Source of the DNA: a virus
IMG/VR virus record: IMGVR_UViG_3300023184_003849
Span: 57,847-121,846 of that record
Reading direction: 5' to 3' (one strand)
Length of the DNA stretch: 64,000 bases
Positions 1-64,000 of the stretch are shown piece after piece. Within the stretch, counting starts at the first letter, position 1; every line of letters starts with the position of its first letter. Made by a program: the position numbers and the translations under genes. Under the pieces are notes generated by a model. It was given only the letters and a program-made list of their open reading frames with translations, was not told the origin of the DNA and searched no databases.

Positions 1-956
1 GTTTCAGCCTCGTTTTCACCATTAGATATAAACACAATATCAATTGGAGTTTCGTTTAAGGTAATTTTGGTTTTGTTGATGTGTGGGTAATCATACACCT
101 GTATTTTAATATAATTTTTACACTCTCTAGGCACCACAGCAGTGGCATTTCCTTGACTGAGAGGCATCACTGTTTTAGTACTCTCTTGCCATAGGCTTAT
201 TGTAGGCACGTTATTGCCCAGTGCTATAGTTTGATAGAACTCAACCAATGGAGTGTCAAATTCATGATTCCATACGGCTGTAGCAAGACTGTCATCGGTG
301 TACTTGACCTGAGTCAAAGGCAGTCTTGGTATTGGTCGATCCTCAATAAAGTTTAGAGTTTCAAACCATTCTAATACTTTTAAATTCTTGGTCTTTTCCA
401 AAAAACTAGACACATGTACATAAAACGTATCTCCAAACTTTTGTTCATTGCTTGCAAACACATGTAACATTTCCTGTTGCCATTCGTTAGGGTGCCAAGA
501 GAAATCAAAGTTAACATAATCACAAACATCACTAGTAACCCAACAGTATTCCCATTTGACTTTACTCAAGGCTCTACGCATGGTGCCCAAGTAATCTGAA
601 ACGTACCGAACATTAACATCACCTGCATTTTGGCTACTTAGGGCATGTTTGATATGCAAGCGTGGCACACTGAGTCGTCGTGGCACTATAGGGTGTGATC
701 TATTCACCTGCTCATACTCACGCGGTACCAGTGCGGTTCCACCATTTGCCTGATGCTGACTAGGCCACACATGCATTTGATTGCGTTCCCAAGGCACAGG
801 TTCCCAAAGAAAATCAAACCCAGAATAGTCCGATAAGTAATTTATCCACCAAAAATATCTCGTGCGACTTTGCTTTTGTGCTTGCTCGATCGATTGCACT
901 TGCTTCTCATGTGGAAATACATTGGGCTTGGTGCCAGTATAAAATACATCAAACAT
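1..956 (-). CDS. Partial multi-repeat glycosyltransferase-like protein (runs off the window; absent from the ORF track)
   Basis: Manual translation from ATG at 956 is open to position 1: MFDVFYTGTKPN...SRTRYFWWINYLSDYSGFDFLWEPVPW...HVW, then a second repeat EYCWVTSDVCDYVNFDFSWHPNEW...HVF, ending DIVFISNGE, which resembles DCIYLSYDEP of 16578..17504. Confidence 0.7.
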   Translation of the reverse strand, partial: MFDVFYTGTKPNVFPHEKQVQSIEQAQKQSRTRYFWWINYLSDYSGFDFLWEPVPWERNQMHVWPSQHQANGGTALVPREYEQVNRSHPIVPRRLSVPRLHIKHALSSQNAGDVNVRYVSDYLGTMRRALSKVKWEYCWVTSDVCDYVNFDFSWHPNEWQQEMLHVFASNEQKFGDTFYVHVSSFLEKTKNLKVLEWFETLNFIEDRPIPRLPLTQVKYTDDSLATAVWNHEFDTPLVEFYQTIALGNNVPTISLWQESTKTVMPLSQGNATAVVPRECKNYIKIQVYDYPHINKTKITLNETPIDIVFISNGENEAE

Positions 957-2067
957 GATTAGAATAGACGAAATTTATGACAATATTTTTTGGGCTTGGA
1001 TCAATAAACATCACCCTGGTTATAAAATGTTTTTTTGTGACCCTTTTGGTCGTAGTGACCCTGAAAGTATTTCGAATTACGGAAGAGAAGATATACATGA
1101 ACATAATTATATATTCTTTTTTGACCAAGAGCCAATACATTTAGACATACATCTCTCAACATTTAATCATATTATTTGGTCTACTTTGTCTATTTACGAA
1201 AGCATGCCAGGTGATATTGGGTATCTAGTGACTAGTGAAAAGAACAGTGAGACAGTGGAACGTGTTTGTAAACATTACAATTGGAAATCTTTGTATTATT
1301 TTTTTCATGGTTGGGCCGCATTAGATTGGTATCGCGGATACGATAGAACATTTTTGATTACTCCTTGGACCGAACGGAAAATTAAAAAGACATTTTTCAG
1401 TGCCAATCGAATCATTGGGGGCAAAAGACAACATCGAGTACTGATGCTATACCACTTTCAACGTCTAGGGCTCATGAACAATTGGATCAGTGCCAGTGCA
1501 GTATGCCCTGTAGAGAATACATCCATTATTGATATTGCAAAATATTATGAACAACAATATCCTGACATTGTAGATGTAATCAGTGGTATAGAATTGCCTA
1601 AACATTTTCCTAATGAAGATTCTCCACGGATGAGTAGTTGTTGGTTGGATCAATTTGACATCTGTGCCGAAAGTCTTATCTATCACGTGAGCGAAACTGT
1701 TTATGTAGGACGTAGACTACATCTAACTGAAAAAACATTTAAACCAATTGCACTGGGCATGCCCTTTGTATTATCAGGTACTGCAGGAAGTTTGGAATAC
1801 TTGCGCAGTTACGGATTTAAAACTTTTGGCAACATCTGGGACGAAAGTTATGATAAGGAAACAGATGATATTCGTCGGGCAGAAAAAGTCGCTGATTTAT
1901 TAAAGAGCATAGATCAGTTGTCAGAAAAACAAAAACAAGAGTTATTCGAACAAACATGGCCAATTATAGAACACAACTGGAATCATTTTTATCGTGGAAA
2001 TTTTGCCGATGTACTTTGGAAAGAACTTGTAAACATGTTGGAACAAATTAAAACATGGTGTGCATAG
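955..2067 (+). CDS. GT10 (fucosyltransferase)-like / GT-B glycosyltransferase candidate, paralog 1
   Basis: 370 aa; C-terminal SETVY..LTEKTFKPIALGMPF..G..G.L..LR..GFKTF...DESYD resembles the GT10 ENS..TEK donor-binding motif. Confidence 0.55.
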   Translation: MIRIDEIYDNIFWAWINKHHPGYKMFFCDPFGRSDPESISNYGREDIHEHNYIFFFDQEPIHLDIHLSTFNHIIWSTLSIYESMPGDIGYLVTSEKNSETVERVCKHYNWKSLYYFFHGWAALDWYRGYDRTFLITPWTERKIKKTFFSANRIIGGKRQHRVLMLYHFQRLGLMNNWISASAVCPVENTSIIDIAKYYEQQYPDIVDVISGIELPKHFPNEDSPRMSSCWLDQFDICAESLIYHVSETVYVGRRLHLTEKTFKPIALGMPFVLSGTAGSLEYLRSYGFKTFGNIWDESYDKETDDIRRAEKVADLLKSIDQLSEKQKQELFEQTWPIIEHNWNHFYRGNFADVLWKELVNMLEQIKTWCA

Positions 2068-3287
2068 CAATTGATCATAGAGACCCTGTGTCAGGTAGAC
2101 CCATGCCCAATGGCATTCCATTGGAGCAACATCATTCAATTGAACAAATGGATGGTTATAGGTTAGACTATCCTAGAATCATCTATTATCTGCATGAGTG
2201 CGGAATACCTATGCAGGTGGCAGCCACTGCCGATGCACCCTTAGGCGCCTGGTACCCAGTGGTACTAGGTTGGTTTGATTTTTCAGTAGACTATATAGGC
2301 AGGATAAGTCCTGCCGCATACACACGCATACAACAAAAACACATGTTGTTGGTGTTTACATATCACGAAGGCGATAATCCTGCCAAGATAAGAGCAAGAA
2401 TCAATCAACTGTGTGCTGACCATGCAATAGAACCTGACATGGTTTGGCTGATTAGTGGCAATAGTTCTGCAGATTCAATACAGGGATGCGTTTATTGGCC
2501 TGAACTGGAATTTATGTATTGGCGTACTGTAAATTTATCAGCAGGCGCCAAATATCATCTGCGGCCTAGATCACGTGCATTTACTGGACTGTGTAGAATA
2601 GACAAACTTTGGCGTAAGGTATTCATGAGCGAACTATGGGCAGATGGGTTACACAAGAATGGTTACTTCAGTTATACTCAGTATTTGCTAGGCGGCGAAG
2701 ACGATTATTTTAATTGTGCATTACGCAATAGTTATCTTGCTCATAAACAACATCAAGTTAATCAATTTATAGCAGCCGGACCATTTCATGCGGATGAACT
2801 AGATTTAGATGCACACAACAACTATGCCGTCAACATGACCAACCTTTATGAAGACAGTTACTTCAATATTGTGTTAGAAACCATGATTGATGTTGATGAT
2901 TCAGGCGGACAGTTTATAACAGAAAAAACATTCAAACCCATATTCAACAATCAATTTTTTATTGTGGTTAGTAGTAGTCACCACATGGCACACTTGCGTG
3001 AACTAGGGTACCAGACATTTGGGCGTGTGATAGATGAACACTATGATTCGATAGAAAACAATCAAGAAAGATTTGAGGCTGTGTTGGCGATGACAAAGAG
3101 TTTGTGCACCAAGCCTTTGTCAGAATTACACTCAATCTATCAACAACTTGAACCTGAGATTGTTCATAACTATCAAGTTTTTGTAGCAGGCATGCGACAC
3201 AGGCTTAAAGTAGTGGTTGATCGTATTAACTACAAACCTTTACACCATATAATTTTTCAAAACGATCAGCGTCTGCTCGATCATTGA
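2055..3287 (+). CDS. GT10-like glycosyltransferase candidate, paralog 2
   Basis: 410 aa; SYFNIVLET...ITEKTFKPI...LRELGYQTF...DEHYD; 3' end overlaps the convergent carbamoyltransferase gene. Confidence 0.55.
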   Translation: MVCIAIDHRDPVSGRPMPNGIPLEQHHSIEQMDGYRLDYPRIIYYLHECGIPMQVAATADAPLGAWYPVVLGWFDFSVDYIGRISPAAYTRIQQKHMLLVFTYHEGDNPAKIRARINQLCADHAIEPDMVWLISGNSSADSIQGCVYWPELEFMYWRTVNLSAGAKYHLRPRSRAFTGLCRIDKLWRKVFMSELWADGLHKNGYFSYTQYLLGGEDDYFNCALRNSYLAHKQHQVNQFIAAGPFHADELDLDAHNNYAVNMTNLYEDSYFNIVLETMIDVDDSGGQFITEKTFKPIFNNQFFIVVSSSHHMAHLRELGYQTFGRVIDEHYDSIENNQERFEAVLAMTKSLCTKPLSELHSIYQQLEPEIVHNYQVFVAGMRHRLKVVVDRINYKPLHHIIFQNDQRLLDH

Positions 3288-4707
3288 CCATGGGTTCGCC
3301 GCGTATGTTTAGCGAAGTGTTCAGCAACATGGGACAGCCAGTCAACACGTACCACTTTTCAAGCAGTTGTCGGATTCCTGAACCGTCCTGCGCCACAGTT
3401 TGTACTCGGCTGGTGCCATCAACATGACATACAGCAGGAGTAAGGCTAGGCTGGCGACAACGAGCGACTGACTGCATATAAGGACTATGATGCCAACCGG
3501 CTGGCATATCAAAATAGTCATCAGCCACCTCAGCCAGTATGACCGGGGCAAAAGGTCTAAACTGTTGTCTGCGTTTGATTTCATTTACTTTCTCCTTGAT
3601 CTCGCGGCCTCTAGGGTCTGCAAGGAGGCTACGGTTTCCGAGTGCGCGGGGGCCGAACTCGGCACGTCCTGAGGCGACTCCCACAATTCGTTCAGTAAGA
3701 AGCCGATCCAAAAGGCCATTAACGGGATAAGGGCCAGGAATGTCATACCCCAAAAAAGCGTTTGTCCAGTTAATTCTATATCCAAGAGCCAAAGCGGCAG
3801 CACCAAGGCTACTACCAGCATCACCAGGGCAAGGCATAATCCAAATATTCTCAAAGTACTCTCCCAAAAAACGATTTGCAGTGCAGTTCAAAGCCACTCC
3901 ACCCATATATACCAAGTTTGCACTAAAATCTAATTTTCTAGCACGAATCATGACCTGACGTATAAGATCTTCTGCGACCAACTGTGCCGCTGCCGCAATA
4001 TTTTCTTCACTGGAATGCTGTAAAAATTCAGGGTCCATGCCTGTGTGAAAATTCTTTTTTAATTGTAAATTACGCTCGTCCTCAATCACGTGTTCACGCA
4101 TGTCTTGGTACCACGTGTTACGGCCAAAGGCAGCCATGCCCATGGTGATGTACTCTTCATCCATTGGATGCAGACCAATACGCTTAGTCACTGCACTGTA
4201 AAACAAACCAATTGAATGTGGATAAACTTGCCGCCATAATCTACGATACTGCGCACGGCCCGACTGATTGTATTCGGCACCCCATATACTTATAGTGTCC
4301 CATTCACCAATGGCGTCAACCACTACTACAGTGGCACGTTCAAACGGCGAAGTTTGAAAACCTGCGGCTGCATGGCTTAGATGATGATTGTAGTTTTTTA
4401 TTTTCTTATCACAAGTGACCAATCCAGGCAATTGTTTTTTTAATATTGATGTGACTGACAGTTTATCCCAGTCAATGTTTTGACCTGCATACAGTTGTCG
4501 CAGTTGTTTTGACCAAGGGCGCTCATAGTAGGCAATTGTGTCTATTTCTCGTCCGTATAAGTCTATTACTAATTCAGATGCAATTTCAGCATCGTTTTTT
4601 ATTTTACTATACCGTTCTGAATGCGCGGCAAATAAGATCTCACCATTGGGACTTATGACCGTGGCGGCTGCATCGTGAAAGCCTGCCGAAATACCCAGGA
4701 TATTCAT
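3226..4707 (-). CDS. O-carbamoyltransferase, NodU/CmcH/TobZ family
   Basis: 493 aa; ILGISAGFHDAAA, ERYSKIK, HHLSHAA, DAIGE, GGVALNC, PGDAGSSLGAA, EFGPRALGNRSLLADP, FRPFAP, HVDGTSRVQTV, LLNTSLN motifs. Confidence 0.95.
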   Translation of the reverse strand: MNILGISAGFHDAAATVISPNGEILFAAHSERYSKIKNDAEIASELVIDLYGREIDTIAYYERPWSKQLRQLYAGQNIDWDKLSVTSILKKQLPGLVTCDKKIKNYNHHLSHAAAGFQTSPFERATVVVVDAIGEWDTISIWGAEYNQSGRAQYRRLWRQVYPHSIGLFYSAVTKRIGLHPMDEEYITMGMAAFGRNTWYQDMREHVIEDERNLQLKKNFHTGMDPEFLQHSSEENIAAAAQLVAEDLIRQVMIRARKLDFSANLVYMGGVALNCTANRFLGEYFENIWIMPCPGDAGSSLGAAALALGYRINWTNAFLGYDIPGPYPVNGLLDRLLTERIVGVASGRAEFGPRALGNRSLLADPRGREIKEKVNEIKRRQQFRPFAPVILAEVADDYFDMPAGWHHSPYMQSVARCRQPSLTPAVCHVDGTSRVQTVAQDGSGIRQLLEKWYVLTGCPMLLNTSLNIRGEPMVNDRADADRFEKLYGVKVCS

Positions 4708-4805
4708 TTGTAGATAAATGGATCGCGTTTGCGGAGTTCTTTTAATTTTTTTCTATACCGTATTTCTAGTGTAATACGATTCCAAAGTCTTTGAATCCAA
4801 TTCAT
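4704..4805 (-). CDS. 33-aa basic small protein MNWIQRLWNRITLEIRYRKKLKELRKRDPFIYK (below the ORF-track cutoff)
   Basis: Fills the intergenic gap exactly, with ATGA overlaps at both ends (4802-4805 and 4704-4707); PFIY C-terminus. Confidence 0.8.
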   Translation of the reverse strand: MNWIQRLWNRITLEIRYRKKLKELRKRDPFIYK

Positions 4806-5839
4806 GTTAAATTCCTAATTTGAAGTATATCATAGTCTGGATCACTCCAGCGATAGTCATATGTAGCCCTGGTTGTGCCGGTACGCACTTTATACACATC
4901 CTGGTGCTGACTCAATTGCGAATATATTATTTGCCAGTCTTCTGTACCAAACGTCCTTTTGAGATCAACTTGCCCGATTTGAGGGTGGCCGATTGTAAGA
5001 CCTGGGTCATCTGGGTTGAATCCATTCCGTTCAAGCCACGTTCGAAATTCGGCCAACTGTCGGATTTGCCAGGAGTAAGCACCGGGATCACGGGCCCATT
5101 CAATATCAAAATCAGCAGCCGCTTGAGTCTGAGTACGTAATCCTGAGGTAACCAATTCTGAAATCCTTGAGTCCCTGCCCTCATCTTGAAATACCTCCCA
5201 ATGGTGCTTGCCCACTGCTTTATTTACACCTACATATACACCACCCAATTTTCTATTGATTGTTTCTATACCAAACAATTCTAAATCTGATTCTTCCAAC
5301 TCAAATCGTGGAGCATTAAGCCAGCACATGAGTTGACTAGGTCTACGCCATTCGGGTGCTGTTTGTGCCTTACGTATACTGAGTACCAGGCTTTCAAACT
5401 CGTGGCATAACAAATTCAATTGTCTAATGTGCCAGCGTGTGGAATCATCTGCTTGAGAATAATAAGGACTCATAGCCCCTGCTGTGCCTTGTAAATCTTC
5501 AAAATAACGATGTAGTTGATTAAGATGTTGGTGGTTGGTTCTGCCTTGACTGTCTATGCTGTTGGCAGGTGAGAAGAAATCTTGTATTTTATAATTTAAG
5601 TTGCTTGAATTTATAGCATGGATTGATCTATTGATTTGAGTACACAAATATTCTGGATTGCGAGCACTTTCGGCCCAGCCCAACCAACAGTAATTTTTTT
5701 CTAGGTGTAATTGTTGATCAATAATATTATTCAATGCCGCAAGCCATTTACGGCTGAGACTGTTGTCTTCAACATTTATGTATACCGTAAAAATTTGATT
5801 TTCGGCACTCCGTAGGTCTATTTCAATCAAATCAAGCAA
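4802..5839 (-). CDS. Hypothetical protein (345 aa)
   Basis: Long ORF coupled to both neighbours; LNQLHRYFE and LNLLCHEFE His/Glu motifs; no family recognised. Confidence 0.75.
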   Translation of the reverse strand: MLDLIEIDLRSAENQIFTVYINVEDNSLSRKWLAALNNIIDQQLHLEKNYCWLGWAESARNPEYLCTQINRSIHAINSSNLNYKIQDFFSPANSIDSQGRTNHQHLNQLHRYFEDLQGTAGAMSPYYSQADDSTRWHIRQLNLLCHEFESLVLSIRKAQTAPEWRRPSQLMCWLNAPRFELEESDLELFGIETINRKLGGVYVGVNKAVGKHHWEVFQDEGRDSRISELVTSGLRTQTQAAADFDIEWARDPGAYSWQIRQLAEFRTWLERNGFNPDDPGLTIGHPQIGQVDLKRTFGTEDWQIIYSQLSQHQDVYKVRTGTTRATYDYRWSDPDYDILQIRNLT

Positions 5840-7121
5840 TTTTCATCCACCACTCTGCCACTTCAGGGCGTTGACTTAATATATCTGTCAAGGTCACTGA
5901 TTGTGTTCTTATTTGTTCTAGTTTGAGCACACGAGCCTTGCCTCGACGCAGTCCCTCCTGATATTGATCAGGCCACTGTTCCGCAAACGTGGGCCGGGTT
6001 TTTAATTGTAGCAGTACATCACGCATGGCACCTGCGGAGCGGCCTGCTAGTTCGTCAATCCAAGGGTCCAACAAATGCCTAGGCAGTGCCAAAGGACTCA
6101 AGATTATATCTGGGGAGAAACTGAATATGACCTTGGCCAACAGTTGTACCCCATACTTGTGTGCCAGGTTTTCCATTGCATCTGTTTCAAACATTCCAGG
6201 GAGAGTGAGGGTAAAATCAAGACGCATTTGTCTAGGGTGTTTGGCGTACTGTAAGCCGTGTTCAAAATTACTACAGAACTGTTCATAATTCAGTCCTGTA
6301 CGAATATATTCCCCGATTTTGTCTAATCCATCCAGACTAGCACATATTTGCCAATCTCGTACATGACTGAGGATATCGCCAAAAAGATCCAGGCCTCGAT
6401 AATTAATTCGACTCAAATTAGTATTGTATCGAGCATATAAACGAGGTCCATCTCCTAATTCCACGATTCGTTTCATGTAACGCCAGTGCTGTTCATACAT
6501 TAGCGGCTCTCCGCCAACCCAATATACCTCTTCAACACGGTGTCCTTCAACGGCGGCAGAAAACTCGGCTTCAACCTGATTCTCCTGAAAGTGTGCGATC
6601 TTGCCACGTATATCTGCTCGCATCCAATGATTTTTTGGATCGTGCCAATCAACCATGTCATGAGTTTTTTCTTCACTTTCCCAGGCGCTTGAAAGCATGT
6701 CTCCGCAGGTTCTGCATCGGAAATTGCATAGATTTGAAAACCTATAATCCCACGACACAGGTACCATAGTTGTAGAGCCATCCGCATTAGTGTTATTGTA
6801 AACTTCTTTGATCTTGTGTCCGAATAAATGATCGAAGTAGGTCCTATAGACATCGGTGTTGAGCAGTCGGTCATTGCATACCTCGCATTCTGGTAGTTTT
6901 TCCCCGGCCATCATTCTGCGCCTAACGCTTTTCATGTGTTCTGAATTCCAATGCTGTTCAAGTGTGATGGGAATGTATTGCCCTGTGCCCCGGGCTGTGT
7001 CTATATACTGCTCAAAGTTTTGCGCAGGTTCCCGAGATGCACAGCACATACGTCGTTCTGTTTGCGGACTTAAATATGTATGCACCCAGGGCGCTAGGCA
7101 GAGATTGTTAGGTTTCTGCAT
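5832..7121 (-). CDS. Radical SAM enzyme with N-terminal twitch/SPASM-like Fe-S domain
   Basis: CNFRCRTC (CxxxCxxC), GGEP, YNTN; N-terminal CLAPW..MCC..CEVC. Confidence 0.9.
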   Translation of the reverse strand: MQKPNNLCLAPWVHTYLSPQTERRMCCASREPAQNFEQYIDTARGTGQYIPITLEQHWNSEHMKSVRRRMMAGEKLPECEVCNDRLLNTDVYRTYFDHLFGHKIKEVYNNTNADGSTTMVPVSWDYRFSNLCNFRCRTCGDMLSSAWESEEKTHDMVDWHDPKNHWMRADIRGKIAHFQENQVEAEFSAAVEGHRVEEVYWVGGEPLMYEQHWRYMKRIVELGDGPRLYARYNTNLSRINYRGLDLFGDILSHVRDWQICASLDGLDKIGEYIRTGLNYEQFCSNFEHGLQYAKHPRQMRLDFTLTLPGMFETDAMENLAHKYGVQLLAKVIFSFSPDIILSPLALPRHLLDPWIDELAGRSAGAMRDVLLQLKTRPTFAEQWPDQYQEGLRRGKARVLKLEQIRTQSVTLTDILSQRPEVAEWWMKIA

Positions 7122-8016
7122 ATTCTAACAATGGTTCTACAATTTCATTTATAATACGTTGTTTTACTAATTTTTGATCGAAAAAATGGTTGTGATTATG
7201 TGTCAATTTTTGAAGTGTAAGTATATCATAATGGTCTATCTGAACAGAGTCGATAACATCAAGTATCAATGATAAACGTTGATCAAAAGACTCAAGTTTA
7301 TCATAGGATTCATCAAACAAATTATCAAATGTTTCAAATCCTTGACTTTTTATTGTTTGCAACATTCCTGCGCTGCCTAAGACAACAAACGGATGATAAT
7401 AGGCACAAGGTTTATAAGTTTTTTCGGTTAGGAAACTGCAACGTTCCGGATTAATGCTTGATTCAATGACCAAACTCATCCAGGTGGTGTCATACCAATC
7501 TGGATTGAAAAAACGTTGATAGTTTGGATCATCGCAAGATACATCATCAGGAAGTCGTTTGTCTTTGTAACTCCATATGAAATTTTCTAGTCTTGTCCCT
7601 AGCCGATCAATTATAATGTCTCTTTCTGTCTTTGCACGATTTATTGTCATGAGAGACTTTTTTTTATAGTTTTTCTTAGGAATATAATTGTGATAGCCCA
7701 AAAATTGCCACCATAAACTTTCATTGTACCAAAACCATTGATTGTTTGTTAATTCATAATAATTATTTTTAAATTCTTTATCAGATTGTTCCCATAGATT
7801 GTCAATAACAACTTTATATCCTAAACTTTTTAAATTTTGACTATAACTGTCATTGGCATTACAATGCCATACCACAAAGAGTGTTGAATCAGCATGATAG
7901 AATTTGTCTGTATCAAACCATTCGATATCAAAGTATTGTTTCCAAAATTCTTCAAGATAACAACTGGTGAAACTTGAGAATTCATTTGGTCTCAGTATCA
8001 TTTTTATCTTAGACAT
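7108..8016 (-). CDS. GT10-like glycosyltransferase candidate, paralog 3 (AT-rich)
   Basis: 302 aa; SLVIES...FLTEKTYKP...PFVVLG...GFETF..LFDESYD. Confidence 0.55.
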   Translation of the reverse strand: MSKIKMILRPNEFSSFTSCYLEEFWKQYFDIEWFDTDKFYHADSTLFVVWHCNANDSYSQNLKSLGYKVVIDNLWEQSDKEFKNNYYELTNNQWFWYNESLWWQFLGYHNYIPKKNYKKKSLMTINRAKTERDIIIDRLGTRLENFIWSYKDKRLPDDVSCDDPNYQRFFNPDWYDTTWMSLVIESSINPERCSFLTEKTYKPCAYYHPFVVLGSAGMLQTIKSQGFETFDNLFDESYDKLESFDQRLSLILDVIDSVQIDHYDILTLQKLTHNHNHFFDQKLVKQRIINEIVEPLLEYAET

Positions 8017-9208
8017 AGTTTAATAATTTAGCCATTTCAGGTGCAACATTTGTGAAATCTTGATTGCGGCGTTGATCAATTTTTTGTATTTGGCTTAATG
8101 TTTCTTTTCCATCAGTTGACTTGCCACGCATCATAAAATCCACAATACCCTCAAAATCTTTTTGATAACCAGTGTGTGCATTGAGTAAATGTTCAGCAAT
8201 GGCTTGCTTGGTAGTATCGGGCAAGCACCCGATTGAGAAATACCAAGCATCGTGCATGATATTCCAGTACACAAAATCAAAACCCTGTACACTGATCCAG
8301 TGTGCCAGTTGATCAATATAACGCACATTGAAAATGTTTACTGTAGAGCAACATTGCAATTGAATGTTACTATACTGCTGGCGCATTTGACGAAACAGTT
8401 CAAGATTTCGTTGTACATCTGCCCATTTAGCACCTGTACGCTGATATTCAAATCTTTCACAGAGGTCATCAATTGAAAATGCAATCTCTACTGTTTTGAA
8501 ATGTTTCCAAATATGCTCTGCTTGTTCTGGCCATTGTGTGCCATTGGTGTTGTAGTGTATTTCTACTTGTGATGCAATACCACGGTCCACTATGCCTCGT
8601 AACATCGCAAAGTGTTCTTCAATCATAAATGGTTCGCCACCAGTAAATTCGATGTAACGAATATCATTTAACACCGAATCAATTTGATTCCAAAATTGTT
8701 TATTCTCTCTAGGCCAGCGCCCAGCCTTTAACATTTGATAGGGGAAACTTGTTTTACTGTGCTCTTCTACTGAAGTTGCGATTTCTTCCACAGCAAAACT
8801 ACTGCTAGACCAAGATCCACATATACGACATTTCAAGTTGCAGATGTTACCTAGTTTAAGATCCAAAAACATAAGTGGTTTAGCATCTTGAGTCCATCCT
8901 GATGTGATGCCCATGTGTTTGAGTCTATCTAGTGTATGCATACGCTTACTAGTGCGACCAGCATCCTCCTCTTCCCAGCATTTGCGGCAAGTGTGTGGCT
9001 GTTGACCTGCTAAAAATGCTTGTCGCAGTTGATACATGTATTCACTGTTTTGAATATCTTTAAAATCAGCAGACTTCAAGTTAAATTTAACACTATTACT
9101 ATCTACTATTTCATCGTCAGCAAGACAACACGGACGCACAGTACCTATAGGCGTCGCCTCTAGACTAACCCAGGGCAAAACACAAAATTTGTCAGACGGT
9201 AAATTCAT
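8009..9208 (-). CDS. Radical SAM enzyme with N-terminal twitch/SPASM-like domain
   Basis: CNLKCRIC, TGGEP, YNTNG; N-terminal CVLPW..PCC..CRKC. Confidence 0.9.
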   Translation of the reverse strand: MNLPSDKFCVLPWVSLEATPIGTVRPCCLADDEIVDSNSVKFNLKSADFKDIQNSEYMYQLRQAFLAGQQPHTCRKCWEEEDAGRTSKRMHTLDRLKHMGITSGWTQDAKPLMFLDLKLGNICNLKCRICGSWSSSSFAVEEIATSVEEHSKTSFPYQMLKAGRWPRENKQFWNQIDSVLNDIRYIEFTGGEPFMIEEHFAMLRGIVDRGIASQVEIHYNTNGTQWPEQAEHIWKHFKTVEIAFSIDDLCERFEYQRTGAKWADVQRNLELFRQMRQQYSNIQLQCCSTVNIFNVRYIDQLAHWISVQGFDFVYWNIMHDAWYFSIGCLPDTTKQAIAEHLLNAHTGYQKDFEGIVDFMMRGKSTDGKETLSQIQKIDQRRNQDFTNVAPEMAKLLNYV

Positions 9209-10467
9209 TTTAATGCTACCAATTCAGGCAATGCATGTTGCCAGGATTCATTTCTAATTTCATCTAACCCGTGTGTTCGGCGCCAGAATGTATCAATCAA
9301 CTGGGTGTTGTCTGTGGCATTCATAAAGGCAATAGCAGATTCAAATCCTTGTGTGGCACGGCCCAATGAGTCTCTATCACTCATCCAGGACAGATGCTTG
9401 CGATACTTTTCTTCTAATCTTTCTTTGTACTCTGCAGGGGCAATATCTATTCTATAATATGCAGGATCTTGTAAAATATTTACATTTAAATCTTGCGGTT
9501 GAATTAGTCCAGCGGCACACCACTCCTTGTGAAATTCTGGCAAGTGCCAAGCATTTAATATGCTTAGTGTGGGTGAGATATAAAAGTCTACCTGGGGACA
9601 CATTGCAATCATTCGGTGACGATTTTGCACAACATCATACCAATTGGTACCTTTGCGTATGTATTCGGCAGGATGACCCATGCCATCTAAACTGGCGCCC
9701 ACTGCCACTGAGTCAAACTGTTGCCAGTATTCAAATACGCTACGGCCTTTCAAGTCTGTGTGCGTGAAGTTGGTATTGTATATTAAACGCACGTCAAAAC
9801 GTTTTCTTTTTACAAGTTCTTCAAGAATGTTATAGTGTTCTTCCATCAACAAGGGTTCACCACCAGCAAAGTATATCTGCTCCACGTAATCCAAATGGGG
9901 CTCCAGTTGCGTCCACATGTCTGTCTCTGTGCGTCCTGCATAGTTTAATACACTATTGCGATCTTTCCATCCTGGCCCGGCCAGTTTTGCCTGGTCTTGA
10001 TACCACTGACTACTAAAGATATGCCCACACGATCTGCATTTTAAGTTACATAAGTTACTGAATCGAATATCCCAATAAGTCATTTCAAAAGGGTTCTCAT
10101 CCAATTTTTTTATCTGATGTCCGTGATGTTTGTTGGCTGATCTGCGTCCTGAAAAGAATCCCGATTCTTCTTGCTCATAACAGCGTGTGCAGGCTGCGTG
10201 TGGAGTTTCGCTCAGCATATCTGCACGTAGACGTTTCATAGGCTCACCAGTCCATATTTCTTCAAGCGTATGAGTTCTACAATTGCCCACCACACCGGGC
10301 TTCATTTCGGCATGGCAACAGGGATATGCTTCACCTGTAGGGTAAGCGTGTAAATGGATCCAGGGATAGATACAAAAGGTCTTTGAATCTTCTAATAAGA
10401 AACGCTCACGTTCTGTTAGTTCTGTGGCACGTACTAGATCTGTGGAGTTATACCGGTATTGCGTCAT
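9205..10467 (-). CDS. Radical SAM enzyme with N-terminal twitch/SPASM-like domain
   Basis: CNLKCRSC, AGGEP, YNTN; N-terminal CIYPW..PCC..GN..LEEIW..CTRC. Confidence 0.9.
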   Translation of the reverse strand: MTQYRYNSTDLVRATELTERERFLLEDSKTFCIYPWIHLHAYPTGEAYPCCHAEMKPGVVGNCRTHTLEEIWTGEPMKRLRADMLSETPHAACTRCYEQEESGFFSGRRSANKHHGHQIKKLDENPFEMTYWDIRFSNLCNLKCRSCGHIFSSQWYQDQAKLAGPGWKDRNSVLNYAGRTETDMWTQLEPHLDYVEQIYFAGGEPLLMEEHYNILEELVKRKRFDVRLIYNTNFTHTDLKGRSVFEYWQQFDSVAVGASLDGMGHPAEYIRKGTNWYDVVQNRHRMIAMCPQVDFYISPTLSILNAWHLPEFHKEWCAAGLIQPQDLNVNILQDPAYYRIDIAPAEYKERLEEKYRKHLSWMSDRDSLGRATQGFESAIAFMNATDNTQLIDTFWRRTHGLDEIRNESWQHALPELVALK

Positions 10468-11785
10468 ACCATTCTTTTAGTTCGGGGAAGGCAGCGCCAA
10501 AGTCTTTTGATCTACGTTGATCATACTGTGTGTAGAACTGTCGGAAATCATTTAACAGTCGGGGCATTTCAAATGCTTCAGAATGAGGAGTTTTGACCAC
10601 ATCCAAATAATCAATCAAGCGTTGTGTGTGATTGACTTCGTGTTCGTGAATGATATCACTGTCAACCCAGTGCTCTAGCCATGTCTCCAAGCGTTGTCTA
10701 TATACTGTGCGTTGGGCATCAGGTAGCACCAGTGGCGATTGGAAACTAGGAAATCGTAGAATGTTCAATGTAAACGAAACCGCATCTCGGCCATATTCTA
10801 GTTTCCAATTCATTATGCACTCTAACAATTGATCCAAGGTAGTCAAACATAATGCATTAATGGTACACATCACATGTATGCCACGGAACTGCCCTGAGTC
10901 TAGTAGTCTTTCTACGTTGTTGGCCCAGTCGTCCCAGACCAGTCCGTCACGGATATACTCTGCTTGAGTGGAGATCGCCTCATTTGACGTGTATAAATCG
11001 ATTACCATTCCTTGTGTGCTGTCAAGCAATCGGTCAATGTCAACGTCGGTACCCAGGTTACTGTTGATAGCCAAGCGTGTGCTACTCTTGCCCTGATTAT
11101 CTCGAAACCAATCAATGAGTCGCCAGGTGTGGGCGGACATGAGGGGCTCTCCTCCGGTGATTCTAAGTTCTGTAAGAGTGCGATGTAGATCTGACTCCCA
11201 CCATGCAAAAAATGCGCTAATGTAGGCATTATCCTCCGTGATCTTAAACAACTGAGAGTTGTCATGAGTGTGAGTAAAGTGGTTACGACCATCACTGACC
11301 AGGTTGCGATAGGGTCCGTTATTGCGTATGTCTCGAACCCAAGTTGTGCTAAATGCAGGGTTACAGTAACTACAAGCAAACTGACAAGTACGATCGAAAG
11401 CAATTTCCAAGGTACGGAGATTGACGTCTTCAGTGGGTAGTGTATTTCTAGCCTCATGCAATGCCTCTATAGGGTATATCTTACTCTTATACACACGATC
11501 ACTCACAGCATCGCGACCCATGTCTTCAATTTTCCAACAGTATTCACAGCCTGCGGGACGTTCTCCGATGATCATCTTGCGACGATCTTCTTTCTTTTGA
11601 TCAGTGTTGTGCAACAGCCTAGGGTTGGCGCGAACTCGATCAATGTCCACCAAATGGGCTGGAGGGTGGTGACAACTTGTGGTCATACCAGAGCCTAACC
11701 AAATAGTCGCATTGTACCACTTGGCTGCACAAAAACTTTCACTCAACGTGTCTAATACTGTGTGTTTGAATTCTAAATCGTTCAC
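10448..11785 (-). CDS. Radical SAM enzyme with N-terminal Cys/His cluster
   Basis: CQFACSYC, TGGEP; N-terminal CAAKW..SCHHP..CEYC. Confidence 0.9.
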   Translation of the reverse strand: MNDLEFKHTVLDTLSESFCAAKWYNATIWLGSGMTTSCHHPPAHLVDIDRVRANPRLLHNTDQKKEDRRKMIIGERPAGCEYCWKIEDMGRDAVSDRVYKSKIYPIEALHEARNTLPTEDVNLRTLEIAFDRTCQFACSYCNPAFSTTWVRDIRNNGPYRNLVSDGRNHFTHTHDNSQLFKITEDNAYISAFFAWWESDLHRTLTELRITGGEPLMSAHTWRLIDWFRDNQGKSSTRLAINSNLGTDVDIDRLLDSTQGMVIDLYTSNEAISTQAEYIRDGLVWDDWANNVERLLDSGQFRGIHVMCTINALCLTTLDQLLECIMNWKLEYGRDAVSFTLNILRFPSFQSPLVLPDAQRTVYRQRLETWLEHWVDSDIIHEHEVNHTQRLIDYLDVVKTPHSEAFEMPRLLNDFRQFYTQYDQRRSKDFGAAFPELKEWYDAIPV

Positions 11786-12891
11786 AAATTGCTTTGGATA
11801 AAATTAACAAAGCGGTCAGGAAATTCTTGAAAGATTCGGATTCCTTCTGCCGCCAAGTGTTGTTGATTATACTTAGTTACGGCCCGACTTGCAACCAGAA
11901 ATTCCTCCAGATTGCTGTCACACAGGTCTTGTACCACTTGTGCTATCCTGTCTAACCGATCTTGATTGTTGGCTATTAGATCAAATGATTCGTCAATCAA
12001 GTGACCGAATGTCTGGAATCCTGCATTATGTAAGTCGCGATAAAAACCGCAATTGGCCACTGCCACAAACGGATGGCCCATGGCTATGGGTTTGTAGATC
12101 TTTTCACTGCGCAGGCTGTAAGGATAATCAAACACAGTTTCTGACACCAAACTGAAATAGGTATCTATATAAGGTTCAGCACGGATGTACACGTCACCCC
12201 AGGTGTTGTCAAACAATTCGTGTTTGACGAAAGCATGTTGATACCGATCTTTCTGCCCTGCGCGGAATTGTTCTACTTCGTATTCTGTGGGTAATAATCG
12301 TATCTCGCTGGGTCTTTCAAATAGGTCTGTTGAATAAGTGTGATGGTATACAGGAGTGGTGTCCAGATTAGTCCAGAGTGCGTGATCCAACAGGCCAGCA
12401 TCACGCATGCGCTCTATCATGTATTTTCTATGTGGTCTTGTGCGCCCATTTAGAAACAAGAACTTGTAGGGTTTGTGAAACTTACTGTAGATTTCATCTG
12501 CGCGGGTGCCTTGTTCACGATTGCTTTCATAACAGGTTGCTCGATAAGCATAATGGTCGTAGACCATGCAGTTGAGTTCAGGCTCCATGTCTCCACATCC
12601 TACCAACAGCAATCGCTTTTGTTGAATCAAATCTATCAATCCCAGACGTTGGCATTGCAGTTTGAGTGTTTGCGAACCTTCTGAAGGATTGGCCAATACA
12701 GGCAAACAAATGTTGCTAAGTTGTTTTACCCGATCTGCATATCGGTTCACAGTTTGTCTGGCCAGTACAACAACGTCATTGGGTCTGGGTTCGTACTGTT
12801 CAAAATCCCAAAATGTATCATCCACTAGATGTTGTATTTCCGCATATATCTCACAGGAAGTGTCGCATACCAGACTGTGGTTACCTAGCAT
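11782..12891 (-). CDS. GT10-like glycosyltransferase candidate, paralog 4
   Basis: Start moved to ATG 12891 (MLGNHSL), which overlaps the upstream stop; FLFLNGRTRPHR, SLVSET..RSEKIYKPIAMGHPF..GFQTF..IDESFD. Confidence 0.55.
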   Translation of the reverse strand: MLGNHSLVCDTSCEIYAEIQHLVDDTFWDFEQYEPRPNDVVVLARQTVNRYADRVKQLSNICLPVLANPSEGSQTLKLQCQRLGLIDLIQQKRLLLVGCGDMEPELNCMVYDHYAYRATCYESNREQGTRADEIYSKFHKPYKFLFLNGRTRPHRKYMIERMRDAGLLDHALWTNLDTTPVYHHTYSTDLFERPSEIRLLPTEYEVEQFRAGQKDRYQHAFVKHELFDNTWGDVYIRAEPYIDTYFSLVSETVFDYPYSLRSEKIYKPIAMGHPFVAVANCGFYRDLHNAGFQTFGHLIDESFDLIANNQDRLDRIAQVVQDLCDSNLEEFLVASRAVTKYNQQHLAAEGIRIFQEFPDRFVNFIQSNL

Positions 12892-14281
12892 GATACTGAC
12901 ATTCTTCCCACCAAGATCGCATTTCAGGAAATGTTTGTAAAAAGTCTGTGCCGCGTCGACGGTCATGTTCTGCAAAGAATCTGTAAAAGTCTGCACGTGC
13001 CTCGGAATGATCCTGATTTTGAGCACTACGCATCCAGGCAATGTCTCGGTCCAAGCGGGCAACTTCATAGTCCTTGAATCCTTGATGCGGATATCTGGGA
13101 TCTTCCAGGTGTTCTAACATAAATTGTTTGACTTCTTCTAACTTGGCAATATAACTTGCAGGCAAGATTTGCAAACTCTGCCATGTGGGTGTGCGTAGCA
13201 CAGGAGTATCAAACCATATGCGTTGATAGGTTCTACTGTGTGTTCTTCTTAAAAACAATATCCAACCCAGCAAAGATTTTAATCCTGTAACTGAAAGATT
13301 GTTCATGGTAATGATAAATGTAAGACTGTTATAAGCAGGAACTTCTGTCAAATAACGATCAACGTTGTGGAACATTCGCATGTAGTCAAGTCCGTGGCGT
13401 ATGTATTCAGCCTGCGCGGGTATTCCTGAATCCACGCTTACATATTGCATGAAGTGTTCTATACGACCATCGCAGATTTGTTTAACTGAATCTAAGTAGC
13501 GTTTGAACAGTTCAGGCTCTACTGAGAAGTTTGATGTTACATTTAAATGCAGTTTTTTACTAGGATTGGCCATGATATAATCAAATACTCGATAGGTGTT
13601 CCGGTCCATGAGTGGCTCACCGCCAGTCATTCTAAAATGCTCTAGTTCGGGATACAGTGTCGGCCACCACTGCCAAAAGGCATCGACGTAGGGATTAGAC
13701 TCTCGGGCAGGTATTGGTCGTCGAGAAGCAGTAAAGTGTGCCGGATCATTGTGAGGAACAAGGGTGGGAAAAGCACCGTGTCGTTGTACTTCATCAGCCC
13801 ATGAACTGCTAAATTGAGGACTACAATAACTACATTTAAGATTGCAAGCATTGTTGAAGTTGACTTCCACGTAGGATGGAATAATATCATCTTCATCTCC
13901 GGTTGAGTTCTTTATCCGTTCAAAGTCTACCGCGGCCCAAGGCTCGCCCGAACGATAGTGTCTGTCCGATAGTTTGCCTTGATCTTCCATGTTCCAGCAA
14001 TATGAACATTCTGTAGGACGCTCCTGCTGAAGCATTATTTTCCGCTGTGCTTTTTTGTGCCAAGTGTTGTGCAAAGCCGCAGGGTTGGTTTTTATTGCTT
14101 CTGGATCTATCATGTGTAGCGGAGGATGATAACAGGAGTTGTTGAGTCCAGTGGGCAAATGTAAAGAGACTTGCTTCCATTTGGCCAGGCACAGTGCTGG
14201 ACCCAGTTGATCTTTCATTTGTTCTGCTTGATGCATAAATTCTGATTTGGAATTTTTGTCAATGTTGTTTTTTTCAAGCAT
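12881..14281 (-). CDS. Radical SAM enzyme with N-terminal Cys/His cluster
   Basis: CNLKCSYC, TGGEP; N-terminal CLAKW..SCYHP..CSYC; paralog of 10448..11785. Confidence 0.9.
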   Translation of the reverse strand: MLEKNNIDKNSKSEFMHQAEQMKDQLGPALCLAKWKQVSLHLPTGLNNSCYHPPLHMIDPEAIKTNPAALHNTWHKKAQRKIMLQQERPTECSYCWNMEDQGKLSDRHYRSGEPWAAVDFERIKNSTGDEDDIIPSYVEVNFNNACNLKCSYCSPQFSSSWADEVQRHGAFPTLVPHNDPAHFTASRRPIPARESNPYVDAFWQWWPTLYPELEHFRMTGGEPLMDRNTYRVFDYIMANPSKKLHLNVTSNFSVEPELFKRYLDSVKQICDGRIEHFMQYVSVDSGIPAQAEYIRHGLDYMRMFHNVDRYLTEVPAYNSLTFIITMNNLSVTGLKSLLGWILFLRRTHSRTYQRIWFDTPVLRTPTWQSLQILPASYIAKLEEVKQFMLEHLEDPRYPHQGFKDYEVARLDRDIAWMRSAQNQDHSEARADFYRFFAEHDRRRGTDFLQTFPEMRSWWEECQYHAR

Positions 14282-15257
14282 CAAAAACTCTTTCTATATC
14301 TTGCTTGGTTAAATCTAGTAATAAGTCTCTGTTATGTCTCAATGTGGGCAACATATCTTGATACATTGACTGTAATTCCCCCAAGGACAACTTGCTCAAA
14401 TGTTCTAAATTGTCAAAAATGCAAGACACTTGACAACCGTCTGGGTCTTCGCTGTAGCCTTCATCCCACCACTGATGAAATGTTTTGAATCCTATCCGTC
14501 TGAAATTTTTAATCCAATTGCTCGGTCCTTGTATCATAATAGGGGTGAGCGCCAGAGTAGGCCGCCATACTTTTTCGTCTATATAAAAGGTTGTTCCTGA
14601 AAAAAATGTAAGGTTGACTATTTCAAGAAAAAACTTTGGATAATATTTGAGTAAGTTTATGTTTGTTGGTTGAAGTATAGGAAAAGTTGTAATCTTATCC
14701 AATTCAATGGGGGCATGTTTGATATGATTGTATGCAGTATCTAGCATAGATTCTGTGACCCCAATGAACATGAGATCTTCAAGACCTATGTATTCTCTAT
14801 GGTACTCCTCAGTTACTTTACAGTGATAACTTTGTAGTGTTTTGTCTGAATATTGAGATTTTAATAAACTACTGGTTTGCAGTCGATATTTGTTACTATG
14901 ACCTATAAAATTTGCAAAATGTTTGAAATCCGAATCAAACTTTTTTTCAAAATTTGGAAATTGTTTACTGTTAATAATTGATCTTTCTAGTTCCCAAAAA
15001 TTGAAATCTTTATGAATATGATATTTTGTATGTGATTCCAACATATTGGAGGTGTAGATATGAATACAACCATGATCAAAATTGAATTTTTTACAAATCT
15101 TATCAATCAGGCAATATAATCCCACATGTTCACAACAAGGCCCTTCTGACATGGTGTTGATATGTGCCTGTCCAGTGGTTTGTATCTCATACACTACGTC
15201 TAAAATAAATTGATCTGTGGCCCTGATTTTGCCATCGTTGGTTAATAATGATATCAT
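14274..15257 (-). CDS. GT10-like glycosyltransferase candidate, paralog 5 (divergent, AT-rich)
   Basis: FLEIVNLT..FYIDEKVWRP..IMIQG..GFKTF..WDEGYS. Confidence 0.5.
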   Translation of the reverse strand: MISLLTNDGKIRATDQFILDVVYEIQTTGQAHINTMSEGPCCEHVGLYCLIDKICKKFNFDHGCIHIYTSNMLESHTKYHIHKDFNFWELERSIINSKQFPNFEKKFDSDFKHFANFIGHSNKYRLQTSSLLKSQYSDKTLQSYHCKVTEEYHREYIGLEDLMFIGVTESMLDTAYNHIKHAPIELDKITTFPILQPTNINLLKYYPKFFLEIVNLTFFSGTTFYIDEKVWRPTLALTPIMIQGPSNWIKNFRRIGFKTFHQWWDEGYSEDPDGCQVSCIFDNLEHLSKLSLGELQSMYQDMLPTLRHNRDLLLDLTKQDIERVFDA

Positions 15258-15838
15258 TTAAATACTGGCATTTCTGGCAAGTAGGGATACTCATCCTGGG
15301 TCCATACCCTTGCTTTTGTGGCACATGCTTGGGGTAATTTTTCAAGTCCCATTTTTGCTGTGTCAATGGTCATGTAGTAATGATATCCAATTGTGTCAAT
15401 GTTTTGTTCTTTCCAGGGTTGAATTGGAATGCGACCATCATGAGTCATTTTTTTGAGAACAATGTAATCATTGTAATTGTCTAGCAATATTGCGCCCCCG
15501 CGTATGAGATTTAGATGTTTCTTATATTGAAAACTCAAACACATAAAAGTATTGGACACATACCCATCTTGTTGCCAGTATGTGGCTGCATCTATAATTT
15601 TGGTATTCCCTATATAGTAATACCCAGCCCAATTTGTATCAACGAACGACCAACTTAATCCTAATTTTTCAAAAGTAAACGGAATAGAAATGTATGTTCT
15701 AGCAGGGCATGTAACGTTGTTATCTTTTGTGTAACGCAGAGCAAGTTCAATTGCATGTGTACAAGAATCTGTGGCAACAGCATAAGGCGCCCCAAAAAAC
15801 TGTGACAATTGTAATTCAAATTCTTCAACCATATTCAT
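15254..15838 (-). CDS. Short DegT/DnrJ/EryC1/StrS PLP-dependent sugar aminotransferase-like protein (about 194 aa)
   Basis: AVATDSCTHAIELAL, PARTYIS, IIDAA, CLSFQYKKHL..GGAIL, DGR, GYHYYM; start at the ATGA overlap at 15838. Confidence 0.8.
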   Translation of the reverse strand: MNMVEEFELQLSQFFGAPYAVATDSCTHAIELALRYTKDNNVTCPARTYISIPFTFEKLGLSWSFVDTNWAGYYYIGNTKIIDAATYWQQDGYVSNTFMCLSFQYKKHLNLIRGGAILLDNYNDYIVLKKMTHDGRIPIQPWKEQNIDTIGYHYYMTIDTAKMGLEKLPQACATKARVWTQDEYPYLPEMPVFK

Positions 15839-16584
15839 GCATATTCCCAATTTAGAGTGTCATTCAAAGGCCAGTGTAAACCTCTCCATGTTTGTAATAC
15901 GTTAAACGCTTCTTTTTTATCTATATGTACGTCAAAATAATTTTGTAATTTACCAACCACACTAGTATCATTACCTTCTATTAGCCATTCTAATGGAATA
16001 ATATGGTTTTGATCTATATTTTTGACAATATGATTGCGTCGATTTTCAACTATGCATTTTAAATTTTTTATATTTTCTTTACACCATGCGCCTAATCCGT
16101 AAGTTTTTATAAAATTAGTTTTTTGTTCTTCAATATCAGTTTCAAATGTAAAATTATGCATGATTTCTACGCCTTTTTTTTCACAGTATGCTCTAATTTG
16201 CCATTCTAACCCAAAATCAGTGATTGGCATAACAATAAGGCTAGGCATCTTTCTCAGAAAGGAATAAAAATTATCCAGATCATAAACAAAACTGTGATTG
16301 ATAAAAACAATCGGTTTGTCTGCTGGACGAACGTTTTTCTCATATTGTTCCCAGTCAAGTTCGTGACTCAGATCGATTCCATAATATTCTTTGTAATTCC
16401 CTATTTTACTCTCTAAAAAAATCCATTCCTGTTTATTTGATTTCAATCTTTCTGGATATTGCTTTAAAATTTTTTCAAGTCTTGGTTCTGCAAATGGCCA
16501 ATAAACATCATTACTTAATAGAATGATATTTTTTACTAGATTTGATGCGGCTCCTATATCTCCGCAAACTAAAAAATTTACCAT
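15835..16584 (-). CDS. Hypothetical protein, possibly P-loop sulfotransferase/kinase-like
   Basis: 249 aa, AT-rich; N-terminal beta strand plus GDIGAASN loop; family call is weak. Confidence 0.5.
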   Translation of the reverse strand: MVNFLVCGDIGAASNLVKNIILLSNDVYWPFAEPRLEKILKQYPERLKSNKQEWIFLESKIGNYKEYYGIDLSHELDWEQYEKNVRPADKPIVFINHSFVYDLDNFYSFLRKMPSLIVMPITDFGLEWQIRAYCEKKGVEIMHNFTFETDIEEQKTNFIKTYGLGAWCKENIKNLKCIVENRRNHIVKNIDQNHIIPLEWLIEGNDTSVVGKLQNYFDVHIDKKEAFNVLQTWRGLHWPLNDTLNWEYA

Positions 16585-17504
16585 CCTTCCTGGCCTCTAA
16601 TCACATCTATCTCTCTAACCATGACACCCTGATTGTGCCAGTTGCTACGATAGTGATGCTTGAAGAATCTGCTGGCCTCTGCTGTGAGCATGTGCATGGG
16701 CAGATCCAATTGTGTAGCCAAGTCATCTGCCAGTCGGTTGGCTATGATTTCAGGTTGATCGTTTCTCACAGTTTCAAACAATTCTGCCAAGGCTGTAAAG
16801 TTTTGTACCTGTAAGTAATCCCAGTTTGTTAGCATGGTCATGTAAGTGCCTTGACGTGCACCAGCAATTGACCAGTATCCATAGTCTACATCACCGCCCA
16901 CATTGTGCCAGATTGTGAGATGATCTAAATTGCGTTGATGCACACGATCACGAAACTCTGCTACACTGGGTCTTGCCCCTCGATTCAAACACATCTTGAC
17001 GCCTTCACGGAATCCGGCACGCCAAGCATGAAAAGCCGATCCATTGGGATATGTTATACTATAACAATCGTTCATGGCCCAGTATAGCGGATCAAAACAA
17101 AACTCTATCTGTGTTTCTGTTGCACCATCTGTATTTTCATGTGTGCGCATGTTTTTTACATGTGTTCGGGTCCACGATGAGAGGCCACCATTGCCATACA
17201 TCAATCCATTGACATGATTACGTGCTCGCCATCTAAACACAGCCTGCTCATAATCACTAGTAGGAAAATCCAGTGTTTGATTAAAAAATGCCGGATCGGG
17301 TAAGTTGTCGCCATCAATGAGAATAAATCTTTCTGTATCACTTGCATCAGCGGCTGCTTTGTGTGCCGCGTCAGATCCGTGTACGCCATCAACTCGTCGG
17401 GCCCAAGGAACCATATTTTTGATCCGGATCCAAAATTCTTCTTTTTGTGGTTCGTCATATGATAGGTAAATACAGTCTAAATCTGCTATGTCAATCTTGC
17501 TCAT
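16578..17504 (-). CDS. GT-A-like glycosyltransferase candidate
   Basis: DCIYLSYDEP, AHKAAA, FILIDGDN (DxD), NGLMYGNGG. Confidence 0.6.
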   Translation of the reverse strand: MSKIDIADLDCIYLSYDEPQKEEFWIRIKNMVPWARRVDGVHGSDAAHKAAADASDTERFILIDGDNLPDPAFFNQTLDFPTSDYEQAVFRWRARNHVNGLMYGNGGLSSWTRTHVKNMRTHENTDGATETQIEFCFDPLYWAMNDCYSITYPNGSAFHAWRAGFREGVKMCLNRGARPSVAEFRDRVHQRNLDHLTIWHNVGGDVDYGYWSIAGARQGTYMTMLTNWDYLQVQNFTALAELFETVRNDQPEIIANRLADDLATQLDLPMHMLTAEASRFFKHHYRSNWHNQGVMVREIDVIRGQEGW

Positions 17505-17832
17505 GTAGTTTTAACTTCCATCGTTGGTGTTCTTCTTGTGCGCTCACAACAACAGCAACATCAGTAGGGTGGCATGGTGTTCCAGTGTCACTAGGTACCA
17601 ATTTTGGCGGTACTGGTCGCTTGCGTGGTTTTAACACGCCATCGACTACACGCACTTGCAGGTCTCTTAATGCAAACTGTTCTGGAGTAACGTCGATGTA
17701 CTTACCGGGCTGATCTTCGTGGCTATAAAACAATGGCAGTCCTGAATCATCATAGTAAAGTCTTAGATAAACAGGCTTGATTTCAGGCCATTTGATGTTT
17801 TTCCAAAAGTCTAAAAATTCTTCGTCATTCAC
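17491..17832 (-). CDS. Hypothetical protein (113 aa)
   Basis: GTG start overlapping the upstream gene end; coupled to both neighbours. Confidence 0.65.
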   Translation of the reverse strand: MNDEEFLDFWKNIKWPEIKPVYLRLYYDDSGLPLFYSHEDQPGKYIDVTPEQFALRDLQVRVVDGVLKPRKRPVPPKLVPSDTGTPCHPTDVAVVVSAQEEHQRWKLKLHEQD

Positions 17833-18559
17833 TGCGCCAGTCCTTCACGTGATAATGAACTGCACCCCATTGTGCTACTGTGTTGAATCTTAATGGGTTG
17901 CTTTCCCATACTAGTTCATTTGTCCAATTTGATGTATGAGTTGCGATCATGTGGCGTTTCATATGCACAATTTTTGGATACGAAGCAAACGGCATAGTGA
18001 CCAGTTCTGGCCCAATGATCTGTGCGGCCATTGCATACACTAAATCTGTAGACGGCACATCATCTGGAAACTTTAGTAATGTTCGATATTCAGTCCAGTT
18101 CTCAAAGATGTTGCGCACCAAGCGAAAGAACTCCTGTGCTGTTTGACTCACACGCCAGTAGGTTATGGCATTGTAAACATCGGGCAAATGGTTAGCGTCA
18201 AACACTTTTCTGTAGTATCTACTGGCAGCAGGTTGGTCATAAAAATCTCTAGCACCTGTAGATATCACAAGGTCTCGATGTTCAAACATAGTCCACCAGT
18301 GATCGATTGAACTGGCTATGACCATGTCTGCTTCTAGTTTGATAGTTTGCCTGTAGGGACTGGCCGCAAAGCATTGCCAATCATTGGCAAACCCACCTTG
18401 GTCGCCATTGGGCAACATTTCTCTGGTGAGTATGGTTATGTTGGCTTCAGGATGGTGTTGGCGTATGCTTGCTGCCAACTGTTCAGCACAAGCCACATAG
18501 TTTACTGATTCTGTATCGATGGCCGGTATAAGATAGCCACGTTCAGCAAGTATTGGCAA
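17825..18559 (-). CDS. GT8-like nucleotide-diphospho-sugar transferase
   Basis: GYLIPA..YVACA..LAASIR, SPYRQTIKLEADM (DxD-like), TDLVYAMA, VHYH. Confidence 0.65.
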   Translation of the reverse strand: MPILAERGYLIPAIDTESVNYVACAEQLAASIRQHHPEANITILTREMLPNGDQGGFANDWQCFAASPYRQTIKLEADMVIASSIDHWWTMFEHRDLVISTGARDFYDQPAASRYYRKVFDANHLPDVYNAITYWRVSQTAQEFFRLVRNIFENWTEYRTLLKFPDDVPSTDLVYAMAAQIIGPELVTMPFASYPKIVHMKRHMIATHTSNWTNELVWESNPLRFNTVAQWGAVHYHVKDWRSE

Positions 18560-19352
18560 TGATATCTCCTAGATGCTTTTTGCCCATGGCATGAAAGTCC
18601 ATGCCATGCCATGCCATGGTTTTGGGTTTCTTGTCCAATCCTGTGTATCCAATTTCAAAGTAGTCTGTGTCGAGTTGTGTAAGACGGTGCTCGGGCATGA
18701 CACTAGCCAGGCCAAATGGTATGTTGTCTACTTGTAGTGTATGCCCGCTTACAATACCCAATGCAATGCTGAGAGCATAGTCGTTACGATAGGTAGGGCC
18801 TGCGATATGATACAAGTCTTTATAGTGGCGCCAGTTTGCACGTATCATACCCATGCAATCAAAGATGTATTGTGCTGTATTGCTCTTGCGAAACATCATC
18901 ACAGTGGCCCACCACATAGGCATGCGATTATGGCCAAAATAGTCAAGACCATCAAAATCATTCATGCTGGTCATATCCCAAGCATATCTGTGACACATAA
19001 AGTCTTGCGGACTGTCAATCACAGTCTTTAACTCATTGCCACACACCACATAGTCAGCGTCTAGTACTAAGGTTTGATCCCAAGGCGTAAGTTGATATGA
19101 ATCAGTTCTACCTGCGTTGTGCCACGACACAGTCGCTTGATAATCCTCAAACCAACGTGTTCCTCCGGAAACTGGCGTCGCATTAATGACTTGATCTGCG
19201 GCAGCCAATCGTCGATCTGTTGGGTCTGCGTCCGTGACAATGGCTGTAGGGATCTTGAGGTGCCTACGAATTCTTCGAGCACTCCAGCCAGCCATAGCAA
19301 CGTAGTCGGTTTGTTCATTGTCAAACGCAAATATCAATGCGCCTGTGGTCAT
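18543..19352 (-). CDS. GT8-like nucleotide-diphospho-sugar transferase
   Basis: GALIFA..DYVAMA, TPWDQTLVLDADY (DxD), RNDYALSIA, HAMGK; paralog of 17825..18559. Confidence 0.7.
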   Translation of the reverse strand: MTTGALIFAFDNEQTDYVAMAGWSARRIRRHLKIPTAIVTDADPTDRRLAAADQVINATPVSGGTRWFEDYQATVSWHNAGRTDSYQLTPWDQTLVLDADYVVCGNELKTVIDSPQDFMCHRYAWDMTSMNDFDGLDYFGHNRMPMWWATVMMFRKSNTAQYIFDCMGMIRANWRHYKDLYHIAGPTYRNDYALSIALGIVSGHTLQVDNIPFGLASVMPEHRLTQLDTDYFEIGYTGLDKKPKTMAWHGMDFHAMGKKHLGDIIANTC

Positions 19353-19657
19353 CGTTTCTTACTTTGCTCATCATATTCTACTAGCCAAGCGTTCATTTGC
19401 TCTTGCCAGTGACCATGTGCCCGAGCAAACAGTTCAGGAACATTTACCCGCACAGGAGTTTCATACAAGTCCAGTAGTACAACATCCTTGTCTTGGGCAC
19501 AACTGAGCAAAGTGCATTGCAAGTCAGGTCCGGCTCGCCACATGCCGCCGGCATGCGCAAATAACATCTTGGCCTCGTATTTTTCTTTCAACACGCGGCG
19601 GGCGGCCACATGATCAAAACGTGCTCGTGCATGAGCAATTAATGTGTCAGTATTCAT
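19349..19657 (-). CDS. Hypothetical protein (102 aa), first gene of the enzyme island
   Basis: ORF with ATGA coupling to the downstream GT and a sigma70-like promoter directly upstream. Confidence 0.7.
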   Translation of the reverse strand: MNTDTLIAHARARFDHVAARRVLKEKYEAKMLFAHAGGMWRAGPDLQCTLLSCAQDKDVVLLDLYETPVRVNVPELFARAHGHWQEQMNAWLVEYDEQSKKR

Positions 19658-19663
19658 TGTACA

Positions 19664-19692
19664 ATTATAAAAGAAAAAAGGGCAAAAGTCTA
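19664..19692 (-). promoter_or_regulatory. Sigma70-like promoter, probably leaderless
   Basis: TAGACT (19692-19687), 17 nt, TATAAT (19669-19664), 6 nt, ATG (19657). Confidence 0.6.
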
Positions 19693-19703
19693 CCTTTTGC
19701 CCT
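19669..19703 (-). terminator. Intrinsic terminator ending the tail/baseplate transcription unit
   Basis: AGGGCAAAAG-GTAGA-CTTTTGCCCT perfect 10-bp stem followed by TTTTTCTTTT on the minus strand. Confidence 0.85.
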
Positions 19704-19718
19704 GTTTGAGTTTGCCAA

Positions 19719-20714
19719 TTAGGCTACGCTGGCAGCAATTGTGGGTGTTCCCCACGAATTGGTCAAAGTAGCCGAACTTGGTGGAAGATACGTGACCAAT
19801 GTGGTTGGTGCTGTACCTGTGATTGTGGTTGAGGGGCTTGTGGTTGCTGTGCCACCCGAAATGTCAGCAGTGGTACCTGCACCCGTCGATCCATCGCTGA
19901 CCCAAGTTGTGACCAAGGTCAACACAGTGGTTGACGTGGCTGTGGCTGTGGTACGAATATATTCACCAGAGTATGGTGCGGTAGCATTGTTTAACTGGAA
20001 TATGGTAGTGGCCACACCAGTAAGATTGTACCATCCTGTTGTGGTGGCCAGTGTGGTTTGTGTACCTCCTGTGCCGCCAAGACGTGTGGTACCAGTGTAT
20101 GCTTGAGCCGCGATGGTTTGTGAGTTTGAGTTAACGCGACCGGTGAGATTGATCGAACCGCACTGTCCTGCGAAAGTATTCCAGTCTGGATCGTTATCAG
20201 TACCAGTTGAACTTTTGCCATACTTGAGACGTACAATGCCGCCTGCATTCCAGAAATAACGTGCTTGGTCTGCTGATGGAAAGGTCACAGTGTGTGTAAA
20301 TGTAATAGTCCAAGCGGCTTGTCCTGAACCAGTGGCTGTGGTTTTGCTGGTAGTGCCTGTAAAGGTTCCGTATTCAGTACCCGAGGCTATGGCATTGCCA
20401 CGGTTGGTTGTGACGCTGGTAATGTCAGTACTCACGTTGGCCAAGATGCCAATTATGTTTCCAGCAACAGGTGCAGTTCTTGATGTAAGAGTTGTGTTGG
20501 TTTGTGTTCCTGATGTGGCCAAATTATTGACTATTGTAGCCCATTGTGTAGCAGTTACTGTGTTAGTGCCAGCAGTTACTGTGGCAATATCGGTCTGACC
20601 CCATCCGGCATCACCAGATCCTGTGCTCCAAACTCTATTTAAACCAGCGGTGGTATTTCCAGCAAAAGTATTGTAATCAGTTGCTTCTATCAATGATCCT
20701 GATGAATAAGTCAT
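19719..20714 (-). CDS. Thr/Gly-rich virion structural protein (fibre-associated)
   Basis: 331 aa; MTYSSGSLIEATDYN..GSGDAGWGQ, ARYFWNAGG; located in the tail module. Confidence 0.7.
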   Translation of the reverse strand: MTYSSGSLIEATDYNTFAGNTTAGLNRVWSTGSGDAGWGQTDIATVTAGTNTVTATQWATIVNNLATSGTQTNTTLTSRTAPVAGNIIGILANVSTDITSVTTNRGNAIASGTEYGTFTGTTSKTTATGSGQAAWTITFTHTVTFPSADQARYFWNAGGIVRLKYGKSSTGTDNDPDWNTFAGQCGSINLTGRVNSNSQTIAAQAYTGTTRLGGTGGTQTTLATTTGWYNLTGVATTIFQLNNATAPYSGEYIRTTATATSTTVLTLVTTWVSDGSTGAGTTADISGGTATTSPSTTITGTAPTTLVTYLPPSSATLTNSWGTPTIAASVA

Positions 20715-20726
20715 TGCTGTTCCTTC

Positions 20727-21950
20727 TTATTTGATTGTGACAATGGCTTCTACTGTGCCAAGTCCTGTATCTAATTTATCTGCCAATGCGCGACCAATGA
20801 CATTAAATGCTGTGGCTTCTTCAGGCTGAGCAGATCTAGCAATCCCATCACCTGCTGACACCAACCGATCACCTTTACGTACGGCACCTGTTACACGTAC
20901 AGGAACCCGACCTGTCATGGCCACTGGCGGGTGCGTATCATTTTCACCTGCGCCACCGTTCATGGTAAATGCAGGGCGGGTAGAAATTACACCAAACACA
21001 TTGTTACTGGCATCTGTTCGGACCATGGTAATTTCAGCCGACCCACCTAGTTCAACCACAGTACCTGGTGTGTAGATTTCGTCTGCGGCAAAGCGTTCTG
21101 CTACGTCAGCATACAATGCTGTGGTGGCTGTGGCAAAAATTGTGTTAAAGTAACTGCCCGAACTACCGATATTTCCAATAGCATTGCCGGCACCATTGGT
21201 GATAGCAGTGGCAGCACCGCCGGTGTTTATGGTTATGGCACCAGTGACGTTCAGTGTGCCTCCAGTTACAAGATTGCCGCCAGTTACAGTACCAGCGGCA
21301 GACACAGTACCCGAGGCTGCAAGATTGGTTCCTGTGACATTGCCATAAACAGCGTTGTTGGCAATGCCAGTGGCCAATGTAAGACCAGGACTGACGGTTT
21401 GTACACCCCATCCACCTGCCACTGAACTGCCTGGGGTAAAGGTTTGATCCTTGCTGATCATGCCAACAATGGTATTAGCCGCATAGAGTTCAATTACACT
21501 GTGTGTTACTGCTGTGTTGTCAGTGATGGTAGCAACAATAGCACCTGTGGTACCTGTGCCTGGCGTGTAAGCAGGTCCTACCACAATCCAAGCAGAACCA
21601 GTCCAAACATTCAGTTGTTGGTTGACAGTATCGTACCACAAATCACCTGTTACATTGTTACTTGGAGCACTAGATGCCGAAGTAGCACCACCAAGGGTTT
21701 TAAATCCAGTACCGTTGTACACTTGCATGGTTCCAGTGGTCTTGTTAAACCAAAGTTGACCAGTAAGTGGTGCTCCAGGTGCGCTGGTATTGGCACCATT
21801 TTCTAGCAATCGAATAAAGTTATCGTCTAGAAATTGTCCATAGCCGGCCCAGTTTTTGCCTACCAAAGTCATGCTGGACGCAGTGTTTACAGTTCCGTCC
21901 GCTATGGTAGCAAAAATTGCGCCATCAGTTAGTGTAATTGTATATGCCAT
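20727..21950 (-). CDS. Tail fibre protein with C-terminal intramolecular chaperone (peptidase G2-like) domain
   Basis: N-terminal LVGKN.AGYG..NF..LLEN..GQLW fibre motif; C-terminal YADVAE..PGTVV..GVIS..P...GRVPVRV.G.V.KGD.LV. Confidence 0.75.
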   Translation of the reverse strand: MAYTITLTDGAIFATIADGTVNTASSMTLVGKNWAGYGQFLDDNFIRLLENGANTSAPGAPLTGQLWFNKTTGTMQVYNGTGFKTLGGATSASSAPSNNVTGDLWYDTVNQQLNVWTGSAWIVVGPAYTPGTGTTGAIVATITDNTAVTHSVIELYAANTIVGMISKDQTFTPGSSVAGGWGVQTVSPGLTLATGIANNAVYGNVTGTNLAASGTVSAAGTVTGGNLVTGGTLNVTGAITINTGGAATAITNGAGNAIGNIGSSGSYFNTIFATATTALYADVAERFAADEIYTPGTVVELGGSAEITMVRTDASNNVFGVISTRPAFTMNGGAGENDTHPPVAMTGRVPVRVTGAVRKGDRLVSAGDGIARSAQPEEATAFNVIGRALADKLDTGLGTVEAIVTIK

Positions 21951-21974
21951 TTGTTACTCCGAATACTCTATCTC

Positions 21975-21980
21975 TATTTA
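21975..21980 (-). promoter_or_regulatory. T4-type late promoter core (TAAATA)
   Basis: TAAATA overlapping the upstream stop, followed by GGAG and ATG 21950; a gp55-like sigma is encoded in the window. Confidence 0.55.
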
Positions 21981-22592
21981 TGCTACGCTCAAGTTGGTTA
22001 GAGTCTGTATACGCACAGTGTAATCGATTTGTATTTGGCGATTTAGACTCTTTTGCACAGGGTGAAAAATCACATGGGTCAGCAGTCGATCTGCTGTGGT
22101 TCCTGTCCATGCTTTCAACCCCAATTCATCAAACACATATTCACCATTAAAATTGGTTGAATTATCAAATGCTTGCTGTCCTGGAGGCTCTCCATAATCC
22201 AGTAAACATGTGACCAAAATGTCAGTGTAAACCTTGCCAGACGTATGCAACACAGTCATTTTGTTGTTGGTAGGATCTGTATCGGCTGCTGAGTTGTCAT
22301 CAACAACTTTGGCATAGGTTTGATTGTAGAGATCTGCATTGATGCCAGTGGTATTTGGGGGCAAATATGTAATGATTCCAGTGGGATCTACACTGCTTCC
22401 ACCATTGCCAAATGCCATTTCATAAATCCAGCCACCGCCCTGTGCGCTGGTTCTATTGCTGAGAGTTTCAGCCAGGCTAATGCTCATGTTTTCGTAATGA
22501 ATTGCATTCTTCTTGTCAACAAATACTTCTTTGGAATTTGGATCAAATATCTTTACAAATCCCTCGATTTTTACCATGCCAGGAGAAATCAT
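21978..22592 (-). CDS. Virion structural protein (baseplate/fibre attachment-like)
   Basis: 204 aa; NAIHYEN, MAFGNGG, FDELGL, LLTHVIFHPVQKSLNR; tail module context. Confidence 0.7.
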   Translation of the reverse strand: MISPGMVKIEGFVKIFDPNSKEVFVDKKNAIHYENMSISLAETLSNRTSAQGGGWIYEMAFGNGGSSVDPTGIITYLPPNTTGINADLYNQTYAKVVDDNSAADTDPTNNKMTVLHTSGKVYTDILVTCLLDYGEPPGQQAFDNSTNFNGEYVFDELGLKAWTGTTADRLLTHVIFHPVQKSLNRQIQIDYTVRIQTLTNLSVA

Positions 22593-22735
22593 GCTCTAGT
22601 CTCCACAAAAATTTGTTTGGTTTTGGGATCAAAAATCTTCACAAATCCTGTAACCGAAACTGATCCCTGTTCATTAGGGCGTTTGGGTTGAGAGTCGGTT
22701 TTTTGTTTGACAGATTGTTGATTATTTTGCATCAT
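22589..22735 (-). CDS. 48-aa small protein MMQNNQQSVKQKTDSQPKRPNEQGSVSVTGFVKIFDPKTKQIFVETRA
   Basis: Manual translation; TAAATA 4 nt upstream; ATGA coupling to the next gene; C-terminal half matches the N-terminus of that gene. Confidence 0.8.
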   Translation of the reverse strand: MMQNNQQSVKQKTDSQPKRPNEQGSVSVTGFVKIFDPKTKQIFVETRA

Positions 22736-22739
22736 GTTT

Positions 22740-22745
22740 TATTTA
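22740..22745 (-). promoter_or_regulatory. Late promoter core TAAATA
   Basis: TAAATA-AAAC-ATG. Confidence 0.6.
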
Positions 22746-22754
22746 CCTTGTTCT

Positions 22755-25700
22755 TTAGCCTCTAAAAAACTCGGCGGCTTCAGTGTTGGTATATTCCAAA
22801 CCCACACCATCGTAAGCAGTGGTCGAACCCGCACCGTACCAACTGAGTCCTTGACGTACTTGAATTGTGACCTGATAACCTGCTGTGGGTGCTGTGGTAA
22901 ATTGTACTGTGACTGGGTTGTCTCCAGTGACTGAGTACCCACTGGTTTGCAGAAGTCCGCCTACATAAACCAAAACAGCCTGCTCGTCAAAAGTGGAATC
23001 TTCTTGGCTTAGATCTACATCTGCTGTGAAGATAGTGGTAGTTCCGTCTGCCAAGGTGTTAGATCCTTCATAATGATCTTGATATTCTACCGGTGCTAAA
23101 TTGTCTCGGTTGAGATTGTATACAGTGTCACCTGTTGAGTGCAATGTCACAGCAGTGCCTGCCGTACCTCTCAACAGACTGCTCACTGTGTTGGTGATTG
23201 TATCGCGTTGACGATACATGATGCGCTCGCCATTGACTGTTAGAACTCCCCATATGTTATTGGCAAGATCAGGTTCCGCAAGTGCACCTGCATCGTTGAC
23301 ATATATTGTGTCCTGGTCAGCATACAATGTTTGAACCAATTCAGTGGTGGTTGCTGATGTCATTCTATATGTGGCCTGAACGCCACGCATGTCTTGGAAA
23401 ATACGCAATTCCAAACCAGTTATTGGATCACTTTCAAGCACCACAATGACAGAGCCATTGGCTGGCGCAGTATTGAAAGTTACTTCGGCCACTGTGCTGT
23501 CACTGCTGACTGTGTATTGATCTGGAGATATTACCACATTGTTCACTGCTACCTCAACGTCCAATGAAGCAGTGGGTGCATAGTAAGGCCCAGTTGTGGA
23601 GCCGTCCCCATAAGAAAGGTTGAATTGTCTAGAGTACACACGGAAGTCCAAGGTGTCAAAGACAGCACCAGGAACAAGTTCTTCTGGAGCATGACTTTCA
23701 TATGGACCAACAAATTGGCCGCCATCAACATTGATATCTGTGGCTCTGGTTCCCAAGTAGGGATCTAAAAAACTGCTTTCGTAGATGGCATCAAGTATGG
23801 CCGGATCATATGTGGGACGCCCCTCAGGTCCATAACTGATGTTGTCAAAAGGATTTATGTCAAAATTCCCTACATCAAATCCAGTGTTTTGTGAAAATGT
23901 GGGTGCCAACACCTGCACCCCGGGATAGGCAATTCCATCAATCAACAACGGTAAATCCAGTCCTGGTTCATTGGGTCCTGGCACATAGTAACCCATGGTG
24001 CGATCAACGCCACTTAGAGCACTGGCTGGAATCAACAGCCAATTGTCAGGATCAAATTCGGCAGATTGCACAGGCGTACTGTCACCGCTGTTGGCTTGCC
24101 ATACTCTGTTGTCATAGCGCACTTGAACGCCGTTGTCATAAGCCACGTTGGCTTGCCAAGTTTCAATTGTCGTGGTGTATTGATAACGATCGTACCGGAT
24201 AGTGGTGTTGATGCTACGAACCAAATCGTTGCCCATGACAGCCACGATCCGTCCTCCTGTACCGTTACCACCCGAAACAGTTATGATGGCTGTTGAGGTA
24301 TAACCTGACCCTGGGTCAGTTATAGTAACAGAACTGATCACGCCTGCGCTGTTGACAGTGGCTGTCATTGTGGCCTGAGACACACAGTCTCCTGTGACAG
24401 TAAGTTCAGGTGCAACTGTGTAGCCACTGCCGCCGTCGGCAATGACCACATCCTGAATGCTGAGAGTGTAGTTTTCAAACCAAAAACTGTAAGGTTGAGT
24501 TTGCCATAAAGCACTGTCAGGATCAACGTCACTGTAGGTACTGGGATGGCCTGTTCCTGTGGCTGTACTCAAAGTATAAGGAGTCAACACAGGACTCATG
24601 TACTGATTGGGCACTTGTGTGGTATTGTAAAATGCTGGCAAATCAAAGTCAGCCAGAGTACCTTGATACACATCAAGACCGTTATAGATCAAATTGAATT
24701 CACGTATTTGCACATGATAGGGTTTGACTTCTTGAATATAGTTCAACACAAAATCTTGATTGTCTCTTTGATATGTTTGATAAGGAATCAACTGACGAAT
24801 TTTGTGGTCAACGTCAATCAAACTGGTCTTGGTCAGCCACTCAGGTGCTTCAAATTCGCTCAGCACAAAGTTGAACATAAGGATCAATGCACGGTTGCGT
24901 TCGATCAGTAGATCTCCAATCAACAACTGCTCGTTGATTGCCTGTATAATCTTCCTGGTTTCTGTCACAGGCTCTTGATCAAAGTGCTGTGCATCAAAAA
25001 CCTCAACATCAAATCCATAACGACCCAGAGCATAATCCCACAGTTCGGCTAGGAACTGTATGGTTCCGTCCTGTAAACCCACTCGATCCCATCCTGTGTT
25101 GGTTCTCAAGTATATTTCAAATTTGCCTTGACTGTTGGCAGTAACTTTGACACTACTGCCCACAGGAGCCGCTGTCAGACTTAGAGTGTTGAGAGTGGCC
25201 ACATTGGACACTTCAGCAATGATCTTGACACTTGAATTGTAGCCCGGCAAATACCATGTGACATATTCCCAATAGTTCCTAGTGTCATAATTTTGCACAC
25301 GACTCAAGAACAGAGTAGCAAAAGTCTTGGGAGTGGTTACTGTGTAAATGGTCCACAAACCGTTTTGAGTGCTGTCGCTGACCACCAGATACTTGTAGCC
25401 TACTGGTACTTGAACTAGATCCTGATAACTGAGTTCTTCGATGTTGGCCACACGCTTGTTCCAGGCTCCAGTGCCTGTTTGAGGTTCTGGTTCACTGCTG
25501 TTCAACAAATTAAAACTGCGAATTTCTGATATGGGATACTGTAGCAACACTGCATTCACGTACTGCAAATAATTTTGCAGAGCCAAAAATCTGTTGTCAA
25601 ACATGCTTTGTCTAGGGCGGAACTGCACACCATAGCGTTGTGCAGGACTCAACCCAGGATCAGGCACAAGAGCCCCCAATGGATCTGCACCACATAAACT

Positions 25701-28700
25701 GTCTTGTAATTTTTGATAGAGGTTGTCTGGCAAAAATCCATCAGCACGATCTTGAGGCAACAGATCATACTGTACATGCACATTGTTGTCTGTAAATTGT
25801 CTGTCAAATTCGATGCTGATCACAGTGTCGCTGGCACTGAGTTGATCCTGCGCATTGTATATCGCTGTGGCACTGGGACTTACAAATGCCACATAAGGAA
25901 TACCACTGCTACGGGGATCAGCAATGTATCGTGCAATACCAGATGGGCTGAGAGTTTTGCCTATGGTGGTATTGATTGTGGTGATATTTTTGACCCAAAA
26001 ATAATAGGTGGTTGCAAATACCCCAGCGGTATTCAAACCAGTGGTAACACTGTAATTGACTGTGTTTTTGGGCACTCCAGGGCCTGCATAGTTGGCAGGT
26101 GGCACTGAACTGGCTGTCCATTGGTATACATCAACACTTGATCCAGGGAACGTTTGTCCCCAGCGTCGTGCCGCATACACAATGTCATCTTGGTTGGGAT
26201 CAATAAATCTCACTGAATTAGTATCCCACCAAATTTGACCCACATAGGAAGTTGCCCAAATTCTTCCATTGTTGTTTTTTGCGCCCACATTGTAGGCAGC
26301 AGGATCGACAGCACCAATATAATCGATATTTTGTCGTGCCGCACCCAATATTTTGCCTTGTAAAGGATCAAAGAAATCCAAAAATGCTGTTTTTGCGCTG
26401 GTAATTCTATCATAAGTGAACACACCATTGATCAAAGAAACATCTACCACCGGCTGTTGTAGGTTGGTCACCCGCCAGGATGGAGAAAGATCAGGATTGT
26501 TAAATATGCTCACAGCACCATAATTTTGTGCTATCAATGTGCTGTCACCAAGGTCATCACCGGGACTGCCCGCCAACAAAATACCATTGGTATAATCAAC
26601 CGCGGTTCCATAACGGTCCAATTCGCTCACTGTTTGATCATAAATCTGTAGACCAAATGCAAATTTGCCGGGTGTGGCCGCTGAATCAGTTGCGCTGGCA
26701 AAATAATCATATGTGTAAACTGCACCGCTCTGTACCAATGGTCCGACAAATGCTGTGGTCTTGCTGTCAAAATAAGTGTTGCCACTGTCAAAAGTTGTGG
26801 GTCTATACAAATTGCCACGTGGTGCCCCCACTGTGAGTGTGAGGGCACTGGTATCAATATTCACAGCACTTCCAAATCCAGCATAGGCCACTGGATACGG
26901 GCTCACAATTGTTTGAGTGTAGACAAAAGTTTCAAACACCATGCTGTCAAAAATGTTGCCAATCAGGCCAGGAAGCACAGTCAACTTGTTGCCAGACACT
27001 GCCGCATCGGTATTTTCAACGCTGATTGTGAGCAAACCAAACCCTTGTGTTCCAGGCACTGAACCAGCATAGGCAATCACATTGGGTACAGTGCTGTTGT
27101 TGATATCCTGTGCCAGTACTGCGGCCCAACTACTGGGTGTCCAGTAGTTGGTATCATTCAAAGATGTACCCACTGGCACAGTCTGCACAGCAATCCAAAG
27201 ACCTTGGTTGTATTCTACTATGGTATCTACAGCAAAAGTCAGCGCACTGTTCCAAGACACAGGAGCACTCAGTGCCACTTCCATGTTGTTTATTCTAATG
27301 GTGTTGCCAGGGTTCAATCTGGCATTGATGGTTGAGGTTGTGACTCCATACACACGACTTTGATTTACTTGTCTTTCTACCGCGCCTGCTTGTGGCAGAA
27401 TACTACCATCTTGCGGAGCACCTGCATAAAGGCTACAGTTGTATCTACAAAGATCAACAGCCTGCCCATAATTTGCATTTTCAAAGGCAGCATTGGATCC
27501 AATGATTTGTAGCAGACTAAATGTGTTTATTTCAATTTCCAGTATGTCTCCTACTGCGGCAGGAGATGCCAGTGTGATCTCGTTGGCACCTGTAACTGTA
27601 TATTCACTAGATGTACTTCCTGCTGTGTCTGACAAAAATTCATTGTTGAGTATGACTGAGGTAGGAGACACCAGTGGTGCATCAGTGGTGTATACTGTTT
27701 GTGTATTACTGGTCACAATGAATCTTTGCACCGACCTGTCATACACATATACTGCTCCTGCGCCAGACACACTGTTATAAGAATCGCCAGAACAGCCCAC
27801 AATCACTTGCCTGCCATCTGTTGAGCAACTGACTGATTGACCAAATCTTGCATTGGCTGCTAGGCCTTGTGGTGCCAATGCGTCAACATAAGTGTAGTAA
27901 CTTTGTGTAATCACATCCACCGTGCCAGTTGGTGCAACAGTAAAGGTTATGTTTCTGGTGGCAGTGTCAAAAGAGTAATCTATATTAGGCCGTTGAATCG
28001 TGCCATTTACTGTGACTTTGAAACTGTAAATATTTTTGGCACTGTACAAGTATTCATTCAAAGAAAATGTCAAAGTTACACCGTTGCCTGTGAATGTTTT
28101 TTCAACTCTTCGACCAATTTTTAACACAAGATCTTGAACTGGAATAGAATTTAACACCACCGTGGTGTCTGTCACAGTGTAATCGGTGCTGTAGGTCAAC
28201 AGTTGATTGTTGAGGACCACAAACAGTTGTTGATACTCTCCTGAATCTATTATGACATCATTGTTGTATTGAAACACAAATTGTGTGCCATTTGTTGTGT
28301 ATTGTACCAGTTGATTTTGTACCTCAACAAGGCTGTAGGCAAACACCTGATTGATACCCGGAGCCCCAATGTACATCCAGTGTTCATCAGCACTGACCAC
28401 AACACTGGTACCAAATTCACTGCCAGAATCTATGTAGGTGTCATCGGGCACGGTCAACAGATTTGACAACAAGAAAGTGGGACTATTGGGGAATCTATAA
28501 ATTATGCCCACATACCCAGAATTGGCACTTGAGTCTGATCCAATGCTGTCAGGTGCACCCACTGCGGCCCATGTTTGACTGCCAATGCTGACGCAGGACC
28601 CAAAACCGTATGTGCCAGGATTATCACATTCAATTCTGCTGTTTTGAGTAAAGGGGTTGCCTGATGTTCTGACAAAAGTGTATACTGCCCCTGACTGTGT

Positions 28701-31700
28701 GTCTCCGTAACTGGGAGCCCCCACAATAGCATAGACATTTTCGTGTGCTTGATCAACAGCCGCGCCAAAATCACTATTGGCCACAGGGGAATCTACTGTG
28801 ATTTGTCCTGTGGTTTGAAATACCTGTTGCTTTTGAACCACTTGCCACAAACCACCACCATTGTCATCTATCCAAACATAGTCGCCAACAAGCAAATTAT
28901 TAGCATAAGGAAGATCAACAATATCGCTGCCTTGTGCCACTCGTTGACTTTGCAGAGTAAATGCTGTGCCTGTTCCTGTGGCCACAATTTGATCTATCTG
29001 TAAGAAACTGAAAGCAATTGTGACTTGAAAAATATTTGGTACATTTATTACTCGATAAACACCATCTACGCCCGAGCCAAAATACTTGATCAACAAAATA
29101 TTGTCCACTGTCAAACCATGTGCCTGACTGAACGTGACCACCGCAGTGCCATTGAGATTGCTATTGACCTGTGTGACTTTGCCTTGTGCTTGTGCAGTTC
29201 TATAGATGCCCCAGTCATAGTCATTGATCTTGGCAACCCAAACTATGGATCCCACGTTGACATTGTTTAGGTCAGCAGCCAGCGACGCAGTATTGTCAAT
29301 GTTGAACACTGTGATGTCAACATCGTCAATGTTGACGTATCCAGCACTGGGCAACACAGTGTCAGTTTTTTTGACCAAAGTGGTGGTTAAAATATCAGGA
29401 CTGGTTATTTTGTAACTTTGATTCCAGATATCGTTTACTAAAACTGTTTGTTCTGCCTGGCTGGTTTCTCCAGGCACGACCACTTGTACCAAACTTGGGT
29501 TTGAAGTCAATAAGGCTTCATTCAGTCGTATTTCATAGAAACTTCTGTTGGCGTTGGCACCATATACACCACGTTGCACTGCCCAGTTTTCATAGATCTG
29601 ATACTCGTTGACTCCACGACCGAGATCAGCAAATGTAAAAATTTCAGCGGCACGCACAGTGCCTTTGGTGCCAAGAAATTGACGATACAGATTCACTTGA
29701 CTGGTACTGTCAAGATTAAGGGCAACCATATACTCTCTAGGTTTGAATCCAATCAAGTTATAGGCAAACAGGTCTTGGTTGAGTTCAAGATTGGCTTGGT
29801 ACACATTGTATGTGTTGGCCAATTGGTCGCTCTTGTTGGGCAGGTTAGGTAACAGACCCTGTTGAATCAGAGTGTAGTCACTGCGTGTCCAGTTGTTGAA
29901 ATCAAACTTGGGTTTGGGCTGTACAATATCAACTGCACTGTAATAAAAGTTTTTGTACAACACAATTTCACCACGAGCATATTTGCGTAGTGGTTCCCAT
30001 TCTTTTACATTGTCTTGATTTAATATAAAACCAGGTGCATTGAGTTGACCATTCCAGTCTTGTGTAACTGATCCAATCAATCTTATTCTACTTTGTCTAG
30101 CACCAGTAGCAGGATAGTAAATTAAATCAGCAAATATGCTTTGATTGTCCAACACAACCATGTTTTCATAAGATGTAAATTTAATGTGGAAATAGTTTAT
30201 GGTATCAGCAGTGAGACTTCTCAGAGTAAATGTGTTGTCCAGCCTTTCAACCACTAGATCTCGCGTGGCAAATGGAGTACGATCAGCATTGAGAACCATG
30301 TTTTCTGTTGTTTGTAATGCAATGCTGTCAACTATGGCCTCAGGTCTTTCCACAATTATCTGTGTGGCGCCTGGATTCAAATTTATAATGCTTCCTTCGG
30401 CCCACCCTTGACCACTCCAGTACAGAAATTCGCTGACCATTTGATTCCAGTCAAGCACGTAGCCATTTTCCATTTGATTGAATACCAATCCCTGTTCTTG
30501 TAGTAGGGCTCCATAACTCAGTAAGAAATCTGCTACCAAGGTTCTGTTGGTGAATGTGTATCCATAAGGTACCTGGACCACTTGGTCGCTGTAACTCACT
30601 GGCACACGCACTTCAAACCCGCCAGCACTTATTGTACTCAACACCCCGTTTACCTTGCTGACCAAGATGTCAAAGTAAGGTTGTATGGTGCTATAGCCGT
30701 ATACTGCCCACCCATTTGCCGTTGACTGCACAATGATACTGCTGTAGGTCAACTGATCAAAAGGTACGTTCTTGTAAAACAACAGGTTGTAACTTTCATC
30801 GGGCAACAGCAAACTTGAGTTTAGACTGTTGGGGCTGGATTTTTCAGTATAAATTTCTAGTAGATTTTTGCCTGTAAAAGCAGCCATTCTGTAGCACAAA
30901 CGCACGTCAAGATTTTTTAGATCTGCTGTGAGTGCGTCGGTGGAATTGATTCCACTTACTCGATTGAAGTCCACAATCCAGTCAATGTAACTGGCCTTGC
31001 TGACGCCGTTGCCATAGACTTCAATGCCATTGGCATCCAGTCTGTAACGACCGTTGTAGAGATATTGACCCAGTTCTGCATTATAGCGATAAAGATCACG
31101 ATCTGCAAACAGGCTGAAGAATTCTGCTGGACGTGTGAGGGCCAACAGGCGCATGATGGCAAATGGATATGCACTACTGGTTCTCCAGGCGTTCTCTACA
31201 GGAGCATCGTCACCAACCGCCCAATTTCTCTGGAAGTTGTTGCTGTTGAAATTACCAACCACTGTTTCAATGGGCGGTAGTAACGCACCTTCGCTGCCGG
31301 ATGGAATCACCTGTGTAAGTTGAGGTCTTGCATATTGAGGCAACACGTAAGGTGCCACAGGGTCTCGCACTAGACCTGCTGCCAAGTCATCCCACAACAC
31401 CAAGTTGCCTGACGTGTAAGGTGCAGGACCGTATTCTGCTTCCCACCAAGAAGGCATTACACTGAAACCCAGCATTTCCCAAGGTCTTGTGTTGGGACTT
31501 ATTGTGTCATAAAAATAGTTATAGATGCCGCGCCAGGCGCCTACGGCCAATGGTTGATTGGCAGTCAACTTGTTGCTGGCTGTGCTGTAATTCCAGGTGA
31601 AACCATTGTTGGGCAGGTAGTCCTGTGACTTGTAGTCCAATTTGTTCCAGCCAACCCAGGTCAAAAAGTCTTGACTTTCTATGCCGGTGATTTCCTCCAG

Positions 31701-34700
31701 GGTATAATCTGTTGTGCGGAACTGTCCAGGCATAACTTCAGTGGCCACGAGGGGCACAGGATTACCATCCAGTTTCAAATTGTTGTATATTCTGGTTTCA
31801 AATTCCAACAACACTTGATCACGCAAGTCACCAAAAGCCACAGTGATACTTCCATCGTGGCCGCGTATGACTCTTCTGGGCGTGACATAAGTGGTATCAA
31901 TATAGGTCTCGGGCACAAACGCAGGATACAAACCCAGTTTGGTTGGAGTATTGGGTACAAATGTACCGTATGTGTCAGCATATTCCTGTATCACCACTGT
32001 GTCGCCCACTGCTAGTGGTATGGTAATGGTCAACGTTGGTGCATCTGTTGCCACCACATATTCAATACCTCTTGTGAGCAGTCGGTCATTCACATACACA
32101 GATAATCCCAAATAGTTGGCAGAAGTGTAGTTGTATACTTGTGCAAGGTCAAAAGTATCTGTGGTAATAAAACTGATCACTGTTGAAGATTGTGTGTACA
32201 CATTGCTGGCAGGCAACATGTCACTCCAATAAAATGGATTTGCACTGGTACGTCCAGCCACAAGATCAGTCACTACAGCAGTGAGTATTTCAGGCACAGT
32301 CATATTCACATAATCGCCAGACACAGCGGCATTCAACAATTGTGCTTTGTACTTTTCGTATTCTCTTGAATTAAATTCAAGACTGGCAAATATATTGTAG
32401 TTGGCACTGCGCAAAAAATAACCTGCCAATGTCATTGGTGCGCTTTGTTGTAGTATGTTCAAGCCAAATGGTATGATATTGCCAAGGTCGCGTGAATTGT
32501 TGGCTCCATTTATTTTTCCTGTCAAGCCAATCAAGTTTTGTCCAATGGTATCGTAGTGGGTCCGTATAGTGCCTAGTGTGAGATTGGCAGCATTCTCATT
32601 CAAGGGATTGTTTTCAAGATTGACAGGAACTTGGTAAAAACCCACAGCACTGACTTGGTCACTCAAGACCAACACTTCAATTATTTGTCCTGGCACAATT
32701 AGGGTGGTAGTAGGAAATGTGATAGTGGTAGTATTAGTTGTTGTTGTATAGGTATAAGAGCCTGGATCCTGGAACTCACTGTCCACATAGATCTTGATAG
32801 ACGGAACTGTGTCTACTGGCAAGGCTGCCACATCCAACAACAAAGGTGTGTTAGAGGCGTAAGTAAAACTAAACTGCTGATAGATCTTGCTCTTGACTGC
32901 GGCCGTTTGCCAACCTATTTCTTTGGTATAAACAGTGCGATTGGCATACTGTCTTACAAATCCAATGCTGATATTTTTGGTATAACTTATGTCATTTTGC
33001 ACATAAAGAAATGTGTCAGCATAGAGGTTGTTGTCAAAAACAATATCACCTATGTTGTTGAGACTGAGATACCGTAGAGGAAAACCCAACACAGTATCGT
33101 CTAGACCCGGCCCTAAAGCATAACTAAACAATTTGCTGCCTGCAAATGTACTGCTAGGATAGGCCACAGGATTGCCAAGACTGTAGCCATTGGTGTCAAA
33201 TACATCAAACAACGGTGCTTGATTTACTCCAGTTTTTTGTTGTGCCCGAATCCATTGCACACCATCATAATAAAAACTTATACCTTGCAAGGTGATGCCG
33301 CTGAGACAGACCACTGTTTGGTCAACCAGCACATCAGCATCTGAGGCAGGAACCAGATTGATCACTGGATATGAGAATGAACTGCCATCGTCACTGAAAG
33401 TAACAAATTCTACCACATAAATTTTGTTTCTTACGTCTGGATCGGTGTCACCAGCAAATATAACTCTAGTTCCCTCAACAAAAGTGTATCCATCTACACC
33501 ATAACCCACTGTGCCATTTATGGTGCTGAGAGCATCTGTTGTGGCAAAATCAATGATGTCCACAGGTTGTTTGCCTTGTGTGCCCATGTGCCATAATCTA
33601 GTTCCACCGCGGAATTCCAAAATAGGTCGCTTGGCCCTGTAGGCATTGTCAAGCACAGGTATTGTGTTATTGTAAGTGGCTGCGGCTGAAATTACGTCAA
33701 CATGAAACCAACGATTGCTACGGCTCCAGGCATTCAAGTCTGGTGAGTCCAATGCCATGGTAAGGTAGTCAGGCACCAAAGGCTGATTCAAACTGGCATC
33801 AAAATTACCCACGTCATAAGGTACAGAATCAAAAGGCACGGTGGCACTTTGAGTGTAGGTTTCAGGTGTGACATAATTGGTGACTGGCAATAATTGAATT
33901 GCTGTGCCAACTCCTGACACGTAGTATTCTTGATTGGTATAACTGCTGGGCACAACCGGAGCAAGAAATTGCACTTTGAGATTGTTGGTAAACACCACAC
34001 CATTGGGGCTGGTGTAATTTTTCTTGCCCAAGATATCTGTTGCAACATTGATAGTGGAACTGTCCGCTTGATCCACTAATCTAATTTGTCCAAAGATGTC
34101 TGGATTGGTGCCATCTTGATACCATAACACATCTTTGATTGCAGTCAATAGCGGAACCTGAGAGATCACACTGCTGGCATCATTGTACCAAGTGGTACTG
34201 GCCCACTGTGTGCCAAACAACACGTCAAATTTTGTCAATGTGCTCAGTGTAGAAATAGGCAACAAGTTTACAATAGGCAAATTGTTGATGTCATAGGAGT
34301 ATTGAATCTGCCAAACGTTGTTGGTTGGAAATGTTGGACTGGTTGTGAATACCAATGTTTTGTTGTTGAGATTGGTTATGCCATCTATGCCACCATAGTC
34401 AGCAATGATGTCGCTGAGATACATGCCGTTCAACTGATCATAACTCAAATCACTCAGCAGGTCTACATTACCTATGCTGACAAGATCATAATAGAACTGT
34501 TGTGCATTTTTGAATGGCACATAAAAAGTCACTGTGCCTAGATCTTCGCCATTGTTGGTCACTCCCATCACACTTCTACTGCTGATGTTAGGTGCATAAG
34601 GCAATTGACCATTGATGCCAGGATCAGTTTGAATCCAGAATGGATTTCCAGTCTGGCTCACTTCAAAAGTGTAATTGCCCCCACGTACCAGCGTTATGGT

Positions 34701-35222
34701 AGGATTATTGCCTATTGCTCCACTGAACGTGTATGAGTTGGTACCACGAACAACTGAGAAATTGTCTGTCAAAGGTATTGCTGTGGCAAACACATTTACA
34801 GCATCAGGTCCTGCCGGTAACCAATAGTACTGACTGTAGTTTACAAACTTGTCAAAACTTACAAAGGGATCCCAGGTATAATAATCACTGGTATACAGTC
34901 GATCACTGTTGTTGGTCACTGCACCTTGTATTGCCAGAGAGTCTGTGATACCTGGATAAGTGATGGCATCTTGTATCTCTTCAGTGTCGGGTTTGAGACT
35001 GATAACACCAGGCTCCAATTGATAGTTGGCTCGAGTGGCATTGGGTTCTAGCACATAGTAATCATTGGGGTTGACCCCCGGACCAACCCTGCGTCCAACA
35101 TAACCCTGTACTTTTTCAAATGCAGGTTCTTGAACCAACTGATCAAGCGTGGCATTTAAAAATTGTTTGTTAGGAACAGTCTGAAATATTTCAGGTAAAA
35201 AATCAACAGTGCGTATGGCCAT
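22755..35222 (-). CDS. Giant baseplate wedge / virion structural protein (4155 aa) with FG-GAP-like repeats
   Basis: Follows the gp6-like gene with TAATG coupling; YIQEVKPYHVQIR wedge-like motif; seven FG..V..(V/I/A)G(A/S/C)(P/S) repeats; GGSGY..AP repeats. Confidence 0.8.
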   Translation of the reverse strand: MAIRTVDFLPEIFQTVPNKQFLNATLDQLVQEPAFEKVQGYVGRRVGPGVNPNDYYVLEPNATRANYQLEPGVISLKPDTEEIQDAITYPGITDSLAIQGAVTNNSDRLYTSDYYTWDPFVSFDKFVNYSQYYWLPAGPDAVNVFATAIPLTDNFSVVRGTNSYTFSGAIGNNPTITLVRGGNYTFEVSQTGNPFWIQTDPGINGQLPYAPNISSRSVMGVTNNGEDLGTVTFYVPFKNAQQFYYDLVSIGNVDLLSDLSYDQLNGMYLSDIIADYGGIDGITNLNNKTLVFTTSPTFPTNNVWQIQYSYDINNLPIVNLLPISTLSTLTKFDVLFGTQWASTTWYNDASSVISQVPLLTAIKDVLWYQDGTNPDIFGQIRLVDQADSSTINVATDILGKKNYTSPNGVVFTNNLKVQFLAPVVPSSYTNQEYYVSGVGTAIQLLPVTNYVTPETYTQSATVPFDSVPYDVGNFDASLNQPLVPDYLTMALDSPDLNAWSRSNRWFHVDVISAAATYNNTIPVLDNAYRAKRPILEFRGGTRLWHMGTQGKQPVDIIDFATTDALSTINGTVGYGVDGYTFVEGTRVIFAGDTDPDVRNKIYVVEFVTFSDDGSSFSYPVINLVPASDADVLVDQTVVCLSGITLQGISFYYDGVQWIRAQQKTGVNQAPLFDVFDTNGYSLGNPVAYPSSTFAGSKLFSYALGPGLDDTVLGFPLRYLSLNNIGDIVFDNNLYADTFLYVQNDISYTKNISIGFVRQYANRTVYTKEIGWQTAAVKSKIYQQFSFTYASNTPLLLDVAALPVDTVPSIKIYVDSEFQDPGSYTYTTTTNTTTITFPTTTLIVPGQIIEVLVLSDQVSAVGFYQVPVNLENNPLNENAANLTLGTIRTHYDTIGQNLIGLTGKINGANNSRDLGNIIPFGLNILQQSAPMTLAGYFLRSANYNIFASLEFNSREYEKYKAQLLNAAVSGDYVNMTVPEILTAVVTDLVAGRTSANPFYWSDMLPASNVYTQSSTVISFITTDTFDLAQVYNYTSANYLGLSVYVNDRLLTRGIEYVVATDAPTLTITIPLAVGDTVVIQEYADTYGTFVPNTPTKLGLYPAFVPETYIDTTYVTPRRVIRGHDGSITVAFGDLRDQVLLEFETRIYNNLKLDGNPVPLVATEVMPGQFRTTDYTLEEITGIESQDFLTWVGWNKLDYKSQDYLPNNGFTWNYSTASNKLTANQPLAVGAWRGIYNYFYDTISPNTRPWEMLGFSVMPSWWEAEYGPAPYTSGNLVLWDDLAAGLVRDPVAPYVLPQYARPQLTQVIPSGSEGALLPPIETVVGNFNSNNFQRNWAVGDDAPVENAWRTSSAYPFAIMRLLALTRPAEFFSLFADRDLYRYNAELGQYLYNGRYRLDANGIEVYGNGVSKASYIDWIVDFNRVSGINSTDALTADLKNLDVRLCYRMAAFTGKNLLEIYTEKSSPNSLNSSLLLPDESYNLLFYKNVPFDQLTYSSIIVQSTANGWAVYGYSTIQPYFDILVSKVNGVLSTISAGGFEVRVPVSYSDQVVQVPYGYTFTNRTLVADFLLSYGALLQEQGLVFNQMENGYVLDWNQMVSEFLYWSGQGWAEGSIINLNPGATQIIVERPEAIVDSIALQTTENMVLNADRTPFATRDLVVERLDNTFTLRSLTADTINYFHIKFTSYENMVVLDNQSIFADLIYYPATGARQSRIRLIGSVTQDWNGQLNAPGFILNQDNVKEWEPLRKYARGEIVLYKNFYYSAVDIVQPKPKFDFNNWTRSDYTLIQQGLLPNLPNKSDQLANTYNVYQANLELNQDLFAYNLIGFKPREYMVALNLDSTSQVNLYRQFLGTKGTVRAAEIFTFADLGRGVNEYQIYENWAVQRGVYGANANRSFYEIRLNEALLTSNPSLVQVVVPGETSQAEQTVLVNDIWNQSYKITSPDILTTTLVKKTDTVLPSAGYVNIDDVDITVFNIDNTASLAADLNNVNVGSIVWVAKINDYDWGIYRTAQAQGKVTQVNSNLNGTAVVTFSQAHGLTVDNILLIKYFGSGVDGVYRVINVPNIFQVTIAFSFLQIDQIVATGTGTAFTLQSQRVAQGSDIVDLPYANNLLVGDYVWIDDNGGGLWQVVQKQQVFQTTGQITVDSPVANSDFGAAVDQAHENVYAIVGAPSYGDTQSGAVYTFVRTSGNPFTQNSRIECDNPGTYGFGSCVSIGSQTWAAVGAPDSIGSDSSANSGYVGIIYRFPNSPTFLLSNLLTVPDDTYIDSGSEFGTSVVVSADEHWMYIGAPGINQVFAYSLVEVQNQLVQYTTNGTQFVFQYNNDVIIDSGEYQQLFVVLNNQLLTYSTDYTVTDTTVVLNSIPVQDLVLKIGRRVEKTFTGNGVTLTFSLNEYLYSAKNIYSFKVTVNGTIQRPNIDYSFDTATRNITFTVAPTGTVDVITQSYYTYVDALAPQGLAANARFGQSVSCSTDGRQVIVGCSGDSYNSVSGAGAVYVYDRSVQRFIVTSNTQTVYTTDAPLVSPTSVILNNEFLSDTAGSTSSEYTVTGANEITLASPAAVGDILEIEINTFSLLQIIGSNAAFENANYGQAVDLCRYNCSLYAGAPQDGSILPQAGAVERQVNQSRVYGVTTSTINARLNPGNTIRINNMEVALSAPVSWNSALTFAVDTIVEYNQGLWIAVQTVPVGTSLNDTNYWTPSSWAAVLAQDINNSTVPNVIAYAGSVPGTQGFGLLTISVENTDAAVSGNKLTVLPGLIGNIFDSMVFETFVYTQTIVSPYPVAYAGFGSAVNIDTSALTLTVGAPRGNLYRPTTFDSGNTYFDSKTTAFVGPLVQSGAVYTYDYFASATDSAATPGKFAFGLQIYDQTVSELDRYGTAVDYTNGILLAGSPGDDLGDSTLIAQNYGAVSIFNNPDLSPSWRVTNLQQPVVDVSLINGVFTYDRITSAKTAFLDFFDPLQGKILGAARQNIDYIGAVDPAAYNVGAKNNNGRIWATSYVGQIWWDTNSVRFIDPNQDDIVYAARRWGQTFPGSSVDVYQWTASSVPPANYAGPGVPKNTVNYSVTTGLNTAGVFATTYYFWVKNITTINTTIGKTLSPSGIARYIADPRSSGIPYVAFVSPSATAIYNAQDQLSASDTVISIEFDRQFTDNNVHVQYDLLPQDRADGFLPDNLYQKLQDSLCGADPLGALVPDPGLSPAQRYGVQFRPRQSMFDNRFLALQNYLQYVNAVLLQYPISEIRSFNLLNSSEPEPQTGTGAWNKRVANIEELSYQDLVQVPVGYKYLVVSDSTQNGLWTIYTVTTPKTFATLFLSRVQNYDTRNYWEYVTWYLPGYNSSVKIIAEVSNVATLNTLSLTAAPVGSSVKVTANSQGKFEIYLRTNTGWDRVGLQDGTIQFLAELWDYALGRYGFDVEVFDAQHFDQEPVTETRKIIQAINEQLLIGDLLIERNRALILMFNFVLSEFEAPEWLTKTSLIDVDHKIRQLIPYQTYQRDNQDFVLNYIQEVKPYHVQIREFNLIYNGLDVYQGTLADFDLPAFYNTTQVPNQYMSPVLTPYTLSTATGTGHPSTYSDVDPDSALWQTQPYSFWFENYTLSIQDVVIADGGSGYTVAPELTVTGDCVSQATMTATVNSAGVISSVTITDPGSGYTSTAIITVSGGNGTGGRIVAVMGNDLVRSINTTIRYDRYQYTTTIETWQANVAYDNGVQVRYDNRVWQANSGDSTPVQSAEFDPDNWLLIPASALSGVDRTMGYYVPGPNEPGLDLPLLIDGIAYPGVQVLAPTFSQNTGFDVGNFDINPFDNISYGPEGRPTYDPAILDAIYESSFLDPYLGTRATDINVDGGQFVGPYESHAPEELVPGAVFDTLDFRVYSRQFNLSYGDGSTTGPYYAPTASLDVEVAVNNVVISPDQYTVSSDSTVAEVTFNTAPANGSVIVVLESDPITGLELRIFQDMRGVQATYRMTSATTTELVQTLYADQDTIYVNDAGALAEPDLANNIWGVLTVNGERIMYRQRDTITNTVSSLLRGTAGTAVTLHSTGDTVYNLNRDNLAPVEYQDHYEGSNTLADGTTTIFTADVDLSQEDSTFDEQAVLVYVGGLLQTSGYSVTGDNPVTVQFTTAPTAGYQVTIQVRQGLSWYGAGSTTAYDGVGLEYTNTEAAEFFRG

Positions 35223-38200
35223 TAGATCACTCCACTGCCAGGAGCAGTTCTAATATTTGTGCTGGTCAATGCTGTAATTACTTCTACACTTGAAACTCCG
35301 GCACCATTCACAAATATTTCACTAGGCGCACTGCGTATTTCATACAAATCACCAAAACTCTTTAAAGGGTCCAAAGGAACCAATACCACTGAACTGACCA
35401 CTCCGCCCATGTTGGAATGAATATAGGCCGCCAGTTCTGAAAAATAAAACGTTTGTCCAAAATCCCATTTGTCAATACTGAAATAAGTGTTGAGATTGGC
35501 TATCACTAGATTTTTTATTTCACTTTCGCTGGCTGTGCTGTCGGCAGCACGAATTACCTTGATTGTGGCTTGCAGTTCTTTGGCTGCTTTGGGACCAAAC
35601 AAGGGTTTGAATACCACGCTGTTCACAATCACATTGTCGCTGATCATCTTGTAGTCATTGAGTCCCTGATAGGCCGTGCTGAGTTCGTCTATGGTAGGCA
35701 CAGGAGGTTTGGGCACTGTGTTGGTGGTGTCCTTGATCCAGTTTTGATAGGCAAAATAATAGGCTTGATTGACCACATACAGATCAATTATGTTGGTTGT
35801 GCCTGGGTCAATTCTACTGGTCAGTGGCGCATTGTGTCTGTATTGATAGTAGAGACTTTGACGACCGGTTCTGGCCAGCCATTCGTTGCTGACTTCTAGC
35901 AAACTGCGCACACCTGTGCCGCTGATGATCAGTTGATAAAAAGCACCCACTTGACCGGCCAAGGGTCCAATGCCAATGGTTTGGTTGTAGGCATAGAAAA
36001 TCTGTCCGGGCACAAACTGTGTCATGACCACTTCTATATCATCTTTGGTAGCATATTCTGAAACCACGCGGCCTGGTTCAACCAACAAATAACGTTGCAG
36101 ATTGTCAAAGTCCACGGTCTTTTCAAAGAAAACAAGTTTGGTGGTGGGATTTACAGTGGGTGCCACTATTTCATCAAAGAAGTCAGGATCATCTGGAACG
36201 CCATCTGAATCTGAGTCTTGATAACTCACAAACACCTGATAGTCATCCACAAAACCGTCGCTCTCAACTGGTTGTCCCACAATAGCCAATTTGATATCTC
36301 CGGGCAAGGGCACATTGGTATCGGGTTGTGAATTGGTTTTGAGAACATTTACAAAATCAGAGATCACAGTGCCGGTACGGCTATCATATATGCGTTGGTT
36401 GGTTTCAAAGAAAAATCTGGTTTGAATCACTGATCCAAACAAATAAAACAGCGCACGACTGGTTACTGAATAGGTGGTTCCGTTGCTGACAAATTGTATC
36501 AACCAAGAAGCATCTTGATTGGTACCAGATGTTGATTGTGCATTGGTCAAACTGAATGTGGCATCCACTGCTAGATTTGTGCTTGTGATCACATACCACG
36601 TGGCAGTGGTATTGTTGTAGCCAAGACCAAAATTGCGATTCAACAATATCTGATTGGTTATATCAGTGATATTGGTTGTGGTGAAATCTGTCACGAACAA
36701 CGGAATCACTGCTACAGGTATGGCACCAGTAGGCACAAAATTATTCAAAGTCACTGGGCCTGTGCCATCAGCAAAATTGCCTTGACCTTGATTGGTTCCG
36801 TCCAGCACTATGGCTGTGGGACTGGCCCACAGTATCAGTTTGTCATTGTCTTGACTGGGCGTGCCTAGTTTGAGTCTGTTGTTGCCGTCAAAATAGTAAC
36901 CAGTGGGAGGTGCAAACTGTACCAAAGCACCAACTTGTATGTATTTGCTTGCTGTACTGCTGAATGTGCCAATGGCAGCAGGATTACCTAGAGAATTGAC
37001 AAAATAACCAGTGGTCTCGTTGGCCAGTGTAGTACTCTGATTCCAGGTAAAATTCAAAACTGTTAGATTGGGTCTTGGAAAATTTGCGTAGTAGAATTGA
37101 TCCAGACCAGTGGACACCAACAGAGGTTGTACACTGTCAGTTATCACTGTGGCAATGTCATTGCGTGTTAGCCATGTGAAGTCAAATGTTGGCAGTTGAT
37201 TTTCTTGCCACAAGGCACCGTCACTGCCAAAAGAATTGGTACTGGAATACTTGCCTGTGTTGTCTACTAGATCAAGATATCGTGAAGTGCCAATTGAGGC
37301 TCGGTTTAGAGCCTTGCTTTTGATAATTGAATTGTACAAGGTAAACGGAAAGTTGTTGTAGTCTTCACCGTTGACCATGCGGTTCTGTGTGTAGTATCTA
37401 GCCGGCGCACGTTGTTTGATTTCGTCTAGAGTCTCTCTAGGTTGTGCATTGCTCACAGGCTGTGTGATACCGCAAGTGAAAGTGATTGTTTCCAATTGCC
37501 CTGTACGACTCACATAACTGATGGGTATGACCACACTCTGCATTTCTTCTGGATTGATAATGTAGGCCAAACCGTTTGAGGCTCGAACATAGGCACGGAA
37601 CGTGCCCACAGGAATAGTACTGAATACTCCATCTCCGAATGTCAATGTGATTTGATCATTGGTTCTGCTGACCACTGAAAAAAGTTTTCTTTGATCAGGT
37701 GCCAGTTGTTCTGCGGCTGCCGCATACACACTCTGCACATACTGCCATTCAAATTGCACATTTCCCACTGTGTCCAGTTGATACAGCCAACGATCTTCGT
37801 TGTTGACACCTTCTATGTTGATGTTTACTGTGCGATTGGCAATGCGTTCGCCAAGATTGAAATCTTGATTTTGCAACACGCCCTGTTTGAAGTAAAAGAA
37901 GTATCCGGTGTTGGCACTGGCAAAGCCCAGTTGATCATTGCGGAACAAGAGGTTGAAAATACCGTTGGGCAAGGGACTGGGTTCATACACATAGTCTCGC
38001 CCCACAGAAGTGGAACTCACTGCCTCAAATGGCATGTTGATGCCGTCTACTGTGGCTGTGTAAGGAATTACTGGCAAGTAACCAGGCACCAGGTTGATGC
38101 TGTATTCAGATGTGTCAACTCCCACAATGGTTTGTTTGGCGCCAGGACGGCCCACACGTTGTGTGTCCACCAAGGCAGCATTCAAAACCGCAGTAAACTG

Positions 38201-38662
38201 TTCTACCCAGTTGAAGTTTGTGGGATCATTCCAGTTTATGGTTACATTGGCTAGATTAACACCGTTGAAGTCAGTGACATTTTCAGTAGTTTGCACCGAA
38301 AACACTTTGAGATAACCTTGTGCGGCTTGATTGCGCTTGGGAGTATAACTTACCAGTTCTGCCAGTTTGACCACGCTGTCTCTGCGCTCGGCTGTGCCTA
38401 GATAGTTTTCTCTGGTGTTGAGATCATTGCGGAAACTCATGGCTTGACCCATGAACGCAATCACATCCAGCATGGCAATAAATTCTGAACTTTCAATGTA
38501 GTCATTGAAACTTTCAGGATAATACTGACGTATGTAATCTACAAAACTCTTGCGCAGGGTTTCAAAGTCATAACTTTGAAAGTCTGCTTCGCGGTAGGTT
38601 TGATAGATTCGCTTCCAATCTTCAACGCCAAATACAACTGTTTGTCTTGTGGTACGTGCCAT
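35222..38662 (-). CDS. gp6: Baseplate wedge subunit (T4 gp6-like)
   Basis: YDFETLR..Y..Y.PE.FNDY.ESSE...ENYLGTA.RR.SV..LA..VSY.P; FGDGVF; ET...IK..AP..YYTQNRMV..EDY. Confidence 0.85.
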   Translation of the reverse strand: MARTTRQTVVFGVEDWKRIYQTYREADFQSYDFETLRKSFVDYIRQYYPESFNDYIESSEFIAMLDVIAFMGQAMSFRNDLNTRENYLGTAERRDSVVKLAELVSYTPKRNQAAQGYLKVFSVQTTENVTDFNGVNLANVTINWNDPTNFNWVEQFTAVLNAALVDTQRVGRPGAKQTIVGVDTSEYSINLVPGYLPVIPYTATVDGINMPFEAVSSTSVGRDYVYEPSPLPNGIFNLLFRNDQLGFASANTGYFFYFKQGVLQNQDFNLGERIANRTVNINIEGVNNEDRWLYQLDTVGNVQFEWQYVQSVYAAAAEQLAPDQRKLFSVVSRTNDQITLTFGDGVFSTIPVGTFRAYVRASNGLAYIINPEEMQSVVIPISYVSRTGQLETITFTCGITQPVSNAQPRETLDEIKQRAPARYYTQNRMVNGEDYNNFPFTLYNSIIKSKALNRASIGTSRYLDLVDNTGKYSSTNSFGSDGALWQENQLPTFDFTWLTRNDIATVITDSVQPLLVSTGLDQFYYANFPRPNLTVLNFTWNQSTTLANETTGYFVNSLGNPAAIGTFSSTASKYIQVGALVQFAPPTGYYFDGNNRLKLGTPSQDNDKLILWASPTAIVLDGTNQGQGNFADGTGPVTLNNFVPTGAIPVAVIPLFVTDFTTTNITDITNQILLNRNFGLGYNNTTATWYVITSTNLAVDATFSLTNAQSTSGTNQDASWLIQFVSNGTTYSVTSRALFYLFGSVIQTRFFFETNQRIYDSRTGTVISDFVNVLKTNSQPDTNVPLPGDIKLAIVGQPVESDGFVDDYQVFVSYQDSDSDGVPDDPDFFDEIVAPTVNPTTKLVFFEKTVDFDNLQRYLLVEPGRVVSEYATKDDIEVVMTQFVPGQIFYAYNQTIGIGPLAGQVGAFYQLIISGTGVRSLLEVSNEWLARTGRQSLYYQYRHNAPLTSRIDPGTTNIIDLYVVNQAYYFAYQNWIKDTTNTVPKPPVPTIDELSTAYQGLNDYKMISDNVIVNSVVFKPLFGPKAAKELQATIKVIRAADSTASESEIKNLVIANLNTYFSIDKWDFGQTFYFSELAAYIHSNMGGVVSSVVLVPLDPLKSFGDLYEIRSAPSEIFVNGAGVSSVEVITALTSTNIRTAPGSGVI

Positions 38663-38678
38663 AATGTTCCGTTTCTTT

Positions 38679-38684
38679 TATTTA
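38679..38684 (-). promoter_or_regulatory. Late promoter core TAAATA inside a hairpin loop upstream of gp6
   Basis: TAAATA 16 nt before ATG 38662, flanked by the inverted repeat 38669-38679 / 38690-38700. Confidence 0.55.
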
Positions 38685-38705
38685 TTGCAAAAATAAACGG
38701 CGTAG

Positions 38706-39080
38706 TTATACGTAACTGGCTCGTCTTGTTTCTTGATCAAAAAATATGCTCAGTTGTTCTGCTGTGGTACCTGGCACTATTTGCACTTGCAATTCTATCA
38801 AGACTCCGTTTTGCTGGGGATAATAATTTATATCGCTAAGGTATACTCTTGGGTCACCGCCGGCTATGCGCTGTATTTCAGCAATTGTGGCCTGTTCAGT
38901 TGTGATGTCTTGATTTTCAAACACATAGTCCAGCAGTGTTGATCCATAATCAGGTCGGCCAGGCAGTGTGCCTTGGCGGATGTTGAATGCATTCAAGAGA
39001 TCACGTTTGACCAATTCACCATCTGTTAGTGTGAATTTTTTGTATTGATTGATGGTGCTGTATCCTATAAATGTGGCCAT
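38706..39080 (-). CDS. gp25: Baseplate wedge subunit (gp25-like)
   Basis: LTD.ELVKRDLLNAFNIRQG..PG.PDYGS.L.D..FE...DPRV. Confidence 0.85.
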   Translation of the reverse strand: MATFIGYSTINQYKKFTLTDGELVKRDLLNAFNIRQGTLPGRPDYGSTLLDYVFENQDITTEQATIAEIQRIAGGDPRVYLSDINYYPQQNGVLIELQVQIVPGTTAEQLSIFFDQETRRASYV

Positions 39081-39084
39081 ACAG

Positions 39085-39092
39085 TATTTATA
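39085..39092 (-). promoter_or_regulatory. Perfect T4 late promoter TATAAATA
   Basis: TATAAATA-CTGT-ATG (39080). Confidence 0.7.
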
Positions 39093-39101
39093 TTTTTCAA
39101 A

Positions 39102-40556
39102 TTACCAGAAACTGGCAATAGCCTCAAAGGCTTCTGCGGCATACTCTTGTGCAATCTCAATGACTTCTTCTGCGTTTTCCAGCAAAGCAGACGCATCAAA
39201 GTCGGTGATTGCCGTGATGTCTAGTCCCAAGGCATCAAGCCCTTCTGAGAATATTGCTGTTCCATATTCTTGAAGTCCTGCTAAAACTTCTCCTGACCCA
39301 GGAATGTCTTTCAGCAAATCGCCAACTCCAGGTAAATTTTTTGCTTTATCCAGCAGACCAGCGGCGCCTTTTATTTCGCTCACTAGCCCTTGTCCTGATT
39401 TGAGCAGGCTCATGATGCTGTTTGTGCCCGGTATCTGACTCAGCGCAGCCACGCCTGCCGCTGTTGATGCCAACTGTGTGAGCAAGATTGACGCAGATTG
39501 GTTGATAGCACCCAGTTGTTGTGGTTGTGTTCTTATGTCAATTCCCAACGCAGGATTGGCAAAAATGTTTTTGGGTATTTTGTCATTGCCTATTATGCTG
39601 TTGAAAGCAGAGTCTATCACTGAACGATTTGCAGTGTTAGAATAGCCTTTGGGAGTTTGAACACCGGTTTGTAAAGGATTGCCACCACCGCTGACAGATT
39701 GATTGGCTTGACCAAAGTTGATGCCAAACACAGATTGAATAGCAGATGTGGTCAGTTTACCAATATCACTGCCGCCCACAGTATTGTTCAACCATGCGGT
39801 GGTGGCACTGATACCATAGTTGGCGGCATTGTTGACCACAGCACCAAGGTCAGTAGTGGAGCCAAATATGTTGTTTTTTGTGTTGGACACCACGCCTAGT
39901 TCGGTCAATTGATTGTAACTGCTGATCAAGGTACTCTGTTGTGCAACGCTTTGCAGTGTGGGATTGGCCAGCACAGAATCTAAATTTTCTGCGCCGCCCT
40001 GTCCGGTCCACACTGTGGGACTGCTGAGTATGTCAACAGTATTGGCAGGATCTTGATTGATCAATTCAGCCGTGCCCGGCTTGATCAAGCCTGCCTGTTG
40101 CAGTTGATCTGCTGTGAGACCATAAGTGCCCAGACCTTTTTCATTTGTGATTTCAGTGGCTGGTTGGTTCACTGCGGCGGCTGTGCTGGACAACAGTCCT
40201 TGTATCTGTGTGGCAGATAATGGCCCAACTGTGCCACTTGCCAACACTGGAGTGTTGACAAAGGTTGAGATTGTGGTGGGATTTTGAACAGGAAGATTTG
40301 GTATCTGGGTTATGGCCGCGCCAATTTGAGATACAGTGCTGGGTGTGACAGATCCTGTGACCTGGGCCAACGCAGTGGCCAGTCCGCCTCGAGCCTGTAC
40401 TAGACTGTTGAGAATATCACCTGCCTTAAGTCCGGTTAGGCTGCCAGTTGCATACTGTTTGTTAAAGATGGCCAGGGCTTGATCATAGGTGGAGCCGGCT
40501 GGTCCTGTGACTTCAATGGGTTGACCTAATGGAGTGACAAACTTGAATACGTTCAT
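39102..40556 (-). CDS. Baseplate hub-associated protein with a degenerate lysozyme-like domain
   Basis: Start at ATGA overlap 40556; GLGTYGL...L.QAGLIKPG...WTG..G...L..P.LQ segment; directly downstream of the gp5-like gene. Confidence 0.55.
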   Translation of the reverse strand: MNVFKFVTPLGQPIEVTGPAGSTYDQALAIFNKQYATGSLTGLKAGDILNSLVQARGGLATALAQVTGSVTPSTVSQIGAAITQIPNLPVQNPTTISTFVNTPVLASGTVGPLSATQIQGLLSSTAAAVNQPATEITNEKGLGTYGLTADQLQQAGLIKPGTAELINQDPANTVDILSSPTVWTGQGGAENLDSVLANPTLQSVAQQSTLISSYNQLTELGVVSNTKNNIFGSTTDLGAVVNNAANYGISATTAWLNNTVGGSDIGKLTTSAIQSVFGINFGQANQSVSGGGNPLQTGVQTPKGYSNTANRSVIDSAFNSIIGNDKIPKNIFANPALGIDIRTQPQQLGAINQSASILLTQLASTAAGVAALSQIPGTNSIMSLLKSGQGLVSEIKGAAGLLDKAKNLPGVGDLLKDIPGSGEVLAGLQEYGTAIFSEGLDALGLDITAITDFDASALLENAEEVIEIAQEYAAEAFEAIASFW

Positions 40557-42061
40557 TTGACTTGAAAATTCCATCCTTCAGGCACTGGCTCAGCAGTGGG
40601 CGGTGGAGTGGGCGGTCCGTCAACAAAATCAACTACCACGCTGACACCTTGATTGTGGTATTTATAGGGCTCATGTGTGGGTGCTCGTGTCACAATACTT
40701 TCTAGTGCACCAGCCTTGACTTGCCAACCTGTGCTGTTGTTGAACACAGTATCATCCAAGGTGCGTTTTGGATATAACTTTGGAGGAGTCACTGTTTTGG
40801 CCGACCCGCCATTGAGATCAATCCTGCCTGCTTTGAGTGCCAGTTTTGTTCCGCCGTTCCAAGAACCTGACTGACTTTGCAAACTGAGACTGCCGTCACT
40901 GCGCACTCCCAGTGCGGCTGTGCTGTACAAGGTCATGCCTGCTTCGGCTGCTAGATTCATGGTGGTCACTGCACCTATGTTGGTGGCTGCGCCGCTCTTC
41001 ATACTGATGTTGCCGCCAGCATACATGTTGATGTCTCGGTCAGCATGCAAGTTTATTGTGCCTTCTGTTCGCACGTTTACTGAGTTGGTAGAGTACACAT
41101 CTACAGTGCCTTCTACTCCCAGTTCAATCCAGGTCTGACCGTTTGCATGAGCAATGTAGATGAAATCGTTGGAGTCATTCATCATGATTTGATGGCCTTT
41201 AGCAGATCTCAAACGAAACAAAGCATTGTTGCTGTCAAGATCGCCATCGTCCATGACCAAGGTATGTCCACCATAACGACCAATCACTTGAACGTCTTGT
41301 GGTTTTACTGAACCTTCACTTAGTTGTTTGCGAATGGTGTTGGGATCCTGGCCCCCGGCGTACACTGGCAGTCCTGGAGTTGATATCCCATACACAGTGC
41401 TGGGACTTTCTCTCTGTGCGCTTGATCCAATGGGACCACGTTCAGGATCATTGCTGAGTCCTTGTTGAAAATATATAGCAGCCTGTACCGAGTGTACTGG
41501 TTTGGGTTGATCGTAGAACTTGGGATTTTTATCAATCTGTTCATTTTCATTATTGATTTCGGTCACTGGCAACTGTGGAGCCTTGGCAAAATATGCTGCC
41601 TGTGCTTTGTTACCAGACACATATTGACTCTTGGGCACAGCACCAATGGCTGGTATCATGCGATTCACGCCAGGATCGGGTATGCACCCAATGTAGTAGC
41701 CAAGGTTAGGATCACCATTCACAAACAAACACAAAACTCGTGTGCCTATGTCAGGTGGTGTGAACCACATGCCATAACTTTGTTGGTTGCCAGGATATGA
41801 ACCCACTCCTGTACTGGCACTGTTTTTTTCTGTAACACCATAAAAAGGCGGCAGGTAGTTGACCAAGCGCCAGCCTGCAGGATTGTCTTCAGGATTGTCT
41901 CCACTGAACTGCTGGATGTAGACCCATAGCCTACCAGATCTAATGCTGTCTATGTTGTTTTTGACCACGCCCACAAAAGGGCCCACGTCGGCAATTTGCC
42001 CGCCGCGATCAAATTTGAAATTGTCTGCTCTTCCTGAACTGCGTTCTAGATTTTCTGCCAT
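40553..42061 (-). CDS. gp5: Baseplate central spike/hub (gp5/VgrG-like OB fold plus beta-helix)
   Basis: GVVKNNID..RSGRLWVYI, SYGMWF.PPD.G..VL..F..GD, GHTLVMDDG, GHQI.M.D, then beta-helix-like repeats. Confidence 0.8.
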   Translation of the reverse strand: MAENLERSSGRADNFKFDRGGQIADVGPFVGVVKNNIDSIRSGRLWVYIQQFSGDNPEDNPAGWRLVNYLPPFYGVTEKNSASTGVGSYPGNQQSYGMWFTPPDIGTRVLCLFVNGDPNLGYYIGCIPDPGVNRMIPAIGAVPKSQYVSGNKAQAAYFAKAPQLPVTEINNENEQIDKNPKFYDQPKPVHSVQAAIYFQQGLSNDPERGPIGSSAQRESPSTVYGISTPGLPVYAGGQDPNTIRKQLSEGSVKPQDVQVIGRYGGHTLVMDDGDLDSNNALFRLRSAKGHQIMMNDSNDFIYIAHANGQTWIELGVEGTVDVYSTNSVNVRTEGTINLHADRDINMYAGGNISMKSGAATNIGAVTTMNLAAEAGMTLYSTAALGVRSDGSLSLQSQSGSWNGGTKLALKAGRIDLNGGSAKTVTPPKLYPKRTLDDTVFNNSTGWQVKAGALESIVTRAPTHEPYKYHNQGVSVVVDFVDGPPTPPPTAEPVPEGWNFQVK

Positions 42062-42070
42062 TGTTTTTCC

Positions 42071-43741
42071 TTATCCTGGATTGCCGTCTTTGACTATGGG
42101 CTGTGGTCCTGTACGTATGCCAGGTAATGCAGTGCCTTGATAATTGTTTGTTCCGGCTGCCGATGCGGCTCGTGCAATCTCCAAAGCCTGAACATCGTTC
42201 TTGCCAGCCTTGCGAGCCTCAATATAAGCAGGCGATCCACGCAACTCAGCGTTGCTGGCAGTGGGTGGCACATCAACTGGATTCAAAATTTGTTGCACAC
42301 CTTTGGCCACACTGGATTGTTGACTTGCCACTGCGCGGTTTTGTGTTTCTTGCTGTTGTTGACGTTGTCTGGCCGCTCGGTCAACAGGCGCTTTGGTTTC
42401 TCTTGCTACTGATGAAGGTGCATTTACTTGAGCACTTGCATTGTAGGTGATCCATTGTCCTTCCAATTCCTGGGTGAACTTGCCCCCTTTAAACACATGA
42501 GTGGCCTTGCTGGCAACGTAAAGTGTTGAAACTGTGTTGCTTCCTCCAGGTTGGCTGGGTGCTGTGGAGGCATCTATCAATCCTGTTTGTAGATTGTAAT
42601 CTGCAGGTGTGTTGAATGTGATTTCAAAATAAGATCCGCTGACCATGGAGTTGATAGAGCCATCAGCCAAAAAAGGTTTTGCGCTGAACATTTCAGGCGA
42701 CACATACTGTGTGAGATGACTGGGTAGCCAGGCAGGATCCCCCACTATGGTTATTTTTGCTTTGGCAAGATCCGATGAGTACAAAAAGTCTGCGGCATTG
42801 GCCCCGGGTTCCATGGTATTTTGTTCGCCGCCTTGATTGCTCTGGCCGCTGGCAGGAAACACATTGGTTTTCCAGGTCTCTTGATAGTTAGGGTTGGTTT
42901 GAAAATTGGCCTTTTGTACTCGAACTTCTGGCACAGTATTGCCGGTGATGGCCTGGGTCCATTGATTGTTGAATGACTGTTCAAAACTCAGTACCGAACT
43001 ATTTTCGCCCGTGAACCAGTACTTGTAGGATTTGTGAACGCCTCGATATTTGCCTGAATTGAAATATGTGCTCAACACAGGAGTTTCAAAAGGCACTATA
43101 TAAAACTTCATGCGATAGGCATGGTCTTTTCTTTTGAAATCATAGCCCAGCATGGTTATGTTGCATAGAACATGAAACCATGCAAACTGATCAGACAGTT
43201 TTGAAGACCTTGGTTCCCAAATCTCTTTGGTTTGATTCCATATTATTTTAGACTGATCTTGGATGTAGTTGCTGCCTCTAATGACCTGATCAATAAATTG
43301 AACAATTTGCTGGCCTGCTGAACATGCGCGAGCACGAGATTTGGGATCCATGCTTTGCCGAGATGGGTCCAGTTGTTGTGCGGCAGTGCCGCCTTTGGAT
43401 CCCACTGCTAGTGATTTGTCTAGGCCGCCTGGTGGCACAACCACAGCATCACTGATGATTTTGTCTGAAAATTCAATCTCATATATGTCCTCAATTTCAA
43501 TCTGTCCATTTTTTTTCAAATTCAATTGATAGGCATTCAAGGCTGCTATGAGCCCGGTACCCACTGTGTCAGTTGAAGGCTTGGGTGCCGCACTGGCCTT
43601 GGGCGGTGCTTGAGTGGTGGGGGTGGAAAGACCCAAGAATGCAGGAGGCTGTGCTGTACTGCCTGGACCAAAAACTGTGTTGGCAGGTTTGATAGGAACA
43701 GTGTTGGGTATTATTCCTAATGATTGAAAAGGATCAGCCAT
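42071..43741 (-). CDS. Baseplate hub protein (gp27-like, C-terminal part)
   Basis: K.YKYWFTGEN..VL.FE..FN, ITIVGDP.W, F.GGKFTQEL. Confidence 0.6.
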   Translation of the reverse strand: MADPFQSLGIIPNTVPIKPANTVFGPGSTAQPPAFLGLSTPTTQAPPKASAAPKPSTDTVGTGLIAALNAYQLNLKKNGQIEIEDIYEIEFSDKIISDAVVVPPGGLDKSLAVGSKGGTAAQQLDPSRQSMDPKSRARACSAGQQIVQFIDQVIRGSNYIQDQSKIIWNQTKEIWEPRSSKLSDQFAWFHVLCNITMLGYDFKRKDHAYRMKFYIVPFETPVLSTYFNSGKYRGVHKSYKYWFTGENSSVLSFEQSFNNQWTQAITGNTVPEVRVQKANFQTNPNYQETWKTNVFPASGQSNQGGEQNTMEPGANAADFLYSSDLAKAKITIVGDPAWLPSHLTQYVSPEMFSAKPFLADGSINSMVSGSYFEITFNTPADYNLQTGLIDASTAPSQPGGSNTVSTLYVASKATHVFKGGKFTQELEGQWITYNASAQVNAPSSVARETKAPVDRAARQRQQQQETQNRAVASQQSSVAKGVQQILNPVDVPPTASNAELRGSPAYIEARKAGKNDVQALEIARAASAAGTNNYQGTALPGIRTGPQPIVKDGNPG

Positions 43742-45303
43742 TATAATCCTCCGCCACCAAAGGCCATGCCTTGATCATTTATTGTGTTTGGATCTGTTCC
43801 TGTGGCTGCTACAACAGGAGGAACAGAAGAAATTGGCACATCATTTCTGGTGTTATCACCTGCGGCTTGACTGGCTGTTTGTTGTTTGATTTGACCAACC
43901 AGGATATCTTTCACTGTGGTTCCTGTAAACTGCATGTTGAAAGGTATACTGCCTCGGTTGATACTGAATCCAATATTGGTACTGGGCACAGCACCAGTAA
44001 TTCTATATTCTGTCAACTTGCTACTGACTGAATAATTCAAACTGGTCTGTTGATAAAATATAAATTTTTCCACAGCCGCATTGGGATCTGTGCTGCCAAT
44101 GTTGTTGGTTATGGGTTGAACCAATTGTCCTGCTTCATTATACCCATAGAATCTTATGGCCAAACAATACATCACTGATGAATAATTGATAAAACTGCCT
44201 GTGGCAGAACTTTTTGTATCGGTTTGGCTGTAAATTTCGTTTACAGCACGATAAAGATTGAGTGGCAGTGTGACTCCATTGGGTTCGCTTATGGTAAATG
44301 ACACATTCACGTAGGCCATTGGCCCACCAGAGTCAAGGCCGGCTGGATAAGCAGTCTCCATTGTGAGATTGTCAATGTAGTAATCCAAATTGAAATACTG
44401 ATTGCGTGAGGCTCCAACCACTGTGGTTCCTGGAACAGTGTCAAGATATGTTTTGTTGTATGTTGGAACAGTGACATCGATTGGAGTGCTGACTCTTGTG
44501 CCTGGTGCTGTGCCTGCTCCACCACTTTGTGCCAACAGGTAATAACCACTGAGTTCAGGATTTTTCATTCTTATGATGTTTGAATTGTATGATGTTGGCG
44601 TGGCCAGGTACCAACTGATAGAGTAGGTGTAACTGGCATAATTATCCAATACATTTGGCTTTTCGAATATAGGATTTTTTTCCGCAGAGTACAAGTCATT
44701 CAAAGTGTTGGCAACTACGTTGGGTGTCTGTGGTGTGTTGTCATCTCTAGGACCGCCGGCTCCTGGTCCACCTAGATCTGTACGTCTAGGATCACGAGAG
44801 GCAAAATCAGCAGTGCTTTGTCCTGCACCTGCGCCGGCTGTGGCACGATTGCTGGCATTGTTGATGGCCTGTGTTTGCGAAGTGGGTCGCAAATTGGCAT
44901 TGGTTCCGTCGGTGGGTGTGTTTTCCGAGGTAGGAGTTGGGTTGGCATTGGTGCCTGACCTAGGTTCCACTTGTTCAATGCGTTTGTCTGGAGTGAGCAC
45001 TTGTGACCCTATTACGGGTCGAGAGGCATTGGCATTTTCATCTCTGGCCTGATTGGCATTGCCTACGATAGCACCCGAACTGGCCACAGGTTGTTGGGCA
45101 AAGTTGTTGTACTCAATCAACACGATGTCAAGTCGTTGTTGCAATTCTGCCAAATAAGATCTTGCACTTTCAATTTGTTGTTGCAATCTTGTGTTGCCAG
45201 GTGCTTGAGCCAAGATGGCTTCATCTCTAGCAATAATTGCTTGTTGTTGCTTGATTTCGGCTTGAATTCTTGCTAGTTCGGCAGCCCAGGGATTTGTTGC
45301 CAT
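43741..45303 (-). CDS. Baseplate hub protein (gp27-like, N-terminal part) with coiled-coil/low-complexity leader
   Basis: Start moved to ATG 45303 (MATNPW); PNVLDNYASYTY, DYYIDNL, FTISEPNG.TL, L.IRFYGY. Confidence 0.6.
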   Translation of the reverse strand: MATNPWAAELARIQAEIKQQQAIIARDEAILAQAPGNTRLQQQIESARSYLAELQQRLDIVLIEYNNFAQQPVASSGAIVGNANQARDENANASRPVIGSQVLTPDKRIEQVEPRSGTNANPTPTSENTPTDGTNANLRPTSQTQAINNASNRATAGAGAGQSTADFASRDPRRTDLGGPGAGGPRDDNTPQTPNVVANTLNDLYSAEKNPIFEKPNVLDNYASYTYSISWYLATPTSYNSNIIRMKNPELSGYYLLAQSGGAGTAPGTRVSTPIDVTVPTYNKTYLDTVPGTTVVGASRNQYFNLDYYIDNLTMETAYPAGLDSGGPMAYVNVSFTISEPNGVTLPLNLYRAVNEIYSQTDTKSSATGSFINYSSVMYCLAIRFYGYNEAGQLVQPITNNIGSTDPNAAVEKFIFYQQTSLNYSVSSKLTEYRITGAVPSTNIGFSINRGSIPFNMQFTGTTVKDILVGQIKQQTASQAAGDNTRNDVPISSVPPVVAATGTDPNTINDQGMAFGGGGL

Positions 45304-45305
45304 GT

Positions 45306-45605
45306 TTAGAATCCTAACACGTTGCGTAGTGTGCTGAGTTTGGGCAGATAGATTTGAGTACCTGCCCGGAAGTCTAGTGGTGGTGCTTGTAGTGTGTTGG
45401 GATTGCGTTGGTAGAACACCCACCACAAGGCCGCAGTTGAATACAAGTCATAGGCCAACAAATCAGGTCTGTACTGATAGGTTTGATTGATCAACATTAT
45501 GGTATCGTCTGTTTCTTTGGGTATGGGCCGATTGGTCATGGTATCCAAAAAGAACTGACTGTATCCAGTGGCAAAATAAGGACTGGTTGCGTTGTAGGTG
45601 GCCAT
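45306..45605 (-). CDS. gp53: Baseplate wedge protein (gp53/LysM-like)
   Basis: YQYRPDLLAYDLYS...LWWVF..RN...F..G..IYLP. Confidence 0.8.
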   Translation of the reverse strand: MATYNATSPYFATGYSQFFLDTMTNRPIPKETDDTIMLINQTYQYRPDLLAYDLYSTAALWWVFYQRNPNTLQAPPLDFRAGTQIYLPKLSTLRNVLGF

Positions 45606-47698
45606 TACCAGAATCCTCCTTTGAGCAAGTTGCCATTGGCATAGTCTCTCACACTGAACTGTTTGGTAACTTGATTGCGTGACTGTACAGGCAGTAGACT
45701 TATGGTTAGGTCAATTTTGGTAGGTACATAAGTGGGTTGATTCTGACCTAGATTTGGCGGTGGCGGTCTGCAGATTTCTGCGCCATAACTGATGCCTTGA
45801 CCACTGAACAAGTTCTGTAGTCTGGCCACAGCACCTGATATGGGATTGGTTGGTAAGTCTTGTCTGTTTCTGCGTGTGAGCATGTTGGTACCATTGATGT
45901 TGGTGGATCTAGCACGTATGTAGTCAACGTCACTGGGCAGGTTGTAATTAAAACTGGTTACCACGCAGGGGTGCCGGGAGAACTGATATTCGCCCAGACC
46001 AGACAAATACACCAAAGGCGGTGGCGCACCATGTTGCGGGTCTTGACCATAAAACATCTTGGTTACTGAACGGAAAAAATGTATCACTGCCAAGAGATAG
46101 TTGGCTTCAGTGGTGTCTTGAGCAGTAAATGTGGCTGTGATACCCACTTGGTCTGTGTAACTGCTTTTGTAAAAGTAACCTTTGTAGTTGCTGTGAGTTA
46201 GCGCATAAGCATCGTAATCGGCCTTGTAACTCATTTCAATCTTGGGTGTGTAGGGGAATACCACTCCACCGGTAAGGGCCAATGGTGCCAGTATGCCCGG
46301 TCCACCACCATTGCGATCAGTTGGTGCGTTGTACAAATAGTTTGCGCCAGGTGCCAGACTCAGTCGCACACGCCAGTCACCTTTGTTGACTGTTTTCTGC
46401 TGTGCGGCATTGACTGCCTGTTGCTGGGCCAACTGTCGGCCTATTTCTACCTGTGCGGCTTCATCTGCAACTGCATCATTGGCACTTTGTAAAAGACGAC
46501 CTTGTGCGATTTGTTCGGCGTCGCTTACATAACCAGTGTTGACAGGGTCGACTGGTGAGGCTGCTGTTGTTGGATTGGTTATCACAGCGGCTGTGGCATT
46601 TTGTGCGGCAATGTTTACATTAGGATCAACTGTGATTGGAACTGTGGTTGAGACTGCAGGATTAGTTGTGTCTCTATAGGCTGCGGCATTGTCATTGATG
46701 CTTGCTTCGTTAAATTGTATTGTGTCTTGTGTGTTGGCAATGTAGGCTTGATTTTCATTTATGCTTTGTGTTTGGTCAAATATGTTTTGCACCTGCTCAG
46801 CATTGTTGGCTTCTAGTACTGCTCGCCGTTCTGCACTAATGTTAGGATCAGCCAGTTCAGCATTTTGCTGGGCAATGATACTTTCACTGTCTGCAATATT
46901 TTGTTGTGCTGACTTGATATTTTGCGTGGCTGTGGCTATACCTGCTTGGCCTTTGGCAATCTCTGTACCTGCCTGTTCGATGTTTGTCAAATAAGGATTT
47001 GGAAACTCTGATTGAGCATTGAGTCTGGCCGCGTCAACTGCTGTTTGGCGAGTTTCTGTGTATGGCGATTCCGTGGCCACAGGTGTGGGAGAAGTATTCA
47101 CAACATACTTTGGATTTGGCTGCCAGTCGCCATTGGCGTCTTTGATAAAGGTGTCTGATGGTCCAGCAAGGTTGCTTTGCCCTGGGTTTACTGCTGTGGC
47201 AGATATTATTGGTTGTTGATTGAATGTGTTGATTCTGTTCTGTGCCGCTGGGTCAATCGATGCTGCCACATCAGCGGGTATTATTTGTTTGCCTGTTGTC
47301 CGGTCAACAGGATATGACAATCCAGTTGCTGAATTAAATACAACCCCATTTGAATCAACATACACTGGCGCATTTGTAGCAGATGTGTTTACTGCATTTT
47401 TAACAGTTTGTGCAGTTGGTGTGTTAGGATCAACTAGATTATTAATAAACGCAGGATTGATGTTTCTTGTGAGTTGTTGTGTTTCGGCCGCACTTAGGAT
47501 ATTGAGCCCATACGCATCCTGTGTAGGGCTATCAGCGGCGTTTGTGGTTTGCCCAGGATAATTTTCATCCCACCAAGAGGCATTACCGGCTTCGTCAGCA
47601 ACCTGTTCACCAGTGTAGGTTTCAGTTACCTCTCCGTCGATTTGTATCTCTGCAGGCACATCTTCAGGTGCGCTCCAGAAAAAGTTTTCTTCATCCAT
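45605..47698 (-). CDS. Tail tube initiator / baseplate-tube junction protein (gp54/gp48-like) with long N-terminal extension
   Basis: C-terminal DWRVRLSL..GVVFPYTP..HSNY..FTAQ..EA.Y..HF.RS.TKMFYG..PPP.V.L.G..DYI. Confidence 0.65.
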   Translation of the reverse strand: MDEENFFWSAPEDVPAEIQIDGEVTETYTGEQVADEAGNASWWDENYPGQTTNAADSPTQDAYGLNILSAAETQQLTRNINPAFINNLVDPNTPTAQTVKNAVNTSATNAPVYVDSNGVVFNSATGLSYPVDRTTGKQIIPADVAASIDPAAQNRINTFNQQPIISATAVNPGQSNLAGPSDTFIKDANGDWQPNPKYVVNTSPTPVATESPYTETRQTAVDAARLNAQSEFPNPYLTNIEQAGTEIAKGQAGIATATQNIKSAQQNIADSESIIAQQNAELADPNISAERRAVLEANNAEQVQNIFDQTQSINENQAYIANTQDTIQFNEASINDNAAAYRDTTNPAVSTTVPITVDPNVNIAAQNATAAVITNPTTAASPVDPVNTGYVSDAEQIAQGRLLQSANDAVADEAAQVEIGRQLAQQQAVNAAQQKTVNKGDWRVRLSLAPGANYLYNAPTDRNGGGPGILAPLALTGGVVFPYTPKIEMSYKADYDAYALTHSNYKGYFYKSSYTDQVGITATFTAQDTTEANYLLAVIHFFRSVTKMFYGQDPQHGAPPPLVYLSGLGEYQFSRHPCVVTSFNYNLPSDVDYIRARSTNINGTNMLTRRNRQDLPTNPISGAVARLQNLFSGQGISYGAEICRPPPPNLGQNQPTYVPTKIDLTISLLPVQSRNQVTKQFSVRDYANGNLLKGGFW

Positions 47699-47715
47699 GT
47701 TTGTTCCTTGCCCTG

Positions 47716-47721
47716 TATTTA
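47716..47721 (-). promoter_or_regulatory. Late promoter TAAATA heading the tail operon
   Basis: TAAATA followed by AAGGA RBS and ATG 47698. Confidence 0.6.
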
Positions 47722-47753
47722 ACCAAAAAATAAAGTGCTCAGTTTAAGAAAGG

Positions 47754-47781
47754 TTGACAAGTACTAAGAATGTGTTACAAT
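47754..47781 (+). promoter_or_regulatory. Sigma70-type early/middle promoter for the late sigma gene
   Basis: TTGACA, 16 nt, TACAAT with TG extended -10; AAAGGA RBS upstream of ATG 47811. Confidence 0.7.
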
Positions 47782-47810
47782 AAGTACTATTCGAAAGGAA
47801 TCCCCAGTCA

Positions 47811-48704
47811 ATGACTGCCACTATCCGTGCTACACCCAAAACCAACTATCTCAACAATAGAGATATTCTCAAAGAGATTCATCTAAGCAAAAATACCTAC
47901 TGCTCTTTTCGAGATCCAGCCGTCGATCATCAATTTGATATAATCTTGCCCTCTGTGAGCAAGATCAATCAAAAGACCATAGCCGAAGCACGACGCAATC
48001 GTGCTGACCGTCTCAAACGCGAAGGTATCATAGTTGACCCAAAGAAAATACCCAACACTGACTGTGTGTTTCGAGTCACTTGTTGGGATCACATACCCAT
48101 GGCACCCAAGAAAGTCACCAAAGCCGAAGCCAAAAAACGGAAATTAGAGGACTTGTTGGAACTGGATGATGTTGCAGAAGATCCACTAGCGGACCTTGTA
48201 GAAGAGCCTATCCTAGATCCCACACACATGCGAGTGAACTTTCCTCCGTTCTGGCATTACCGAATTGACGACAATAAGGTGCCTTTTGTGGTGGGCAAAA
48301 GCCATTGGCGGGGTACCTTAGATGGGGGCGAGTTCTGTAAAGATCATGGCAAAATGACCCGAACTTTGGCCAACATGTTTATGAAATTATGCGAAAGATA
48401 TGCTACAAGGAGTAACTGGCGTGGATACACCTACAATGAAGAAATGCGGGGGCAAGCCCTTCTACAACTGTCTCAAATCGGATTGCAATTTGACGAGTCA
48501 AAATCGCAGAACCCTTTTGCGTATTATACTGCCGCTATCACTAATAGTTTCACTCGTATCCTAAATATTGAAAAGAAAAATCAAAACATTCGAGACGATA
48601 TTTTAGAGATGAACGGACTCAATCCTTCATGGACTAGACAGAATTCTGGCAAGTACTCAATGGCTGCCATGTCCGGACCGGTTGTTTCTAGCCTTGATGA
48701 GTAG
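47811..48704 (+). CDS. gp55: Late-transcription sigma factor (T4 gp55-like)
   Basis: NYLNN.D.L.EI; RSNWRGYTYNEEM..A.LQL..GLQFDE.KS.NPFAYYT..I.NSF.R.LN.EK. Confidence 0.88.
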   Translation: MTATIRATPKTNYLNNRDILKEIHLSKNTYCSFRDPAVDHQFDIILPSVSKINQKTIAEARRNRADRLKREGIIVDPKKIPNTDCVFRVTCWDHIPMAPKKVTKAEAKKRKLEDLLELDDVAEDPLADLVEEPILDPTHMRVNFPPFWHYRIDDNKVPFVVGKSHWRGTLDGGEFCKDHGKMTRTLANMFMKLCERYATRSNWRGYTYNEEMRGQALLQLSQIGLQFDESKSQNPFAYYTAAITNSFTRILNIEKKNQNIRDDILEMNGLNPSWTRQNSGKYSMAAMSGPVVSSLDE

Positions 48705-48710
48705 TATACT
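48682..48710 (+). promoter_or_regulatory. Sigma70-like, probably leaderless promoter for gp47
   Basis: TTGTTT, 17 nt, TATACT, 6 nt, ATG 48717. Confidence 0.45.
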
Positions 48711-48716
48711 AACAGG

Positions 48717-49733
48717 ATGACTAATCTATTCCGGAAGGCCGCGGTCTTTACAGACATTCACTTTGGCTTGAAAAGCAACAGCACTCAGCACAACGAGGAC
48801 TGCATGAACTTTGTGCGATGGGCATGTGCCAAAGCAAAAGAGGAAGGTTGCGAAACCTGTTTGTTCCTGGGCGACTGGCACAATAACCGTGCTAGCCTGA
48901 ACATTGTTACACTAAACTACAGCCTGCGGGCACTGGAGCACATGAATGATAATTTTGAAAACGTGTATTTCATTCCTGGTAATCATGATTTGTATTATCG
49001 AGATAAGCGCGACATACAAAGTGTGGAATGGGCAAAGCATCTCCCCCGTGTACAGATATGCAACGATTGGTTTAGCAGTGGAGACGTGGTTATTGCTCCT
49101 TGGCTTGTAGCCGATGACCACAAGCGTATTCCCAAACTAACGGGCAAATACATGTTTGGGCACTTTGAACTGCCCGGTTACTTGATGAACGCCATGGTAG
49201 AAATGCCAGATCACGGTGAAGTGCGCAGAGAAGACTTCACAAATTTTGAACATGTATTTACTGGACACTTTCACAAGCGACAGACCAAAAAGAATATCAC
49301 ATACATTGGCAATTGCTTTCCACACAATTATGCCGATGCAGGCGACGATGATCGTGGCATGATGATTTTGGAATGGGGTAAAGAACCAGAGTTTCATGCT
49401 TGGCCTGATCAGCCACGTTATCGTGTGCTGGGACTGGCCAATATTATAGACAATGCACCAAATTTACTGGCCAAGGACATGCATGTGCGTGTGCAGTTGG
49501 ACATTGAAATATCGTATGAGGAAGCCAACTTCATCAAAGAAACGTATATTAAAGATTACAGTTTGAGAGAAATGGCCTTGATACCCAACAAGAACAGTTC
49601 AGTAGACACTGACATGGCCCCCGGCGAAGTCAAGTTTGAAAGTGTAGATCAAATTGTCACAGACCAGATTACTAACATTGAATCAGAGTTTTACGACAAC
49701 AAATTGTTACTGAAAATTTACCAAACTCTATGA
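48717..49733 (+). CDS. gp47: Recombination endonuclease subunit (Mre11/SbcD-like metallophosphoesterase)
   Basis: TDIHFG, LGDW, PGNHD, GHFE, TGHFH motifs. Confidence 0.93.
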   Translation: MTNLFRKAAVFTDIHFGLKSNSTQHNEDCMNFVRWACAKAKEEGCETCLFLGDWHNNRASLNIVTLNYSLRALEHMNDNFENVYFIPGNHDLYYRDKRDIQSVEWAKHLPRVQICNDWFSSGDVVIAPWLVADDHKRIPKLTGKYMFGHFELPGYLMNAMVEMPDHGEVRREDFTNFEHVFTGHFHKRQTKKNITYIGNCFPHNYADAGDDDRGMMILEWGKEPEFHAWPDQPRYRVLGLANIIDNAPNLLAKDMHVRVQLDIEISYEEANFIKETYIKDYSLREMALIPNKNSSVDTDMAPGEVKFESVDQIVTDQITNIESEFYDNKLLLKIYQTL

Positions 49734-51493
49734 TAAGCATAAAGAATTTGACCGTTAAAAATTTCATGAGTGTGGGAGCGGCCACACAAGGTATTGACTT
49801 TGACCGCAACGACTTGACTTTGGTACTAGGCGAAAACTTAGACCTTGGCGGAGATGGATCACGCAACGGCACAGGCAAAACCACAATTATCAACGCACTA
49901 AGTTACGCCTTGTATGGCCAAGCACTCAGCAACATCCGCAAAGACAATCTGGTAAACAAGACCAATGGCCGGAACATGCTGGTCAGTCTAGACTTTTCAG
50001 TCAACGGTCAAGAATATAGAATTGAACGTGGGCGCAAACCCAATGTGCTGAAATTTTACGTAAATAACGAACAAAAAACAGCCGAGGACGAGGCACAGGG
50101 CGACAGTCGTGAAACACAAGACGCCATAGAACGTGTGATGAACATGAGTCATGACATGTTCAAGCATGTTTTGGCCTTGAACACTTATACCGAACCATTC
50201 TTGAGTTTAAAAGCCAATGACCAACGAACTATCATTGAGCAGTTGTTGGGGATTACTTTGCTATCAGAACGTGCTGATGCTATCAAAGAACTCAATCGTC
50301 AGACCAAAGATGCTATTCAACAAGAAGAATTTCGCATACGTGCTGTGCAAGAAGCCAACCGGCGCATAGAAGAACAGATTGAAAGTCTACGCAAACGTCA
50401 GCGGCTTTGGACAACCAAACGTGATGAAGATGTGGCCAAACTAGAACAAGCCATTGGGGATCTTGAACACATTGATATTGATGGTGAAGTGCAGGCACAC
50501 AGAGACTTGGACACATTTCATGAGCGCAAAAAAGCCACGGACGATGCCAACAGATACATCCGGCAGATTGCCGCAGATGATGTTCGGCTACAAAAGATCT
50601 TAGACAAACTCCGAACTGAAATTGCGGCGTTGGACAATCACAAGTGTCATTCATGCGGTCAAGACTTGCATGATAACAAACAGGAAGAGTTAAAACAAGC
50701 CAAAGAAGAACTGGTGCGTGAAACTGCATTGCAACTTTTGGCCAACGACACGCAACGTCAAAGACACCAAGACACACTGACCCAGATTGGTGAGTTGGTT
50801 TCTGCACCCACGGTGTTTTACGATTCACTGGAACAGGCTTTAAATCATCGCAATACTGTGGAAACCTTGCGCAAAGATTTGACCACACGATCTGCAGATG
50901 TAGATCCATACGAAGAACAAATCACAGACATGCAGGGTCAGGCTCTTCAGGTTGTTACTTACGACGCATTAAACGAACTGACAAGATTACAGGATCACCA
51001 AGATTTCTTGCTCAAACTGTTGACATCCAAGGATTCATTTGTTCGCAAGAAGATTATTGATCAAAATTTAAGTTATCTAAACGCACGACTCACACACTAC
51101 TTGGATCGCATTGGATTGCCACACACTGTGAAGTTCCAAAACGATCTCACAGTGAGTATCGAAGAACTAGGCCGAGAACTAGACTTTGATAACTTGAGTC
51201 GTGGTGAGCGCAATCGTTTAATATTAAGTATGAGTTGGGCATTCCGTGATGTTTGGGAAAGTTTGTACTCACCTATCAACTTGTTGTTTATTGACGAGTT
51301 GATTGACAATGGTTTGGACACACAAGGTGTAGAGAATGCTCTAGCCTTGCTGAAAAAGATGAGCCGAGAGCGTCACAAATCAATCTGGCTGGTTTCACAT
51401 AGAGACGAACTGGCCGGTCGTGTGGAGAACATTCTCAAAGTTGTAAAAGAGAATGGTTTTACCACTTACAACACGGATGTTGATCTAGCATAA
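49730..51493 (+). CDS. gp46: Recombination ATPase subunit (Rad50/SbcC-like)
   Basis: Walker A NGTGKTT, coiled coil with CHSC zinc hook, LSRGE signature, Walker B LLFIDE, VSH. Confidence 0.93.
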   Translation: MISIKNLTVKNFMSVGAATQGIDFDRNDLTLVLGENLDLGGDGSRNGTGKTTIINALSYALYGQALSNIRKDNLVNKTNGRNMLVSLDFSVNGQEYRIERGRKPNVLKFYVNNEQKTAEDEAQGDSRETQDAIERVMNMSHDMFKHVLALNTYTEPFLSLKANDQRTIIEQLLGITLLSERADAIKELNRQTKDAIQQEEFRIRAVQEANRRIEEQIESLRKRQRLWTTKRDEDVAKLEQAIGDLEHIDIDGEVQAHRDLDTFHERKKATDDANRYIRQIAADDVRLQKILDKLRTEIAALDNHKCHSCGQDLHDNKQEELKQAKEELVRETALQLLANDTQRQRHQDTLTQIGELVSAPTVFYDSLEQALNHRNTVETLRKDLTTRSADVDPYEEQITDMQGQALQVVTYDALNELTRLQDHQDFLLKLLTSKDSFVRKKIIDQNLSYLNARLTHYLDRIGLPHTVKFQNDLTVSIEELGRELDFDNLSRGERNRLILSMSWAFRDVWESLYSPINLLFIDELIDNGLDTQGVENALALLKKMSRERHKSIWLVSHRDELAGRVENILKVVKENGFTTYNTDVDLA

Positions 51494-52449
51494 TGTTCAA
51501 TCTTGCAACCAAAACTATACTTCAAATAGAACCAACCACAGTATGCGGACTAGAGTGCCCTCAATGTGCTAGATACTTTGACAATCAAATAAATCCACTC
51601 ATGCAATCTGCTGAACTAACATTAGAAGATGTGCAACAACTATGTCCAGTTGAATGGGTACAAGGTTTAGAAAAAATGTTCATGTGCGGCACTTACGGCG
51701 AACCAGCGGCTGCTCATGACTGTTTGGAAATTTTTCGTTGGTTTAGAAAAATTAATCCTAATATTACATTGGGCATGAATACCAGTGGTAGTTTGCGTAA
51801 CATAGAGTGGTGGCAAGAACTTGGAACTATTTTGAATCAACCACTAGATTATGTTGTTTTTAGTATCGACGGACTAGAAGATACTAATCATGTTTATAGA
51901 CGCAACAGTAATTGGAATAAAATCATGAACAGCGTTCAAGCATACATTACAGCAGGTGGTCATGCTCATTGGGACATGTTGGTATTTGAGCACAATAAAC
52001 ACCAAATTGATCAAGCCAAAGAATTAGCCACACATATGGGATTCTCTTGGTTTCGTACCAAGTACACAGACCGCCCAATAACAAAAAATATACAATGGTT
52101 AAAAAAAGTACCGGAGGCTATTGAAAATTCTACTAAAAGCGATCAAATAATCTGCCATTATGAAACTACTAACCAGGCTTATCTTAGCGCACAAGGACAA
52201 TGGTTTCCTTGTTGTTACATTGGTGGAAAAATACATTACCCAGACACAAGCGGTCAAGAATTACGAGGAATTTTTAATAGCCAGGACCTGCCTCAGGATT
52301 TTAAGACAGTTCATCACAGCGGTGCCTGGACCACTGTTTGGAAAAGTTGGAACCATCGACCATTATCAGTGTGTTTAGACCATTGTGCTGCCAGTAGAGA
52401 ACAACCAAAAGTTTTAAATAAATGGAAACAAGAAATTCAACTGCACTAG
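51493..52449 (+). CDS. Radical SAM enzyme with C-terminal twitch-like domain
   Basis: CGLECPQC, GTYGEP, FSIDG; C-terminal C..PCC..C...C. Confidence 0.88.
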   Translation: MFNLATKTILQIEPTTVCGLECPQCARYFDNQINPLMQSAELTLEDVQQLCPVEWVQGLEKMFMCGTYGEPAAAHDCLEIFRWFRKINPNITLGMNTSGSLRNIEWWQELGTILNQPLDYVVFSIDGLEDTNHVYRRNSNWNKIMNSVQAYITAGGHAHWDMLVFEHNKHQIDQAKELATHMGFSWFRTKYTDRPITKNIQWLKKVPEAIENSTKSDQIICHYETTNQAYLSAQGQWFPCCYIGGKIHYPDTSGQELRGIFNSQDLPQDFKTVHHSGAWTTVWKSWNHRPLSVCLDHCAASREQPKVLNKWKQEIQLH

Positions 52450-52450
52450 T

Positions 52451-53053
52451 ATGAAAATATTAATTACCGGTACATCAAGTGGATTAGGCCAAGAATTAGT
52501 CAGCCGTTTGCATCATCATAACGTTGTTGCACTAACTAGACAACTGCTAGATTTGTCAGACATTAAATCTGTTGTTAACTATGACCCAGGATTTTGCGAT
52601 ATTTTGATAAACTGTGCTGGCACAGATCTTGGTGGTAAAATTGATTTTGTAAATCATCGAACCCAGCACGTGGTTAATATTTTAAATACAAATCTTATTG
52701 CGCCTATATTGTTGAGCAAACAGGCATTGTCAACCAATTCTAAATGTAAAATTGTAAACATCACTAGTACCAACAATAACAGATACCATGCCAATAACTT
52801 GTGTTATAGTTTGAGCAAAAAGGCATTGGCAGAATTTGGGGCAATGTTAAAAGTTGAGTATCCAGATGTTGATTACTTAGAAATTAAACTGGGTCTTGTC
52901 AAGACCGAATTTAATCGCAACAGATATAAATATGAACCTGATCGATTTTCTGATATCTATCAACTCCCATATTTGACTGTGAGTCAGGCTGCCGACATAA
53001 TTGTACCTGCTATACTCAACTCTTCAATTAAATCTATCGAAGTTGCACCATGA
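52451..53053 (+). CDS. Short-chain dehydrogenase/reductase
   Basis: TGTSSGLG, NCAG, YSLSK (YxxxK). Confidence 0.9.
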   Translation: MKILITGTSSGLGQELVSRLHHHNVVALTRQLLDLSDIKSVVNYDPGFCDILINCAGTDLGGKIDFVNHRTQHVVNILNTNLIAPILLSKQALSTNSKCKIVNITSTNNNRYHANNLCYSLSKKALAEFGAMLKVEYPDVDYLEIKLGLVKTEFNRNRYKYEPDRFSDIYQLPYLTVSQAADIIVPAILNSSIKSIEVAP

Positions 53054-54147
53054 AGTATCCTTGGCAATTATATCATTGGCATTTTGAAGTCAGCGGCAAA
53101 TGTACACTCAAATGCCCTCGTTGTCCTCGCAATGATACCGCCCCAGTTGCTTGGATTAACAAAGAACTTGATCTTGAATTTTTTAAGAAAACTCTAACAC
53201 CAGACTTGTTGAAAAACACAGTGAAACGTGTTACAATGTGTGGAGATGTTGGTGATCCTATCTATGCTAGTGAATTTTTAGAGATTGTTGAGTATGTTAA
53301 ACAAAACAATCCAAAAATTCATGTGTATACTATTACCAATGGAAGTTATAGGAAGCCTGATTGGTGGAAAAAGTTTGCTAGTATCAGTAACGAATACGAT
53401 ACTATAAATTTCAGTATTGATGGGTACGATAATCAGTCTAACAATTTATATCGTATCGGCAGCGATTGGAAATCAATCATGACTGGTATGGATATCATGT
53501 GCAAAGAAAGTTCTGCGTTTGTGTATTGGGCTACTATATTGTTTTCGTTTAACCAAGATCATAGAGATAGCATATTGACGCAGGCAAAAAATATTGGGTG
53601 CGACGGTGTTCAGTTTACCTATAGCACAAAGTTTGGCAGTAAATACGGCGAAGCATATGGTGGTGCTACAGATCCATTGGAGCCACGTAATGAGTTTATT
53701 AGTCAAACTCATCGATACGAAAGAGAATTAATAGGTCTGAGCGACCGTTTGCCGTTAAACAACTCTTATCTTGATCATAACAAACAAAAGTATATTGAAA
53801 TTAAACAAAAACACAATTCTTTTGTTACTCCTATGTGTAGCATAGGCAATCGAGGTCTTTATGTAAGTGCAGATGGTGTATTACATCCTTGCAGTTGGGT
53901 GAGTTTTCCTTATGTGTCTATGTCAACTGATCGTAAAACTATAAATTTTAAAGACAGTTTCCACCAGACCTATAGAGATCAACTAGACCTTACACAACAC
54001 ACTTTGCATAATGTATTAGATAATGACATTTGGGCTAAACTATTTGATTCTTTTGACGATGCTGGCCGTGCCTGGGTCGAGTGTGAACAAAAATGCAACT
54101 GCAATCTAGTCAATGAAGAGTACGCTGTGGGATGGTTGACAAATTAG
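53050..54147 (+). CDS. Radical SAM enzyme with C-terminal twitch-like domain
   Basis: CTLKCPRC, GDVGDP, TNG, FSIDG; C-terminal C..G..HPC..C...C. Confidence 0.88.
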   Translation: MKYPWQLYHWHFEVSGKCTLKCPRCPRNDTAPVAWINKELDLEFFKKTLTPDLLKNTVKRVTMCGDVGDPIYASEFLEIVEYVKQNNPKIHVYTITNGSYRKPDWWKKFASISNEYDTINFSIDGYDNQSNNLYRIGSDWKSIMTGMDIMCKESSAFVYWATILFSFNQDHRDSILTQAKNIGCDGVQFTYSTKFGSKYGEAYGGATDPLEPRNEFISQTHRYERELIGLSDRLPLNNSYLDHNKQKYIEIKQKHNSFVTPMCSIGNRGLYVSADGVLHPCSWVSFPYVSMSTDRKTINFKDSFHQTYRDQLDLTQHTLHNVLDNDIWAKLFDSFDDAGRAWVECEQKCNCNLVNEEYAVGWLTN

Positions 54148-54148
54148 T

Positions 54149-54688
54149 ATGAATCAATTTAAAATTGAAACTCATGCCAGTTGGGGACGAACTGCTCCGC
54201 AAATATGTGTAAACAATCAAATACTAACCATTCCTGTAGGTACAAGTTTAGTTGAACTACCGGCACAAGATTTAGAAACATTGACTATAGATTTTTTTAG
54301 TAAAAAAGAGTCTGACACTATTATAGATGAATCAGGGCAAATCGTGGCAGATACAGAATGGCGTATAACTACTATTTGGTGCGACCAAATACGCCTAGAG
54401 TCTTGGTTTCGAAACGATGCAATTTATCGCCCAAAATATTTTTCTGGATTTTTAAAAAATAATCCTGATGCGCCAACAGAGATTACGGCTCCGTATCAAT
54501 TTAACTTTTGCGGAACTATCAATTGGCAATGGCAAGGAGATTTCTGGGAATGGTACTTCCATGAAAAAAACAAAAGAGAAGTTATTAATTTTTTAGACAA
54601 AGATCCCGACCGTGTTTGGAAGTTTCGTGGCAATACAGAATCTTGCGATGATCTTGTGACTGGTATTCGAAACATATTAAATTTATGA
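54149..54688 (+). CDS. Hypothetical protein (179 aa)
   Basis: ORF coupled within the cassette; no family recognised. Confidence 0.7.
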   Translation: MNQFKIETHASWGRTAPQICVNNQILTIPVGTSLVELPAQDLETLTIDFFSKKESDTIIDESGQIVADTEWRITTIWCDQIRLESWFRNDAIYRPKYFSGFLKNNPDAPTEITAPYQFNFCGTINWQWQGDFWEWYFHEKNKREVINFLDKDPDRVWKFRGNTESCDDLVTGIRNILNL

Positions 54689-56256
54689 AACATTTTGCAT
54701 TTATTAATACTCCCAGTGTAGAACTAGAGCGCCCGCCTGCGGCAGCCGCGGTGATCTCTGCATGTGCAAAATCAGTAGGATGGACTTGTGATCAGTTTGA
54801 TTTTAATCTTTACTTGAATCATGCTGTTGATTCAGACACTTGGCAAGAACTAGAGCAATACTGGAGATGTAAGAGACTAGAGTTAACTGCTGCCACCAAA
54901 AAAAAATTAGATCGAGTTCTAGGCGACTTTATAGACAGTATAGTATATACCAACCCTGATATGATAGGTGTTACTGTGTTTAGCCGTATGAGTGTAATGG
55001 CAGCATGGATAGTATTGCAAGCATTACGTGACAAATACAAAGGCAAGATTGTGATAGGTGGTAGTGGAAGTTATGCATGGCCCGGTAGTTTACCTAGTAT
55101 GGATGCCAACAGTTTAGATTCGTCTACATTTGCTGATTATGCTCACAAAGTTGGATTAGTTGATTATTTTATACAAGGTGATGGAGAAGAGGCATTTGTT
55201 GAATTACTCAATGGTAACGAAATGTATCCAGGTATTAATGGCCAACCTCCTAAGCAAATTGAAAATTTAAACACACTACCTCTTCCTGATTACACTGGAA
55301 TTGAACCAGGAAAATATTTTTACACCCACGAACCAGGCATCTATGTTACTGCAAGTCGCGGATGTGTTCGTAAATGTTCATTCTGTAATATCCCCGAAAT
55401 GTGGCCAAAATTTAAAAACCGCACTGCTGATAATGTTATTCAGGAAATTATAAACGGTAAAAAAAAATTTGGGGTTAACCTGTTTCATTTTACTGACAGT
55501 CTTCTTAACGGCAATATGAAAGTATGGAGAGAAATCAATCATCAATTGAAAGAACTTAGACAGTCAGATCCAGATTTTAAAAACATCAAATATATGGGAC
55601 AGTTTATTTGTCGTACTAGACTTGATCAAACAGAAAGTGATTGGGAATTGATGGCGGCTGCTGGAGCCAATCTGTTTGTAACTGGCATTGAGAGTTTTAG
55701 TTATCGTGTTAGAAAACACATGGGCAAAAATTACAGCGATGCTGATATAGATTTTCACTTCAAGATGAGCGCCTGGCACGGTATTAAAAATATTAGCCTG
55801 ATGTTTATTGGCTATCCTACAGAAACGTTAGAGGACCATGAGTGTAATATAGAGTTTTTGCATCGGTATCGCAAATATGCCCTCAGTGGAGTTATCCATG
55901 CAGTTCGTTGGGGATATACTGGTATGTTCAGAGAAAGTGACAAACTGGAAAAATTTGGTGATGTAAAAATTATTACAGATCCAGATTTTTCCAAAAGATT
56001 TAGCAACTTGCCTCAAGGCATTAGAGACATCGCATTGGGTTTTGGTTGGATCAATAAACTCAATCCAACCTTAGATCTGCGAGAGCGCATTCGTCGACGA
56101 CTTGAATTACACGAAGTTAGTGTAAAATTAGGATGGCCACAAACACGAAGCAGAGAAGAATTACAAATACTTTATAATATTTTAGAAAATTTGAATCGTA
56201 ATCAGGTAGATGGACAAGATTTTGAAGAACTAGAAACATTGTTAGATTTTCATTAA
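54685..56256 (+). CDS. Cobalamin-binding (class B-type) radical SAM enzyme
   Basis: N-terminal Rossmannoid B12-binding-like region (PP.AA..ISA, D.N, IVIGG, GDGE), LP.PDY, SRGCVRKCSFC, DSL.NG, GIES, GYPTET. Confidence 0.88.
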   Translation: MKHFAFINTPSVELERPPAAAAVISACAKSVGWTCDQFDFNLYLNHAVDSDTWQELEQYWRCKRLELTAATKKKLDRVLGDFIDSIVYTNPDMIGVTVFSRMSVMAAWIVLQALRDKYKGKIVIGGSGSYAWPGSLPSMDANSLDSSTFADYAHKVGLVDYFIQGDGEEAFVELLNGNEMYPGINGQPPKQIENLNTLPLPDYTGIEPGKYFYTHEPGIYVTASRGCVRKCSFCNIPEMWPKFKNRTADNVIQEIINGKKKFGVNLFHFTDSLLNGNMKVWREINHQLKELRQSDPDFKNIKYMGQFICRTRLDQTESDWELMAAAGANLFVTGIESFSYRVRKHMGKNYSDADIDFHFKMSAWHGIKNISLMFIGYPTETLEDHECNIEFLHRYRKYALSGVIHAVRWGYTGMFRESDKLEKFGDVKIITDPDFSKRFSNLPQGIRDIALGFGWINKLNPTLDLRERIRRRLELHEVSVKLGWPQTRSREELQILYNILENLNRNQVDGQDFEELETLLDFH

Positions 56257-56316
56257 AATTCACAGTAAGGCAGCAAAAGAGATAACTACAACGCAAGGAT
56301 AAATCGCACACGACAC

Positions 56317-56745
56317 ATGACATGGCTATATCAAGACACTCCAGTTGAGACGTTGCCCGAAGAATGTGTTGGATTTGTTTACTTGATCACAAACAATCTC
56401 ACTGGACGCAAGTACATAGGCAAAAAATTAGCAAAATTCGCAAAAACAACATACCGGACTGTAAAACAACGAAACGGCACAAAAAAGCGGAAACGGATAC
56501 GCTCTAAAATCGATTCAGATTGGAGAGAGTACTATGGGTCAAGCCCAGAATTAACCGCAGACGTAAACACACTAGGCACCGAAAACTTCACCAGAGAAAT
56601 ACTTTACTATTGCCGATCCAAGTCTGAATGCTCATACATCGAGGCTAGAGAACAATTCGCAAGACGAGTATTGGAATCACGAGATTATTACAATGGCCAC
56701 ATCCAGGTCAGGGTGCATGGCTCACACATACTAAACAAAATTTAA
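56317..56745 (+). CDS. Stand-alone GIY-YIG endonuclease (Seg/EndoII-like)
   Basis: GFVYLITN..GRKYIGKK, YYGSS, F.REIL, E, YN motifs; basic insertion KKRKRIRSK. Confidence 0.88.
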   Translation: MTWLYQDTPVETLPEECVGFVYLITNNLTGRKYIGKKLAKFAKTTYRTVKQRNGTKKRKRIRSKIDSDWREYYGSSPELTADVNTLGTENFTREILYYCRSKSECSYIEAREQFARRVLESRDYYNGHIQVRVHGSHILNKI

Positions 56746-57172
56746 CAGGCAGCAAAAGACACAGTGGTAGGTGACATGGCCTACCCCCATTGAGGAACGG
56801 TGAGATACCCGGTCTGGACTTGGGCGTCAAAGGCAATTGCTAACTTAAGGCAACAAAGGATCGGGGCTCTGTGAAACAGATACAACCCTGGCTTATAGGA
56901 CTTGGATCTATCTCGGGTCACTAGGGTTCCGTTGATATGTGAAGCGTGAGTAGGGGGTACCGGTCAACCGCCTCCGTGTGTGCAAACACAATCTCATTAG
57001 TATAGATGACTGCTGTCACTCGGATGATGCGCTCTCATTTTTTCACCGTGCATACGGTGAATTATGACCACAGTATCTGGATGATACTACAAAACAATAT
57101 TTAGAAAACAATCCATTGATGAACGAAGTGAATCAATAGACTTGCGTAGCAAGTCTCGAAAGCAAATAATGA
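56746..57172 (+). ncRNA. Candidate highly structured non-coding element (about 430 nt; RNA and/or ssDNA structure)
   Basis: Only large ORF-free gap in the window; at least nine stem-loops found by eye, including a GNRA-capped stem and G-U-containing helices; strand inferred from wobble pairs and from the upstream gene. Confidence 0.55.
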
Positions 57173-57403
57173 TTAGAAAAAGGGTAGGCCTGACTTTTTC
57201 GTTGTCTCCAAGTTCTCTTTGATTAAATCACCAATTGCTTCTCGATCACTGGAACTCAAGGCCATGGCTTGGTCATAGGTCAATCCTCCCCGCATGTACC
57301 AACTGAATTTTATTGCCTCTTGTTTGATCTGTTGACATTCCTTGTCCATGGTCTCTATCAACTGATTGATTTCCTGGGGATTTGAGATCAGGAGGCGTCC
57401 CCG
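57173..57403 (-). CDS. gp51-like baseplate/tail assembly chaperone segment, probably made as a -1 frameshift extension of gp26 (alternative own ATG at 57349)
   Basis: W.MRGG.TY..AM.LS..DR..I..LIKEN; frame is -1 relative to gp26 and open across the slippery site. Confidence 0.65.
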   Translation of the reverse strand, partial: RGRLLISNPQEINQLIETMDKECQQIKQEAIKFSWYMRGGLTYDQAMALSSSDREAIGDLIKENLETTKKSGLPFF

Positions 57404-58227
57404 AAAAAACTTGCCATGTCCAAGGTAAAGGGCTGTGCGTACTGGTGACTGCATTCTGTGCAGGTCAACTCAACTGGTTTGATCTCACTGGCCTGTTTGA
57501 GACTGATGGCATGATCTCTCAGTTGAGCAAATGTTCTGCTGTCACAGTTGCGTAAGAATTCCAAAATGTGATCAACTTCAGTCACCAGTGCATCTGGTGT
57601 CTTGATGGCGCCAATGCTTTGAGCAATGGTTTTGAGCGTGAGTTCATTGATGATCTTCATACTCCGGTTCAACTGCTCCAGTTTAGCAGTTTCTTCGATT
57701 TGATCACTGTCAATGCTTCTCAAGGCCTGTTGCTGTTCAAACTGTGTTTGATTGTTTTGATTGACGTCTCGGTAGTTGATGGGTCGGAAATAAAATTCAA
57801 GATTGCCCAAGGCCAGGCTCTTGTCATAGTCTCCAGGACGTATTTGATCATTGATGGCTCGTAGATCTAGTGTGAGATCTTCGGTGTGATTGCAACTGGG
57901 GCAGGTGCTGGCAATGTCCATGCCATGGCCAAAACTGGCAATTCTTATGGCCACCAACACAGCGTCAATGTCAGTGCTGGGCATGGCCCAAGGGTCTCTA
58001 ATGCTGGGCACACAACTCTGGATCACACTCACAATGGCTGATCCGTTGAACAAGGCATCAGGTGTGCGATAGGTTATTTCATCTACTGCTGTCATGGGCA
58101 ATACAGGCAATTCGCCATTGGGCGGCATGTTTAAACTGCCTGTAGGGTAGAATTTGCCTCCTGAAGGCAGTCTAATGTGTATTGCAGGTTGTCTAAAGTA
58201 CTGACTGAGGGGGTTTGGTTGTTGCAT
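57388..58227 (-). CDS. gp26: Baseplate hub assembly chaperone (gp26-like)
   Basis: NPL..YFRQP...LPS.G..Y, PMTA.DE...TPDAL.NG, D.D..L.AIRIAS.G, CPSC ... CTEC, ends SFFG. Confidence 0.8.
   Translation of the reverse strand: MQQPNPLSQYFRQPAIHIRLPSGGKFYPTGSLNMPPNGELPVLPMTAVDEITYRTPDALFNGSAIVSVIQSCVPSIRDPWAMPSTDIDAVLVAIRIASFGHGMDIASTCPSCNHTEDLTLDLRAINDQIRPGDYDKSLALGNLEFYFRPINYRDVNQNNQTQFEQQQALRSIDSDQIEETAKLEQLNRSMKIINELTLKTIAQSIGAIKTPDALVTEVDHILEFLRNCDSRTFAQLRDHAISLKQASEIKPVELTCTECSHQYAQPFTLDMASFFGDAS
57403..57409 (-). promoter_or_regulatory. Putative -1 ribosomal frameshift slippery heptamer T TTT TTC
   Basis: AGT TTT TTC in the gp26 frame, five codons before the stop; the -1 frame continues 76 codons. 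Confidence 0.65.
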
Positions 58228-58239
58228 ATTTTTCTCCGG

Positions 58240-58245
58240 TAAATA
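58240..58245 (+). promoter_or_regulatory. Late promoter core TAAATA
   Basis: TAAATA-TAATT-ATG (58251), no SD. Confidence 0.6.
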
Positions 58246-58250
58246 TAATT

Positions 58251-60392
58251 ATGGCCACATCCTTAACCCCAGAAGAAATTCAAGCCGCATTTGATCAATT
58301 CAATACAGAATTCAATCGAACTGGCAAAGTCAGTAAAGAAACAGCAGAAGCCTTTGCTGATGCCAAAGCCGGCATCAAAAACTACACCTATCAACTGAAT
58401 CTCAGCCTAAAACAACTGGGCACTTCAATGTTGAACTTTGGCGAGGCCCTGAAAGACGGCAAACAAGGTGCATCGGTCTACAACGACAGTATCAAAGCAG
58501 GTGCCGACGCAATTGATGCATTTGCCGCCAAATTTGGTATCTTGGGCAGGATCATTGGTGCCGTGGCCACAGCCGGTGCTAGATATGTGGTAGAAGTCAA
58601 CAAGCAAAGTGACAAACTGTTCGAAAGTTATCAGTCACTCAGCAAGTTTGGTGCTGCCAGTGCTTCGGGCATGAGTGGTGTGTTCCAAAGCATGCAGGAC
58701 TTTGGCTACAATATTGAACAACTGGGCGACTTTGGTAATCTTATCAAACAAAATGCAGAGTCATTGGCCTTGATGAGTGGAACAGTAAATCAAGGCACTC
58801 AAGCATTTACCAATGTAGCCAAAGGAATTCAAAGAAGCGGCCTGCAAACAGAATTCCTGCGCATGGGCATGACTGTGAATGATATCAATTCGGGCATGGG
58901 CGGGTATCTTAGAATACAAACACTCACAGGAGCCGCACAGCGCAAGACCACAGGCGAACTCACACAAGGTGCCGCAGAGTATATCAAAAATCTGGATCTG
59001 TTGTCTAAACTCACAGGCAAAAACGCAGAAACAATTCAACAAGAACGCGAAGCCAGAATGATGGAACAGCGATTTGTTGCTGTGCAAATGGAACTAGAAG
59101 ACAAAGCCGCACAGGCCAGACTTGCTGGTAATGAGGCACAGGCCAAGGCATTTGAAACACAAAAAGCATTAAATGATCAACTAATAGACAGGGCACCAAC
59201 ACAAGAACTGAAAACAGCGATTATAGGTGCTATGACCGGATTTGCAGGCACCAACAAAGAAGCAGAAAAACTTTTGAGAACTGCACCAGGTGCATTTCAA
59301 GCAATAGCCAGACAAAGTGGCGAGGCACCGGGTGCAATACTTGACATGATTGCCACAGAAGGAGAACAAAGAAGGCGCGAATTTACAGGATTGGCCAAAG
59401 TTGGTGGATTTGACGAAGTGTTTACGCAATTGGGATCAATTAACAAACTTCGCAAAGACAATCTTGAGCAAGAAAAGATAGCCGCAGAAGAGGCAAAAGA
59501 TCAAAGGAAAAATTTAGACAAGGCCACTGAAGCACAAGTGGGACTGCGTCAGGAACAGATGGAAGCAACTCGTGCGCTTCAGACCTTTATAAATCAAGGT
59601 GTAAATCGTACCACCAGGGCTATGTCAAATCTCAGTGGTGCTATTGAAACTGTAACTAGCAAAATACCCGGCACAGGTCCTACCACAGGCACCACGGGCA
59701 CTGGACGGGGTAACGAAGCAGTGGGTGGCACAGCCAGCATGGTCAATCAGACCACTACCATACTGAATCAGGCTGGTCAAGTGGTGGAACAGCGTCAAGG
59801 TGGCAACCGCAACTGGCGCAACAACAATCCGGGCAATATTGAATATGGACCTTTTGCGATCAGCATGGGTGCCACTGGCAGTGATGGCAGATTTGCCATA
59901 TTCCCTACCATGGACATGGGATACAAAGCCGCTGATGCACTCATGAAAGGCAAGAACTATCAAAATCTCAGCATTGCTGATGCTATCAAACGCTGGGCTC
60001 CTCCTAATGAAAATGACACCAGAGCCTATCAACAGAGATTCCAGGCAGCAGGATTTGATCTAAACAAACGCTACAGTGACCTTTCTCCAGTAGAACAACG
60101 CAGATATTTAGAAACCAAGATGATGGTAGAAGGGGGCAAAGCCGGCACAGTCACAGCAGGCCCTGGAGGCACAATGTCGGGACCTGTTGACCGTTATGCA
60201 TCTTCGTTGAGAAACGTGGACACCAATATAGCCAGTGCCCAAGCCTCAACTGAAACTTCATCTGCAATCAACAATGCTAGAAATCAAAATGATCTAATTG
60301 TGATACAAATAGCCAAAATGGATGAACTGATTGGGCTTATGAAAGCCAATAATTCTATCAACAGCAAGATACTGCAACGAGCACGTAACTAA
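58251..60392 (+). CDS. Tape-measure-like protein with C-terminal virion-associated muralytic domain
   Basis: Start moved to ATG 58251; long Ala/Gln-rich helical region; RNNNPGNI..GRFAIF..G..A..Y..I..RWAP..ENDT..Y. Confidence 0.7.
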   Translation: MATSLTPEEIQAAFDQFNTEFNRTGKVSKETAEAFADAKAGIKNYTYQLNLSLKQLGTSMLNFGEALKDGKQGASVYNDSIKAGADAIDAFAAKFGILGRIIGAVATAGARYVVEVNKQSDKLFESYQSLSKFGAASASGMSGVFQSMQDFGYNIEQLGDFGNLIKQNAESLALMSGTVNQGTQAFTNVAKGIQRSGLQTEFLRMGMTVNDINSGMGGYLRIQTLTGAAQRKTTGELTQGAAEYIKNLDLLSKLTGKNAETIQQEREARMMEQRFVAVQMELEDKAAQARLAGNEAQAKAFETQKALNDQLIDRAPTQELKTAIIGAMTGFAGTNKEAEKLLRTAPGAFQAIARQSGEAPGAILDMIATEGEQRRREFTGLAKVGGFDEVFTQLGSINKLRKDNLEQEKIAAEEAKDQRKNLDKATEAQVGLRQEQMEATRALQTFINQGVNRTTRAMSNLSGAIETVTSKIPGTGPTTGTTGTGRGNEAVGGTASMVNQTTTILNQAGQVVEQRQGGNRNWRNNNPGNIEYGPFAISMGATGSDGRFAIFPTMDMGYKAADALMKGKNYQNLSIADAIKRWAPPNENDTRAYQQRFQAAGFDLNKRYSDLSPVEQRRYLETKMMVEGGKAGTVTAGPGGTMSGPVDRYASSLRNVDTNIASAQASTETSSAINNARNQNDLIVIQIAKMDELIGLMKANNSINSKILQRARN

Positions 60393-60395
60393 CAC

Positions 60396-60401
60396 TAAAT
60401 A
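60396..60401 (+). promoter_or_regulatory. Late promoter core TAAATA
   Basis: 7 nt upstream of the portal ATG, no SD. Confidence 0.6.
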
Positions 60402-60408
60402 ACACACT

Positions 60409-62187
60409 ATGGCTGGATGGCGAAAATATTTCAAAGTGGCTGACCTCTCAGGTCAAATGAGCCCAATTTCGGGCGGCAGAGATTCAGGACTGCCGGGTTA
60501 TCCCCGCAACGATGGCCGCGGAACCAATCTGGCGCAGACAGATTTTGCGTTTCGCAACTATGCAAGTCGATTGCCTGAAGTGTATTCAGGACACCCAAAT
60601 CGTATTGAACGTTACAATCAGTACGAAAACATGGATGCAGACTCAGAAGTCAATGCCTGTTTAGACATCATTGCTGAGTTCTCCACACAACTCAGTGAAG
60701 ACAACAACACACCTTTTGAAATTGTCTACAACGACGAGCCCACTGATCACGAAATAGAAATCATCCGCAAGCAGATGCAACAGTGGACCAAACTCAACAA
60801 ACTGGATCAGCGCATATTCAAACTGTTCCGCAACACCATCAAGTACGGTGATCAAGTGTTTGTGCGTGACCCAGAAACATTTGAAATGTACTGGGTAGAC
60901 ATGAGCAAGGTCAGCCGAGTGATTGTGAACGAATCAGAAGGCAAACGCCCTGAACAGTACATCATTCGTGATATCAATCCCAACTTTCAAAACTTGACTG
61001 TGGCAGCCAAGACCACTACAGACTTCATGGTCAACCCACCCACCGGCGGTGGCTACAATCAAGGTTCAGGCTATACCATGCCCAACACTGCCATGACAGG
61101 TACCAGCAGATTCAGTCGTGCTGTGAACGAGACCTGTATTGATGCCAAGCACGTGGTACATCTAAGCATGAACGAAGGCTTAGACACATTCTGGCCTTTT
61201 GGTAAAAGTATCCTGGAAAACATTTTCAAAGTATTCAAGCAAAAAGAACTCTTAGAAGATGCCCTGTTGATCTATCGTGTGCAACGTGCTCCAGAGCGCA
61301 GAGTTTTCAAGATTGACGTGGGCAACATGCCCAGCCACTTGGCCATGGCCTTTGTGGAGCGGGTGAAAAATGAAATGCACCAGCGCAGAATTCCCACATT
61401 TGGTGGCGGCGGTGGCAACATCATGGATTCAAGTTACAATCCACTGAGCATCAACGAAGACTTCTTTTTCCCCACAGGTGCAGACGGACGTGGATCGTCA
61501 GTGGACGTGTTGCCCGGCGGTCAAAATCTAGGCGAAATCGACGATTTAAAGTACTTCAACAACAAAATGGCACGTGGTCTACGTGTGCCTTCAAGTTATT
61601 TGCCCACTGCTCCTGATGATTCTGAGCGCACCATGCAGGACGGCAAAGTGGGCACTGCCTTGATACAAGAATACAGATTCAACCAGTATTGCGAGCGACT
61701 ACAAGCCCTGATCATGCAGAAACTAGACGATGAATTCAAGATGTTTCTGCGCTGGAGAGGCTTTAACATCGACGCTGGCCTGTTCCAACTGAAATTTAAT
61801 CCACCACAAAACTTTGCTAGTTATCGTCAAGCAGAGATGGACACAGCACGTATCAGCAGTTTTACCAGTCTAGAAGCCTTGCCCTACATGTCAAAACGCT
61901 TTATGCTGGAACGTTTCTTGGGTCTCAGCAAGGACGAAATTGAAAAGAACGAAACCATGTGGCGTGAAGAGCGTGATCAACCCGAACTGCAAACCACACA
62001 GGGACAGGATCTGCGTTCAATCGGTATCACACCAGCCGGCATGGAAACTGACATTGCCACCGGAGAAGAAATGGCCAATTTACAGGCACCTGGCGCTGAA
62101 GGAGCAGTACCAGCAGCCCCTGCTGGCGCTGTGGGTGGCACTGTTCCTGGCGTTCAAGCACCCGCTGCCACACCCGCAGGATTATAA
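60409..62187 (+). CDS. gp20: Portal vertex protein
   Basis: RY.QYE.MD.D.EV..ALD-like segment, LLEDALLIYRVQRAPERRVFKIDVGNMP, EDFFFP, LPGGQNLGEIDD..YF. Confidence 0.93.
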   Translation: MAGWRKYFKVADLSGQMSPISGGRDSGLPGYPRNDGRGTNLAQTDFAFRNYASRLPEVYSGHPNRIERYNQYENMDADSEVNACLDIIAEFSTQLSEDNNTPFEIVYNDEPTDHEIEIIRKQMQQWTKLNKLDQRIFKLFRNTIKYGDQVFVRDPETFEMYWVDMSKVSRVIVNESEGKRPEQYIIRDINPNFQNLTVAAKTTTDFMVNPPTGGGYNQGSGYTMPNTAMTGTSRFSRAVNETCIDAKHVVHLSMNEGLDTFWPFGKSILENIFKVFKQKELLEDALLIYRVQRAPERRVFKIDVGNMPSHLAMAFVERVKNEMHQRRIPTFGGGGGNIMDSSYNPLSINEDFFFPTGADGRGSSVDVLPGGQNLGEIDDLKYFNNKMARGLRVPSSYLPTAPDDSERTMQDGKVGTALIQEYRFNQYCERLQALIMQKLDDEFKMFLRWRGFNIDAGLFQLKFNPPQNFASYRQAEMDTARISSFTSLEALPYMSKRFMLERFLGLSKDEIEKNETMWREERDQPELQTTQGQDLRSIGITPAGMETDIATGEEMANLQAPGAEGAVPAAPAGAVGGTVPGVQAPAATPAGL

Positions 62188-62190
62188 ATA
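62183..62190 (+). promoter_or_regulatory. Perfect T4 late promoter TATAAATA overlapping the portal stop codon
   Basis: TATAAATA-CACC-ATG (62195). Confidence 0.7.
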
Positions 62191-62194
62191 CACC

Positions 62195-62413
62195 ATGATC
62201 CTGAATGAAATTTACGAGCGTGCGCCCCAAGGCTACCAAGATGTTGCAGCCGACAACACACAGCCTCACCTGGGCCAACTGCGTAAAACCAAACTCACTC
62301 TCAAGCAGTTGAACAAACTGCGCCGCATGCAAGATACTCGCACCTACGAGTACGCAGAAAAACTCAAATTGATACGCAAACAGTATGCACCGCCAGCACA
62401 GCCTGCGATGTAA
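62195..62413 (+). CDS. Small head-module protein (72 aa)
   Basis: MILNEIY..RKTKLTLKQLNKLRRM; start set at the ATG after the late promoter rather than 61940. Confidence 0.7.
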   Translation: MILNEIYERAPQGYQDVAADNTQPHLGQLRKTKLTLKQLNKLRRMQDTRTYEYAEKLKLIRKQYAPPAQPAM

Positions 62414-62472
62414 AAAAACTGTCATTTATCCTAAAAAACCCACCATAAACCGCTTAGTTTTTGCCTCTTAAG

Positions 62473-62529
62473 TAAATATAGGTATAGATCTGCCATGCGG
62501 GCAGAACTACCCAACACACCCTTTAGGAG
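62473..62529 (+). promoter_or_regulatory. Late promoter, 5' UTR hairpin and RBS
   Basis: TAAATA 62473-62478; TCTGCC/GGCAGA stem 62489-62505; AGGAG 62525-62529. Confidence 0.55.
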
Positions 62530-62534
62530 ACATT

Positions 62535-63368
62535 ATGAGCAAGAACCGTTTTGAACAATTGATCGAATACGTGATCAATGATGAAGAAGCCAAGGCCAAA
62601 GAACTTTTCCACCAAATTGTTGTGGAAAAAAGCCGCGCTATCTATGAAGACCTCATGGACGAAGAAGCCAAAGAGGAACAAGAAGAAAGTGTAGAAGAAG
62701 ATCTTGAAGAAGACAACGCTATGGGCATGGAGCCCACCGAGGTTGACACAGATGTAAGTGAAACCATGGGCGGCAGTCAAGCGCAAGACATGATCGATGA
62801 CGTTCAAGCCGAAGAACAAGGCATGAGCGAAGATGACAGCGAGTTTGATGACGAGGCTGAAAAAGCCGGCAAAGACCTCACACACGACATTGAAGACGAA
62901 CATGACGACGGTGATCTAGAAAATCGCGTGGTTGATCTAGAAGACAAACTAGACGAACTCATGGCAGAATTTGAAGCCATGATGGACGGTGACGGTGGTG
63001 ACATGGGCGACACACCCGACATGACCGACATTGAAGTACAAGACGATGAGTTTGAAACAGAAGGCGCCATGCCCATGGAAGAGGCCATCAACCTCAAGCA
63101 AGTACACCCAAAAACCACAACCAGTGAAGAAGGTAACGGCAAAGCAGGTCCTGTGGCATTCAACAGCGGCAAGACAGGCATGGCAGGTGCTCCAGTCAAA
63201 ATGACCGGTGACACAGCACAAGGTCGTCCTGCACCAACAACCAAGGACTTGATCGGCAAAGTAGGCAACACACCTGCTCAAGGCACACAAGATCCCAAGG
63301 CAGCACCCAAGCCAGTTACTGGTCAAGCCGCAGGCGTGAACACACGTTCACCATTGCCAAAGGCCTAA
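62535..63368 (+). CDS. Acidic prohead core/scaffold-like protein
   Basis: Very D/E-rich, LENRVVDLEDKLDELMAEFE coil; lies between portal and protease. Confidence 0.7.
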   Translation: MSKNRFEQLIEYVINDEEAKAKELFHQIVVEKSRAIYEDLMDEEAKEEQEESVEEDLEEDNAMGMEPTEVDTDVSETMGGSQAQDMIDDVQAEEQGMSEDDSEFDDEAEKAGKDLTHDIEDEHDDGDLENRVVDLEDKLDELMAEFEAMMDGDGGDMGDTPDMTDIEVQDDEFETEGAMPMEEAINLKQVHPKTTTSEEGNGKAGPVAFNSGKTGMAGAPVKMTGDTAQGRPAPTTKDLIGKVGNTPAQGTQDPKAAPKPVTGQAAGVNTRSPLPKA

Positions 63369-63374
63369 ACTGCG

Positions 63375-64000
63375 ATGAGATACTTACAAGAGCATTTGAA
63401 CTTTAATCAGGCCAAGATTCGCGTCTTGGTCGAAGATGCTCCTGACGGCAAAGGCCCATTCAACGGAAAAAACCTGTACATGGAGGGTATCTGTATCGAA
63501 GGCGGAGTAAAAAACGCCAACGAACGTGTGTACCCTGTGCATGAAATTGCCAAGGCTGTGGACACCATCAACAAACAAGTTATGGAAGGCTACAGCGTCA
63601 TGGGCGAAGTTGATCACCCTGAAGATCTCAAAATCAACTTGGATCGTGTGAGTCATACCATTGACAAAATGTGGATGGATGGCCCTTGCGGTTATGGCAA
63701 GTTGAGAATTATTCCAACACCCATGGGACAACTGGTCAAGACCATGTTGGATTCGGGTGTCAAACTCGGAGTTTCGAGCCGTGGTTCCGGCAACGTGAAC
63801 GACGGCAACGGACATGTCAGTGACTTTGAAATTGTCACTGTTGATGTTGTTGCTCAACCCAGTGCACCACATGCTTATCCCAAGGCCATCTATGAAGGAC
63901 TTCTCAACATGAAGTACGGACACAGAATCCTGGAAGTGGCAAGAGACGCTGGCAAGGACAGCAAGGTACAGAGATATTTGCAGAACGAGGTCACTCGTTT
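63375..64000 (+). CDS. gp21: Prohead core protease (partial, runs off the window)
   Basis: Manual translation: LYMEGICIEGGVKNANERVYP, GEVDHP, INLDRVSH, TPMG, LGVSSRGSG, VDVVAQPSAP. Confidence 0.92.
   Translation, partial: MRYLQEHLNFNQAKIRVLVEDAPDGKGPFNGKNLYMEGICIEGGVKNANERVYPVHEIAKAVDTINKQVMEGYSVMGEVDHPEDLKINLDRVSHTIDKMWMDGPCGYGKLRIIPTPMGQLVKTMLDSGVKLGVSSRGSGNVNDGNGHVSDFEIVTVDVVAQPSAPHAYPKAIYEGLLNMKYGHRILEVARDAGKDSKVQRYLQNEVTR

What the first reader, a model, noticed from the sequence alone, without database searches (positions are those of the whole stretch)
56317..57172. Stand-alone GIY-YIG nuclease followed directly by a ~430-nt densely structured non-coding element
Seen: in a window where genes abut or overlap almost everywhere, this is the only long ORF-free gap, and it begins at the nuclease stop codon. 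Helices found by eye: GGTAGG/CCTACC (56766-85), TTGC/GCAA (56837-53), TCTGT-GAA-ACAGA (56868-80), AACCCTGG/CTAGGGTT (56884-91/56921-28) enclosing GACTTG/CGGGTC, GGGGG/CCTCC enclosing CGG-TCAA-CCG (56953-75), TGTGT-GCAA-ACACA (GNRA loop, 56977-90), TTCACCGT/ACGGTGAA (57042-61), AGTATC/GATACT (57072-88). Possible long-range pairs: TGAGAT 56801-06 with ATCTCA 56991-96, and TACCCCC 56782-88 with GGGGGTA 56953-59. Established: G-U wobbles and GNRA loops are RNA hallmarks, and nuclease-adjacent structured RNAs are known (HEARO/omegaRNA with IscB, group I introns with GIY-YIG). Inference: this may be an undescribed large phage ncRNA, possibly a partner, guide or scaffold for the GIY-YIG protein, which lacks a C-terminal DNA-binding domain and carries a basic KKRKRIRSK insertion.
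Basis: partly seen in the sequence, partly recalled or inferred. Interest (0 to 1): 0.85.

Follow-up and report, generated by a model that had tools for sequence, protein, structure and literature searches.

The report
Twin-box folded RNA beside phage nuclease
The gene-free gap behind a small nuclease gene of this uncultured freshwater T4-like phage encodes a real, intricately folded RNA of about 400 bases that carries one 7-letter word twice; its job is unknown and nothing shows that it guides the nuclease.

Summary
The gap 56746-57172 holds a real non-coding RNA gene on the + strand, about 56757-57155. On 25 relatives, 39 of 86 modelled pairs show compensatory changes against 18.9 in shuffles, with 0 of 500 shuffles as high. 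Two pseudoknots are supported.

Rfam 15 has no match to the window's RNA. Its 3' two-thirds are shared with sister RNAs whose first 140 nt are the orphan Rfam motif Polynucleobacter-1, RF01718, at 85-122 bits.

A SegE-type GIY-YIG gene lies upstream in 109 of 114 informative type-A loci and 111 of 113 type-B loci. Several facts weigh against a partnership:
- Other genes are inserted between nuclease and RNA in 30 loci.
- Three or four loci lack the nuclease.
- Bacterial relatives sit beside a small tyrosine recombinase instead.
- The nuclease family occurs in 459 cultured-phage records, and the RNA was absent at all three such loci inspected.

So the nuclease looks like a syntenic neighbour, not a shown partner.

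The oddest feature is two identical 7-nt boxes flanking one hairpin. They change together at least 17 and 8 times.

This scan has reported the same family on other genomes, with the same reading. The function is unknown.

The parts
56268..56280 (+). First copy of an exact 13-nt direct repeat (AGGCAGCAAAAGA), in the leader of the GIY-YIG gene
   Evidence: exact copies at 56268 and 56747. 15 of 100 shuffles give at least 4 matches at up to 2 mismatches, so this is weak. It is not a genome-wide motif.
56317..56745 (+). Stand-alone SegE-type GIY-YIG nuclease gene, 142 aa, catalytic domain only
   Evidence: Pfam PF19835 at 1.8e-33 over residues 3-129. phrog_447 at 1.9e-38. No PDB sequence match at E up to 10. 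Single copy in 5 near-complete relatives.
56747..56759 (+). Second copy of the 13-nt direct repeat. It forms the RNA leader and runs into helix H1.
56757..57155 (+). The whole non-coding RNA gene (type A). The ends are inferred from where conservation and helices begin and stop.
   Evidence: Single copy in G000 and in 5 near-complete phage genomes.
56758..56828 (+). 5' domain. H1 is 56758-60 with 56826-28 and closes hairpin H2 (56766-72 with 56779-85) and H3 (56786-89 with 56821-24). H3 in turn encloses hairpin H4 (56794-800 with 56809-15).
   Evidence: on 91 unique sequences. H2 has 6 of 7 pairs compensatory. H1 56758:56828 is GC 80, CG 10. H4 56798:56811 is CG 70, AT 10, TA 10.
56837..56853 (+). 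Hairpin H5 (56837-41 with 56849-53)
   Evidence: 56837:56853 is TA 56, CG 18.
56863..56889 (+). H6 (56863-66 with 56886-89) enclosing hairpin H7 (56870-73 with 56881-84)
   Evidence: 56863:56889 is TA 43, GC 34, CG 8. 56870:56884 is TA 77, CG 14.
56899..56919 (+). Hairpin H8. Its loop 56907-10 pairs with 57003-06 to form pseudoknot 1.
   Evidence: 56908:57005 is CG 44, TA 36, TG 5, CA 2.
56920..56946 (+). Invariant joining strand. Positions 56931-35 (GUUGA) pair with the H11 loop 56964-68 (UCAAC) to form pseudoknot 2.
   Evidence: 104 of 114 unique RNAs were read correctly. 103 of them are fully complementary, in four different versions (GUUGA/UCAAC 85, GUUGU/ACAAC 15, GUCAU/AUGAC 2, GUCGU/ACGAC 1). 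One has 4 of 5 pairs. 10 regex mis-captures were dropped.
56947..56996 (+). Three-way junction. H10 (56947-50 with 56993-96) closes H11 (56953-58 with 56970-75) and the GNRA hairpin H12 (56978-81 with 56986-89).
   Evidence: 56947:56996 is TA 48, AT 42. 56953:56975 is GC 68, AT 23. H12 has 3 compensatory pairs.
57018..57028 (+). Box 1: ACUC followed by the 7-nt word GGAUGAU (57022-28)
57042..57061 (+). Hairpin H13 between the two boxes
   Evidence: It is 8 bp and invariant in close relatives. It is replaced by other perfect hairpins in type B (UUUGCCC/GGGCAAA), type C (GGAACCG/CGGUUCC) and bacteria (CUGAGCC/GGCUCAG).
57075..57085 (+). Box 2: AUCU followed by the same 7-nt word GGAUGAU (57079-85)
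   Evidence: identical to box 1 in 91 of 91 type-A sequences and in 140 of 144 unique regions of all types.
57089..57114 (+). A-rich linker, variable in length and sequence
57115..57155 (+). 3' module. H14 is 57115-20 with 57132-37, with inner pairs 57123-24 and 57128-29 and tandem G-A. H15 is 57139-45 with 57149-55.
   Evidence: H14 has 6 of 6 pairs compensatory and H15 has 5 of 7. The same module is seen by eye in bacterial relatives.

Best explanation
The gap encodes a single-copy gene for a non-coding RNA of about 400 nt with several pseudoknots, on the + strand. It is the 'type A' form of a modular RNA family. Sister forms carry the Rfam motif Polynucleobacter-1 as their 5' domain. All forms share a 3' core:
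- a pseudoknotted three-way junction,
- two identical 7-nt boxes on either side of one hairpin,
- an A-rich linker,
- two closing hairpins.

The RNA starts 6-15 nt after the stop codon of whichever gene ends the upstream operon, which is usually the SegE-type GIY-YIG gene. It is most likely made as the tail of that transcript.

It most likely works as a free-standing folded RNA whose two boxes are read together by one partner with two equal sites, such as a dimer or a duplicated site. The nuclease is a syntenic neighbour, not a guide-dependent enzyme.

Shown: the fold, the strand, the conservation, the copy number, the neighbourhood counts, the link to RF01718 and the coupling of the boxes.

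Inferred: co-transcription, the 3' end at H15, and the two-site reader.
For: Structure:
- 35 of 86 RNAalifold pairs are compensatory.
- On my pair list, 39 against 18.9 compensatory pairs, with 0 of 500 shuffles as high.
- Helix-by-helix counts on 91 unique sequences support the model.
- Pseudoknot 2 occurs in four complementary versions.

Distribution:
- One copy in each of 5 near-complete phage genomes of 332-347 kb.

Family link: the type-A profile matches the 3' half of type-B and type-C loci. RF01718 scores 85-122 bits in 6 of 6 type-B loci and in 0 of 4 type-A or type-C loci searched.

Position: the RNA starts right after the stop of GIY-YIG, or of an inserted gene, in every locus read.

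Transcription hint: contigs of RNA libraries from 3 studies cover the ORF and the RNA. Three contigs bridge the stop codon into the RNA.

Boxes:
- Identical in 91 of 91 type-A sequences.
- Mutual information is 1.04 and 1.07 bits, against 0.21 and 0.39 for the next-best column.
- The two variable positions change at least 17 and at least 8 times on the tree.
- 140 of 144 unique regions are identical.
- Bacterial relatives carry different words, again twice.

Nuclease not obligate.
Against: - No direct RNA ends are known. All RNA runs laid were contigs of relatives, DNA carry-over is not excluded, and the flanks are too divergent to serve as a silent control.
- No promoter or canonical terminator was found on the + strand.
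- The two-site reader is unidentified, and a protein reader would have to follow many A/G switches.
- Near-universal adjacency to GIY-YIG in phages, and to a catalytic-domain-only recombinase in bacteria, could mean more than synteny.
- The single-sequence fold energy is not significant.
Confidence: 0.55

Rival explanations
1. The two boxes touch each other, within one molecule or between two copies. They would lie in parallel register through like-with-like pairs (A.A, G.G) and lock a pseudo-symmetric fold. The RNA would then be a self-contained machine, such as a ligand sensor or sponge, a catalyst or an oligomer, and would need no box reader.
For: - The coupling is i with j and i+4 with j+4, which is parallel register. 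Only identical letters are seen in 91 of 91 sequences.
- No third covarying column exists inside the RNA.
- No complementary site was found in the operon or the genome.
- The repeat unit is longer than the box: UGAC, a short spacer, then the box, twice.
- From recall, not from a call: other large phage RNAs (GOLLD, ROOL) form homo-oligomers. Only the abstract listing of 10.1101/2024.12.08.627333 was seen.
Against: - Whole-word replacements (xGAUyAU, ACAUGAA, AACAAAA) include C and U positions, which are poor like-with-like pairs.
- Parallel homo-duplexes are rare in natural RNA (recalled).
- 4 of 144 phage regions and 5 of 12 bacterial regions tolerate mismatches.
Confidence: 0.15
2. The RNA is the specificity subunit of small DNA enzymes that lack their own DNA-binding domain: GIY-YIG in phages and a 198-aa tyrosine recombinase in bacterial islands. 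The twin boxes would name a 7-nt core that must be the same at two DNA sites.
For: - GIY-YIG lies upstream in 109 of 114 and 111 of 113 loci. RNA and nuclease are each single copy and adjacent in 5 near-complete genomes.
- The nuclease is the catalytic domain only.
- In 12 of 12 bacterial loci the RNA lies between DUF6641 and a recombinase whose Pfam match covers residues 16-186 of 198.
- A rule of 'identical but free to vary' is what a shared crossover core would require. This is recalled from tyrosine recombinase spacers and the IS110 bridge RNA core (PMC11208160, abstract only).
Against: - The same nuclease family is in 459 cultured-phage records, and no RNA follows it at the three loci read.
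- Genes are inserted between nuclease and RNA in 30 loci, and 3-4 loci lack the nuclease.
- The RNA type is nearly uncoupled from the nuclease tree.
- Neither the box nor its complement sits at a fixed place within 8 kb either side in 12 bacterial loci. The complement is not enriched in G000.
- Seven nt is very short for a guide.
- An earlier check in this scan put a bold reading of a sister case at 2 in 100.
Confidence: 0.08
3. The RNA is a cis-acting 3' untranslated element of the operon. It would stabilise the mRNA, control read-through into the convergent baseplate genes, or regulate the last gene.
For: - It always starts a few nt after the last stop codon, whichever gene that is.
- RNA-library contigs bridge the ORF and the RNA.
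- The 2010 catalogue rated the sister motif as probably cis-regulatory.
Against: - About 400 nt with two pseudoknots, 25-nt invariant single strands and coupled boxes is far more than 3'-end protection needs.
- In bacteria the RNA stands alone between divergent genes.
- The complement of the box is absent from the upstream mRNA in 0 of 120 loci.
Confidence: 0.08
4. The phage copy is a captured decoy of a host island's RNA. It would soak up or misdirect the island's recombinase or DUF6641 machinery during infection, as an anti-satellite or anti-defence move.
For: - Homologous RNAs sit in sporadic bacterial islands, in 17 of 151 genomes of one genus, always with DUF6641 and a small recombinase.
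- Four near-complete phage genomes and G000 have the RNA but neither protein.
Against: - The host of these phages is unknown.
- Phage box words differ from every bacterial box word seen.
- Type A and type C lack the RF01718 domain altogether.
Confidence: 0.07
5. It is a DNA-level element, such as an origin, a recombination site or folded single-stranded DNA, or an unrecognised known ribozyme or intron, rather than a new RNA.
For: - H13 is a perfect inverted repeat flanked by direct repeats.
- An AT-rich tract follows.
- GIY-YIG genes often sit in group I introns (recalled).
Against: - Fifteen helices with G-U pairs fit one strand only, and there are two pseudoknots.
- H14 and H15 covary as hairpins of the same transcript.
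- No Rfam family, including the intron models, matches at E up to 10.
- There is no exon context. The upstream ORF ends in a stop and the next gene is on the other strand.
Confidence: 0.04

Closest known systems
Polynucleobacter-1 RNA motif (Rfam RF01718; Weinberg et al. 2010, PMC2864571)
   Same: Sister RNAs at the same phage locus, and RNAs in bacterial islands, begin with this 141-nt motif. They share the window RNA's 3' core and its freshwater habitat. The function is unknown in both.
   Different: The window's own 5' domain does not match the model even at E up to 10. The catalogued motif covers only the first third of the full RNA. The twin boxes, both pseudoknots and the 3' hairpins are not in Rfam. 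The 2010 table rates the motif as probably cis-regulatory.
HEARO / omega RNA of IscB, and the TnpB guide RNA (recalled, not tested beyond Rfam)
   Same: A large structured RNA next to a small nuclease gene in mobile DNA. It was long an orphan before a guide role was found.
   Different: There is no Rfam match and no IscB or TnpB. The RNA does not overlap the ORF. Other genes can be inserted between them. No long variable guide segment is present, only two 7-nt boxes.
IS110 bridge RNA (PMC11208160, abstract only seen)
   Same: One RNA shows two loops, and a short core must be the same in both.
   Different: No IS110-type recombinase is present. The boxes are identical over the whole word, not a 2-nt core flanked by differing guides. 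No matching DNA sites were found.
GOLLD and ROOL large phage RNAs (10.1101/2024.12.08.627333, abstract listing only; otherwise recalled)
   Same: Large, ornate, phage-borne RNAs of lakes with a conserved part, a variable part and unknown function.
   Different: No Rfam match to either. This RNA is smaller, at about 400 nt. There are no tRNA neighbours: no tRNA was found in the window.
T4 SegE-type free-standing GIY-YIG endonucleases / phrog_447
   Same: The neighbouring protein matches the SegE GIY-YIG domain and phrog_447 end to end.
   Different: It has no C-terminal DNA-binding part (142 aa). It is not sporadic as homing genes are, being present in about 97% of informative loci. The label 'NAD synthetase' on phrog_447 looks like a misnomer.
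Group I intron with a GIY-YIG homing gene (I-TevI type; recalled)
   Same: A GIY-YIG gene beside a structured RNA of about 300-400 nt in a T4-like phage.
   Different: The ORF is outside the RNA, there are no exons, and no intron model matches at E up to 10.

Membership tests
Rfam RF01718 Polynucleobacter-1 | Covariance-model score at or above the gathering score of 37 bits | tested here: not met
   No match in the window at the gathering score or at E up to 10 over 56200-57300. It is met by 6 of 6 type-B relatives at 85-122 bits.
Extended Polynucleobacter-1 / 'twin-box' RNA family (informal; not in Rfam) | Shared 3' core, by sequence, with RNAs that carry RF01718 | tested here: met
   The type-A profile hits profile positions of about 190-425 in type-B and type-C loci at E 1e-5 to 1e-24.
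Extended Polynucleobacter-1 / 'twin-box' RNA family (informal; not in Rfam) | Two identical 7-nt boxes (ACUC+N7 and AUCU+N7) on either side of one hairpin | tested here: met
   57022-28 equals 57079-85. Identical in 91 of 91 type-A sequences and 140 of 144 unique regions.
Extended Polynucleobacter-1 / 'twin-box' RNA family (informal; not in Rfam) | Pseudoknot between the joining strand and the loop of the GG..AACCGCC hairpin | tested here: met
   Four complementary versions. The bacterial GUUUC/GAAAC version was seen by eye.
Extended Polynucleobacter-1 / 'twin-box' RNA family (informal; not in Rfam) | Statistical homology of the phage box-hairpin-box module with the bacterial RNAs | tested here: inconclusive
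   Model R1 finds the window at 77 bits. It finds the true bacterial site in only 1 of 12 loci, at E 4.1. The link rests on RF01718 and on module order.
SegE-type GIY-YIG nuclease (Pfam PF19835) / phrog_447 | Profile match over the whole catalytic domain | tested here: met
   PF19835 at 1.8e-33, profile positions 1-123 of 123. phrog_447 at 1.9e-38.
Free-standing homing endonuclease (Seg type) | DNA-binding domain besides the catalytic domain | tested here: not met
   Only 13 residues follow the domain, and there is no second Pfam hit.
Free-standing homing endonuclease (Seg type) | Sporadic presence among close relatives | tested here: not met
   Present in 109 of 114 and 111 of 113 informative loci. 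One copy in each of 5 near-complete genomes.
RNA-guided nuclease system (omega RNA / CRISPR type) | Obligate pairing of the RNA with its nuclease, and a variable guide that matches targets | tested here: not met
   The RNA occurs without the nuclease and the nuclease without the RNA. No matches to the box complement were found. Binding itself cannot be tested here.
Group I / group II intron | Match to the intron models and flanking exons | tested here: not met
   No Rfam match at E up to 10. A stop codon lies upstream and a convergent gene downstream.
Reverse-transcriptase template RNA (retron / DRT type) | A reverse transcriptase encoded with the RNA | tested here: not met
   PF00078 is absent from G000 and from 5 near-complete phage genomes, while the control genomes ring.

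The most novel reading that the evidence does not exclude
The RNA is the DNA-recognition subunit shared by two unrelated families of domain-poor DNA enzymes: the 142-aa GIY-YIG nuclease in giant lake phages and a 198-aa tyrosine recombinase in bacterial islands. Its twin boxes would set a freely evolvable 7-nt core that two DNA sites must share. This would be a new class of RNA-programmed DNA cutting or joining.
Probability: 0.06. Interest if true: 0.95.

Novelty: new variant of a known kind. Interest (0 to 1): 0.6.

Why it matters
A complex RNA of about 400 nt with two pseudoknots, present once per genome in hundreds of uncultured giant freshwater phage contigs and in bacterial islands, is a rare kind of object. 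Most such 'ornate' RNAs that have been solved turned out to be guides, ribozymes or unexpected assemblies.

Only a third of a sister form is catalogued, and it is labelled cis-regulatory. The full-length architecture, the exchangeable 5' domains and above all the two boxes give concrete handles for experiments. The boxes stay identical through at least 25 inferred changes.

If the boxes prove to be read by the neighbouring small DNA enzymes, this would be a new RNA-programmed system. If they contact each other, it would be an unusual RNA-folding rule.

The case also corrects an annotation: the phage family labelled 'NAD synthetase' (phrog_447) is a GIY-YIG nuclease domain.

Tried and rejected
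- Single-sequence folding: not significant.
- Rfam on the window: nothing at the gathering score. At E up to 10 the only hit is an 11-bit Ocean-VII match outside the RNA on the - strand.
- blastn of 56200-57300 against 50,697 phage records: no match.
- tRNA or tmRNA: none in the window.
- Promoter and terminator scan: at chance level, and nothing useful on the + strand.
- Cultured relatives of the nuclease (Melnitz-3, S-SSM7, ACP17): no gap and no RNA.
- Template-jump idea for the twin boxes: no reverse transcriptase found.
- Boxes pairing with the nuclease mRNA: the own complement is present in 0 of 120 loci, against 11 of 960 for other words.
- Box complement in G000: not enriched.
- Box or complement at a fixed place in 12 bacterial loci: none.
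- AGGCA leader motif as a genome-wide signal: no.
- Genome contigs pattern scan: 24 of 27 hits were chance. 3 were real, all in MAG bins and probably phage contigs.
- Model R1: it did not reach the bacterial RNAs.
- Nuclease tree against RNA type: the tree is poorly resolved, with 9 of 122 branches starred. The careful tree did not finish.
- nhmmer missed the RNA in 6 of 80 nuclease loci. Four of those have 300 nt or less downstream. L026 later proved to be type C. L076 stays unexplained.
- Read laying: there is no cover over 56000-56305 or 57122-57376. The flanks of relatives are too divergent to map, so this says nothing. One snap-back contig was read as a library artefact.
- My pair string had H15 one base out of register, giving 44.7% paired.

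Literature:
- No paper links GIY-YIG to a guide or partner RNA.
- 'Polynucleobacter-1' occurs in one held paper only, and 'DUF6641' in none.
- No RNA-guided tyrosine recombinase turned up.
- Of PMC2864571, PMC10690425, 10.64898/2026.09.22.753630 and 10.64898/2026.10.21.760802 I saw passages only.
- Supplements were closed. They may list this RNA among unnamed motifs.
Full report
WHAT IS THERE

ORF 56317-56745 (+) encodes 142 aa. It matches the SegE GIY-YIG domain from end to end (PF19835, E 1.8e-33, residues 3-129 on profile positions 1-123) and phage family phrog_447 (1.9e-38). It has no sequence relative in the PDB.

Upstream lies a B12-type radical SAM gene, 54685-56256. Downstream, on the other strand, lie a 93-aa gene (57173-57454) and a T4 gp26-like baseplate gene. 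No ORF of 60 aa or more lies in 56746-57172.

The window is part of a 121.8-kb IMG/VR virus record estimated at 35% complete. Near-complete relatives are 332-347 kb, and two of them have terminal repeats.

IS IT STRUCTURED?

Folding the sequence alone does not show it: z = -1.55 on the + strand and -0.45 on the - strand. Comparison does.

The nuclease has more than 594 relatives in IMG/VR, and the best 80 were fetched. 27 of those carry a near full-length copy of the gap sequence at 75-89% identity. A profile finds a homologue behind the nuclease in 74 of 80.
- On 25 sequences RNAalifold predicts 86 pairs, 35 with compensatory changes.
- My own list of 18 helices gives 94.5% paired cells (shuffled 87.2 +/- 0.3). 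It gives 39 pairs with changes on both sides (shuffled 18.9 +/- 2.2), with 0 of 500 shuffles as high. Sliding the partners leaves 2-12 such pairs.
- In that string H15 was one base out of register. The right register pairs in 79-98% of 91 sequences.
- Many pairs alternate G-C with G-U, which only the + strand allows.

ANATOMY (91 unique type-A sequences)

1. H1 closes a 5' domain with hairpin H2 (6 of 7 pairs compensatory). H3 lies inside it and encloses hairpin H4.
2. Next come H5, then H6 enclosing H7, then hairpin H8.
3. The loop of H8 pairs with 57003-06, forming pseudoknot 1 (56908:57005 is CG 44, TA 36).
4. A 27-nt invariant strand follows. Its GUUGA pairs with the loop of H11, forming pseudoknot 2. 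This pairing occurs in four fully complementary versions across types.
5. H10 closes a three-way junction with H11 and the GNRA hairpin H12 (56947:56996 is TA 48, AT 42).
6. Then come box 1, hairpin H13, box 2, an A-rich variable linker, and the hairpins H14 and H15.

Three local helices and both long-range pairings are not supported.

THE TWIN BOXES

Box 1 is ACUC+GGAUGAU (57018-28). Box 2 is AUCU+GGAUGAU (57075-85).
- The two variable box positions are identical in 91 of 91 type-A sequences. Their mutual information is 1.04 and 1.07 bits, among the ten best column pairs of the RNA. The next-best partner of either column reaches 0.21 and 0.39.
- On a tree built without the box columns they change at least 17 and at least 8 times.
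- Over all types, 140 of 144 unique regions have identical boxes and 4 differ at one letter. 29 spurious regex matches were dropped.
- Type C has ACAUGAA twice. Bacterial relatives have AACAAAAG, AGCGAAAG, AUCAAAAG or AGAGAAAG twice. Those are identical in 7 of 12 loci and differ at 1-2 letters in 5 of 12.
- The register is parallel: i pairs with j, and i+4 with j+4.

I found no third covarying column. The complementary site is absent from the nuclease mRNA in 0 of 120 loci. The complement is not enriched in the genome. No fixed copy lies near the bacterial RNAs. No reverse transcriptase is present that could use the boxes for template jumps. The feature remains unexplained.

WHAT FAMILY?

Rfam 15 has nothing for the window. 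When ten relatives' loci were scanned, the six type-B RNAs matched RF01718 Polynucleobacter-1 at 85-122 bits (gathering score 37). The match covers the whole 141-nt model and begins about 10 nt after the nuclease stop. The two type-A and two type-C loci did not match.

So the family is modular. It has one shared 3' core and at least three 5' domains, and only one of the three is catalogued. The 2010 catalogue lists the motif as a likely RNA, probably cis-regulatory, from Burkholderiales and fresh water or estuary (PMC2864571, Table 1). It is the only held paper with that name.

The motif is in 17 of 151 sampled genomes of one bacterial genus, and in 1 of 151 of the wider family sample, plus one match below the family's cut-off. 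There it heads a roughly 560-nt RNA with the same module order. It lies between a divergent DUF6641 gene and a 198-aa catalytic-domain-only tyrosine recombinase in 12 of 12 loci. A full-length integrase lies nearby in 11 of 12, and there is no GIY-YIG.

A model of the phage box-hairpin-box module does not reach these bacterial RNAs. Their kinship therefore rests on RF01718 and on architecture.

THE NUCLEASE: PARTNER OR NEIGHBOUR?

For a link:
- Loci found through the RNA alone carry the nuclease upstream on the same strand. For type A this is 109 of 114 informative loci, 88 of them abutting. For type B it is 111 of 113, 102 of them abutting.
- Both nuclease and RNA are single copy in 5 near-complete genomes.
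- The protein has no DNA-binding domain.

Against a link:
- All these loci are syntenic relatives that also keep the gp26 module downstream.
- In 21 + 9 loci one or two other genes sit between nuclease and RNA. They include SGNH-like, radical SAM and unknown genes. The RNA then starts right after the stop of the inserted gene.
- L141, L144, L155 and L355 have the RNA without the nuclease.
- phrog_447 relatives are in 459 cultured-phage records, mostly T4-like cyanophages. At the three loci read they have no gap or RNA behind them.
- Nucleases 87-91% identical to the window's go with type A, B or C RNAs alike. The RNA type changes at least 20 times on the (poorly resolved) nuclease tree, against 30.3 when shuffled.

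I read the nuclease as a fixed neighbour. An exact 13-nt direct repeat brackets its leader and ORF. This may mark an old insertion in front of the RNA, but the repeat is not significant on its own.

EXPRESSION

Contigs of four RNA libraries from four studies, at 82-99% identity, were laid on the locus. Those of three (X15, X18, X19) cover the ORF and the RNA up to about 57070, and three contigs bridge the stop codon. These are contigs of relatives and DNA carry-over is not excluded, so this is only a hint of co-transcription.

VERDICT

This is a real, complex, single-copy RNA gene. It is a new variant (type A) of a family of which only a fragment of a sister form is catalogued, and its function is unknown.

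My best reading is a free-standing folded RNA made as the operon's tail, with its two boxes read together. The rivals are box-to-box contact, a specificity subunit for small DNA enzymes, a cis-acting 3' UTR, a decoy of a host island RNA, and a DNA-level element.

After my own analysis I looked up earlier notes of this scan. The same family was reported on many other genomes, with the same closest known family and the same reading of the nuclease.

Noticed in passing
window 56268-56280 and 56747-56759 (also 56848-56860): An exact 13-nt direct repeat, AGGCAGCAAAAGA, brackets the GIY-YIG leader and ORF. A copy with 2 mismatches lies inside the RNA. It is not a genome-wide motif. It may be a trace of the nuclease cassette inserting in front of the RNA.
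   Followed up: partly
L235 9184-11196 and L374-L384 (unnamed bacterial genomes): The bacterial relatives of the RNA sit in a fixed module: DUF6641 (-), the RNA (+), then a 198-aa catalytic-domain-only tyrosine recombinase (+). This holds in 12 of 12 loci. A full-length integrase lies 2-8 kb away in 11 of 12. The module is sporadic, found in 17 of 151 genomes of the genus.
   Followed up: partly
loci L085, L093, L105, L108, L118, L135, L140, L152, L156, L176, L181, L183, L190, L195, L196: One or two accessory genes (SGNH-like, radical SAM, about 300-aa unknowns) are inserted between GIY-YIG and the RNA. The distance from the RNA to the p93/gp26 genes varies from 0.2 to 3.2 kb. The RNA therefore sits between two insertion hot spots.
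   Followed up: partly
window 56317-56745; phrog_447: The phage family annotated 'NAD synthetase' in PHROGs and in many cyanophage records is a SegE-type GIY-YIG nuclease domain. The name looks like a propagated misannotation.
   Followed up: partly
L214, L219 (contigs of 148 and 183 kb in a Haliscomenobacter MAG); L207 (Flavobacteriales MAG): Long contigs binned into Bacteroidota MAGs carry GIY-YIG, the RNA and gp26. They are probably phage genomes binned with a bacterium. At best this is a weak host hint.
   Followed up: no
window 56817-57041 (run X15, contig record 7): One RNA-library contig joins 57041 back to 56817 through 28 letters that are partly antisense to the RNA. I read it as a snap-back cDNA artefact, but a rearranged or circular form was not excluded.
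   Followed up: no
It may be an alternative fold.
   Followed up: partly
window 57173-58227: The 93-aa gene and the gp26-like gene overlap at 57388-57454 on the - strand. I did not examine it.
   Followed up: no
L076 (IMG/VR locus): This is the only nuclease locus with 3 kb of downstream DNA in which no RNA homologue was found by profile or motif.
   Followed up: no
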